Part shown: piece after piece, positions 1 to 64,000 of the stretch
How the letters are laid out: each line of letters opens with the position of its first letter
Position numbering within the stretch: the stretch's first letter is position 1
Assembly (NCBI GenBank): GCA_951406725.2
Contig: OX597838.1
Location: 15,996,001-16,060,000, forward strand
Direction of reading: 5' to 3'
From: Octopus vulgaris
Lineage: Eukaryota
Length of the DNA: 64,000 nt
Notes under the pieces: model-generated
The model's input: the letters and a program-made list of their open reading frames with translations, nothing else
Database searches by the model: none
Told to the model about the DNA's origin: nothing
Position numbers and translations under genes: made by a program

Positions 1-85
1 CCAAGACACACACAAATAGCATCTTCAAATGTAAATTGTGATCTCTTCAGGGTCAACAGCTCTAAGATTCATGCTCGAATATCCG

Positions 86-310
86 TTTCTTTATTACCCA
101 CAAGGGGCTAAACATAGAGGGGACAAACAAGGATAGACAAAGGGATTAAGTCGATTACATCAACCCCAGTGCGTAACTGGTACTTAATTTATCGACCCGA
201 AAGGATGAAAGGCAAAGTCGACCTCGGCGGAATTTGAACTCAGAACGTAGCGACGGGCGAAATACCGCGAAGCACTTCGCCCGGTGTGCTAACGTCTCTG
301 CCAACTCGCC
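86..310 (-). mobile_element. SINE family A (tRNA-derived), young tail
   Basis: Reverse complement reads GGCGAGTTGGCAGAGACGTTAGC...GAGTTCAAATTCC (A/B-box-like), then CTTTCATCCTTTCGGGTCGATAAATTAAGTACC and the tail ...CCCCTTGTGGGTAATAAAGAAA. Confidence 0.9.
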
Positions 311-387
311 GAGGAGCTTTTTTTTTTTTTTTTTTTTTGGTGCAGGATCACGAAATGTTGGGGTTATTGCTTCTCTGCGTAAAAATA

Positions 388-785
388 GGCGTGGCGGTAT
401 GGTAAGAAGCTGCAAGCTTGGCAGAAACGTTAGCACGCCGGGCGAAATGCTTTGTGGTATTTCGTCCGCCGCTGCGTTCTGAGTTCAAATTCCGCCGAGG
501 TCGACTTTGCCTTTCATCCTTTCGGTGTCGATCAAATAAGTACCAGTTACGCACAGGGGTCGATATAATCGACTTAATCCGTTTGTCTGTCCTTGTTTGT
601 CCCCTCTGTGTGTAGCCCCTTGTGGGCAGTAAAGAAATTGGTATGGTAAGAAGCTGCTTCCCAACCACATGGTTCTGGGTTCTGTCCCACTGCATGACAC
701 CTTGGGCAAGTGTCTTCTACTATAGCCTCGGGCGGACCAACTCCTTGTGATTTGGTAGCTGGAAACTGAAAGAAGCTCGTTGTCG
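388..785 (+). mobile_element. SINE family B (CORE-type) 5' part, interrupted by a SINE-A copy at 414-639
   Basis: CCTTGGGCAAGTGTCTTCTACTATAGCCTC CORE-like motif. The inserted SINE-A is flanked by an 18-bp TSD GGTATGGTAAGAAGCTGC (396-413 and 640-657). Confidence 0.9.
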
Positions 786-1306
786 AAAGGCATTGGAACT
801 GCATTTTATCAAGAATTCTCACCAAAACTAAACGTTTGGAAGAAAAGCAAAGACAATGTGCATGAACACTCTTTCAAATGGAACAAATCATAAACACTAC
901 ATAGTTAACTCACACAGGCCTATTTTACCCGGATAATACGACTGAGGAGAAATAATGCGAGTACTTGAATACTCCAGCTTGGTCCTCTCTAAACATATCA
1001 TTTTCAAATCAATCAACATCGTTGCAAATGTATGTTTTCATTGGACTTTGGACTCTTTAGATTTATTTCGTACTTTATAATTGTGCCTGAACTCTCTTGG
1101 GAATCACTTTTTCAATCCTCAAAATGTAATGCATATATTTACAAACATGTTAATATGAATATGATAAGAGAAGGAGTGGAAGATCGAGAGAGAGAGTGAG
1201 AGAGAGAGAGAGAGAGTGAGAGAATGAAAGACTTTCAAAATCAATGACCGAATCAAGAATGATATCTTGAATTGCAATTAAATTTCAACAAGTTGAAATT
1301 TAATAA

Positions 1307-1733
1307 GGCGCAGGAGTGGCTGTGTGGTGCAGGAGTGGCTGTGTGGTAAGTAGCTTGCTTACCAACCACATGGTTCCAAGTTCAGTCCCACTGCGTGGCA
1401 CCTTGGGCAAGTGTCTTCTACTACAGCCTCGGGCCGACCAAAGCCTTGTGAGTGGATTTGGTAGACGGAAACTGAAAGAAGCCCGTCGTATATAAATATG
1501 TATATATATATATGTATGTGTGTATACGTTTGTGTGTCTGTGTTTGTTCCCCCAACATCGCTTGAGAACCGATGCTGGTGTGTTTACGTCCCCATAATTT
1601 AGCGGTTCGGCAAAAGAGACCGATAGAATTACTAGGCTTCCAAAGAGTAAGTCCTGGAGTCGATTTGCTCGACTAAAAGGCGGTGCTTCAGTATGGCCGC
1701 AGTCAAATGACTGAAGCAAGTAAAAGAGTAAAG
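1307..1733 (+). mobile_element. SINE family B, full length
   Basis: tRNA-like head GGCGCAGGAGTGGCTGTGTGGTAAG...GTTCAGTCCC, CORE-like motif, internal (TA)/(TG) tract, tail GCAGTCAAATGACTGAAGCAAGTAAAAGAG. Confidence 0.92.
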
Positions 1734-1769
1734 TGGATCACATCAATACAATATAATTGAAAAGAAGCT

Positions 1770-1814
<45 letters not shown>

Positions 1815-2242
1815 TTCCCTTTTATTTTTCTTCTTTTTCTTTTTTTCTTTCGTATCTTCCTTCCTAAAATTGATACCTTAAAAGGTCATTTAGCACCAGC
1901 CACCTGTTAGTCAACAGAATATCCGCTTTCTCTACTCTCTCCTCTTCTCTTTTCTCTTTCTCCTATTTAAAACAAAACAAAATGACATATACACACACAT
2001 ATATATCACTTTATTAATCCTAATGTGTATATTTACAAACATGTTAATATGAATATAATGAGAGAAGAGGAGGGAGAGAGAAAGGGATGCTTTCGAAAAC
2101 AACGACTAAATCGAGATTGGCATCTTGAATTGTAATTAAATTTCAGTGGGTTAACCACATCGATACAATACAATTGAAAAGAAGCCTCTTTCTCTCTGTC
2201 TCTCTTCCCCTTTTCTTTGCTTTTCTTTCTCTTTCTTTATTG

Positions 2243-2790
2243 TATTGGGTTGTCCGGAAAGTTCGCGCCGATTTCTAAAGGTCAATAAATACTTGCCATT
2301 ACATTTTTAATCAACCAAATATGAACCATTTTGTTGCACAATGCATCTCCATCTTTCCTTTATCTTGAAAATACCTTCTTCCCAGAATTGAGGTGGTTTC
2401 ATGGCAAAGAATTCATCAAGGTATCTTTTTACGTCAACCAAGGAATTGAAATTTTTACCATTAAGACTATTCTGCAGAGACCTGAATAAGTGGAAATCCG
2501 AAGGAGCAATATCTGGTGAATATGGAGGGTAGGGTAACACATCCCAGCCGAGCTGCAGCAATTTTTGTCTGGTTCCCAAAGCATCAACTGCCGAAAATGA
2601 ACTTTCTTATGTTCCATTTTAAAGGGTTACAAAATTAACACAGGTTATAGGAACATAAACCTTCTTCCATGAAAAGATAGCTCTAAATGGAGGTGTAGTC
2701 AAATCATATTTTATGGACTCAAACATGTTCTAAAATAAGTTGAAAGGTAAACTACTATAAATCGGCACAAACTTTCCTGACAGCCCAATA
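2243..2790 (-). mobile_element. Internally deleted mariner transposon
   Basis: ~30-bp TIRs TTGGGTTGTCCGGAAAGTTCGCGCCGATTT / AAATCGGCACAAACTTTCCTGACAGCCCAA with TA at both ends. Transposase N-terminus MEHKKVHFRQLMLWE is joined to a C-terminus carrying YSPDIAPSDFHLF. Confidence 0.95.
2307..2579 (-). pseudogene. Mariner DD34D transposase C-terminal fragment
   Basis: LGWDVLPYPPYSPDIAPSDFHLFRSLQN...ERWRCIVQQNGSY matches the canonical mariner YSPDLAPSD region. Confidence 0.93.
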
Positions 2791-3009
2791 CCTCTTCCTA
2801 TTTCCCCCCTCTTTCTGCCTTTCCCCCAAAACAAAATTTCTCTTCTAAACAAAACAAAACAACTTCCTCTTTTCGATTTATATAAAAGACGGATGAAATT
2901 TTCTGTACGTTAATATCTTGAAGAGTTCGATTGAACAAACGAAAGCGTTAGTAAAGAATTATCCAAAATTCTGACTGCCTCTTTTTTCTTAATATACAGT
3001 ATCTTGACA

Positions 3010-3185
3010 ACTGCTTGGCAACCGATGCTGGTGTGTTTACGTCCCCGTAACTTAGCGGTTCGACAAAAGAGACTGATAGAATAAGTACTAGGCTTACAAA
3101 GAATAAGTCCTGGGGTCGATTTGCTCGACTAAAGGCGGTGCTCCAGCATGGCCACAGTCACATGACTGAAACAAGTAAAAGAGTA
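3010..3185 (+). mobile_element. SINE family B, 3' half
   Basis: CAACCGATGCTGGTGTGTTTACGTCCCC...GACTGAAACAAGTAAAAGAG. Confidence 0.88.
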
Positions 3186-3292
3186 CAATAGTAGTTGAAC
3201 ACTGGGGTTGATATATTCGACTTAACCCCTACTCCAAAATTGCTGGCCTTGTGCCAAAATTTGAATTCAATATTATCCCGAACATGACTATA

Positions 3293-3707
3293 CTCTTTAC
3301 TCTTTTACTGTTTTACTTGTTTCAGTCATTTGACTCTGGCTATGCTGGAGCACCGCCTTTAGTCGAGCAAATCGACCCCAGGACTTATTCTTTGTAAGCC
3401 TAGTACTTATTCTATTGGTCTCATTTGCCGGACCGCTAAGTTACGGGGATGTAAACACATCAGCATCGGTTGTCAAGCGATGTTGGGTGGCGGACAAACA
3501 CAGACACACAAACGCATACACACACGTACATATATACATATATACGATGGGCTTCTTTCAGTTTCCGTCTACCAAATCCACTCACAAGGCTTTGGTCGGC
3601 CCGAGGCTATAGTAGAAGACACTCACCCAAGGTGCCACGCAGTGGGACTGAACTCGGAACCATGTGGTTCGTAAGCAAGCTACTTACCACACAGCCACTC
3701 CTACGCC
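3293..3707 (-). mobile_element. SINE family B, full length
   Basis: Reverse complement of the family B pattern from head to tail. Confidence 0.92.
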
Positions 3708-4155
3708 CATCTCATTATTTCAAAAATATTTCAAATATTATATTCTCCAGTGTTTGCTTCTCCTTTCCCGAATCTTTACGGTGTGATTTCGAGAAGATTC
3801 GGCTGCTATTTCCAGCCGATCATTCAACCACCGTCAATCGTTGATTCGGTGTGGTTAATGCTACTGATATTATTGCTGTCAATGTTGTTGGCGTTGTTGT
3901 TGTTGATGTTACAGTGTTTATTGTTGTTGTAGTCGTTGAGGTCGTTCTTGTTTTTATTTATTTTGGGTTTTTTTTTTTCATCTTTTTTTTCGTTCTTATT
4001 GATCACGGTTATTGTTTTCTCTCGAGCGGAATCTCGACCACCACCACCACCACCGCCATCACCACCGCCATCACCACCGCCATCACCACCACCGCCACGA
4101 AGTTTCTGCCGACTCAGCACAAAAATAGAATGGAATAAAAGAAAAGAATGATGAT

Positions 4156-4565
4156 ATGATGATGGTGGTGGTGGTGGTGGTGATGATGGTGGTGGTGGTG
4201 GTGGTGGTGGTGGTGGTGGTGGTGGTGGTGGTGGTGGTGGTGGTGGTGATGATGATGATTATGCTGATACTGATGGTGGTGGTGGTGGTGGTGGTGGTGG
4301 TGGTGGTGATGATGATGGTGATACTGATGGTGGTGGTGGTGGTGGTGGTGGTGGTGATGATGATGATTATGCTGATACTGATGGTGGTGGTGGTGGTGGT
4401 GGTGGTGGTGGTGAGACTGTTGATTATGATGGTAATGGTGGTGGTGATTATACTGATACTGATGATGATGATGATGATGATGGTGGTGTTAGTGGTGGTG
4501 GTGGTGGTGGTGGCGGCGGTTGAAGGCGTAGTGGTGGCGGAGATGCTGAAGATGATGATGATGAA
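4156..4565. repeat. Compound (GGT)n/(GAT)n microsatellite with a higher-order unit
   Basis: GGT runs punctuated by recurring GATTATGCTGATACTGAT. Confidence 0.95.
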
Positions 4566-5781
4566 CAGATAAAAACACTGAACAAAAGAATACAAAGATG
4601 GAAAAGGTATCCTGGTGCGATAAGTATTTTGGTAGTTTGGTCATCGGAAATTAAGGAGTAAGCACGGCTTTCATGATTGTTCTTGTTGTTGTTGTTAGTG
4701 TTGCAGCTCGTACTGCTTGCCATTGGTGCTGGTGTTGGTGATGGTATTGGTGTTGGTATGTGTGTGTTGTTGGTGGTAGTAGTAGTAGTAGTAGTGGTGG
4801 TGGCGGTGGTGTGGTGTTTTTCGAAACACCAATGTTATTGTCGCTACGGTTTTTCGATTTCTTCTTTATAAAATATCTGTCTGTCTGTCTGTCTGTCTTT
4901 CCATTTCACTCAATGCATGCATGTATGTATGCATGTGTGTATGCATGCATATATGTATGCATATATGTATGCATGCATGTATGTGTGTATGCATGCATAC
5001 ATATATGCATGCATACACACATGCATATATGTCTGTATGTATACATGAACGCATGTATGCATGCATATACTTATATATCTATGTACATTTGTGTATGTGT
5101 AGATATATATATATATATATATAAATGAATATGTGTACATATGCGGGTATATATAGATGTGTGTATGTGTGTGTTTGTGTATGTATATGTATACATGCAT
5201 AAATGCATAAATACACACATATCCATCTATATACATATGGATACACACAAATACACATACAGACAAACAAACAGATATACTGTCATGCATATATATATAT
5301 ATATGTATGTATATATACCCTCATATATAGATAGATATATACCCTCATATTTATAGATAGATTTGTAAACATACATTTACACATATATATACAGATATAA
5401 TATATACATACATACATAAACACACACGTACGCACACAGGCGGGAGTGCGCACACACACATACACACACACACACACATTATATATAACTCTCTTGTGTC
5501 TCATTAATAGTGGCCGATTAATTTGCATATAATTCGATTGCTTTCGGCGAACATCAATTTCGGAAACACACATTGGAGATAAGCATACGCTAATACGCAC
5601 GCATACACATATGCACTTATATGTCATACGCACAACCATAGTTACACGTACGCTCACACACACACACACACACACACGCACGCACACACGCACACACACA
5701 CACACAAAATACATTATTTAATTTGTCTACTTTTCAATTAACTGGATTCTTAATATTTATTTTTATCATAAACTTTGTTGC

Positions 5782-6000
<219 letters not shown>

Positions 6001-6016
6001 AATTAATTAATTAATT

Positions 6017-6410
6017 AAGGCGACGAGCTGGTAGAATCGTTAACACGCTGGACGAAATTCTTAGCGGTTTTTCCTACGTCGATGCGTTCTGAGTTCAAAT
6101 TCCACCGAGGTCGACTTTGTCTTTCATCATTTGGGGTTCGATGAATTAAGTACCTGTTACACACAGGGGTCGATGTAATCGACTTAATCCGTTTGTCTGT
6201 CCTTGTTTGTCCGTTCTGTGTTTAGCCCCTTGTGGGTAGTAAAGAAATAGGTATTTTGTGTCGTTATGTTCTGAGTTCAAATTCCACCGAGGGTGTCTTT
6301 GCCTTTCATCATTTCGGGGGCGATTAGATAAGTACCAGTTACGCACTGAAGTCGATGTCATTAACTTAACCCCCTCCCGCAAGCTGGCCTGTTGCAAAAA
6401 TTTGAAATCA
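6017..6410 (+). mobile_element. SINE-A dimer
   Basis: Unit 1 ends AAAGAAATA. Unit 2 starts GGTATTT at 6250 and ends with the alternative tail ...AAATTTGAAATCATTATT. Confidence 0.88.
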
Positions 6411-7050
6411 TTATTATTGTTGTTGTTATTTACTTTTAATCTGCATGGTTGATACAATTACTTACCGGAACACACCCAACACCCTAGGACAAGTGAAGGT
6501 TAAGAGATGTTGAACTGTAACTGAAAGCTTGGGGAGAGGAAAGTTGCGAGGGCAGTAGAGAAATACCTCCACATAACGCAACACAAATATTTAAATTGGT
6601 AAGGTTTTTCAAAGGATATGGGCAGTACATTTAAGACAAGGCTCTCCTGGGATGTTGTCTAAATTTTTTCTGACATCCCTTTTTTTATCATACCTACGAC
6701 ACCTACAATAACAGGAACAGTTTTTGATTTAAGATGCCACATCTTTTGTATTTCTATCTCCAGGTCCTTATATTTAATAAATTCCTTTACAGATATTCCT
6801 CTACAGATTTTTATCAGTGAAAACACTTAAATCTATTAACCTACAAGAATGTTCTTCCCTGTCTTTAATGATTATTTCTAGTCGATTATCCTGGATCGTT
6901 CTTACAGTGTCAACTGGAAAATCCTAGAGGATGGTAGCATTTTTACTTTCAACCATTTGTTCAGTATGGTGTCCATACCAGTTAGCAGGAGTGGGTTTTT
7001 AAGTGTTTACATATTTTCCAATGTAAATACTGTCCTACCCTATCGTGGAT
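6411..7050 (-). mobile_element. R4/Dong-like non-LTR retrotransposon 3' end (restriction-like endonuclease region plus 3' UTR), decayed
   Basis: Minus strand encodes HDRVGQYLHWKICK, NRLEIIIKD and KYKDLEIEIQKMWHLKSKTVPVIVGVVGMIKKG, with frameshifts. Ends in an (AAC/AAT)n tail. Confidence 0.85.
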
Positions 7051-7719
7051 TTTTGTATTCGTCAAATTTATTACAGAATCTGCAGCTAAGGTCGGTACCG
7101 TTTTGAAGAACATTAGCCTGGTAATTCCTGGTTTCATCTCGTACCACCAGTATGAAGCCTTCAATTGCTGATCAATATTAGTGCATTCACTTCAGTTCGT
7201 TATTTGCTCTTGTCATTCGTCATGTCATCATTATCCGGCGGGAAGAACACAAGACACAGCATCAAGGATGTCACAATTACTCATTAAAGAGTTCACAATA
7301 CACATAACAATCAACAAAGGAACAGAAAAAGAGCGTACTTATTTGTTGTCACATCTCAACCAGTAGGTGCGTACCTAAGGTCTTCCAGTCGTGACCATCC
7401 TGCTTCTTTTGTTTACAAACACAATATATCAAAGTCTTTATTAATCAGTGCGTCACTGGTTTTTTGGGGAATTTCTTCTTTTGTTTTTCGGGGGGGACGC
7501 AGGTGGGGATGTTATTTCCAGCAATTCCAGTGAACAAACAGAAACTTTCCAGTTCTTGTTGTTGTTGGTCAACTCCGGGTCAGCTCTGATCGGGCTGACC
7601 TACGTACGATCAAACTAGTTCGAGCTGCAACCATATAAACTGTCTCTCTCCCTCCATCTCGCTCACACACACACACACACACACACAGAGACTTACACAA
7701 ATACACACCAAATATATAT

Positions 7720-7844
7720 AGGAGCAGGTGTGTGGTAAGTAGCTTGCTTATCAACCACATGGTTCCGGGTTCAGTCCCACTGAGTGGCATCTTGGGCAAG
7801 TGTCTTGTACTATATCCTAGGGCCGACCAAAGCCTTGTGAGTGG

Positions 7845-7875
<31 letters not shown>

Positions 7876-8097
7876 TGTATGTATATATTTGTGTTTCTGT
7901 GTTTGTCCCCTTACCATCTCTTGACAACCGATGTTGGCGTGTTTACGTCCCCTGTAACTCAGAGGTTCGACTAAAGACATCAATAGAATAAGTACAAGGT
8001 TCACAAACAATAAATCCTGGGGTCGATTTTTTTCGATTAAAGGCGGTGCTCCAGCATGGCAGCAGTCAAATGACTGAAACGAGTAAAAGAATAAAAG
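7720..8097 (+). mobile_element. SINE family B
   Basis: Head, CORE-like motif and tail present, with an internal deletion into (TA)n. Confidence 0.88.
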
Positions 8098-8464
8098 AAT
8101 ATTTATACTTAAATATTCATCGTCTGAAAGTTTCCATTCTTTTGCTTTCTCTCGTCTTGCATATATACATATATACGTATTTTGCATTTCATATCCAGGC
8201 TGTTGGATTTAATTTGTTTATCCGCATAATTGGCTCCATATTTGCTTAACCTGACCCCTCTTTACCCCACGGAATTGACACCTTGTAAAGGCATCGGAGT
8301 TTCAGTGTGAATTATTTGAGCGTCACCGTCGTCTACACTAAAAATCTCTGTGTCGTATATGTTGTCTAGTTGAACTATTCGCTTAATATGTAAATTAGTC
8401 TATCCATCAGTGTTGCACCGCGAAACTTAGTGGCTATTTAAGCAATGTGTTCGCGGGTGGATCC

Positions 8465-8790
8465 CAAAGCCTGGGAATCGATCCCAAAGCCTGGGTCATT
8501 GAAGCTCAGGACAAGCCCGGTTGGCATCATTCCATCTCCACTGTGACAAATCATTTTGAAGCTGAACGACAGAGAAAAGAGGAAGAGAAACAAGAAAGAA
8601 AATGGAGGCTACCACAACCAAACCTCCACCACGGATCTCCTGTGAACTTTGTAACAGACAATTCCAATCAAGAATCAGCCTCATTTGTCATCAGAGGCAT
8701 AAACACGGAGATAGGGGAAGAAGTAGTCATGAAGAAACCAAATATATTATCGGACACACGATAAGACGCTGAGGACGACGATGACGACGT
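8465..8790 (+). mobile_element. RTE-clade LINE 3' end
   Basis: LGIDPKAWVIEAQDKPGWHHSI...HFEAERQRKEEEK, then a frameshifted C2H2 finger CELCNRQFQSRISLICHQRHKH. Ends near a (GAC)n tail. Confidence 0.8.
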
Positions 8791-8819
8791 CGTGGATGGT
8801 TAATGAGTTGGATATGGGA

Positions 8820-8856
8820 CTGATGAAAGAGCAATAGCTCCTGAAATATGCATATA
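8820..8856 (+). ncRNA. Minimal hammerhead-ribozyme-like motif (Penelope type), probably decayed
   Basis: CTGATGA-AA-GAGC-AATA-GCTC-CT-GAAA-TATGCATA-TA: both core boxes, stem II and a palindromic stem III. Stem I pairing is poor. Confidence 0.5.
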
Positions 8857-9302
8857 CACCTTTTACCCATTTTTTCTATCTTCGATCGCATTGTTTACAT
8901 AGAAGTATTCGTATACGAAACGTCGTAACCTTCAGCGCTGGTTCTAAATTCTATAGAAAGTCTGTAAAGATACACTTAATGCTATATTAATACTTTGACC
9001 AGTCAACCATTCTGGAGTGGTACCTTCTTTTATCTACCACGAGAAGCCTGAGTGGGATGTCAGTCCAGAACGTAAGAAGCCAAAACAAATACTGAAAAGC
9101 AATTTGTTCATCGCTCTAACAATTACACCAATCCTGTGCTTTGGGCTGCTAATTTATTTTGTCGACATTGATAAGCCTCGGCGAGATCGAACCCAGGACG
9201 TAAAGAACCGACAAAAGAAAAAAAAATTGTAAAGCATTCTGTCCCAGGTCCAAATAATTTTGCCAGTTCGCCTCCTAATAATGCTCAACCGACAGGATGG
9301 TC

Positions 9303-9535
9303 AAGGCGGCGAGCTGGCAGAAACGTTAGCATGCCGGGCGAAATGCCTAGCGGTATTTCATCTGCCGTTACATTCTGAGTTCAAATTCCGCCGAGGTCGA
9401 CTTTGCCTTTCATCCTTTCGGGGTCGATAAATTAAGTACCAGTTATGCACTGGGGTCGGTATAATCGACTTAATCTGTTTGTCTGTCCTTCTTTGTCCTT
9501 TCTGTGTTTAGCCCCTTGTGGGCAGTAAAGAAATA
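9303..9535 (+). mobile_element. SINE family A, full length
   Basis: TSD AGGATGGTC at 9294-9302 and 9535-9543. Confidence 0.93.
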
Positions 9536-9727
9536 GGATGGTCCAGTCTGAAACACTCTTGACCATAAGCCTGCTATATCACGCTTGACTTGGAGCAAGA
9601 CAACAGCAAGAACAACAACAGCAGCAGGAAGAACAACAACAATGTCAACAACAACATATTGTTGAAAACACATCGCGATCGACCGAACTAGCAACCAAAT
9701 CCTCAAATCCCATCCTATAGTCTTTAA

Positions 9728-9946
9728 CTCTTTAACATTTAATCCGGCCATATCCGGTTCAAATATTCTATGTTTTATGTTAAAACTGGCCAGATCCAAC
9801 CTTTTACACTTATTCTAATATGTCATTCTAAAAATATATAAAACATAGCATTGAAATTTCAAAGCTACAAGATAATGCATGATTAATTCTAAACAATATG
9901 AATAAATAAACATTACATTTGACACAGAAACCTGAATGCCAAAGAG
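9728..9946. mobile_element. piggyBac-like MITE
   Basis: TTAA at 9724-9727 and 9947-9950. Short TIRs CTCTTTAACATT / AATGCCAAAGAG. Confidence 0.75.
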
Positions 9947-10291
9947 TTAAACCGGGAAAGACAGGCTGAAGTTATAAACAACGTATTGTTGTTCTGCGGG
10001 CAGCATATTATCACCGATTTATCCTCGGGAATATTTCTGCTGTTTTCCTTTCTTTAGCTCCTCCAGTCACAGTTTTGATATTTCTATAATTTTATATCCG
10101 TGTAGAAGAAAGCTAATCAGATGGAAATTGCCATTTTATTTTGTCGTATTTTATTTATTTAAAAAAACTTTGTGGCAGAAAGGGATTGTCATAACATGTC
10201 CTGTTTCTAAATTTAAATTTTGATTAGGTCAATGTACCATCGTGAATCTCAACAAAAACACAGAACGAAAATTGCTTGCCACTTCACTTAC

Positions 10292-10322
<31 letters not shown>

Positions 10323-10607
10323 TTTACATATTTCCATGCATGCATGGGTGTTGAAATCCAACGTATTTTCGGAGCATCTAGGATATAGTCTATTTTGGTT
10401 ATATAAATATGTATAAATATGCACACATGTAAATATATACATACACACACGTATATATATATATATGTATGTTTGTATATATGCATGTATATATGTATAT
10501 ATGTATGTATGCATGTATGCATATATATAATATAAATAATATATACATATATTGCATATATACATACATATATGTACATACTTATATATATATATGTATA
10601 TACACAT

Positions 10608-10870
10608 GCATATATGGGTACAGGACGTCATAAAACGTAAACAACATGAGATACGAAAACAACAAGAAATACGAAAACACAGAATACGAACTTTGCTTTG
10701 CGAACAACGAAAGAAACAAATGGAAAAAAAGACAAGTAACATAAAGAACGACCCTTCGTCAGTTGCCGGCAGTTTTATCTACTCCACATTTCGAGCAATT
10801 ACGACAAGATGTGTCTTCGGGAAAGCAGTTGCTCCAGCAAAGTAAATTAAATTTGGGATTTGCGGAGGGT
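10608..10870 (-). mobile_element. Penelope-derived non-autonomous repeat, type F1
   Basis: Minus strand GCTCGAAATGTGGAGTAGATAAAACTGCCGGCAACTGACGAAGGG...GTCCTGTACCCATATATGC. Related copies near 19200, 21600, 23915, 34600 and 34900. Confidence 0.6.
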
Positions 10871-10916
10871 CAAAATTGGTGTGTATTGATATATATACAT
10901 ATATATGTGTGTGAGC

Positions 10917-10954
<38 letters not shown>

Positions 10955-11669
10955 ATGTGTGTGTATGTGTGTTTGCTTGTGTGAATACACACACAAACAC
11001 ACACACACATACACATACACACACACACACATATATATATTCATACACATCTTGGCGATATGGTTACGGCTGTTGTTCACAACCACCTCTACGAACAAAA
11101 ACAACAGCAACAACACCAAAAAATAGTAAAAACAGTATAATCTTGAAACCCTTGCCTGCCTTTCTCCACTACAAACATATGTGTATACACACACACACGT
11201 ATATACATACGTAAAGACAAATAACTTAAATGAGGAAAGGAGAAATCAAATTGACATTACAATCGTTTCCGTAAACAAGCGATATCATTTACCTCATATC
11301 ATATATAAAGTTGCGCAGTTCATACAATATTAAGTAATGTATGTCATAATATACGTTATAATATTATTATCATCCATTCACTTCTTCAGATGTTATGATT
11401 TGAAGACACTATCGACCTTAAGAATATTTTGAGAAGAATTTGTTTTTTTACACGTTTACAATATATAAATAGCCGGAGCACTTAAAGTTGTCACATGATA
11501 TAATTTTGCAAGAGATATCAATCAAAACTTTAAGTGTTCTGGCTATTTATATATTGTAAACAAGCTTAAAAGAAATCATCCCCAAATATTTATTAGGTCG
11601 GTCGTGCCTTCACATCATGACATTCGAAGATGTGAATGGACTATAAGAATATTGTTACATTCTTATATT

Positions 11670-11885
11670 CGTGTGTGTGTGTTTGTTCTTCCACCACCAC
11701 TTGACAACTGGCGTTGGTGTGTTTACGACCCCGTAACTTAGCGATTCAGCAAAAGACACCGATAGAAAGATTACCAGGCTTTAAAATGAAGCGCTGGGGT
11801 CCGCTTGTTCGACTAAAAAAACCTTTCATGGCGGTGCCCCAGCATGGCCGCAGTCAAATGACTGAAACAAGTAGTAGATAAAAAA
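11670..11885 (+). mobile_element. SINE family B, 3' half
   Basis: Tail CAGCATGGCCGCAGTCAAATGACTGAAACAAG. Confidence 0.85.
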
Positions 11886-11909
11886 TATATTATGGCTTAC
11901 ATTACCTAA

Positions 11910-12339
11910 TCTCTCTATATATAAACGGCAGTTTGTCTGTCTGTGTGTCTGTGTGGCTGTCAGGTTGTACCCTCACCCTGACCACGGCTTTCAACCGATT
12001 CTGATGAAACTTGACACACACATAGCCCAATGTCATAATTCAAAACTAACGCAGCGAAAATTTTGAAAAGTTCCCCCAGTTCTGAAAAAAATCGATAAAT
12101 TCGACATGGGGTCGAGAATCTAAGCTTTTTATATGCAACACATTTTCTGTTGTAGTTTTCGCAACTTGCAAACGGGAGACAGCTTGGAACATCATATACA
12201 TAGAAGTATTCGACTGAAGAGAAGACATTGCAACCTACACATGCGCCTTCGTTCCCTAGAGGGAAAGAACTAGATTGGGATTAGTCGTTGCCTACTAGGG
12301 GCTCTTACATACCCGGGCAACGCCGGGCTATGCTGCTAG
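11910..12339 (+). mobile_element. Non-autonomous Helitron
   Basis: 5' TC(TCTCTATATATAAA), 3' hairpin CCCGGGCAACGCCGGG followed by CTAG. Inserted between A and T with no TSD. Confidence 0.9.
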
Positions 12340-12657
12340 TATTGTATAAACTGCGTAACATTGTGTGAGATATGGAATAAACGATATCGTCTGTTTACGG
12401 AAAAAAGTTACAAAGTCAATTCGACTTCCCCTTTCCTCATTCAAATTATTACTTTCATTATTCACTGCTGTGAGACTTGCGGATCTCCTTTTGATTTTGG
12501 AATTCTATACTAGTCACGTCTCTGCATGATGTGCTAATAAGGCGACACCTCTAGTCATAATCATCCTTTGATTCTCCTTATATGTGTATTAATCGCTGGC
12601 AAGGACACATTATTTCATTTTGCAACCATAATATACTACTAGATATATTAAAGGTTT

Positions 12658-12956
12658 CCTTCCTTCTTGAGCCATGCCTGGCTCATTAGGGCCGGTTTCC
12701 CGGTTTCCTTGGCGTATAGGTTCCCCACCTGGACGGGACGCCGGTCCATCGCAGGTGAGCTGCAAGATGCAGGAAGAAAGAGTGAGAGAAAGTTGTGGCG
12801 AAAGAGTCAGCAGAAGTTCGCCATTACCTTCTGCCGGAGTCGCGTGGAGCTTTGGTGTTTCGCTCATAAACACACACATCGCCCGGTCTGAGATTCGAAC
12901 CCGCGATCCATCGACCGCGAGTCCGCTGCTCTAACCACTAGGCCATGTGCCTCCAC
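12658..12956 (-). mobile_element. SINE family C, tail variant 2
   Basis: tRNA-like head GGAGGCACATGGCCTAGTGGTTAGAGC...GGTTCGAATC, tail GCGATGGACCGGCGTCCCGTCCAGG...(AAGG)n. TSD ATATTAAAGGTTT at 12645-12657 and 12957-12969. Confidence 0.92.
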
Positions 12957-13289
12957 ATATTAAAGGTTTATTAGTGAATGTCACGTCTTATTTTGTGTTT
13001 GTTTGTCTCTATAAATTTCCTATAAAATTCAGAGCCAGCGCTGAAAGTTAACGATGCTTTGTATACGAACACGTTTATGTAAGCATGTAAGCAATGCGAC
13101 GGGAAATAGAAAGAAATAAGTAATGGGTGTATCAGGACCACATGCAACCCTTCAACTATCCACAATATAGATATATGAAAATGTGTATATGTGTATGTGT
13201 GTGTATCGATATAGCTATAGATATACAATTAGATATTGATACACACAAATATGCACATACATGCAAGTATACATAAATACATCTTCTGA

Positions 13290-13600
13290 GACCCCCTTCG
13301 GTCATGACTGACCATGGGATTGCACCTAGAAAGTTACCATCCCAGGCACAAGTCCAGGCAAGATTGTTTTTATGGAAGACCAGCAGTCGCCCATGCATAC
13401 CGGCCTCCCCTCACCATGCCACCAGTGTTATCCAAGGCAAAGGCTGATACAGCTTGGTACCTGTGACGTCACAACTAATTTCTACAGCTGAGTGAACTGG
13501 AGCAACGTGTAATCAAAAGTGTCTACAACATACAGCCCGGTCCGGGGTTCGAACTCAGAACTTCACGATCGTAAGCTCGGCGCTCTAACCACTGAGCCAT
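13290..13600 (-). mobile_element. SINE family D
   Basis: Head GGCTCAGTGGTTAGAGCG...GTTCGAACCCC, body CACGTTGCTCCAGTTCACTCAGCTG, tail ...CATGACCGAAGGGGGTC. Confidence 0.85.
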
Positions 13601-13801
13601 TTCTGGAACACACCCTAATGTTCTCTTTATTGACAAAAATCAGGAGCGTCGACTTATTATTCGAATCTAGAAAAGTCGCCCATACCACGTGATCCAGACA
13701 TTTCCGAAAGAGCATTACTATTTTGCTTGATTCAAGCTGTGAGGAAGATAGCCACATCTCATTGTGGTCAATAAAGAGAACATTAGGATGTGTTCCGGAA
13801 A
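13600..13801. repeat. ~200-bp inverted-repeat element (MITE-like)
   Basis: TTTCTGGAACACACCCTAATGTTCTCTTTATTGAC ... GTCAATAAAGAGAACATTAGGATGTGTTCCGGAAA. Confidence 0.85.
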
Positions 13802-14214
13802 TCTAAATTTAGTGATTCAAGATCGTCAAAGAAATGACTTCGCTATTATATCAAACCCACGCGCATTTACGTAATTGATTCTACTTGTCGATAATTTGGG
13901 CGGAGAATAAGTAACAGAGGTTACTTACCTGCATCCAGGGCATAAACAATTCGACTTTTCAAACTTCTTGAAAATTCCACTTGTTGCACGTCATAAGCTG
14001 CTTCAACTCCGAAAGTAACCATGTCAAGTGGGAACTTTAATAACAACAGTTTAAAGACTTCTGACGTGGTCTTTACTGGAAGTCTTCCACGTGCAAGCCT
14101 TTGGAAGTTGATCGAGACCTCATCTTATTTTCTTTGATGTTTTGCGTCAACTCAGCGTTCTTGCCTTGGGGATCAGTGAAGTTGATAAACATGTCTTTAT
14201 ATTATTGTTGCGGT

Positions 14215-14325
14215 CGATAAATAAAGTACCAGTTACGCACTGGGGTAGATGTGATCGACTTAATCCCTTTGTCTGTCTTTGTTTGTCCCCTCTATGTTTA
14301 GCCCCTTGTGGGCAATAAAGAAATA
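14215..14325 (+). mobile_element. SINE family A, 5'-truncated
   Basis: 17-bp TSD TATATTATTGTTGCGGT at 14198-14214 and 14326-14342. Confidence 0.9.
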
Positions 14326-14632
14326 TATATTATTGTTGCGGTTGTTTTTGCAGTTGTTCCGTAGTTGTTTTGTAGTTTTTCTTTTCTTTTCTTTTCTTTT
14401 ATTTTATTTCATTTTATTTATTATCATTTAATATTTTTTGCTGTGATTGTCGCAATCGCTGTTCAACACCCCCACCCCCGTTGCTGTTTATGGCCAACTT
14501 TCGGCTTTTGCTGTTGTTGCGACAATGAATTTGATTGGTGCGTTGTTTTTGTAATGCTATTCTTCGAATTCTATTGGTGGATGTTTTAGTTTGCGGGACT
14601 TTAGACATCCCTTCGAACTTTTAAAATGTTTG

Positions 14633-15656
<1,024 letters not shown>

Positions 15657-15831
15657 AGCAAAAACTGAAAATATTCAGATGATGAACACTCGCGTATAAG
15701 CATAACATGATACGATTGGTAAATATGGTCATTTTCTAAAATAATTTGTCAATAAATATACTTTCAATGTCTTTTGTCTGTTGAAAGAGGCTGGAAAAAA
15801 CCCGACGACAACACTTCTCTTCTCTTCGGTC

Positions 15832-16321
15832 ATTTCCGAAACAAATGCACAACAAAAATGTTTAATAACAATGGTCAAATGGTCAAACTAACTATTGTTT
15901 CCTAACTTATTGGCTGTTAAGCAATAATAATAACGATAATTTTTTTATATTGGTACAAAGCTGAGAATCTTGTTGAAGGGATAAAATCAATTATATCTCT
16001 CTTAGCACTTGGTTGATATTTGTTTTTTATCTAGCCCCAAAAGTAGGAAAACAAATTTGATTTCGGCCATAACTAAATTTCCGAAACAAATGCACAACAA
16101 AAATGTTTAATAACAATGGTCAAATGCCCAAACTAACTATTGTTTCCTAACTTACTGGCTGTTAAGCAATAATAATCACGATAATTTTTTTTATATTGGT
16201 ACAAAGCTGAGAATCTTGGTAAAGGGATAAAATCAATTATATCTCTCTTAGCACTTGATATTTGTTTTTTTATCTCGCCCCAAAAGTACGAAAACAAATT
16301 TAATTTCGGCCATAACTAAAT
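15832..16321 (+). repeat. Tandem duplication of a ~245-bp unit
   Basis: ATTTCCGAAACAAATGCACAAC...TTCGGCCATAACTAAAT occurs at 15832-16076 and 16077-16321. Confidence 0.95.
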
Positions 16322-16852
16322 ACCGCAAGACATTTTATCTGCGTATCTATTGATTGTCATTTGTCACCATCCTTAAAAAGAAGCTGCAATAAAACCTTTA
16401 TGGCTATTTTTATTAGCCATAGTTCTTGGAAAACTAGTGATCGTCTGCGTTGACCATTTTGGCATTTAAGAATTTTTAAAAAAGGCATCATTTTGATAGC
16501 GTGTTTGAGGAAAAAGTAACATGAGAATATACGGCTTCCTCGTACCGCACACAGACTAACTCATATTAGAACTACAAACAACGAGCAATCAAAAGGAAGC
16601 TTTATTGAATGTATTAACCACTTCCGGTCGACCAACAACAAGTTTATCTACCACCCAATGTTTGAGAAAACATGACCAACTGCTGATATTGCGGTCGTTG
16701 GTAAATGTTTTGTAATAAGTGGGCGGGAGAGGGATGCAAGAGAGATGGGAGGAGAAGGAAAGCCAGGAGGAGAATGCGAAATGTATTGCTTCATCTTGAA
16801 ACAATTAACTGCAAGTGAGAGGGAGAGGAAGAGAGAGAAGAAGAATAAAGAA

Positions 16853-16888
<36 letters not shown>

Positions 16889-17170
16889 GCACATATGCAC
16901 ACACAGACGTACACACACAGTCATAGGGAGAGAGGGAAAAGAGAGATGAAGAAGGGTGGAAGAGGCTGACTAGCGGGGAAAAAATGACTGACAGAAGATG
17001 CATGAATGAACGCGAACGTATTTGCGTGTCTAACTTTGTGTGTGTAGATATTACATTATCAGCTGTAAAGCGACGTAAGTGATTCGGGGTCGAGCGCTCT
17101 ATTGTAGATACATATTTGAGAAGAAGACCACTACTGAGACCAGCGAGTAATGGATCAAAATGATTGCTTT

Positions 17171-17556
17171 GTGGAGGCGCAATGGCCCAGTGGTTAGGGC
17201 AGCGGACTCGCGGTCATAGGATCGCGGTTTCGATTCCCAGACCGGGCGTTGTGAGTGTTTAATGAGCGAAAACACCTAAAAGCTCCACGAGGCTCCGGCA
17301 GGGGATGGTGGTGATCCCTGCTGTACTCTTTCACCACAACTTTCTCTCACTCTTACTTCCTGTTTCTGTTGTACCTGTATTTCAAAGGGCCGGTCTTGTC
17401 ACTCTCTGTGTCACGCTGAATATCCCCGAGAACTACGTTAAGGGTACACGTGTCTGTGGAGTGCTCAGCCACTTGCACGTTAATTTCACGAGCAGGCTGT
17501 TCCGTTGATTTGGATCAACCGGAACCCTCATCGTCGTAACCGACGGAGTGCTTCCG
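17171..17556 (+). mobile_element. SINE family C, full length, tail variant 1
   Basis: Head GGAGGCGCAATGGCCCAGTGGTTAGGGC, tail ...GTAACCGACGGAGTGCTTCC. TSD AAAATGATTGCTT at 17157-17169 and 17557-17569. Confidence 0.95.
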
Positions 17557-17679
17557 AAAATGATTGCTTCATGGTTGGAATGATTACAGGTACGCTCAGT
17601 TTCGTGTGGTGCTAGTTGCATCGATGAATGGATGGCAGAAGGGAAACATGTGGAGCATCTTAACTCAAAACTAACATGT

Positions 17680-18295
17680 AGACGCAGGACTGGATGTGCG
17701 GTTAAGGAGCACGCTTTGCAACCAGCTGTTTTTAGGTTCAGTCCCACTGCATAGTACCTATTTCTTTAATACCCACAAGGGGCTAAACACAGAACGGACA
17801 AACAAGGACAGACAAACAGATTAAGTCGATTACATTGATCCCAGTGTGTAACTGGTACTTATTTAATCGACCCCGAAAGGATGAAAGGCAAAGTCGACCT
17901 CGGCAGAATTTGAACTCACAACGTAACGACAGACGAAATACGGCTACGCATTTCGCCCGGTGTGCTAATGTTTCTGCCAGCTCGCCGCCTATGCCAGCTC
18001 GCCGCCTATGCCAGCTCGCCGCCTATTGCTAGCTCGCCGCGTGTCTTCTACTATAGTACCAGGCCGACTAATGCCTTGAATTTGGTAGACACAAACTGTG
18101 CGGTAGCCCCCATACGTGTGTGTGTCGTGTGTCTTTGTATGTGTACATGTGTGTGTCATCGTGTTTGTGTTTTCCCCACCTCGCCTAATAACCAGTGTTG
18201 GTTTCTTTATGTCCTCATAAACTAGCGGTTTGGCAAAGAGACCGATAGAAAAAAATAAGTCGATCTGGGGTCCAGTGACTGAAACAAGTAAGAGA
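17680..18295 (+). mobile_element. Old SINE-B interrupted by an antisense SINE-A (17759-18040)
   Basis: The B head stops at ...CATAGTACC and the B body resumes at GTGTCTTCTACTATAG. The A copy has a reiterated 5' end. Confidence 0.85.
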
Positions 18296-18519
18296 CAAAA
18301 ATCCCTCACGGCGCTAGTGCCGTGCGCCACAGCCGAAGGGCCTGACACCGTCGGTGTCGTAACAGTTGGGATATTCAGTCGACATATGATGAAGAAAAAA
18401 ACCTTATAGTGTCAGCTGTATGTATTACCTTTTATCTTTTTTTGTTTTGTTTTAGTCTTTACTATAGTAAAGAACTTTACTATAAAGTTCTTAATAGTTA
18501 TTGATCGTTTATCTGCTTT

Positions 18520-18790
18520 TGTTTCTAATTATTGTAGAAATGTTGATTATCTGGTTCTTTTAAGACCATTTCCCTCCGGTGGATCTTGTCCATTGTTATA
18601 ATGGCTCCTCCTTTGTCAACTTCTTTAACTATAAATGAATTTTTCTGTAGACATCCCAATGCTTTTTGTTCTCCATTCAAAATGTTTGGTTTTATTTGGT
18701 CTGTTGGAATATTTGAGTTTGCAGATCTTTTCAAACACATTATGTATCCCTCTAAATATTTATTCCTGTTCATTGGAGTTTAAATACTGT
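18520..18790 (-). pseudogene. Penelope-like RT N-terminal fragment
   Basis: NILNGEQKALGCLQKNSFIVKEVDKGGAIITMDK resembles the PLE motif IKxADKGGxxVxMD. Confidence 0.75.
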
Positions 18791-19451
18791 TTTGTTTTTC
18801 ACAAGTGATGTGTGTGTGTGTATAGTTTGGCACCTTGGATTCTATACTGTTTTCTCCCCCATCCTTCTCTAATTCCCTTTTCTCCCCTTTACCGTTTTCT
18901 ATCTGTCTCGCTCTCCCCTCTTTCTCTTTTTCTCTCGTTGCTCAAACGTTACTAACGTTCATCTTTCTTTTCCTCATGTGACCATCTTTCTTTTCCTGCA
19001 CGATGTCCTAAGGACTTGACGTCTTCTATCTTTTCTCTTTACAGAGAAAATATTTCTCCCAGCGTTCACCATTTTCCCCTCGTTCTGGTCAAACGATCCA
19101 CCATGTTTGTTTTCGTTCGGTTTCCTTGTATGTCTCCATTGTCATGTTTTTGTTCCAAACTTTGACCCTCCATAAATAAAAAATTTTGGTATTTATGGGA
19201 GAAACTGTCTTGAATGCTCGAAATGGAGAGTGGATAGACAGCCGGCAACTGGTGAAGGATCATTCTTTGTGTTACTTGTCCTGTTTTCCATTTTCATCTC
19301 TCGTTGTTAGCGTATTTAAATCGTTTATTTTCGTACTTCATGTTGTTTACTGTTGGTGATGAGCTCTACCCATAAATGCATATATATATATATATATATA
19401 TCATTTATATGTGCGTGTGTGTGTGTGTTTTTTAATGTATGTATGTATGTG

Positions 19452-19487
<36 letters not shown>

Positions 19488-19859
19488 TGTATGTATGTAT
19501 GTATGTATGTATGTATGTATGCATGCATGCATGCATGCATGTATGTATGTATGCATATATTCATATTTATGTACACAAATATTTAACGATTTTTCCACCT
19601 TGATGAAGGTGGCTGGTTTTATAGTAATTTTTATCCGAATCTCTACTGGTAATATGTTCTTGATTTTTTGCACACTCCATCTACCAATAACGAACATTAC
19701 AAAAATTACTTAGCTCCGAGTTCCAGAAACAGCTGTCGGACTTAAAATACCATACCATAACTCCTCCACTCAGTTTTCTTTATTTATTGTACTGTATGTA
19801 AATTTATTTATTTTAAAGATATATAAATATCTATGTGCTTATACACGACTCCTATTTTT

Positions 19860-20472
19860 CTTTTATTCTTTTACTTGTTTCAGTCATTTGACTGCAGCCG
19901 CCATGCTGGAGCACCGCCTTGAGGGGTTTAAGTCGAACAAATCGAACCCCAGGACTTATTGTTTTAAAGTCCAGTACATATCTTATATGTCCTTTTTGCA
20001 GAACCGTTATGTTACGGGACGTAAGCACACCAACACCGATTGTCAGGTGGTAATGGGGAACAAACGCAGACGCAAAGACACATACCTAAATATCAAGGTA
20101 CCACATAGTGGGACTGAACCCAGAACCATGTAGTTGGGAAGCAAGCTTCTTACCATACAGCCACGAATGCACCTATATACAATCGTTCATCCGATGAATA
20201 TTTTCAGTTTTTACTTATCTCTCTATATATCCAAATATATATATATATATATATATATACAGATAGATAGACAGATAGATAGATAGATAGATAGATATAC
20301 ATATATACGACGGGCTTCTTTTAGTTTCCGTCTACCAAATCCACTCACAAGGCTTTGGTCGGCCCGAGGCCATAGTAGAAGACACTCGCCCAAGGTGCCA
20401 CGCAGTGGGACTGAACCCGGAACCATGTGGTTCATAAGCAAGCTACTTACCACACAGCCACTCCTACGCCTA
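19860..20472 (-). mobile_element. Two partial SINE-B copies (about 19860-20175 and 20300-20472)
   Basis: Reverse-complement matches to the B tail and B head. Confidence 0.8.
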
Positions 20473-20479
20473 TATACAC

Positions 20480-20546
<67 letters not shown>

Positions 20547-21034
20547 TATATGAACGTGTCCGCGAATGTTTGTGTGTCTGTGTGTGTGTGTGTGTGTGCG
20601 TGAGCAAGTGTGCTTTCGTGCGTGTATGTGTGTGTATGTGTGCTGTGGGGAAAGTGTTAGGGAAGCCGAGATAAAGAGAGAGAGAGCAGGGGAAGGGGGA
20701 GAATATGAAGATGAGATAATTGATTAGAGACGGAAGGAGCCTCTGTTTTACACACCCTAAGTATCCCCTGGTGGGTAGTTTACTTATTGAATTAACCACA
20801 AATATGTGTTCTGTGGCAAAATATTTATCCCACCGTCTCTTCAGCTAAAACTACCATAATCACCATCAGCACCATTAGCATCGTCATCATCGAAGCTGCC
20901 ATCGACATTAGAAAAAAAATGGGATGATTCTCTTCCCAGCTGGCACGTGCGATGGTAATGTACCTAACTTGTATGTACGCGTATATAGCACGCTTATAAA
21001 AGTACAAAGAGAAACACGTGCGTGTGTATATATG

Positions 21035-21450
21035 TACTCTTTTACTCTGTTACTCTTTTACTTGTTTCAGTCATTTGACTGCGGCCATGCTGGAGCACCG
21101 CCTTTAGTCGAGCAAATCGACCCCGGGACTTATTCTTTGTAAGCCCAGTACTTTATTCTATCGGTCTCTTTTGCCGAACCGCTACGTTACGGGGACGTAA
21201 ACACACCAGCATCGGTTGTCAAGCAATGCTAGGAGGACAAACACAGACACACAAACATACACACATATATATACATACACATATACGACGGGCTTCTTTC
21301 AGTTTCCGTCTACCAAATTCACTCACAAGGCTTTGGTTGGCCCGAGGCTATAGTAGAAGACACTTGCCCAAGATGCCACGCAGTGGGACTGAACCCGGAA
21401 CCATGTGGTTGGTAAGCAAGCTACTAACCACACAGTCACTCCTGCGCCTA
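21035..21450 (-). mobile_element. SINE family B, full length
   Basis: Reverse complement of the family B pattern. Confidence 0.92.
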
Positions 21451-21790
21451 TGTACGTATGTATGTTTGTACGCATGTATGTATGTACGTATGTACGTATT
21501 TATATACGTATGTATATATATAATAAATTAATAAATAAAATAAAACATATGCATATATACATATATATGTACGTACCTACCTCTACATGAATATATACAC
21601 GCATATATGGGTACAGGACACCAAAAAAACGTCGATCACATTTATTTTGACGTTTTTTTGGGGTGTCCTGTACCCATATATGCATGTATATATATCGAAA
21701 CCGCGATCCTTCGATCGCGAGTTCGCTGCCCTTGAGCCTCCACACACGCACACACACATACGCACACACACACACGCGCGCGCACACACG

Positions 21791-21830
<40 letters not shown>

Positions 21831-22242
21831 CACACACACACACACAAACATATATATATTAAATTTTTTATAATTATGAGTTTTATTATAATTAGGTTTG
21901 AGCAAAAAATTTGCTTCACTACATACAGAAATTTAGAAATAGCAGTTAAAACTAGCTAATTCTCTACCATAAGAAAATCTCCCAGTCAACATTACTCAAC
22001 AACCCACGCAGGCAAAGAGGAAAAAATAACGAATCCATCCGGCTTTGATTAACTGTAGACGCGTTTCGGAGTTAGATAGATGTGAAAAAGGTAAAAAGCA
22101 CATGTCCACTCGATCACTCTCACTCTTGATCAGATAAATATGTTTAATTTTTAGAGTGCTCTCAAATTTAAAATCTTGAAATACTGTACTGAATTAGCGG
22201 TTAGCGAAACGAACTTTTTGGTTAGCTGTGCCCACCACTGTA

Positions 22243-22442
22243 TGTGACCGCGTGTGTACCGTTGGCGATTTTTTTCCTCCGTCTTCCCTTCTCTGGATCT
22301 TTCCTTCTCCTATGTTTCTGACGAAGAGCTCCGCTCGAAACGGTAAACCCTCCTTCTTTCCTTCTTTCCTGAGTGTCCAATAATACTATATTTGTTCCAC
22401 GTCCTCGCGTTGTTGTGTTTTTTTGTGCTTTCATGCTTGGAT

Positions 22443-22450
<8 letters not shown>
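22243..22450 (+). mobile_element. Penelope-derived non-autonomous repeat F2 with hammerhead-like core
   Basis: GTTT-CTGACGA-A-GAGC-TCC-GCTC-GAAA-CGGTA-AAC at 22314-22348. Ends in (TA)n. Near-identical copy at 32636-32842. Confidence 0.7.
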
Positions 22451-22507
<57 letters not shown>

Positions 22508-22508
<1 letters not shown>

Positions 22509-22632
22509 CAGCCGAAATTGCTAGGATGATCCGGTTCTTGACTGAAGATTGAAGGCTTCGAATGTCCCGTCCGTGTTTTTTGTATCGTCTTCTAAATGTT
22601 TTACGTTCTTGTCCCAGTTTGTATTTTTCTGC

Positions 22633-22635
<3 letters not shown>
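22508..22635 (+). mobile_element. (TA)n-embedded repeat F3 (possibly Penelope-derived)
   Basis: TCAGCCGAAATTGCTAGGATGATCCGGTTCTTGACTGAAGATTG... also present at 28802-28925, 33518-33575 and inverted at 33622-33740. Confidence 0.7.
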
Positions 22636-22695
<60 letters not shown>

Positions 22696-22963
22696 CCCGA
22701 CGCTATAGTCGAAAGCACCTGCCCAAGGTAGCACGCAGTGGGACTGGTCCGGAGCTATGTGGTTGGGAAGCAACCTTCTTACTGCACAGCCACGCCATGG
22801 CTGCAAATCTTTGTTAATAACGACCCTAAACGCGAACCTAACGTAAGCTTTACAAGACGAGTTCATGAGTTCAGTTCCTGCGCTGACCTCTTCAAAGAGA
22901 TAAAGAGATGGGGCACCGCAGACGTCTAACAACTTTGGCTAAGTTCCTCGCCTCTGAAACAAA

Positions 22964-23172
<209 letters not shown>

Positions 23173-23592
23173 ATCTACGGGGGCCAAGATAGAGTTCCCC
23201 TTCTTCCTCCCAACAGCTTTCTTAACGATACCAGTCAACATCTTTTGCGGTGAGTACGTACTTTCCCAACGATATTACTGCATTCTTATTCGGTCCCTTA
23301 TGTATTTCTCTCGAAAGATTTTTATGTAGACATATTATTGTACTGCGTGTACTTAAAAAGCTGTTATTTTTATGCATGGAAGTGGTTGTATTCATTTTAA
23401 TTTTTTTTTATTTTTGTAGTTTAGCTTTTTAAAAAAAAACAAAAAAAAATTCGTCAGAATACATCTCAGTTACTAGCACAGAAATCATTGAGAAATTTTT
23501 TCGCTTTACAGAATTATACGCAACGCGGCATACATACATATATATATATATGTATATGAATATATGTATATGAATATATGTATATGAATATA

Positions 23593-23668
<76 letters not shown>

Positions 23669-23734
23669 TATATATATATATATATATATTCATATATATA
23701 TATTCATATACATATATTCATATACATATATATA

Positions 23735-23794
<60 letters not shown>

Positions 23795-24954
23795 GGGCTT
23801 CTTAAAGTTTCCGTCAACCAAATCCACTCACAAGGCTTTGGTCGGCCGAGGCTATAGAAGAAGACACTTGCCCTAGGTAGCACGCTGTGGGAGTGGTCCC
23901 GGAACTTATTTGTTCCCTTATGGGGTCGTTCTTTGTGTTACTTGTCTTGTTTTCCATGTTTTTCTCGTTGTTTGCGTGCTGAACTCATTTGTTTTCGTAT
24001 TTCATGTTGTTTATTGTTGGTGTCGTCCTGTACCCATATATGCATGCATGTATGTGTGTGCGTTGGGTCCTTTTTGGAACTTTCACCTCGAGTGGAGCAC
24101 ATCGACTCGAAATATGCATCAAACATGATCTGTCCGTGTCAAAACACTTTCTATCAGCATCCCAAAAGATGGTTTTATAGTTGCTAGCATCCCTGGTCGA
24201 AACATTGATATCTGCTGTAATTGCTCGCTGAAACAGTATTGCGAGCATAAGCGTTGAGGACGAAGACGGCGTGCCAAAAAAGATGTTGATTGTTGTGTGA
24301 CGGGATCTAAGGAAATGGAAGCAATTGGAATGTAGAGCGGTTCTATCTTCTGCCCTGTAGACCATCACCAGCAGCAGCGACCGCTTCGGAGGCGAGTAAC
24401 TTGTTTGACGTCAACGGCGTTCCATCTCTTCGAAGAGGTCAGCGTAGGAACTGAGTTCATTACGGACTCCACTTGGCTCCATCTTGATAAGGAAGAAGAC
24501 ATGTTTGGCATGGACGTCATAGCACTGACCATATGGCATGGCAAAACCCATTTTGGCGCCATCACACTTGACAACGGACATTTTGAGAGCGGCAAATAAC
24601 ACGTTTAAGTTATTCAATTAATTAATTAGTCATTAATTATTTCATCAGTATTGCAATTTTCATTCTGACCTTTTAAAATCTGAGTTTAAAGTGCTACCTC
24701 TAGTTGTGCTGTTCAAAGTTCGTGCGAATGGCTGTTTACTTCATTGCTACCTTTCTAGCTTTAATACGCAGCTTTTGCACCGATTTCATTAGCTTACAAT
24801 ATCAACTTATTTACAGCTATGCTTGCCTTGTCAAGCGATGGCAAACATATGGCACAGGCTTTTCATTGGATCCGAATAAACTTAATATCAAACCGCAAAG
24901 TTTTGAGAAACCTACTGATATTTAAAAGTTTTGAGAGTAATTTCAACATATTTG

Positions 24955-25333
24955 CGCAGGCAATGTGGTAAGAAGCAAGATTTCTAACCACATGGATCCA
25001 GGTTTAGCCCACTGCATGGCACCTTGGTTAAGTGTACTCTACTATAGCCTCGGTCCGACCGAAGCTCTGTAGGTGGATTTGGTAGAGGGAAACTGAAAGA
25101 AGCCCGTCGTGTATAATATATATATATATGTGTGTGTGTGTGTTTGTTCCCCACCACTTTACAACCGGTGTTAATGTCTGTACGTCCCCATAACCCAGCA
25201 GTTCAGCAAAAGGACCGATAAAATAAGTACTAGGCTTTAAAAAAATTAAGTACTGGGGTCGACTCATTCGACTAAAAATTCAAGGCGTTACCCCAGCATG
25301 GCCGCAGACATGACTAAAACAAGTAAAAGATAA
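24955..25333 (+). mobile_element. SINE family B, diverged
   Basis: Head to tail recognisable. Shares private variants with 26798-27009. Confidence 0.85.
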
Positions 25334-25339
25334 ATTAGA

Positions 25340-25955
25340 AAGTAAAAATTTCAAGTACTTTCCAAAGGCAAAGGAAAATTAAGACTATAAGAATCTTGAT
25401 GAACAGGATGCGAAACATTTTAGAGACATCCTATGGGCGGCAACGAAACGGTTTTGCCCTAGATTTACACAGTTCGTTGATCTACACAAAACAATACAAT
25501 TTATAAAATTCCAACTGGAGCAGATTTCACGGATCTGAAATTGAATGTGTTTGAGTGGCTGGGTTTAAGAGATTTAGGATATTCAGTGAGTCAACTTCTA
25601 ATCCAATCGTATTTGGAAGTGAAAATTCATTCCGCTTAAAGTTCATTTAGAAAAAAAAAAAAACTGAATGTGAATATATAAAAGAAATTGTGAATAAATA
25701 TTCAGACTTGTGAACTTTTGGGAATGTGCAATTGTTTTCTCGAAAATTTTAGTGCACTTAAAATTCTTGAAAAAGTATTCCTAGCAATTTTCTCATGAAC
25801 GTATTCATGTGAAGCATTGTTTTCTACATTGAACAAGAGAAACGGAATGGCTGATGTCATGAGTGCTGCTTGCAAAACAGCATTAAACTATATCCACTAT
25901 ATTCGTCCTATAAATTTGCTGTCTTCTCGAATTCTGCAGCAAAAAGATCATAAAA
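25340..25955 (+). pseudogene. hAT (Buster/GTF2IRD2-like) transposase C-terminal relic
   Basis: LKLNVFEWLGL...LKILEKVFLAIFS*TYSCEALFSTLN...LSSRILQQKDH resembles the hAT dimerization motif STYxCExxFS. Confidence 0.75.
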
Positions 25956-26010
25956 GTTCAGGCAGCTGTTTTTTTTTTTTAAATTTCATTATATTTCCTT
26001 AGTTTTAAAA

Positions 26011-26400
26011 AGGCGGCGATCTGGCAGAGCAGTTAGCACGCTGGATGAAATACTTAAGCGGCCAGCTGGCAGAAACGTTAGCACGCTGGGCGAAATGCTT
26101 AGCGGTATTTCATCTGCCGCTACGTTCTGAGTTCAAATTCCGCCGAGGTCAACTTTGCCTTTCATCCTTTCGGGGTCGATTAAATAAGTACCAGTTACGT
26201 ACAGGGGTCGATGTAATCGACTTAATACCTATGTCTGTCCTTGTTTGTCCCTTCTATGTTTAGCCCCCTGTGGGTAATAAATAAATAAGTATTTCGCCCG
26301 TCGCTACGTTCTGAGTTCAAATTCCGCCGAGGTCGACTTTGCCTTTCATCCTCTCGGGGTCGATATAATCGACTTGTCCCCTCTCCCTTTGTGCTTATTA
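26011..26400 (+). mobile_element. SINE-A nested in SINE-A
   Basis: Old head (26011-26055), full young copy (about 26056-26287), then the old copy resumes at AGTATTTCG. Confidence 0.88.
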
Positions 26401-26519
26401 TCCTAGTTTTATGAAGTATATTTTGAAAGTCTAAGTTATATTTTTGCGAATAACCCTCTTCCCATACGAGAGAAACACGCAAGAATATGTTTTCCGGCCC
26501 CAAACTTGTTGCATTGACC

Positions 26520-26785
26520 GCAAATCCGGGTACTACCCTCGTAACACAGAGGAGAGAAAAATAAATAAATACAGGAGCCTGACCGGCCGCTCTCACTTTG
26601 TGCCGATCGCCGTTGAGCCCTCAGGTGTTCACGGATTCCGCACTGCTGTTTTCCTCCGCAAAACCGGGATATCGGTGACCCGTCTGAGAAATGAGCGCCG
26701 TGAGGTAGGGCGACTGCTGCAGCAAGTTTCGCTGGCCATTGTCCGCGACAGCACCATCGCAGTCATGACCGCGATACGCAGATGA
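26520..26785 (+). pseudogene. CRE-like non-LTR retrotransposon C-terminal (RLE) fragment
   Basis: EERKINKYRSLTGRSHFVPIAVEPSGVHG...LLQQVSLAIVRD resembles the CRE-type KxxKY...FxPxAVETxG...QRxSxAxxRGN. Confidence 0.78.
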
Positions 26786-26917
26786 ACATTCCATTTGTCC
26801 AGGTTTAGCCCCACTGCATGGCACCTTGGTTAAGTGTACTCTACTATAGCCTCGGTCCGACCGAAGCCCTGTGGGTGGATTTGGTAGAGGGAAACTGAAA
26901 GAAGCCCGTCGTGTATA

Positions 26918-26949
<32 letters not shown>

Positions 26950-27344
26950 TTGTTCTCCACCACTTTACTACCGGTGTTAGTGTCTGTACGTCCCCATAAC
27001 CCAGCAGTTGCCCAGTGCTCCCCACCCTCCATTTTCTGCTGCTTAATCCCATCGTTATTTCTTCTTTTTATGTTTCTTTGTTTCCTTGTAATTAAAGTGT
27101 GATAAATAAAGTTTATAGTATTCATTTTTACAAATTATACTAGAGAAATAATTTCTCCTCGAACGACACAACAAATCAGCAACTGATAACGGGAAAAGTT
27201 CCTCGTCAAGGCACCTGTCTGGACCATCGATCTTCATGGAAGATAACAGGTGCCCGTGAATGCAAGTCTCTCTTCTTCCGCTGCTGTTGTCCACCAAGGA
27301 ACAGGCAAGACCAGTACAAGATACACGTTTATTATATACATATA

Positions 27345-27750
27345 GGCGCAGGAGTGGCTGTGTGGAAAGTAGCTTGTTTACCAACCACATGGTTCCGGGT
27401 TCAGTCCCACTGCGTGGCACCTTGGGCAGGTGTCTTCTACTATAGCCTCGGGCCGACCAAAGCCTTGTGAGTGGATTTGGTAAACAGAAACTGAAAGAAG
27501 TCCGTCGTATATATGTATATATATATGCGTGTGTGTGTTTGTGTGTCTGTGTTTGTCCCCCTAGCATAGCTTGACAACCGATGCTGGTGTGTTTATGTCC
27601 CCGTTACTTAGCGGTTCGGCAAAAGAGACCGATAGAATAAGTACTGGGCTTACAAAAGAATAAGTCGCGGGGTTGAGTTGCTCGATTAAAGGCGGTGCTC
27701 CAGCATGGCCGCAGTCAAATGACTGAAACAAGTAAAAGAGTAAAAGAAAA
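27345..27750 (+). mobile_element. SINE family B, full length
   Basis: Complete head, CORE-like motif and tail. Confidence 0.93.
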
Positions 27751-27787
27751 AGAGTATATATGTTGTATATGTGCGCGCGTGTGTGTT

Positions 27788-27848
<61 letters not shown>

Positions 27849-27864
27849 CATACTTATATACCGC

Positions 27865-28230
27865 GGAGGCGTAATGGCCTAGCGGACTCGCGGTCGTAGG
27901 ATTGCGGTTTCGATTCCCAGACCGGGCGTTGGGGGTGTTTATTGAGCAAAAACACCCAAGCTTCACGAGGCAGCGGCAGGGGATGAAGGCGAACCTACTG
28001 CATTCTTTCGCCACAACATTGTCTCACTCTTTCTTCCTGTTTCTGCTGTACCTGTATTTTAAAGGGCCAGCCTTGTCACACTCTGTGTCACGCTGAATCT
28101 TCCCGAGAACTACGTTAATGGTACGTGTGTCTGTGGAGTGCTCAGGCCACTTGCACGTTAATTTCACGAACAGGCTATTCCGTTGATCGGATCAACTGGA
28201 ACCCTCGTCGTCGTGACCGACGGAGTGCCA
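27865..28230 (+). mobile_element. SINE family C, tail variant 1
   Basis: GGAGGCGTAATGGCCTAG...GACCGACGGAGTGCCA. Confidence 0.9.
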
Positions 28231-28599
28231 CGACGTATTTACCAAATAATAAGAAAATTCTTTAACACATCTTTAATGATTCTTAACGAATCATTAAAGA
28301 TGTGTTAAAGAATTTTCTCTTTGATTTGCCTACACACACACACGCACACACACACACGCACACACACACGCACACACACACACGCACACACACACGCACA
28401 CACACACACGCACACACACACGCACACACACGCACGTCCCTCTTTCTCTCTCTCTTTGTTTCCTTTGCCCCCTTTCTTTTCTCTCTCTTCATCACATGAC
28501 CACTGGTCAAAATCAGCCTTTTGGCCTCCGACCACTGCCGTGAGAACATCGTTGTCTTCGTCTGCCGATAAAGGCATTATTTCCAAATACGCCAGCTAA

Positions 28600-28924
28600 A
28601 CTTGTACTGTTTAATAGTCGTAAGACACCCGCTGTTTTTGTCCTGTTTTTACCATTATTGATTTTTGTATTTTATATTCGTGTGGCATCGTCCGTTTTTC
28701 TGTCGCTGTTTCGTATACATTCGACCCTTCTTCCAAGAAATCTAATGCTCGTAGCTTAGTTTTTCCTTGGGGCTGGCCGAATCGGAGCGATCTCAAGATT
28801 AATCAGCCGAAATTGCTAGGATGATCCGGTTCTTGACTGAAGATTGAAGGCTTCGAACCTTCCGTGTTTTTTGTATCGTCTTCTAAATGTTTTACGTTCT
28901 TGTCCCAGTCTGTATTTTTCTACA

Positions 28925-28970
<46 letters not shown>

Positions 28971-29137
28971 TATATACGACGGGCTTCTTTCAGTTTCCGT
29001 CTACCAAATCCACTCACAAGGCTTTGGTCGACCCGAAGCTAATAGTAGAAGACACTTGCCCAAGGTGCCACGCAGTGAGACTGAACCCAGAACTATGCGG
29101 TTCGTAAGCAAGCTTACTTACCACACAGCCACTCCTA
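28600..29137. mobile_element. Long F3 copy (+, to about 28925), (TA)n, then a SINE-B 5' half (-)
   Basis: F3 motif at 28802-28925. Reverse-complement B head at about 28970-29137. Confidence 0.75.
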
Positions 29138-29832
29138 AACGCATAAATCAGCTTTGAATAGACACTGAACGTGCGTGTCTCGGATAAATTTGTTTCTCTA
29201 CATTTCTGTTCGCACAGGTTTGATTACTACAGGCTCTATACAATATATCCATGGCTGTGGATATATTGTATGTAACCGACGGAGTGCCAAGCACGTGATT
29301 ATTTGTCACTAACCTCGCCATGAGTCAGAGGTGGCTGATGAGCACATTGCTTAACAATGGAGCCCATCCCATCTACATGAAACGAAAGAACCAACATTTC
29401 AGCTTGCAGCGATCACCCTAGTTACCCACATACCTACTTTTTGGAACTATATACGTTGTTGGAAATACACTACCAAAGAAATGTAATTATCAACCATCTC
29501 CAAAAACTCTTTTATGAACTACTCCCTCTGTTCATAAATCTGTCCACCCAGCTCACCCCCTTTTAAGTTTTTATTCCCCTGGTGATCTCGATCGAACCAA
29601 ATCCTAATCCCTTTAATCGAGCCTTTGGTACACCTACGCATGCAGTTCAACCAGATGCACCTCCCTTCCCAAGCCCCGAGTTCAAAGCCCACTACATTGT
29701 CCCTGCTAATATATGTTCTCTTTATGCGGCAGTACATCTCCTCTGTGGTACCGTCCACCCAAAATTTCCTATGTTTACGGCAACATATTAGTCAGATCGA
29801 ACGTGTATGGAAGGACGGTATATTTGCATCCC

Positions 29833-30305
29833 AAGGCGGTGAGCTGGCAGAAGCGTTAGTACGCCGGGCGAAATGCTTAGCCGTATTTAAGGCGGCGAGC
29901 TGGCAGAATCGTTAGCACGCCGGACGGAATGCTTAGCGGTATTTCGTCTGTCGTTACGTTCTGAGTTCAAATTCCGCCGAGGTCGACTTTGCCTTTCATC
30001 CTTTCGGGGTCGATAAATTAAGTACCAGTTATGCACTGGGGTCGATATAATCGACTTAATACCTATGTCTGTCCTTGTTTGTCCCCTCTGTGTTTAGCCC
30101 CTTGTGGGTAATAAAGAAATAGGTATTTCGTCTGCCGTTCCGTTCTGTGTTCACATTCAGCCGAGGTCAACTTTGCCTTTCATCCTTTCGGGGTCGATAA
30201 ATTACGCACCAGTTACGCACTGGCGTCGATATAATCGACTTAATCCGTCTGTCTGTCCTTGTTTGTCTCCAGTATGCTTAGCCCCTTGTGGGTAGTAAAG
30301 AAATA
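29833..30305 (+). mobile_element. SINE-A nested in SINE-A
   Basis: Outer TSD GGTA(T/C)ATTTGCATCCCA at 29817-29833 and 30306-30322. Inner full copy 29889-30121 is flanked by GTATTT. Confidence 0.93.
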
Positions 30306-30591
30306 GGTACATTTGCATCCCAGTCCGAATGGAATGCTCCTCAACACATCGAACTTCCGCAACAATTGACTTAAACATCAAGAGAGATTGAAATGAAAAT
30401 CCTTGATGGAACAAGAACGTAATTTGAAACAGCGCTGACAGAGGGTCATTCGATAACAATATTTTCACCCCACTTTTTTTTTTTTTTTGCTGTTATACTT
30501 ACACGCTAACATGACTCTTCAACACTGCAATTGCCTTAGTTTCGAACCATGATTTGGGCTCAAGTCCCTTGCTAAACAACTTCAGCTTCAA

Positions 30592-30651
<60 letters not shown>

Positions 30652-30711
30652 CATTTCTCTCTCTCTCTCCCTTTCTCTGTCTCCATTTCTCTCTCCCCTC
30701 TTTCTGCCCCC

Positions 30712-30742
<31 letters not shown>

Positions 30743-30789
30743 CACGTGCACACACACACACACATACTCACATAAAAGAGAATCAACGG

Positions 30790-31015
30790 TCCTCGCCTAC
30801 CCCATAAGCACACTAGGCTGGTTTCCCGGATTCTGCGGTGTGTATACCTTCCACCCACCCACCCACTGGACAGATGCTGGACCCGTTGCAGGACCACTAA
30901 TTTTTGCAAGCTAAGTAGACTGGAGTAACGTGAAATGAAGTGTTTTGCTCAAGAAAGCAACAATATCGAAACCACAATCATGCGATCAAGAAACTAACAC
31001 ACTTAGCCACGCACC
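30790..31015 (-). mobile_element. Decayed SINE with a D-type head/CORE and a variant-2 tail
   Basis: Minus strand TTGAGCAAAACACTTCATTTCACGTTACTCCAGTC followed by GCAACGGGTCCAGCATCTGTCCAG...CCGGGAAACC. Confidence 0.65.
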
Positions 31016-31034
31016 ACCACGATGTGTATATATA

Positions 31035-31071
<37 letters not shown>

Positions 31072-31124
31072 CGTGCGTATATGTGTGTGTGTATGCACAC
31101 ATACATGCACATACGTACATACAA

Positions 31125-31167
<43 letters not shown>

Positions 31168-31283
31168 TATATGTATGTGTGCATGTCTATCTATCTGTCT
31201 ATCTATCTATCTTTTTCTCTCTCTACATATGTATGCATGTATATATATATATATATAAATAATCATACATACACAGATGTGTA

Positions 31284-31316
<33 letters not shown>

Positions 31317-32110
31317 GTATATATATATATGTATATATATATACATATATACAAATATATATATATATGTGTGTATGTATGTATGTATTTATTTATGTAT
31401 GTATGTATGTATGTATGCATGCATATATGCATACCTACATACATGTCTGCGAATTCATTTTTATATTTTTCCTTGATTTACTATCGAAGTTAAGATATGA
31501 TGTAAGATGGTGAATGGGTGCGATTAAGAGCAAGCGAACGGCATATTTGGGTGACAGAGTTCAGAAGCGAAACGGTTGGGAATGTGAGTGGGCGAACCCG
31601 GATTAGGTGGTTTGGCGGGGATGAGAGGGTAGATTGGTGAGGATTAAGTTTACGCCTGCAGTCTCTTTCATTTACACAACATGTAGTTATCATATTCCTC
31701 GATGTGTGGTAGCGGTGGTAGTGTTAGCACTTGTTGGTTGGTGGTATTGAGTGTGTGTGTGTGCGTGCGTGTGTGCGTGTGCGTGTGTGCGTGTGTGTGT
31801 GTGTGTGTGTGGTTTGTTTCGTGCGTGTGTGTGTGTGTGTATGTGTGGTTTGTTTTGTGCGTGTGTGTTGTAGATGTAATGGAGTGCGAGGGTGAGTGAA
31901 GACTTTGAGTGTGTGTGTCAGAGTGCCTGAGTGAGATGTGAGCAATCTCATATTTTAACTACACACACACACACACGCATACACGCACACATACACACAC
32001 ACACATATATATATACATGCACACACATACATATATATATCCTCATACAAATATATACATTACATATGTATATATGTATATGCATGTATGTATGTATACA
32101 TGAATGTGTG

Positions 32111-32155
<45 letters not shown>

Positions 32156-32544
32156 TATATTTAATAGGAATATAATGTATATATTTATTTATATTCATCT
32201 ACAAAATAAGCCCAATGTTTATATGAATGCAATACGCACGCGTGCGCGCACGAAGCACTCACAAATAGTCAAAGAAGCTGGTACAAATGCAAGTTGGAAA
32301 TAAAAAGAGGAAAACCAGAAGTAAGGAACAACAATACAAGTTTGTTGTTTCACGATATATTTCGATATTTCGGAGTGAAAACCCCCTAATCCCGATAGAA
32401 TAGGGGATGGTGATTACGAAATTCAGAAATATAAGGTAAAAGTGCATGCGGTTGTTTTGTTTGCTTCGCTTCTGCTTCGACTCTTCTTGTTCCAAATTGC
32501 GTTGATTGTACGAGTTTTTAAAATATATATATTTATAATACAGA

Positions 32545-32837
32545 CGTCGGAGTGGCTGCGTGGAAAGAAGCTTGCTTCCCAAACTCGTAGGTGCCGGGTT
32601 CAGTCTAAGGCCGAAACTGAAAGAAGCCTGTCGTTTGTGACCGCATGTGTACCGTTGGTGATTTTTTTCTTCTGTCTGCCATTCTCTGGATCTTTCCTTC
32701 TCCTATGTTTCCGACGAAGAGCTCCGCTCGAAACGTTAAACCCTCCTTCTTTCCTTCTTTCCTGAGCGTCCAATAATACTATATTTGTTCCACGTCCTCG
32801 CGTTGTTGTGTTTTTTTGTGCTTTCATGTTTGGATTA

Positions 32838-32895
<58 letters not shown>

Positions 32896-32941
32896 TATAT
32901 ATGTATGTATGTATGTGTGTATGTATGTATGTGTGTGTGTA

Positions 32942-32974
<33 letters not shown>

Positions 32975-33170
32975 CTGAATTTGTCTTCCCGCCATCGCCT
33001 GACAACCGACGCTGGTGTGTTTACGTCCACGTTACTTAGCGGTTCGGCAAAAGAGACCGATAGAATCAGTACTTAGGCTTACAAAGACAAAGTCCCGAGG
33101 TCGATTTGTTCGACTAAAGGCGGTGATCAAGCATGGCCGCAATCACATGACTGAAACAAGTAAAAAAAAA
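32545..33170 (+). mobile_element. SINE-B interrupted by an F2 element (32636-32842) and microsatellites
   Basis: B head remnant, F2 with CCGACGAAGAGCTCCGCTCGAAACGTTAAAC, then the B tail. Confidence 0.8.
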
Positions 33171-33491
33171 AAGAAAAATAATTCTATGGATGTTTGACGA
33201 ATGCTTAAGTCATGTTTCAATGCTATCTTTTATCGTTTATCTTCCGCTTGTTTCAGTCATTTGACTGCGGCCATGCTGGGGCACCGCGTTGAAGAGTTTT
33301 TAGTCGAATGAATCGACCCACCACTTATGTTGTTTTTTAAGATTGATACTTATTCTATCGGTATTCTTTTGCTGAACTGCTAGGTTATGAGGACGTAAAC
33401 ACACTAACACCGGTTGTCAAGTGGTGGTGGTGGTGGATAAACACAGACTACAGAAGCACACAGATAGACATACATATATATACACACACGC

Positions 33492-33523
<32 letters not shown>

Positions 33524-33577
33524 ATCGTCTTCTAAGAGTTATGCGTTCTTGTCCCTGTTTGTATTTTTCTACATATC

Positions 33578-33626
<49 letters not shown>

Positions 33627-33980
33627 GAAAAATACAAACTGGGACAAGAACGTAAAACATTTAGAAGACGATACAAAAAACACGGACGGGACATTCGAAG
33701 CCTTCAATCTTCAGTCAAGAACCGGATCATCCTCGCAATTACAGCATATAAGGGTGGCTTGTCAGCAATTTTTCAGCAGAAGAGCAAAAATATATCCGTC
33801 ACTAGAGCGACTGAGGGCATTATTTCTAGAAATAAGAGTTGTTTGGGAATGTGAGTGGGCGAACCCGGATTAGGTAGTTTGGCGGAGAAGCTAGGGGGAG
33901 GTGGAGTTGCGTTGACTCTCGCTTCTAGCAATACTGGTGCTCTCTCTCTCTCTCTCACTCTCCATATGTATGTATTTATG

Positions 33981-34045
<65 letters not shown>

Positions 34046-34391
34046 CGGGCTTCTTCCAGTTTCCGCCTATCAAATAACTTCAAATGGCTTTCGTTGGCCC
34101 GAAGTCATAATAGAAGACACTTGCCCAAGGTCCCACTCGGAACCATGTCGTTGGGAAGGAAGCAGGCTTCTTACCACATAATTTGAATAACGCATGTCAT
34201 GTAAACAAACTTTTAAATATGATGTTCGTGGTTCAAATCCACAACTACGCAGTTTCGTTTCGCGTTTTTTTTTTCTTTTCCTTCATAGATGCCAGGGAAC
34301 AACAGATACATGTGTATAGAAACATAAATTTGTAACTACACGCACACTTGCGCACACAGAGGCCTGCGAACACGGGCTGGTATACACACAC

Positions 34392-34439
<48 letters not shown>

Positions 34440-34478
34440 GTGCGTGTGTGTATGTGCGTGTGCGCGCATGCGTGTGCA

Positions 34479-34536
<58 letters not shown>

Positions 34537-34564
34537 TACTTGGAAATGGATGCGTGGCGTTCAA

Positions 34565-35025
34565 TTAAATAATAATAATAATATATCGGGAAGGAAAGTT
34601 TCTATCGAAGATGCGTATCGCCTTCACCTTCGAAACGCAGAGTAGATGAAACCATGGCGACTGAAGAAGGGGAATTTTCCTTGTGTTATTTGTCCTGTAC
34701 TCTAATTTTTTGTTGTTTAAGAAAAATGTCCAGTTCTTTGGTTTTGTGTTTATATTTTCGTTTCTCATTGTGTTCGACGTTTTTTTGGTGTCCTGTACCC
34801 ATATATGCGTGTATATATACATGTAGAGGTAGGTACGTACATATATGTATGTATATATGCATATGTTTTATTTATTAATTTATATATATATATATGCATA
34901 TATGGGTAGAGGACGTTACCAACTCTGCACACGACATGAAATACGTAAAAACAGGACAAGTAAACACAGAGAAGAGACCCTTCATCAGTTGTCGGCTGTT
35001 TATCTAATTCTCATTTCGAGCAAGG
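34565..35025. mobile_element. Two F1-type elements in tail-to-tail orientation around (TA)n
   Basis: Plus strand CGAAACGCAGAGTAGATG...CTGAAGAAGGGG...GTCCTGTACCCATATATGC. Minus strand GCTCGAAATGAG...CTGATGAAGGG...GTCCTCTACCCATATATGC. Confidence 0.65.
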
Positions 35026-35057
35026 AGTATAAACTCTGTTGGACTTTTGGACTTTTG

Positions 35058-35680
35058 GGTAGCGGACTCGCGGTCGTAGGATCGTGGTTTCGATTCACAG
35101 ACTGGTCATTGTGTGTGTTTATTGAGCGAAAACACCTAAAGCTCCACGAGGCTCCGGCAGGGGGTGGTAGTGAACCCCGCTGTACTCTTTCATCACATCT
35201 TTCTCTCACTCTTTCTTTCTTTTTCATTTGTACCTGCATTTCAAAGGGCCAGCCATGTCACACTCTGTGTCACGTTGAATCTCCCCGAGAACTACGTTAA
35301 GGGTACACATGTCTGTGGAGTGCTCAGGCCACTTGCACGTTAATAAATGAGCTGCGACGTCACTGGTGCCAAGCTGTATCGGCCTTTGCCTTTCCCTTGG
35401 ATAACATCAGAGGGCATGAAGAGGGGAGGCCAGTATGCATGGACGACTGCTGGTCTTCCATAAACAACCTTGCCCAGACTTGTGCCTGGGAGGGTAACTT
35501 TCTAGGTGCAATTCCATGGTCTTTCATGACCGAAGGGGGTCACAACTCATTTTTGCCAGCTGTGTGGACTGGAACAATGTGAAATAAAGTATCTTGCTGA
35601 AGGACGCGAGGTGACGCTGTTTTTGAACTCATAACCTTACGATTGTGAATCGAATACTGTAACCATCAAGCCACGCGCCT
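35058..35680. mobile_element. SINE-C body fused to a D-type tail (+, to 35540), followed by an antisense D-type head
   Basis: Junction GCCACTTGCACGTTAAT|AAATGAGCTGCGACGTCACTGGTGCC...GACCGAAGGGGGTC. Confidence 0.8.
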
Positions 35681-36095
35681 TGAGAGGTAGATTCTGGCTG
35701 CTACTTTCGCTGGTCGAACTACTATACAGAAGGTTTCCTCATCGGGTCCGTAAGATTGAGAGGTAGTTTAGTATCGAGTCCTGGATGAATAATTGTAGAA
35801 AATAACAAACAAAAAACAAAAAAAAACAATAAGAACAAAATTAAAACTACGAAATGTTGCATCAGTTAAGAATTGAACGCAGGCAGTTTCGCCGGAAGGA
35901 TACGAGCCGTTTACCACTGAGCCACCGCGAGAAATATGACTAGAAAAAGGGCGGTAAGTGCTGTGACGACTTGATACTCTGTGAATGGGTAAATGATCTG
36001 AGATAAATTAGCAACATGACACACATTTGTGACGTCAAGTGTCCAATAGTCAGTATTTCCTAATTCGGTGTCAACAGCCACGAAGGAATTAGGCT

Positions 36096-36206
36096 ATGTA
36101 TGTATGTATGTATGTATGTATGTATGTATGTATGTATGTATGTATGTGTGTATGTGTGTATGTATATATGTATGTATGTATGTGTGTATGTATATATGTA
36201 TGTATG

Positions 36207-36240
<34 letters not shown>

Positions 36241-36448
36241 TGTATGTATGTATGTATGCATACATGTATGTATGTATTGTATGTATGTATGTATGTGTGC
36301 ATGTGTGTGCGTGTGCATGTGTGTATGTTTGTATGTATGTATGTATGTATGTGTGCATGTGTGTGCGTGTGCATGCGTGTATGTTTGCATGTATGTATAC
36401 ATATATACCTGTATGTATTGTGTGTACTTATGTATGTTGGCTATATAC

Positions 36449-36489
<41 letters not shown>

Positions 36490-36570
36490 TGCTTGTGTAT
36501 GTATGTATGTATGTATGTATGTATGTATGTATGTATGTATGCATGTATGTGTTTGTACGTATGTATGTAT
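36096..36570. repeat. (TATG)n compound microsatellite
   Basis: Read directly from the sequence. Confidence 0.96.
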
Positions 36571-36873
36571 ATCTGTGTGAAAGTGTTTATGATGCCATAC
36601 AAGTATTTATGTCAACAGCTACACTGAAACTAGGCTAACTTAAGTGTGTTCGTATGTGTGTATGTGCTAAGAATATACATACACACACACACATATATAT
36701 ATACATATCATGTATATATATATATGCTTATTATATATATATATATATAAGCATATATATATGTATATGTATGTATATTGTTTATGGATACATATCTACG
36801 CGTCTCCCCAATGTGCTTATGTGTCAACAACTAATGAGAAAGAAAAGCTTACCTAAGTGTTGTAAGTATGTGC

Positions 36874-36956
<83 letters not shown>

Positions 36957-37463
36957 ATTCATTTTCTCGGTTGTTCATTTTTTTCTCAACCGATCAATGA
37001 ACCGATTGAGTAAACCTGTCGATAACGAACCTACAATGGTTACTGGAAACAGCTGTAAGGCAAATATGCTACAATAAAGAAAACTATGTTATGACCATTA
37101 TCTACACCTCGTCTTGTATATCACAAAACCAGTATGAGTGGAACACAACCATGAATTTACAATATAGAATGTGATGAACCATAACCTCGGACCCTGCCAC
37201 GAGAACACACAGAGTTCCTTACTAATCTAAATAAAATTGTTAGCTTGGTGTACTAACAGAGAACTGATAAAGTATTTTGCCCAGATTGATAATCCTTCAC
37301 TAGTAACTCCTTTTATATATATAGATATATATATAGATTTTGTCTGAGATTGGACAAATGTGTCTGTTAATTGCAGGATATAATTTTTTATTGTTCAGTT
37401 TCTTCAATTCAAATTGTTTTGATGCATCATCACACATTTTACGCTACTCACATCGATCTAGGC

Positions 37464-37980
37464 CTGGGGTCGGCGATCAGGGTAAAAATGAAATTCTTGG
37501 AGTAATGAAGACTCATTAAACATAAATAAAATTATATAAAAAAAACATGTTCCTAGTTACGATAGAAATGTTTCGTCTGTCATGTGGAGGCAGTCAAAAA
37601 GTTACTGCCTTTTGCAACAACTGACCTTTAAGAACGAGGATTTTCCACTCTACTGAGCATAAAAGCAAAGCAGAGTAATCGATTGGACCCTGAAGACTGT
37701 ATCCAAATTGCTCTGGCATCAAAATGCTCCAATTTCGATGTAATTGTAACAAAAAGGAAACATCATTTCTCCAAAACCTGAAGTGAAAAGTCTTCTAGAA
37801 AAATCTTTTTCTTTCATAATTTATTTTGTCGCATTTGTTTTATACTTTTTATATTTATAATTGTGTTTTCCATATAAATAGATTCAATCTATGATTTTCT
37901 TCCTTTCAAATCAAGGGGTTAACGTTGGCATAAATAAATATATTTTGAGGTAATTGGTTAAAAAGGTTCCCCGACCCCTG
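37464..37980 (+). mobile_element. Internally deleted hAT (Buster/Charlie) transposon
   Basis: TIRs C(T)GGGGTCGGCGA / TCCCCGACCCCTG. Imperfect 8-bp TSD ATCTAGGC / ACCTAGAC with central TA. 37602-37772 encodes LLPFATTDL*ERGFSTLLSIKAKQSNRLD. Confidence 0.88.
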
Positions 37981-38029
37981 ACCTAGACAATAACTTTCCT
38001 ATGATGTTAAATTAAGCTGTTGTGATTTT

Positions 38030-38700
38030 AGTGATTATTTCATCTTATCCTTATACCTTAGCAGGGGTTCTTCCTTTATTGCCGAATCCCTCTACTTGTT
38101 GACTATACAAAAGAATTTTCGGAATGCGTTCATCATACATTTGAACATGTCCAGCCCATCTGCTCTGAATTCTCAACAGCATGCTTTCCTTACTGGAGGT
38201 ATCACATTTTTCAAAAAATTTGACATTTCATGTCTTATCTTGCCATTTTATGTTGCAAATATTGCGCAGACAGCACATGTGAAAGTTTTCAAGTTTTTTT
38301 CTTTATATGTCTGTAGTAGGGAGTCCGTGTTTCTGCCCCGTACAAAAGTGTGCTCAAAATGCAAGATTTGTAAATACTCATTTTAGTTTTCAAACTGATA
38401 CTGTGTTCATCCCACAAACGATGAGAAAGTTTTCCAAAAAACACTTGTAGCCTTCAATATTCTAGTACTGACTTCGTCATCAAGAGTACTCTTAAAGTTT
38501 TCCGCTCTTCCATGATATTTCAATGATCTGACGCATTTGAGTGATTTATATTGTCATCATCATATTTGAATCTTGAGTATGTTCCATCCCAGGTTTTGAT
38601 TGGAATAAAACTTCAGTTTTCTTAATGCTGAAAGTGAGCCCAAATGCGCGAACTGCCGCAGCAAACTTGCCAACTGTTTTCTGAATTCTTTCAAATATAT
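38030..38700 (-). pseudogene. RTE-clade LINE, RT C-terminal region
   Basis: STLDDEVSTRILKA...LENFHMCCLRNICNIKWQDK...SRWAGHVQMYDERIPKILLY. Confidence 0.88.
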
Positions 38701-38963
38701 TAGAAATCAAAACGCAATAATAATCCGTAACCCTGGATAGGGGCCCATACCGCGTACTGTCAGCCGGAGCCAGTAGAGCCCGGAACTCGTGTCAGGCAGG
38801 GTCGTCACTCCCTGAAGTAGTGAAGAAAATCGCTACCCACTACCTACTTTCGAGATATAAGCAAATAAGAAATAACACTTACTAACCAAAGACAAAGAAG
38901 AAATAAAAAAGTGTTACATAGTGTAATCAAAGAAAAAAAAGTTAGATTTATTCAGTAATAAAT

Positions 38964-39036
38964 ATTCTTACAGCTGTTTCAGTAATAAATATTCTTACAG
39001 TTGTTTCTGTAGCAAACTACTTCGTCAGAAAAGATA
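38964..39036 (-). ncRNA. Minimal hammerhead-like motif in a Penelope-type terminal repeat
   Basis: TTTT-CTGACGA-A-GTAG-TTTG-CTAC-A-GAAA-CAACTG-TA-AGAA, plus a local duplicate GAAA-CAGCTG-TA-AGAA. Confidence 0.55.
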
Positions 39037-39348
39037 ACACCAAGGAAAAGTTTTCTGATTTATCTTCTCTGTCAACGTGATTCGCTGCAGAAACCGTTGT
39101 ATGATGAATCAATGAATAAACCTTTCTAAGTAAAACTGTGTCTCTTTAAATTCTTTTCAGTCAACTCCTCCCTGCAGGCTTTGTTACTCTTGGAAAACAC
39201 TTCAAGTGTATTCCGTGTCTCAGGGAACCGCTACTTAAAAATTATAATAATTCTTTATTAATTATTTTCTGTTTTTCTTTCAAAAAGTTTAAGCTTCACA
39301 ATAGATTAAACAAATCATAAAAGTGTCTTTGAAAAGTTTGAGTTTGCT

Positions 39349-39915
39349 GGCGAGCTGCCAGAAGCGTTAGCACGCCGGGCGAAGTGCGTAGCCGTATTTC
39401 GTCTGCCGTTACGTTCTGAGTTCAAATTCCGCCGAGGTCGGCTTTGCCTTTCATCTTTTCGGGGTCGATAAATTAAGTACCAGTTACACACTGGGGTCGA
39501 TGTAATCGACTTAATCCGTCTGTCTGTCCTTGTTTGTCTCCTCTGTGCTTAGCTCCTTGTGGGTAGTGAAGAAATAGGTATTTCGTCTGTCTTTACGTTC
39601 TGAGTTTAAATTCCACCGCGGTCGACTTTGCCTTTCATCCTTTCGGGCTTGATAAAATAAGTACCAGTTACGCACTGGTGTCGATGTAATCGGCTTAATC
39701 CGTTTGTCTGTCCTTGTTCGTCCTCTCTGTGTTTAGCTCCTTCTGGGTAGTAAAGAAATAGGTATTTCGTCTGCCGCTACGTTCTGAGTTCAAATTCCAC
39801 CGAGGTCGTCTTTGCCATCCATCCTTTCGGAGTTTATAAAATAAGTACCAGTTGAGAACTGGGGTCAATGTAATTGACTTATCCTTTCCCTTATGCCAAA
39901 ATTTGAAACCAATAT
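39349..39915 (+). mobile_element. SINE-A trimer
   Basis: Junctions AAGAAATA|GGTATTTCGTC at 39577 and 39761. The last unit carries the alternative tail. Confidence 0.92.
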
Positions 39916-40194
39916 TAAGTTAAGAAGTCCTTTTCCCATAAGGTCTCCTTACTACCCGCAGATAACTAAATTACCCTTTCTTAGGGATTATGCTCTGCGT
40001 GTCTAATAAAATTACGAATATAGAATTCAGCGGAAGAAATTACTCGAAAGTGTATTTGCTTATAATTGAGCTTATTTATCATCATTTCTCGCGGAGCCCC
40101 TGGTGACCTCTAGGGTCTAGGGAATCTCGGTTGAGAAAACTTCGCTGTGTTCCACGATTGGTTTGTCGTCGTAGTCGTTGCAATCATTGTGGTC

Positions 40195-40950
<756 letters not shown>

Positions 40951-41124
40951 CACCCAGTGTAGAACGTGCAGTACAGCCTCCGTACATTCTCCGCTATTAG
41001 ATCGTCACTTATAACAGACAATACGAGAAGTCGATGGCATCGTGCCAGACACTTTGACTCTTGGGTTAAATACATCTGTAGGCTAGATGGAATATTTCCT
41101 GGCTGCATGGTTTAGGTGCAAACA

Positions 41125-41181
<57 letters not shown>

Positions 41182-41300
41182 ATTTATGTACGTATATATG
41201 TATGTAGGTACGTATGTATATTTATATATGTAGGTATGTATGTATATTTATATATGTAGGTATGTATGTATATTTATATATGTATGTATGTATGTATATT

Positions 41301-41334
<34 letters not shown>

Positions 41335-41426
41335 TGTATGTATACACGTACACATATACAGAGTTGAAATGAAATGTGAGAGTGAACTATGATGATAAGG
41401 AAAGATTTATTTATATATAGAACTAT

Positions 41427-41472
<46 letters not shown>

Positions 41473-41749
41473 TTTTAAACATTCATCACACATATTCGCG
41501 CGTGTGTTCTTCACTATGTATTTGTTTATATATATATATATATATATACAAACACATATACGCATACATATATACGTACACACACACAGAAACACACACA
41601 CACACATATATATTTATGTATATTATATAGAAAGATGAATATACATACATGCATATATATTCACTAACATATAAACGCAACACAGACATTTTATACACAG
41701 ACGCATATGCATACACTTGCAAACATTTAACGTGTCCGTGTGTCTTTAT

Positions 41750-42470
41750 GCCTGTGTGTATATGTGTGTGCGGGTGGCTATATATGTATGTATGTATATG
41801 TGTATGTATGTACTTATGTATGTGTGTGTATGTATGCATGTATGAATGTATGTACGTACATACGTATATGTGTATGTATGTATGTATGTATATACGTATG
41901 TATATATATATATGTGTGTGAATGCATGTATGTATGTATGTGTGTATGTATGTATATATGTGTGTTTTTATTACGTATGCATGTATATATGTATGCACGT
42001 ACGTATGTATCTATGCATGTGTGTCTGTGTATGTATGAATGTGTGTATGTAGGTGTGTGTGTGTATGTATGTATGAATGCAGGTATGTACGTACGCATGT
42101 ATATATGTGTGTATTTATGTGTATATGTAGATATGTGTGTATTTATGTGTGTATATGTAGATATGTGTCTATGTACGTATGTGTGTATGTATGTATGTAT
42201 GTATGTATGAATATGTGTATGTAGGTGTGTATGTATGAATGTATGTGCGTACGTATGTATATATGTACGTATGTATGTGCGTACGTATGTATATATGTAC
42301 GTATGTATGTGTGTATGTATGTGTATATGTAGGTATGTGTATGTATATGTGTATGTATGTATGTGTGTATGTAGGTGTGTGTATATGTATGTATGAATGT
42401 ATGTACGTAAGTATGTATATATATGTACGTATGTTTGTATGTATGTATGTATGTATGTATGTATGTATAC
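41750..42470. repeat. Degenerate (TATG)n/(TG)n tract
   Basis: Read directly from the sequence. Confidence 0.93.
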
Positions 42471-42900
42471 ACATGAGGTTTCCATCAAAAGTAAAGTTTT
42501 ATTTACTGAGACAGGTTGTTAAAATTCGCCATGTTGCTACAGGAACTCGTTTCTATAGAAAATCTTGTTCTTGTTCTTTATTGCTGAAAAACAATGGGTT
42601 CCAATCAGGAACAACATGTCGTCATTGAGTTCTCGATGAAGAAGTGGGGACAAGCTCTCCGAACGGACGGTTCCAGGTTGTTCCCGGAAATGTCACCAAC
42701 GACAAAAATAACGACCACAGAGAAGTTTACCGATAGGGAAACAAAGCTTTGAAGACAACCCCTGCGATACGAGTCAGTCAACCGTGACCACCGACTGGCA
42801 CGAATTGCCTGAACCGAACGAATTGATTTACTGGGACAGACGAGTCACATTCCGTGATTTTGCTGCACAACCAGACTGTGGCCATAATGAATCATGGAAG
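42470..42900 (+). pseudogene. Mariner 5' end with a decayed transposase HTH region
   Basis: TIR-like GAGGTTTCCATCAAAAGTAAAG. EQHVVIEF, then frameshifted GKQSFEDNP...STVTTD...ELIYWDRRVTFRDFAA, resembling GRxSLEDxPRSGRP...LIxxDRRITxRELA. Confidence 0.65.
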
Positions 42901-43130
42901 AAGGTAGAGACGGTACACAATTTGGTAGCTGGCGCTTGATTTGAGGAAGAAAAGGATGTACGTCTGCTCTGATGAGCTGAGAACGTTTGAAGTCAATGAA
43001 TGCACGTTTTCCTTCCAATGTTGTCTACTTTAGCATTTACTTTAGGTACAATTCTCTCTCTCTCTCTATCTGTCTCTGTCTCTCCTTCCCTCTATGTCTT
43101 TCTCTCCCTCTCTCGTATGCGTGTGTATGT

Positions 43131-43174
<44 letters not shown>

Positions 43175-43624
43175 GCAAGTATTGTGTACAATGTATAGTA
43201 TTTCATCGCGTTAAACTTTTAATTCCGACATAGATTTTTCTCTGTTCGTTTTTTCTCTCTCTTCCGATGTTTCCCCTCTCATCCCTTTCTTTCGAAAAGC
43301 TTGGATTCCAAGCGTCAAAGACTTTTCTGTTCTTCCCGAGCTTCAAATCAATACACCTGCTTGTTGTTCCCTCACCTGTCTTCGTCTTTCGTTTTCGGTA
43401 CAGTTCAACCATATATATAGCCATCCCAAGGAAACAGAAAACTCTAGATACGTTAAGTAACAATTTTATTCAAAGTTCAACGCTTCACAGCTTAATTACA
43501 AGCGGGCATCAGTGTCTAACTTTATAATAAATGTTTTAGAATATTTTTATCAAATGTGTGTATAAGCAAGAAAAGTGTGCATTTGGGGTTAGTCCCACGT
43601 ATGCCATTTTTTAAAATCCATAGC

Positions 43625-44008
43625 TGCAAGCGTGGCTGTGTGGTTAGCTTGCTTCGCAACCATATGGTTCCGGGTTCAATCCCACTGTGTGATTTCTTGG
43701 GCAAGTGTCTTCTACTATAGCCTCGGGCCAACCAAAGACTTGTGAGTGGGTTTGGTAGACGGAAACTGAAAGAAGCCTGTCGTGAATATTTGTGTATGGG
43801 GGTGTATCTATGTGTGTGTCTTTGTTTCTATGTTTGTCCCCCACCACCGCTTGACAACCGGTGCTGGTGTGTTTACGTCCCCGAAACAGCGGTTCGGCAA
43901 AAAAAGAAAAAAAACTGTATTTGGTTCATTCGACTAAAAAAATTATTATCCAAGGCGGTGCCCCAGCATGGCCACAATCTAATGAGTGAAACAAGTAAAA
44001 GATAAAAG
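43625..44008 (+). mobile_element. SINE family B
   Basis: Head, CORE-like motif and tail. Confidence 0.88.
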
Positions 44009-44324
44009 ATACAACGAGGGATATACATACAGATAACACTCACCCCACCCTCACTGCATATGGGTCTCACGTCGCTTTCGACGAGTGTTTTCTAGTTGTT
44101 TGATCAGTGAAATAATCAATTCACAATAATATATTGTATTACTGTGTAACTGGCTGAGTACTCCACAGACACTTGAGCTCTTTGTAGCATCGTGTGTCAT
44201 TGTGCTGTGTGATGCATACCAATGTAGGACTTCTACATCACAGACAAACATCCAGCTTGCATTATAGTGCTATTTTGTTAATGTTGGCGTTGGTATTAAT
44301 TTTTAAGGCAGCGAGCTGGCAGAA

Positions 44325-45082
44325 TTGTTATCACGCCGGACAAAATGCATAACGGCATTTCGTCCGTCTTTACGTTCTGATTTGAAATACCGCCGTGGCC
44401 GACTTTGCCTTTCATCCTTTCGGGATAGAAAAATTAAGTACCAGTGAAACACTAGAGTAGATGTAATCGACTCGTACCTTCTCCCAAAATGGCTGCCTTT
44501 GTGACAAAATTTGAAACCATTATCATTATTATCAAGGCGGCGAGTGGCAGGATCGTTATGCACGCTGGGTAAAATGCTGAACGGCATTTCGCTCGTCTTA
44601 ACGTTCTGAGTTCAAATTCCGCCGCAGCAGACTTCGCCTTTAATCCATTTTTTTTTTTTATTTATGCGCCCTTTTCAAGCCTAGCCAGGATCATGGGCCC
44701 GGTTTTCCGGTTTCTGTGGCGTATGTGTTCCCCCTAGCTGGACGGGACGTCAGTCCATCGCAGCGTTACCCAAGAAACAGGAAGAAAGAGTGAGAGAAAG
44801 TTGGGGCGAAAGAGTACAGCAGGGTTCACCACAACCCCTTGCCGGAGCCTCGTGGAGCTTTAGGTGTTTTCGCTCAAAAAACACACACAATGCCCGGTCT
44901 GGGAATCGAAACCGCGATCCTCCGACCGCGAGTCCGCTGCCCTAACCACTGGACCATTGCACCTCCACCTTTCATCCTTTCAGTGTCGATAAAATAATTG
45001 CTAGTTGATCACTGGGCTCGATGTAATCGACTTATGACCTCCCCTAAAATTGCTGGCCTTGTGCCATAATTTGAAACCAATA
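44325..45082. mobile_element. Two SINE-A copies (alternative tail); the second is interrupted by an antisense SINE-C variant 2 (about 44665-44968)
   Basis: A copies at 44325-44520 and 44535-45082. The C insert is flanked by CCTTT(A/C)ATCC. Confidence 0.85.
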
Positions 45083-45338
45083 CTAATGTTGTTTTTGGTG
45101 TTAGTGATAAAATCAAAGTTGGTGTTTGATTGAAAGTCAATACGTCGAGGTTTGGATTATAATTTACGGCTATGGCGATAGTGCAGTTCCGGTAAGTGAC
45201 GGGATACGAAACACGATCCTTGCACACAGAGGTTTCTTGCCGGCAATCTAACCCACTGAGCCAGCCTCGAATGTCTGTCAGTATAAACTTTGGTCAAATT
45301 CTTGCCATCTTGATTCAGTGCATGGTTAAATTAATCAT

Positions 45339-45386
<48 letters not shown>

Positions 45387-45541
45387 CATATTCACAGATA
45401 AATGCAGAAATGTACCTAAGCAATCATTTACAAACACATATATTCACATACGCATTTAATACGCTCACGTATGTTTTTAAGTACATACATACTTGCATAC
45501 ATACACAGACACACACACACACACACACGCACACGCATATA

Positions 45542-45579
<38 letters not shown>

Positions 45580-46070
45580 GCATGCACTTACATACATTAT
45601 TACATACATACTTGCATACTTGCATACATACATACATACATATTCATTCATACAGACACAGAAATACACCGGCATACATAGACGCATACATACGCACTTG
45701 CACACACACACACACATGTAAACGCCCACACATACACAGTAGTACTTATATGTACTCACATGCACTTACATACAATACTGTCATACATACACATACATAC
45801 ACACGCACATCCATAGTTATATGCACAGACGTAAACTCACACGCATACTCACACGTTTATAAGCACGCTGAAAGTCACACACATACGCACATATGTATTT
45901 ATAGACATACACACACACACACCCACAGGCACATACATACATACATACATACATACATATGCGCACTCACACATGGACATACGCTGAATTCCTGAACTAT
46001 ACTGACGTCATAACAACAAACTAAGTGCCAGATTAAAAGTTCAAATGTTTTTGGCGATGCTGGCAGAGTA

Positions 46071-46650
46071 ATGATGATGATGGCGACGGCGGCGGAGGCG
46101 GTGACGGTGGTGGTGGTGGTTGTGGTGGTGGTGGTGGTAGTTGTGGTGGTGGTGGTGGTTTTGGAGGTGGTTGTGGTTGTGGTGGTGGTGGTGGTGGTGG
46201 AGATGGTGGTGTCGATGACTGCCGCGGAGATGGTGGTGCTGGGGGCGGCGGCGGCGGTGGTGGTGGTGGTGGTGGTGGTGGTTGTGGTTGTGGTGGTGGT
46301 GGTGGTGGTGGTGAAGATGGTGGTGACGACGACTGCCGCGGAGATGGTGGTGGTGCTGGTGGTGGCGGCAACGGCGTTTTTGTTGGGGTGGGGGTGGGGG
46401 TGGAGGTGTTGGATGAGGAGGTGGCGATGGTTGTTGTTGTTGGTGGTGGTGGTGCTGCTGCTGGTGATGAAGTAAAAGGAGCGGTGGTGTGTGGGATGAA
46501 TGGTGGTTGTGTTTGTGGTTGCGACGGATGTGGTTGTGGTAGTGGTGTTTGTGGTGGTTGTGGTGATGCTGGTGGCTGGTGATAATGGTTACTGTTGTGG
46601 TGGTAGTGGCGGTAATGGGAATTGTGCTGGTAGTTGTGGTTATAGTGGTT
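46071..46650. repeat. Degenerate (GGT)n tract with an internal ~110-bp duplication
   Basis: GACTGCCGCGGAGATGGTGGTG occurs twice. Confidence 0.92.
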
Positions 46651-46760
46651 GTCAAGGGTGAGGGGCAGTGGTCACCAAATCCTTTACGGAGCCTCAGAGA
46701 CTCATGTCAGGGAGGAAGAGAGAGAGGGAGAGAGACAGAGACAGGGAGAGAGAGAGAGAC

Positions 46761-46805
<45 letters not shown>

Positions 46806-46874
46806 GTGAGAGAGAGGGAGAAAGAAAAAGACAGAGACATCCTAGACCTGGGACCCTTGGTCTGATTGCTTAGC

Positions 46875-47093
46875 TTTTATCTTTAACTTGTTTCAGTCAT
46901 TAGACTGCGGCCATGCTGGGGCACCGCCTTGAAGAGGTTTTAGACGAATGAATCAACCCTAGTACTTTTTAAAATTATTATTTAAGACTTATCTTATGCC
47001 GAACCGCTAAGTTACGTGGACGTAGGCACACCAACACCGGTTGTCAGACGTTAGTGGGAGACAAACGCAGACGCAAAGACACACACACAAATG

Positions 47094-47169
<76 letters not shown>

Positions 47170-47325
47170 GATGTGACGGGTTTCTTTCAGTTTTCGTCTA
47201 CCAAATCCATTCACAAGGCTTTGGTTGGCCCGATGTTATAGTAGAAGACTCTTGCCCAAGGTGCCACACAGTGGGACTGGATCGGGAACCATGCGGTTGG
47301 GAAGCAAGATTCTTACCACACGGCA
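46875..47325 (-). mobile_element. SINE family B, diverged
   Basis: Reverse complement of the family B pattern. Confidence 0.85.
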
Positions 47326-47702
47326 ACGCTTTGTAAGAGTGAACTTCACTGATGTCACCCAAGGACCAAGTGGTGGTGTTAAACCGGGCGACGGATGAAA
47401 TCTACCACTCATGTAAGCCGTAACTGGATTTGAGCTCAGAACACAGACAGCCGAAGCAAGTACTACAAGGAATCGCTCAGGATTCGATTAGTCAACTGCC
47501 TTAGAATGCGACTTTATTTATCGAGCACAGAAAGGTGACGGGCAAAGCTGTCTTCGACAGGCCTCGGACTACAAGCGCAAGAAACCGAAATAAACACCAC
47601 AAGGCCTTCCGTTTAACAACCTTTGTAATGATTTGCTCTAGACTCTAGAATCTAGAAAATATTAGTTTTAGTTTTTACTTACTTGATCTGAGGGAGAGGA
47701 AA

Positions 47703-47742
<40 letters not shown>

Positions 47743-47959
47743 ACACACACACACACACACATAACTTTTTCGAAAATATATGAAGAAAGATTTTCTTTAC
47801 TTAAAAGTTACTACTTATATATATAAAAAAAAACTAAAAAGACAGTATGACACAAATCTCATGGAAGAAAGTTTTCACGTCGCGTTAAGCGCTTTCTCAC
47901 TTATAACGCGTGTTATAAGGCCGCTTTTAGCATCGCTACAGACTATTTCTGGTTCAGTT

Positions 47960-48345
47960 TTAGATTTAGAATTCTTGTAAATTATTCTTATTTTGTCTTT
48001 TGAAGCTGAACACTTTCTTAATGTATTTTGAAAAGAGAAATGTTTTGAATTTTCCATTTGCACTAATGTCTAGATACAATATTTCCAAGAGATAAATCTT
48101 TGATTTGTTGCTTGTGTATCCTAACCCGGTTGCTTGTGTATCCTAACCCGATGTATTTATTTTGGTTCTGTTTGACTGATTTAATATTCATTTGCTTGTG
48201 GGCATGTCATACCATAAATGAGATTTTTGCATTGCAATTCATATTTTAATTCCTTCCCATTCTGGAATGTTTTATTTGTTTGTCTTATACCGTTCAATTA
48301 ATTAATTAACACAACCCACAACGAAGGTCCACATTTTGTTACTTG

Positions 48346-48415
<70 letters not shown>

Positions 48416-48730
48416 TTGAATATAAACTCCGCCTTTGCTAAGAGTCTTAAGATTTGGTGGTTATTTTCGGCTGTTTGTAATTAGGGTTGCAAATGTGGGT
48501 GCGACTTCGGTGCCCATTCTTGTCCCTATTGTTTAAAGCTGATTTCTAGTACCAATCGTAATCCTTCTAGAATTAATTATTTCGGGAATTCCTCCCGAAT
48601 TCTGTGAGCGTATTCGTCTATCCAGAATTCTACTACTCCCAATCTTGATCTATGGATGATATTTCTTTAGAGACTGGTCACATCGAACCAAATCAGGATC
48701 GTCTCCATATTTACTCATTTTGGAAAGTAA
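47960..48730 (-). pseudogene. Penelope-like element: RT (about 48420-48730) and GIY-YIG endonuclease (about 47960-48270) fragments
   Basis: ILIWFDVTSL...VEFWID and GTRMGTEVAPTFATL (RT); KNLIYGMTCP...RIHKQQIKD (endonuclease). The two parts are separated by (ATT)n. Confidence 0.85.
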
Positions 48731-48744
48731 TTTAGGATGTCCAT

Positions 48745-49360
48745 GCTGTAACTGTGTGGTAAGAGGCATACTTCCCAACCACATGGTTCCGTGTTCACTC
48801 TCACTGTGTGTTACCTCGACCAAGAGTCCTTTACTATAGCGTTGGACCGACCAAAGCCTTGTGAGTGGAACTGAAAGACGGAAACTGAAAGCCCGTCGTA
48901 CATGTGTGTGTGTGTGTGTGTGCGTGGGGGTGTTTGTGTTTCACATTGCTTGACAACCGGTCTTGATGTGCTTAGGTTCCCGTAGCTTAGCGGTTCGGCA
49001 ATAGAGAAGGAAAAGTACAACAGAAAAAAATATATTTCTTTACTACCCACAAGGGGCTAAACACAGAGAGGACAAACAAGGACAGACAATCGGATTAAGT
49101 CAATTACATCGATCCCAGTGCGTAACTGGTATTTAATTTATCGACCCCAAAAGGATGAAAAGCAAAGTCGACCTCGGCGGAATTTGAACCCAGAACGTAA
49201 CGGCAGACGAAATACGGCTACGCATTTCGCCCGGCGTGCTAACGTTTCTGCCAGTTCGCCGCCTTTGCCAAAGTCCTGGAGTCAACTCATTCGACTAAAA
49301 AATACTCAAAGGCAGCGGCCCAGTATAGCTGCAGTCCAATGAATGAAACAAGTAAAAGAA
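48745..49360. mobile_element. SINE-B (+) interrupted by SINE-A (-, 49033-49264)
   Basis: The B tail resumes at AAGTCCTGGAGTCAACTC after the A copy. Confidence 0.85.
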
Positions 49361-49421
49361 TTTCGTGTATGGAGGTCCTTTAAACTGTCATGTATATCTT
49401 TATAGCTCTGAATTATGGGTA

Positions 49422-49809
49422 TGGAAGCACTCCGTCGGTTACGACGACGAGGGTTCCGGTTGATCCAAATCAACGAAACAGCCTGCTCGTGAAATTAACG
49501 TGTAAGTGGCTGAGCACTCCACAGACACGTGTACCCTTAACGTAGTTCTCGGGGATATTCAGCGTGACACAGAGAGTGACAAGGCCGGCCCTTTGAAATA
49601 CAGGTACAACAGAAACAGGAAGTAAGAGTGAGAGAAAGTTGTGGTGAAAGAGTACAGCAGGGATCACCACCATCCCCTGCCGGAGCCTCGTGGAGCTTTT
49701 TTAGGTGTTTTCGCTCAATAAACACTCACAACGCCCGGTCTGGGAATCGAAACCGCGATCCTATGACCGCGAGTCCGCTGCCCTAACCACTGGGCCATTG
49801 CGCCTCCAC
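49422..49809 (-). mobile_element. SINE family C, full length, tail variant 1
   Basis: TSD GAATTATGGGTA at 49410-49421 and 49810-49821. Nearly identical to 17171-17556. Confidence 0.95.
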
Positions 49810-50491
49810 GAATTATGGGTACCCCACAAAAATTACTTGTTTTTAACTCAGTGTTTGGTAATCCAGCTCTTTTCCTGTTAATTGATTTTCTAATTTGTTC
49901 GATCATTTACCAATTTCATTCCATTGGCTCATTTATTTATTTATTTATTTATTTATGAATTATTTTGTTTGATTTTTGTAAAAATATTGGTCATTTACTT
50001 GTTCTGTGTCATTTCCTCTCCAACGAATCTTGTCCATTATCACACACACACACACACGCACATATGCATGCGCACACACATACACACATACACACATACA
50101 TGTATATATGTGCATATGTATCTATATACATAGATATATAACTTTTAATTCAGCTATCTCTCCTCATCATAATCGTGATCACCAACAACACCATCGCCAC
50201 CACTACCATCATCATCATTATCCTCCTCCTCATCATCATCATAGCACCTATTCGGCCTTCCACCCCCACTACCCCCAGGCTTCTACCATCTACATATTAT
50301 CAATTTTCAGTATGTTTTTGACCAAGAAATGTTCTAAACAAACTCTTTAAACTAACATGCCATTGCACCCCACTCCATTCCCCGCGCTCCCTCTCTCTCT
50401 CTCTCTCTCTTTCTCACTCCCTCTCTGTGTGTATGTATGTATGTATGTATGTATGTATGTATGTATGTATGTATTTATGTATGTATGTATG

Positions 50492-50565
<74 letters not shown>

Positions 50566-50590
50566 TATATATACATATATATACATACAT

Positions 50591-50649
<59 letters not shown>

Positions 50650-50698
50650 TATATAAATATACATGTATGTATGTACATATATATATATTTATCTACCT

Positions 50699-50739
<41 letters not shown>

Positions 50740-51155
50740 TACACATACACGCACATACACACATATATATACATACATACATGCACATACACTCATGCAC
50801 ACAGACGCACTATAAGTGCGTGTATGTATGTGTGTATTTATGTATGTATGTATGTGTATATTTGTGTATGTGTATATGTGTGTATGTGTGATATGTATGT
50901 ATGTATGGTGGTCATCGGGTTCAAAATGCCAATAAGCAAATCAACACCCTACTTTAAACAAACAGTTGGTAATGTACCAAATGTAGTAAAGATATAAGAA
51001 GAACGGGTGGAATAGGATCGTTGCAGGAGAGGGTGGGGATGGTGGCTGCAGAGTGTTCGGTGGTGCACTGATGCACTAAGGGCTGTGGGTGGAGATGTTG
51101 GCTTAAATATACATACATACACACTCACACACACACACATATATATGCATGCATC

Positions 51156-51210
<55 letters not shown>

Positions 51211-51213
<3 letters not shown>

Positions 51214-51433
51214 TTCTTTACTACCCACAAGAGGCTAAACACAGAGGGGACAAACAAGGACAGACAAACGGATTACGTCGACCCCAGTGCGTAACTGGTA
51301 CTTAATTTATCGACCCCGAAAGGATGAAAGGCAAAGTCGACCTCGGCGGAATTTGAACTCAGAACGTAACGGCAGACGAAATACAGCTACGCATTTCGCC
51401 CAGCGTGCTAACGTTTCTGCCAGCTCGCCGCCT

Positions 51434-51434
<1 letters not shown>
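51211..51434 (-). mobile_element. SINE family A inside (TA)n
   Basis: Full head-to-tail match on the reverse complement. Confidence 0.92.
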
Positions 51435-51487
<53 letters not shown>

Positions 51488-51512
51488 CACACGCATGAAT
51501 ATATACACATAA

Positions 51513-51548
<36 letters not shown>

Positions 51549-51636
51549 TGTATGTATTTTTACACATATATATGCACACACATACGCATGAATATATACT
51601 CATATATAGATATAGATAGATAGATAGGTAGATAGG

Positions 51637-51701
<65 letters not shown>

Positions 51702-52384
51702 GGATAGGTAGATTCAGTCTACCAGATCTACTCACAAGGGTCTGATAGGCCGAGACTATCGCAGAAGACACTTGTGCAAGTATTGTTCAATTTGGCGGCA
51801 TCAACAACGTAAGCTGCTGGGAATATAGACGAGCGGATAAGATAGACCAACAGCTTAGAAAAGATGTGAATCAAGGACATTAAAACAACACACACACACA
51901 CACACACTCAGAGAAAATCCTCGCTTTAACGGACCTTGATTTAACGGACTTCTTATTTGACTGAATATAAATATAAATAATTTCTTGTATTTAGACATTG
52001 ATATTGGACATTACAAATGCAGCTTACAATGTGTGAGCGCTTACACAAAATCAGACGAGAAGGGAAAAATTGACAGGATAAATTATGTAAGAAATATCCA
52101 TAATATACAATGGATGATACAGTCTTCTTGACACACGACAGCCTCCAAATAACGCCAGTCAACGATCCCTACAGTTCCAGGATCACCTTGGACACCAACA
52201 GTCCGTGCCTTCTCCTAATGTATTCACTCTAATCATTTTCACCACAGTCATCTAACTTTTGACAGAGTCACTAAACATAATCCCCTCTCCCTACCATCAC
52301 TTTAGTCTCAAATTTAAATTTGAGAGAAAAGATGACGTAGGCTCTATGGAAGAGGAAAGCATCTACCATCAAACCTTGCAGCTT

Positions 52385-52670
52385 ATAATAATAATAATAA
52401 TGAAAATATTGTATACAGTGCTCAGGTGCACCACAACTTGTCAGAAAGTGCGTATAAAGTGTATGCAGTAATGTACAAATGTCCGGAAAGCGAACAATGT
52501 ATGAGTCAGATACATGCTTGTGTGTGTATGGAGGGGAGAAAATCAGGTGTAGTGTTGGCGAATCTCAGAAAGCATGGACGTTTTGAAGGATGCAGTACTC
52601 CGACAACTAACAACTGATGCCGACAGTTTGCTCTATGCTTCAGCAACTCTCAGCGTGAAGAAATGTTTCC
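52385..52670 (-). mobile_element. CR1-clade LINE 3' end
   Basis: KHFFTLRVAEA*SKLSASVVSCRSTASFK resembles FFSxRVVxxWNxLPxxVV...SFK. 3' UTR ends in (ATT)n. Confidence 0.85.
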
Positions 52671-52845
52671 TTCATTCACCACATAAACTCTTTAGCCATA
52701 ACCACCAGAAAACGGAACGCTACCTCTCATATTCTATTAAAGGAGACTAGTAGGGCAGTCTTTATGACAGACTCGGCTGATATTTGTGTCCTTCGCACAT
52801 GCGACAAGAGTTGTTTGGTATAGCTACCAAGAATCAGCAATGAAT

Positions 52846-52926
52846 GAACACTGCACAATTGACTGTAGCATGGTTTGGAAGCTCTAAGAGCTTCGAAGCC
52901 ATGCTACAGTCAGTTGTGCAGTGTTC
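52846..52926. repeat. 81-bp near-perfect palindrome
   Basis: 40-bp arms with 3 mismatches and a 1-nt centre. Confidence 0.95.
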
Positions 52927-52980
52927 CAAGAGCATTTCGGGCCGTCCTACCTGACGGTATTTCTTTGACTATCTATATCT

Positions 52981-53399
52981 AAGGCGGCGAGCTGGCAGAA
53001 ACGTTAGCACGTCGGGCGAAATGTCTAGCAGTATTTCGTCTGCTGCTAGGTTCTGAGTTCAAATTCCGCCGAGGTCGACTTTGCCTTTCATCCTTTCGAG
53101 GTCGATAAATTAAGTACCAGTTACGCACTGGGATCGATATAATCGACTTAATACCTATGTCACTTCTTGTTTGTCCCCTCTCTGTGTTTAGCCCCTTGTG
53201 GGTAATAAAGAAATAGGTATTTCGTCTGCCGTTACGTTGTGAGTTCAAATTCCGCCGAGGTCGACTTTACTTTTCATCCTTTCGGGGTCGATAAATTAAG
53301 TACCAGTTACGCACTGGGGTCGATATAATCGACTTAATACCTATGTCTCTTCTTGTTTGTCCCCTCTATGTTTAGCCCCTTGTGGGTAATAAAGAAATA
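52981..53399 (+). mobile_element. SINE-A dimer
   Basis: TSD GGTATTTCTTTGACT at 52956-52970 and 53400-53414. Internal junction at 53216 (GGTATTTCGTC). Confidence 0.93.
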
Positions 53400-53529
53400 G
53401 GTATTTCTTTGACTGTAGAGCTTATCACGAAATGGCAACGGTCTCAAACCCCGAAACATTGCCAGGCCAAATTTCTAAAGATTATTCGTCCGTTGATTTT
53501 TGTCGGCGCCCAGAGTTTTTCCCCGAGAA

Positions 53530-53700
53530 TGTCGTTGTTGTTGTTGTTGTTGCCACGGATTCTCTATAGAACGCCAACGTAGAATTTCTGTCGACCGCAT
53601 TGCCTGACTGATAGTGCCATACCACGTTCCAGCTGAGCCAAGAACCCTTTCTCGGTCCTCACTTGGTCTTAAGACTACGGTTTTGCCAGATAGACAAGAT
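53530..53700 (-). mobile_element. Possible RTE-type LINE extreme 3' end
   Basis: ISQAMRSTEILRWRSIENPW followed by a (CAA)n tail. Confidence 0.45.
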
Positions 53701-53734
53701 GGGGAAAACTGCATCTGACAAATAGCGATCACAC

Positions 53735-53944
53735 TTTTACTCTTTACTCTTTTACTTGTTTCAGTCATTTGACTGCGACCATGCTGGAGCACCGCCTTTA
53801 ATCGAGCAACTCGATCCCGGGACTTATTCTTTTGTAAGCCCAGTACTTATTCTATCGGTCTCTTTTGCCGAACCGCTAAGTGACGGGGACGTAAACACAC
53901 CAGCATCGGTTGTCAAGCAATGCTTGGGGGACAAACACACACAC

Positions 53945-53987
<43 letters not shown>

Positions 53988-54152
53988 TACGACGGGCTTC
54001 TTTCAGTTTCCGTCTACCAAATCCACTCACAAGGCTTTGGTCGGCCCGAGGCTATAGTAGAAGACACTTGCCCAAGGTGCCACGCAGTGGGACTGAACCC
54101 GGAACCATGTGGCTGGTAAACAAGCTACTTACCACACATCCACTGCTGCGCC
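53735..54152 (-). mobile_element. SINE family B, full length
   Basis: Reverse complement of the family B pattern. Confidence 0.93.
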
Positions 54153-54721
54153 TTTTTCCCACGTTAATGTTTTTTCTCCGAGTGAAGTAAAGCTATGGAT
54201 AAAAAGCGTTCTGGCCACGACCATTCAGTCTTTTTTTTAATAATATAGTAGATTGTGATATGACCGATAACTGGTAGTCATTTTCAAGAAGGCGATCGTC
54301 TTCGAAGAAACTATTCCTTTGCTCCTAGGCGTACGTTTAAAGGGAGATAACAAGTGATTCTGAGGAGTGCTTTCCCTTGAATCATATTTTATAATTTTAT
54401 TGTAAAATTGAATATTTAAGAAATGGTGTTTGAGGATAGACTTGACACTTACGACACTTCCGACAGATGATATGTCCCCGTAATCTAAGATTCGCCAATT
54501 CCTTGTCTTAGGGCAGACGTTTCCTTAATGGATACTAACTTGTAATCTGACAGCCCGGTTGTGTCAGAAAACCAAGTCTATTGCGCTTCATTATACATAC
54601 ACACATATACACAAACGTGTACACAAACACACATACACACACACACACGCGCACGCACGCAAACATATCTTTAGATAGATGTGTATCTCTAAGTATATAT
54701 ATATATATATATATATCTGTA

Positions 54722-54816
<95 letters not shown>

Positions 54817-55197
54817 TGGCACTCCGTCGGTTACGACGACGAGGGTTCCAGTTGATCCGATCAACGGAGCAGCCTGCACGTGAAATTAACGTACAAGTGG
54901 CTTATCACTCCACAGACACGTGTACCCTTAAAGTAGTTCTCGGGGAGATTCAGCGAGGCGCAATATGTGACAAGGCTGGCCCTTTGAAAATAGAGGTACA
55001 ACAGAAACAGGAAGAAAGAGTGAGAGAAAGATGTGGCGAAAGAGTATAGCAGGGTTCACCACAACCCCTTGCCGGAGCATCGTGGAGCTTTAGGTGTTTT
55101 CGCTCAATAAACACTCACATCGCCCAGTGTGGGAATCGAAACCGTGAACCTACGACCGCGTGTCCACTGCCCTAACCACTGGGTCATACCGCCTCCA
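54817..55197 (-). mobile_element. SINE family C, tail variant 1
   Basis: Reverse complement of the family C pattern. Confidence 0.9.
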
Positions 55198-55220
55198 CTA
55201 AATATATATAAGTCTGTGTG

Positions 55221-55305
<85 letters not shown>

Positions 55306-56199
55306 TAGATAGATAGATAGTTAGATAGACCATGTGTTTCGCGCGCGCGTATTCTGTATGTATCTGTGTGCATGTACATGAATATATTCGCGCGGGCGCA
55401 CACATACACACATACACACACACACACGCGCACACACACTGCGCCTTCTTTGGCTCTTCTTTCAATTCTCCCTTAATCATTCTCTTACCTCAGAGCAGTG
55501 TAAAATGTCCAGCTTTATCTCTCTGTTCCAGAAAGGGCGACCGCACATCATCTATCACTAGCTCTATCGCGAAATTGACGGAACCTTGTGTCCTTTGGAA
55601 CTTCTGGAACTGTCGTAACCTCTTTTGACCTTACAATTTGGATTTATCCCTAACTTCACCTACTGTGGCCAGCTCATCGAAATTCTTTAAGGCATCACGT
55701 TTATCACAGCCAGCGACTCATGGGTGAATGTTATCTCTCTCGAATTCGTCGAAGATTTATAGCTAGCGAAGATCATTACAATGAGCTGAAGGTTAATCTT
55801 TAAAACTGGTTAAAGTCTTTCATTCTCGGTCGAAAAGAATAATCACGATAGCGCAACATTCTGCCCGCTGTGGTGTTCCGGAGAATTCTGTTCTTGGCAC
55901 CCAGTCATTAGTTGCATATATCAGCGAGATATATGTCAACTTAAAGCGTGTTACTGTTTAAAATAACGCAGACGACATTAAGCTGTAGCTTGGGATAAAA
56001 GAGACGGATTCTATTTGTTATAGATCTGTCCTGCCATTTTATTTGGGCTGTGTACTATGTATGTGTTTTTGATAATCATTGATGTCTTTCATTACGTCCG
56101 CTCTCTGTTCCCTTTTTAACTATCTTATCGGCGAGTCATAATGTATCTGAATTCTATATTAAATAATTACACACACACACTTACACACACACACACACA

Positions 56200-56251
<52 letters not shown>

Positions 56252-57415
56252 ATGGGAGGGGTTTCAACCATGTTTCGTGGTCTGCTACCACAACATCTCC
56301 TTTATAGGATCCAGTTAGCTCAAGACATCATCAGGAGGAACCACGTCCGGTTTCGGCCCCTACTCCTCTACCATTTTGACGTGGCGGCCCCCCCCCCCTC
56401 TTTCGGAGGTGCCTTCAGCTCTGGTGTTGAGCGCATGTCTTCTTTCTCCATCTTTCTTCTGTTCCCTGGCCTCTTCGATGTAGCGTCAACGAGTGTCAGC
56501 GGGCAACTGACTGTCTTGTCAAATTTTCCCTTTAAATACCTGCTGCTAGGCTCCAGCAGGCAGCCCTAGCATGTTGTCACGTGACATTGTCTCAACTTTA
56601 ACTGACCAATGGAGGGCGCGTAGTCTTAGCCCACGCATTCTCTAAACGAGACCGTCTCCTGTCAATAAATAATTAAGACTGATCCTTTGGGGCTTTGCTG
56701 CACCGCATCATATATGTCCCCGAGAAAAGATCTTTCTCTCCCAGATCTTGTTGGCCTTGAATTGTTATTGATGCTTCTGTAACATTGATTTTGTTTCTAG
56801 ATAGGACTACTGACCAACGCATATTCATTTTTAGTTCTGGGAAGAGACGATCCATATTAAACTGGATTCTATATTTTGATTTGTCTAGCATGGGGAGCCT
56901 TACTCGGAGCTTGCACTCCGTTGGCATACCTCTCAGGTTAATTGGGACACATGAGCCATCACACTGCAACAAGTATTGTACATTGTGGTGGTCGGCTTTA
57001 TGAAACTGTGACAAAATAAAGCCTATCCTCAGATGTAACCGATTCATTAATAATTTTCTAACTGACTCTGCCTTTAACGTCATGCATTTTACTAAAGAAT
57101 CTCTTCCATTTATCACTTGCCTTCTCATCAAGTCCCGTGTATTTTCCAAAAATTTCTCATGATGATTTCAACTCGTAACTGCATACACTTCAATACATCT
57201 ATTGAAGATTCCACGTATATACAGCTTCCTATATGTTTTGTATTTTTAATCTAGTAAGACTTTCACCTGTTTTCTATAACACACAACAAAGTCACATTTA
57301 ATGCTGTCAACCCTGTATTTGAAAGAAAACTGTTGCCATTTAACCTTTGGTTTGCGTACGGGGTGGGGATTCTGGAAAGTTCCTGGCTTTGGGTAAAAAA
57401 AAAAAGAAGAAATAT

Positions 57416-57825
57416 AGGCGCAGGAGTGGCTGTGTGGTAAGTAGCTTGTTTGCCAACCACATGGTTCCGGGTTCACTCCCACTGCGTGGCACCTTGGCAA
57501 AGTGCCTTCTACTATAGCCTCGGGCCGACCAAAGCCTTGTGAGTGGATTTGGTAGACGGAAAATGAAAAGAAGCCCGTCGTATATATATATATGTATATA
57601 TGCATGTGTGTGTTTGTGTGTCTGTGTTTGTCCCCCTAGCATTGCTTGACAACCGATGCTGGTGTGTTTATGTCCCCGTTACTTAGCGGTTCGGCAAAAG
57701 AGACCGATAGAATAAGTACTGGGCTTACAAAAGAATAAGTCCAGGAGTCGAGTTGCTCGATTAAAGGCGGTGCTCCAGCATGGCTGCAGTCAAATGACTG
57801 AAACAAGTAAAAGAGAAAAGAAAAA
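57416..57825 (+). mobile_element. SINE family B, full length
   Basis: Complete head, CORE-like motif and tail. Confidence 0.93.
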
Positions 57826-58011
57826 GAGCGAAGAGGGTATCAGTTAAATATGACCTTATTCAATATATTCACTGCTCAGATTCATACACTTATTGCAGCA
57901 GTCCTTTAGTTTTTCTAAAAGAACTCGAAGGTTTGTCCCCCAACGAGGCCTTTCGCGTTATCCTTAAAGCTAGGAAATGTTCAGCACTCCCTCGTATATC
58001 AGAAACGTTTC

Positions 58012-58217
58012 AAGGCGGCGAGCTGGCAGAAACGTTAGCACGCCGGACGAAAAGCTTTGTGGTATTTCGTCCGCCGCTGCGTTCTGAGTTCAAATTCCGC
58101 CGGGGTCGATAAATTAAGTACCAGTTACGCACTGGGGTCTATGTAATCGACTTAATGCGTTTGTCTGTCCTTGTTTGTCCCCTCTATGTTTAGCCTCTTG
58201 TGGTCAATAAAGAAATA
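58012..58217 (+). mobile_element. SINE family A with a short internal deletion
   Basis: TSD AGAAACGTTTC at 58001-58011 and 58218-58228. Confidence 0.92.
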
Positions 58218-58620
58218 AGAAACGTTTCTTTTTTTAATATCGTTACACCGTAAATTTCATAAACTCCTGCTACTAAGACGTCTACTTTTGATTAATCAAT
58301 AATTTCTAATCTGTGTATCACATTTAAATTCACATGCTTCTCTAAATTTTTCCATCATTTAACGTCATTTTAATTTGTGAGCGCTGTGAAATTTCAAATA
58401 CTTCGGAAATTACATCAACATTCAGCGTACAACCTTATCGCACAATGGTCTGAGGCAGACAGATAGTTTAAGCTCTCAGCAGAGAGATTAAATAGACGTA
58501 AAGCAGGACGGCCTTACACTTTCGCTCGATATATTAGAAGAAATAACAGCAAAAACTCTTTCCAATCACAAATTACCATCTTAAAAACATGTGAAGGATC
58601 AGAGTATAGCAGGAACCTTG

Positions 58621-59070
58621 GGCAATCTTTCGTCTCTAGTAGACCTTTCCGTCGATTTCCGTAAATTTTTTTTTTTTTTTTACATATGAGCTTGCGAGAA
58701 CTTTTGAAGTAATATATATACATATACACATACACCGAGTAAAAAATTTCAGTTATCTCTTTCTTTCACACATTACTCTGTCTCTTCACACACACTAACA
58801 GAAGCACTTCACTTACACAACATACTGTCTGTCTCCCACACCCCATCAAACACACACACACACACACACACGCACGCACACACACACATGTCCATCAATG
58901 CTCCCATGCACGGTAACTTCAAAAGAACTTCCCTCGTCATACAGTCGCTTTCTCTTAGTCTCTTTCGCTCTCATTACTTCAAAAGTTCCCGCAAGCCCAT
59001 ATGCAAAAAAAAAAAAAAATTTTTTTTACGGAAATCGACGGAAAGGTCTACTAGAGACGTAAAGATTGCC
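58621..59070. mobile_element. MITE with ~90-bp TIRs and an 8-bp TSD (Merlin- or Mutator-like)
   Basis: GGCAATCTTTCGTCTCTAGTAGACCTTTCCGTCGATTTCCGT... and its reverse complement ending ...AAAGATTGCC. Perfect TSD GAACCTTG at 58613-58620 and 59071-59078. Confidence 0.92.
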
Positions 59071-59539
59071 GAACCTTGTTCTCACTTAGCCACAGAATCA
59101 GACCACAATATTAGTCTCTCTTTTTTTTCCGGCGTTACATTGCTTTCTTTCTTTAGGACGGTCGTGTTCCATTTTCAGTTCTTAACAATGAAACAGACGA
59201 AGCTTTAGAAACGACAGATTACGCTTGTGTTTTCTTTGGACCTTTTCATCATTGTCAGATTAATCTTATTCTTAAAAAGAGTTTATCCATGGATATTAAC
59301 AACAACAGTTACAACAACAACAACAACAACAACAACGTAAATTAACAAGAAAACAGCAGTTATTGAATTGACAATTGTTTTAATCGGTATAAATTTTCAT
59401 ACAGTTGCAGTAATCTGAATCTGGTACATGTCTACGCATGAAATACCTGCGTGTGTGTTATCTTGCAATGTATATAGGTAGGTGTATGCTGTGTATTTTG
59501 AGTGTATATACATTATATATACACACACATACACACATG

Positions 59540-59575
<36 letters not shown>

Positions 59576-59622
59576 TATATGTAGATATATATATATATAT
59601 GTAGATATATATATATATATGT

Positions 59623-59665
<43 letters not shown>

Positions 59666-59823
59666 GATATATATATATATGTAGATATATATATATATAT
59701 ATATGTAGATATATATATATATATATGTAGATATATATATATATATATATATGTAGATATATATATATATATATATATGTAGATATATATATATATATAT
59801 ATATGTAGATATAGATATAGATA
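59540..59823. repeat. (TA)n tract with periodic TGTAGA interruptions (minisatellite-like)
   Basis: Read directly from the sequence. Confidence 0.93.
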
Positions 59824-60159
59824 TGTGGTTGTGTGTAACATGTATGTATATAAATACGTATGTATGGTGTTGTTAGTATTGGTCAATTGGTCATGTGGTC
59901 CTGTTTGTTGTTACTGCTAACTGCGGTTATAATAATAATATTAATAAAAATATTCGTAGTTGTTAGTACCAATGGATATGGTAATTGATATTGTTTGCTG
60001 GTGCCGCTGTTGCCGTAGTAATGGTCTCATTAATAACATCAGTAGTAGTAGTAGTAGTAGTAGAGGTGGTGATGCTGGTGGTGTCTGATGTGTGGGATGC
60101 GGGGTATTTGTAGCTCCCCACCGCTTTTTTTTTCACATTATTTTTGCTGAAATTCAGAA

Positions 60160-60319
60160 TTATGGTTTTGATTTTGATCCACATGACTTCTCCTCGATAT
60201 TTGGCTGAAAAGAGACGCTCCAGGATCGATCCTTGCAGACTTGAAGTTTCTTGTCTAGCCTCATGCTGTGTTCATCCAGGGTGCCGTTGGACAAACCTTC
60301 CAGAGGCATAGACTTCGAT
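60160..60319 (-). CDS. Candidate terminal coding exon of an unidentified minus-strand host gene
   Basis: Polypyrimidine tract and TTTTTCACAG acceptor (AG at 60321-60320). After 1 nt the frame reads SKSMPLEGLSNGTLDEHSMRLDKKLQVCKDRSWSVSFQPNIEEKSCGSKSKP* in non-repetitive, GC-richer sequence. Confidence 0.5.
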
Positions 60320-60390
60320 CTGTGAAAAATGGATTTTGGGGAAAAAAACAAAAAAAAAACATTAAGAAGCATGTAACCGATTATAATTAC

Positions 60391-60427
<37 letters not shown>

Positions 60428-60435
60428 GCTGTTGC

Positions 60436-60472
<37 letters not shown>

Positions 60473-60815
60473 AAGGTGGAGAGCTAGCAGAATCGTTAGC
60501 ACGCCGGACGAAATGCTTAGCAGTATTTTCGTCTGCCATTATACGTTCTGAGTACGAATTCCGCCGAGGTCGACTTTGCCTTTCATCGTTTCGGTGGGGT
60601 CGATAAATTAAGTACCAGTTGCGTACTGGGGATCGATCTAATCGACTGGCTCCCTCACCCAAAATTTCGGGCCTTGAGCTTAGAGTAGAAAAGAATATAT
60701 CAAGGCAACAAGACGGCGAGCCCGCAGAAACGTACTACTCAAGGACTGGGTTCGATGTGATCGATTGTCTCCTTCCCTAAAAACATCTAGGCCTTGTGCC
60801 TATAGTGAAAAGGAC

Positions 60816-60866
<51 letters not shown>

Positions 60867-61100
60867 CATCATCATCATTACGAAGGCGGTAAGCTGGAAG
60901 AATCGTTAGCACACCGGGCAAAATGTTTAGCGGCATTTCGTCCGTCTTAACGCGCTGAGTTCAATTTCCGCCAAGGTCAACATGGCGTTTCATTCGTTTA
61001 GCATCGATGAAATAAGTACAAATTAAATAAGTTCTGGGATCGATGTAATTGATTAGCTTCCTCCCTCAAAATTTCAATCTTGTGCCTATAGTAAAAAGAA
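60473..61100 (+). mobile_element. Cluster of SINE-A copies with the alternative tail, associated with (TTA)n/(GTT)n
   Basis: Copies at about 60473-60695, a tail at about 60745-60815, and about 60882-61100. Tails read like GCCTTGTGCCTATAGTGAAAAGG. Confidence 0.85.
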
Positions 61101-61244
61101 TTGTTGTTGTTGTTGTTATTATTATTTTATGTTTGACTTTTGCTTTACATTTGTACAAGTTGGCTCCAAGTCTCGCCCAGAGACCTCAAGAGACAACAAA
61201 TTGGAAGTTCATGTTGGTGTTATCCCTAGGGTGGCATATATTTG

Positions 61245-61285
<41 letters not shown>

Positions 61286-61288
<3 letters not shown>

Positions 61289-61570
61289 TGGTTTTATTTT
61301 TATAGCGTGCTTTCACTTCACTACCGAGCGCAGCTCTGTGTGCCTTGGGTATGTGCTGTGATTTGTTGTGATGCTCTGATGGTTATTGTATGGAAAGTGT
61401 TCTGCGTAGGATGTGTGCAGTGCCTAGTAGTGCAATTTTCTGTATGTTATATGTGTTTGTAAGTCCTGGTGTTTTTGTTATGTATTTGTCTGAATATTTT
61501 TTTATCATGCCTAATGCACCTACTATGATAGGAATTGTTTCTGTTTTCAGATTCCACATTCTAGTTACCT
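61286..61570 (-). mobile_element. R4/Dong-like LINE 3' end inserted in (TAA)n
   Basis: TRMWNLKTETIPIIVGALGMIKKYSDKYITKTPG...IQKIALLGTAHILRRTL, then a UTR ending AAAACCACTG(AAT)n. Confidence 0.9.
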
Positions 61571-62527
61571 CTATTTTATTATTTTTATTATTATTATTAT
61601 TATCATCAACATCATCATCATCATTAATGAATGTTGCTAGGAACGGACGCTTTCAAGGGTTCCCGTTAAGAACTGAATTTGCTCTCGATTTACTCAGAAA
61701 AGCATTTTTTGTACCTGATTTGACTGAGACATATTAGCAAAAAGTGATTTCATTCTACGCACACCTAATCATTGGTTGGGTAAAGTTTTGTCTAAAGTAT
61801 TGTTTTCCTTCGCTGAAGGTATTGTGAATGAACAACCACGTACATTCTTGCTCCATATTCACCATATCAACATCAGGGGTAGTGCTAGGATGCACTTGTC
61901 ACAATGATGGCAGCATTCTTAATGGCGGAAAACTACAATTTCTCAAAACACGCTTTAAAAGTAGCCGAAAGCGTAACAATTGGATCAACACACAGAGAAG
62001 CAGACGCAAGCACACAATGTTACACATTTAAGAAGGAAATAAAACTGTTTGATTTGATAGGATAATTTAAACCTTGAAGAAGTATAGACTTTTAAAATTG
62101 AAGAAGTATGGACAATTTAAAATTGAAGAAGTATGAACGGCATGAAGAATACCAATAATAGAAACTTATCTTTTGCTAACATTGTGGGTGACAGGGAAGT
62201 ACTGGATATAAATCAGATCCCAAGAAATGGAAAATATGAACTGGATGCGTTGCAAGAGTGGATGCATCTTTGCTCGACAATTTCATACAGGGAAGAGCAA
62301 GAAGGAAAGTGGCATAGCTGTTGTATCAAAAAAGTGTGTGAAGATTTTTATATATCCTCGAAGGAGGAGCTAGTAAGATTGCTGTCCTCCGCGTAGCTGA
62401 GGGGACAGTCCCTCGTCTGTTAGAAAATATATGAAAGTATGCGTAAGGTCCTTAAAATTTAGGGCGATGCGAGACGACAGATAGCTCGTTCGTAACATGT
62501 CTGCTAAAAGGATGGTGCAACATTAAG

Positions 62528-62672
62528 TATAAGGTTGTCCCAAAAGTTCGTAGAAAGTCTTGGAAAATAATGGTCTTTATTTTGAGGAATAATTTTTGTT
62601 GTTTTTGTTAGTACTTGGCGAGTAAAAATTCAATTTTCGCAAGTGTTTACGAACTTTTGGGACAACCTAATA
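62528..62672. mobile_element. Mariner-type MITE
   Basis: TA-TAAGGTTGTCCCAAAAGTTCGTA ... TACGAACTTTTGGGACAACCTAA-TA. Confidence 0.9.
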
Positions 62673-63394
62673 TATATGGCAGGTCTTCAATTTGAGGATG
62701 GCTTTTTCCCCTTCACACACCACTCATTGAAGCGTCGAAAGTGGTCATCAGTACCGTTCTTCATCATCTGATGCAAGCGTTAAAAATGGACTCAATATTT
62801 GGAAGGAAGTTACAGTTAATACTTTAACGGTACTCAGTTATTGGCTACGAAAATGAGTTATATTCAGAACGGAAAATACTGCCATAAATTTAATCCGTGA
62901 TTTGACCTTTTTCCTGCATCCAATTCTCTTTCCGAATAACCATAATGATTTCTAACTTCCACGCAATGCCGCAAACTTTAAGGAACGACAGTGCATTAAT
63001 AAATATCTTTATTTATTTGACGACTGTTTTATTGTATCCATCCCAGAAGGAGGAAAAGCAAAGTCAACCTTAGCGGAAATGGAAATATCAATGTAAAGGG
63101 AGGTGTCTGAATACCACAAAAATATATTATTCGATTCTGCTTATCTACTAGTATTAGTATGAAGACCGAAAAAAGTATCACTTACTACTTCCCGCTCTGT
63201 TTGTGACCTTTGAACCTCGCTTCAGTTGTGCACGTCGAAGGAAAGCCATGTAGTTGGGGTTATCGATGGCGGCATTTCGTTCCAAGATTCCATATAGGGC
63301 CCTCTGTCAACAAAATAGTTCATAATAATGATAATAATGACAATAATAAAAACAACAACAACAATGATAATAATAATAATAATGATAATAATAA

Positions 63395-63606
63395 TCCTTT
63401 CTACAATAGGCACAAGGCCAAAAATTTGGAGGAGGGGTATAGTCGATTACGTCGACCCCAGTGTTTCACTGGTACTCAATTTATCGACACCGAAAGGATA
63501 AAAGGCAAGATGGGCTTCGGCAGAATTTGAACACAGAACGTAGCGACGGGTTAGATACCGCTAAGCATTTCGACCGGCGTGCTAACGATTCTGCCAGTTC
63601 ACTGCC

Positions 63607-63669
<63 letters not shown>

Positions 63670-63903
63670 CTACTGAATAATAATAATAATAATAATGGTT
63701 TCAAATTTTGCCACAAGGGCAACCATTTTGGGATGTGTCGATTAAATTGACCCCAGTGTTCAACTGGTACTTATTTTATCGATCCCGAAAGGATAAAAGG
63801 TAAAGTCGACCTCGGCGGAGTTTGTACTCAGAACGTAGCAGCAGGCGAAATGCCGCTAAGCATTTCGCCTGGGGTGCTAACGATTCTGCCAGCTCACCGC
63901 CTT
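63395..63903 (-). mobile_element. Two SINE-A copies (alternative tails) separated by (TAA)n
   Basis: Copies at about 63395-63608 and 63698-63903. Confidence 0.88.
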
Positions 63904-64000
63904 AATAATAATAATTATTATTATTATAATAAACATCTGTGAGTGTGTATGTGTGTGGGTGGGTGGGTTTGTGTGGGGATGGGGATGGCAAAGAGAAATA

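What the first reader, a model, noticed from the sequence alone, without database searches (positions are those of the whole stretch)
29817..30322. A SINE that prefers GGTA targets and repeatedly inserts at the same site in its own head
Seen: young-tail SINE-A copies (ending AAAGAAATA) are usually followed immediately by GGTA, and where a TSD is visible it begins there: GGTATGGTAAGAAGCTGC (396/640), GGTA(T/C)ATTTGCATCCCA (29817/30306), GGTATTTCTTTGACT (52956/53400); also GGTACT at 17758 on the minus strand and GGATGGTC at 9536. The SINE's own head contains CGGTATTTCG about 50 nt in, and copies are joined at exactly this point at 6250, 26288, 30122, 39577, 39761 and 53216. At 26011 and 29833 the structure is [old head][complete new copy][rest of old copy], which is direct evidence of self-insertion. 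Exceptions exist (14326, 58218, 49033, 51211), so the preference is relaxed. Established: non-LTR elements with restriction-like endonucleases (R2, R4, CRE, NeSL) are often sequence-specific. Inference: this SINE uses such a partner and carries its own landing pad, giving self-building arrays.
Basis: partly seen in the sequence, partly recalled or inferred. Interest (0 to 1): 0.8.

Follow-up and report, generated by a model that had tools for sequence, protein, structure and literature searches.

The report
SINE inserting into its own head
A short jumping element with over 100,000 copies lands at a few fixed short motifs, often at one exact spot inside older copies of itself, and the motif used differs between its lineages, likely because each copy's RNA runs on into the DNA beside it and pairs with the cut target.

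Summary
Of 101,678 exact tails, 51,573 are followed by GGTA and 26,366 by the SINE's own body from position 50. GGTA belongs to the target, since the duplications start exactly at the tail end. Two-headed nests with a 15-16 nt duplication show true self-insertion, but they are only 4 of 103 nests sampled; the rest have one head.

The proposed partner is not supported. LINEs with the closest tail (39/44 nt) carry an APE endonuclease, L1/Tx1 type, and sit in microsatellites, not at GGTA.

New here: the target motif comes in classes (GGTAT, TATAT, AGAAAC). Two of them equal SINE-internal sites (50 and 17), and the class tracks SINE lineage at equal tail variant and age (p = 9e-5).

Best reading (0.55): read-through RNA pairs with the nicked primer, so target choice is inherited through the 3' flank. 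One test for RNA-templated junction bases was negative. Long arrays grow by local duplication.

The parts
29817..29833 (+). Upstream copy of the outer target duplication (GGTATATTTGCATCCC-A; its last base overlaps the head)
29833..29888 (+). Head of the host SINE (positions 1-56); 29882-29888 (CGTATTT) is the upstream copy of the 7-nt inner duplication
29889..30121 (+). Complete 233-nt inserted SINE, used as reference; no run of four T; AGAAWC site at position 17 and GGTATTTCG at position 50
30078..30121 (+). LINE-like tail with a GCCC-CTTGT-GGG hairpin; 39 of 44 nt identical to an L1/Tx1-type LINE end (L402)
30122..30305 (+). Rest of the host SINE (positions 50-233), about 10% different from the inserted copy
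30306..30322 (+). Downstream copy of the outer duplication (GGTACATTTGCATCCCA)
6017..6369 (+). One-headed hybrid: young full copy joined at position 50 to a body with an older tail type
26011..26375 (+). Old head (1-47), new copy, then remainder of host; no duplication visible
39349..39881 (+). One head and three bodies; the last body has an older tail
52956..53414 (+). One-headed dimer inside a GGTATTTCTTTGACT duplication
58001..58228 (+). Solo copy of the AGAAAC class with an 11-nt duplication
396..657 (+). Solo copy with a GGTATGGTAAGAAGCTGC duplication

Best explanation
This is a 233-nt SINE that inserts with 13-18 nt target duplications at a few short motifs, including an exact site in its own head; it is likely moved by an L1/Tx1-type LINE with an APE endonuclease, and its target motif is likely set by read-through RNA pairing with the nicked DNA. 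Steps. (1) Shown: the tail matches these LINEs, and duplications begin exactly at the tail end. (2) Inferred: most copies have no T4 stop, so Pol III would run past the tail into the 3' flank. (3) Inferred: the endonuclease nicks loosely (pyrimidine before the site, TAT-rich), and reverse transcription starts at the tail end only where the next few RNA bases pair with the primer. Daughters then land on the same motif as their source's flank, and the motif is inherited. (4) Shown: GGTAT and AGAAAC are also SINE positions 50 and 17, and nests occur there. Inferred: a nested source has its own sequence as flank, which closes a feedback loop. (5) Open: one-headed dimers arise either by homology-guided joining that replaces the host head or as copies of read-through dimer RNA, probably both. 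(6) Shown by near-identical inner units: long arrays grow afterwards by local duplication.
For: The classes are discrete: base 3 is tied to bases 1-2, GG with T and AG with A, p = 1e-7. Both GC-containing motifs equal self sites, and AGAAAC loci often continue as SINE position 17. Class follows lineage. Tail base 221C occurs in AGA 19/23 and self17 15/19 but in GG 6/47 and self50 12/142 (which includes flank-selected loci). Among unselected solos with the same tail variant and similar age, heads with 45G+50C give 16 TAT / 3 GG and other heads 4 / 17, p = 9e-5; permutation on positions below 200, p = 2e-4, n = 89. One young lineage gives 16 GG, 11 self50, 3 other and 0 TAT. The closest-tailed LINEs do not share the GGTA target: 30 of 30 copies of an active family run into (TATC)n; of 100 listed rows of 140 near-tail copies 1 has GGTAT and none the self site; of 100 listed rows of 778 LINE-style tails before GGTAY 1-2 are LINE-type. 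Match to GGTATTTCG among 73 GG-starting targets falls from 62 at base 3 to 33 at base 6 and near background after. 142 of 207 full units lack T4. 10 of 103 nested first units are 5'-truncated with no head upstream, as expected from dimer RNA. Precedent: added AGG raised accurate SART1Bm priming from 36% to 76%, and R1Bm needs downstream target sequence (PMC7265360, passages).
Against: There is no genome-wide sign of RNA-templated junction bases. Mismatch upstream with G downstream: 45 hits, of which only 2 of 10 checked were true duplications. The reverse: 19 hits. Both G: 565. The local asymmetry was weak, 16 vs 8, p = 0.15. Strict pairing at the primer end would also give this result, so the test does not separate the models. 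The lineage link is absent among 221C copies (p = 0.33) and only p = 0.07 in the narrowest tail match. Classes also differ in age, as a succession of partners would give. No LINE with the exact SINE tail was found, so the partner is inferred from tail likeness. No RNA was examined. Self-site enrichment is large only if one-headed dimers are independent events: 82 self vs 36 non-self GGTAT, against a site share of 35/615. On two-headed nests alone it is 4 vs 36.
Confidence: 0.55

Rival explanations
1. Target motifs are set by the endonucleases of several L1/Tx1 partners used by different SINE lineages or at different times. Self-insertion is a by-product of the head containing GGTAT and AGAAAC.
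For: The first G is in the target in nearly all GGTAC cases. A pyrimidine at -1 (72 of 100) cannot come from the RNA flank. TAT at bases 3-5 is shared by most classes and by the LINE targets. Classes differ in age. An antisense SINE site (GGTACTT, position 138) is also hit without long RNA homology. Kojima 2015 states that target choice is mainly set by the endonuclease (PMC4494074, passage).
Against: No LINE family at GGTAY or at the self site in the rows seen. Head and body variants far from the tail predict the class at equal tail variant and age. Two separate motifs matching two self sites would be a coincidence.
Confidence: 0.27
2. The head is targeted as a structure or as a Pol III factor-bound site (hairpin or cruciform at about 33-62, between the A and B boxes), with only weak sequence preference.
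For: Position 50 lies in the arm of a long predicted hairpin. The sense and antisense SINE sites both look over-represented.
Against: It does not explain GGTA at unique non-SINE targets (52 of 183) or lineage-specific classes.
Confidence: 0.08
3. Joints at position 50 are DNA-level tandem duplications between the head's GGTATTT and a GGTA-starting target duplication, with no self-insertion.
For: Inner units of long arrays are near-identical (0-0.02). One-headed forms dominate.
Against: First-unit joints are between unrelated copies (median 0.10; 5 of 81 within 0.03). Many second units carry another tail type (32 of 81). Two-headed nests have 15-16 nt duplications sharing host-private bases.
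Confidence: 0.06
4. One reading: a restriction-like endonuclease LINE (R2/R4/CRE/NeSL type) is the partner and recognises GGTA.
For: Dong-R4, Hero and R2 families are listed as recently active in an octopus annotation (PMC13282606, Table 1).
Against: Every LINE found with this tail architecture matches the APE-type ORF2. Restriction-like LINE tails were not examined directly.
Confidence: 0.04

Closest known systems
SINEU with Tx1-Mar in crocodilians (Kojima 2015, PMC4494074; passages read)
   Same: A SINE with target preference, likely moved by a Tx1 element; sequential tandem insertions; co-transcription with the target is raised there as a way to strengthen specificity.
   Different: SINEU shares its target (Mariner-N4_AMi) with the LINE. 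Here the target is the SINE's own head, the nearest LINEs go to microsatellites, and the motif varies by SINE lineage.
Kibi, Koshi and crocodilian microsatellite-targeting Tx1 families (PMC4494074, passages)
   Same: APE LINEs inserted in simple repeats, like the (TATC)n, (ATT/ATC)n and (TA)n families found here.
   Different: They are autonomous, and the passages read describe no self-targeting SINE.
SART1Bm and R1Bm priming by RNA-target annealing (PMC7265360, passages)
   Same: Short RNA sequence downstream of the element pairs with the nicked strand and improves accurate priming.
   Different: There a specific endonuclease fixes the site and pairing only refines it. Here pairing is proposed to choose among sites and to be inherited.
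SINE-derived satellites of squamates (PMC10702118, passages)
   Same: Tandem arrays of a SINE portion that homogenise as they lengthen.
   Different: They are attributed to unequal recombination. Here the unit boundary is a retrotransposition target site.
Octopus OR1/OR2 SINEs (Ohshima and Okada 1994; recalled, not read)
   Same: Recalled as tRNA-derived families that share a 5' part and differ in tail, like the young and older tails here.
   Different: Identity was not tested. PMC4824008 (passage) lists OR1 as a CORE-SINE, which was not checked for this element.

Membership tests
tRNA-derived SINE | Short, non-coding, high copy, flanked by target duplications | tested here: met
   233 nt; 101,678 exact tails; duplications of 13-18 nt
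tRNA-derived SINE | 3' tail shared with a LINE | tested here: met
   39/44 identity to the L402 end; L402 matches ORF2 at E 1e-47
tRNA-derived SINE | tRNA-derived head with Pol III A and B boxes | tested here: inconclusive
   Rfam no match; ARAGORN only a weak fold at a relaxed threshold; box-like motifs judged by eye against a recalled consensus
tRNA-derived SINE | Pol III transcription | not testable with these tools
   Reads from a 100,000-copy repeat cannot be assigned to a promoter; not attempted
SINE partnered by a restriction-like endonuclease LINE | Tail-sharing LINE encodes a C-terminal restriction-like endonuclease | tested here: not met
   Tail-sharing LINE has N-terminal PF03372, then PF00078 and PF13966; nearest solved relatives are L1 endonucleases
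Tx1-mobilised target-specific SINE (SINEU-like) | Partner belongs to the L1/Tx1 group | tested here: met
   (atlas clusters named LINE-1 ORF2 family)
Tx1-mobilised target-specific SINE (SINEU-like) | Partner falls in the Tx1 clade proper on an RT tree | not tested
   The Tx1 label rests on recalled traits: CCHC knuckle in ORF1 and microsatellite targeting
Tx1-mobilised target-specific SINE (SINEU-like) | SINE and LINE share the same target | tested here: not met
   LINEs in TATC/ATT/TA repeats; SINE mostly at GGTA; overlap only in the TATAT and AAT/ATT classes
SINE-derived satellite | Homogeneous tandem units from part of a SINE | tested here: met
   184-nt units, e.g. 10 units at L257 with inner distances 0-0.005; true only for long arrays

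The most novel reading that the evidence does not exclude
A SINE has taken control of target choice from its LINE partner: each source copy's 3' flank acts as a short RNA guide that is re-created at every insertion. Specificity is inherited outside the element's own sequence, has switched over time (AAT/ATT, AGAAAC, TATAT, GGTAT), and twice locked onto sites in the SINE's own head, giving a self-homing parasite that seeds arrays.
Probability: 0.45. Interest if true: 0.82.

Novelty: new variant of a known kind. Interest (0 to 1): 0.62.

Why it matters
Target choice of non-LTR elements is usually credited to the endonuclease. A very high-copy SINE whose motif follows its own lineage and differs from that of its nearest LINEs makes the RNA-pairing contribution testable, both in natural data and in a simple flank-swap assay. 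It would also give a route from dispersed SINE to satellite with a defined seed step. About four in ten sampled tails abut another copy's body, so copy counts, ages and consensus models for this family are distorted unless the nests are resolved.

Tried and rejected
Dong/R4 as partner: suggested by the (ATT)n context at 5891-5962, but that tail belongs to an APE-type LINE.

Search for a LINE with the exact SINE tail: none among the 100 listed rows.

Test for RNA-templated first base: negative genome-wide; locally 16 vs 8, p = 0.15 (15 vs 4 for bases 1-2).

Test for host-private bases retained at 52-66 in one-headed nests: 28 of 138 vs 16.9 expected, no higher than at 91-168 (75 of 468 vs 39.6), so no signature.

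Dating outer duplications of hybrids to separate homologous joining from dimer copying: called in 12-14 of 22 hybrids, 5 of 20 older solos and 72-77 of 122 young solos. Suggestive only, because the older solos include a still older subfamily and microsatellite flanks.

Shared second units among 37 hybrids: none (minimum distance 0.073), which excludes a few masters but not many.

Age order in young-young dimers: 27 vs 19, p = 0.30.

(non-T flanks, 2,211 hits) was flank-biased and not used. Rfam gave nothing. Earlier scan findings: none.

Paper searches for SINE self-insertion or read-through targeting in SINEs returned 0, 0, 0 or unrelated papers. The library lacks most subscription papers, and Repbase entries and supplements (for example the repeat library of PMC13282606) were not seen and may describe this family.

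Full report
Setting. The window lies in a 2.8-Gb genome (G000:C25), probably an octopus (inferred from recalled repeat types, not established). The element is a 233-nt SINE; I used the inner copy 29889-30121 as reference. Older relatives share positions 1-168 and carry other tails. My sample was 464 kb around the window plus loci on C1 and elsewhere: 490 tails in all, 338 of them not selected for their flank.

Observation. The locus reads: duplication, host head 1-56, full copy, host 50-233, duplication. Genome-wide there are 101,678 exact tails, 51,573 followed by GGTA, 26,366 by GGTATTTCG and 3,432 by AGAAAC. Background GGTA is 0.27% per position. Of 338 unselected tails, 142 join position 50, 5 join position 17, 8 are called elsewhere and 183 are non-self (GGTA 52, TATA 45, GATA 10, AGAA 8). 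Duplications were called at 100 of 227 non-self junctions, low-complexity flanks left out. The match jumps from 0.19 at -1 to 0.84 at +1, lengths centre on 13-18 nt, and base -1 is a pyrimidine in 72 of 100. 565 full-length copies have GGTAC at both ends. GGTA is therefore target sequence.

Self-insertion. An exact pattern for head, duplication, new head gives 52 hits, mostly with 15-16 nt starting at GGTA. In 24 of the 25 loci printed, a young tail is followed by the host at position 50 (two rows are one locus). Host-private bases appear in both duplication copies at L101, L113, L118, L121 and L122 (read by eye). This shows target-primed insertion at one exact site. But only 4 of 103 sampled nests keep two heads. 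In one-headed nests the two units are unrelated (median 0.10; 5 of 81 within 0.03). Hosts without a young tail are more diverged than the incomer in 29 cases against 2, and G is at the joint in 76 of 81 against 113 of 207 in ordinary heads. One duplication pair abuts the single head and the older tail in 17 of 59 hybrids (control 5 of 174).

Two routes fit the one-headed form: homology-guided 5' joining that replaces the host head, or retrotransposition of read-through RNA started at the inner promoter. Ten headless truncated first units among 103 favour some of the second route. Thirty-seven hybrids with 37 distinct second units argue against a few masters. I could not separate the routes. 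This matters for enrichment: 82 self vs 36 non-self GGTAT events against a site share of 35 of 615 if all nests are independent, but 4 vs 36 if only two-headed ones count. Arrays of four or more units mostly have near-identical inner units, for example ten units at L257, so they grew by local duplication.

Partner. A near-complete LINE about 180 kb upstream of the window (L052) has ORF1 with a CCHC knuckle and a frame-split ORF2 with PF03372, PF00078 and PF13966. Its nearest solved and atlas relatives are L1-type. It lies inside (TATC)n on both sides, as do the 3' ends of 30 of 30 near-identical copies. Related families with the same tail plan sit in (ATT/ATC)n and (TA)n. The closest tail matches the SINE at 39 of 44 nt (L402). 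Of 140 such tails, the 100 listed run almost all into TATC- or TA-type repeats, one into GGTAT and none into the self site. LINE-style tails before GGTAY were SINE variants in all but 1-2 of 100 listed rows of 778. No LINE with the exact tail was seen. The restriction-like partner is thus unsupported. The Tx1 label within the L1 group is recalled, not tested on a tree.

What sets the motif. The classes are discrete (GG with T, AG with A at base 3, p = 1e-7), and the two GC-containing ones equal SINE positions 50 and 17. They follow lineage: 221C in 19/23 AGA and 15/19 self17 but 6/47 GG and 12/142 self50 (selected loci included). Among unselected solos with tail 221T/223G (three flank duplicates dropped), the head variant 45G+50C, which also removes the copy's own GGTA, gives 16 TAT and 3 GG; other heads give 4 and 17 (p = 9e-5), at private divergence 0.020 and 0.024. 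The link is absent in 221C copies (p = 0.33) and p = 0.07 in the narrowest tail match; a permutation test on positions below 200 gives p = 2e-4. Most full units (142 of 207) lack a T4 stop, so read-through is expected.

The simplest account is that the flank carried on the RNA pairs with the primer, as proposed for SART1Bm and R1Bm (PMC7265360, passages), making the motif heritable. Against it, I found no excess of RNA-templated first bases: 45 hits with only 2 of 10 real, against 19 in the reverse direction. Classes also differ in age, so several endonucleases remain a serious rival.

Literature. I saw the first third of PMC13282606 plus passages (no mention of nesting or target sites in a word search) and passages of PMC4494074, PMC10702118, PMC4824008 and PMC7265360. 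Ten searches showed no description of self-targeting in this SINE. Subscription papers, Repbase and supplements were not seen. The closest case is SINEU with Tx1-Mar.

Verdict. Real, strong and genome-wide. The partner claim is corrected to an APE-type LINE. A new variant of target-preferring SINEs, with an unproven but testable RNA-flank mechanism. Interest 0.62.

Noticed in passing
L052:2890-9030 (G000:C25, about 15.81 Mb): Near-complete L1/Tx1-type LINE inside (TATC)n. Its family looks currently active: more than 50 copies with an identical 170-aa C-terminus, many with 1,159-aa open frames, often clustered in one tract.
   Followed up: partly
L052:3041-3053: The LINE's 5' region contains the same hairpin as the SINE tail (GCCCCTTGTGGGC) within a longer inverted repeat; unexplained.
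   Followed up: no
SINE position 138, antisense (e.g. L216, L386, L391-L393, L398): A third landing site inside the SINE on the opposite strand (GGTACTTAATTTATCGA). It makes up roughly a third of the 100 GGTAC rows listed (by eye), against 73 of 523 GGTAC sites locally.
   Followed up: partly
heads with 45G+50C, e.g. L312, L317, L324: A young lineage has lost its own GGTA site (GCGTAGCCGTATTT). C at position 50 occurs in 37 of 118 solos and 19 of 82 nested first units; it may be immune as a host.
   Followed up: partly
L009, L012, L014, L023: Repeated insertion into another repeat at GGTACTGGCA or GGTATCAGCC where the host resembles the SINE 5' end; no duplication abuts the head, which suggests homology-guided 5' joining.
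   Followed up: no
L198: A full copy followed by 29 nt of host body and then a 22-nt duplication; a single possible case of priming inside read-through RNA.
   Followed up: partly
L323, L380, L250 and one C25 copy: An extra GAAATA between tail and position 50, like reverse-transcriptase slippage.
   Followed up: no
window 17759-18030, minus strand; L105: Short tandem repeats of the first 17 nt or the first 65 nt of the head upstream of a full copy.
   Followed up: no
window 20218-20544, 21196-21522, 47084-47410, 53900-54226 and others: A second abundant dispersed repeat of about 300 nt; the copy at 396-657 appears to have inserted into the head of such a repeat.
   Followed up: no
L089-L092; L326/L327: Identical SINE arrays with flanks at several places on C1, probably segmental duplicates.
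   Followed up: no
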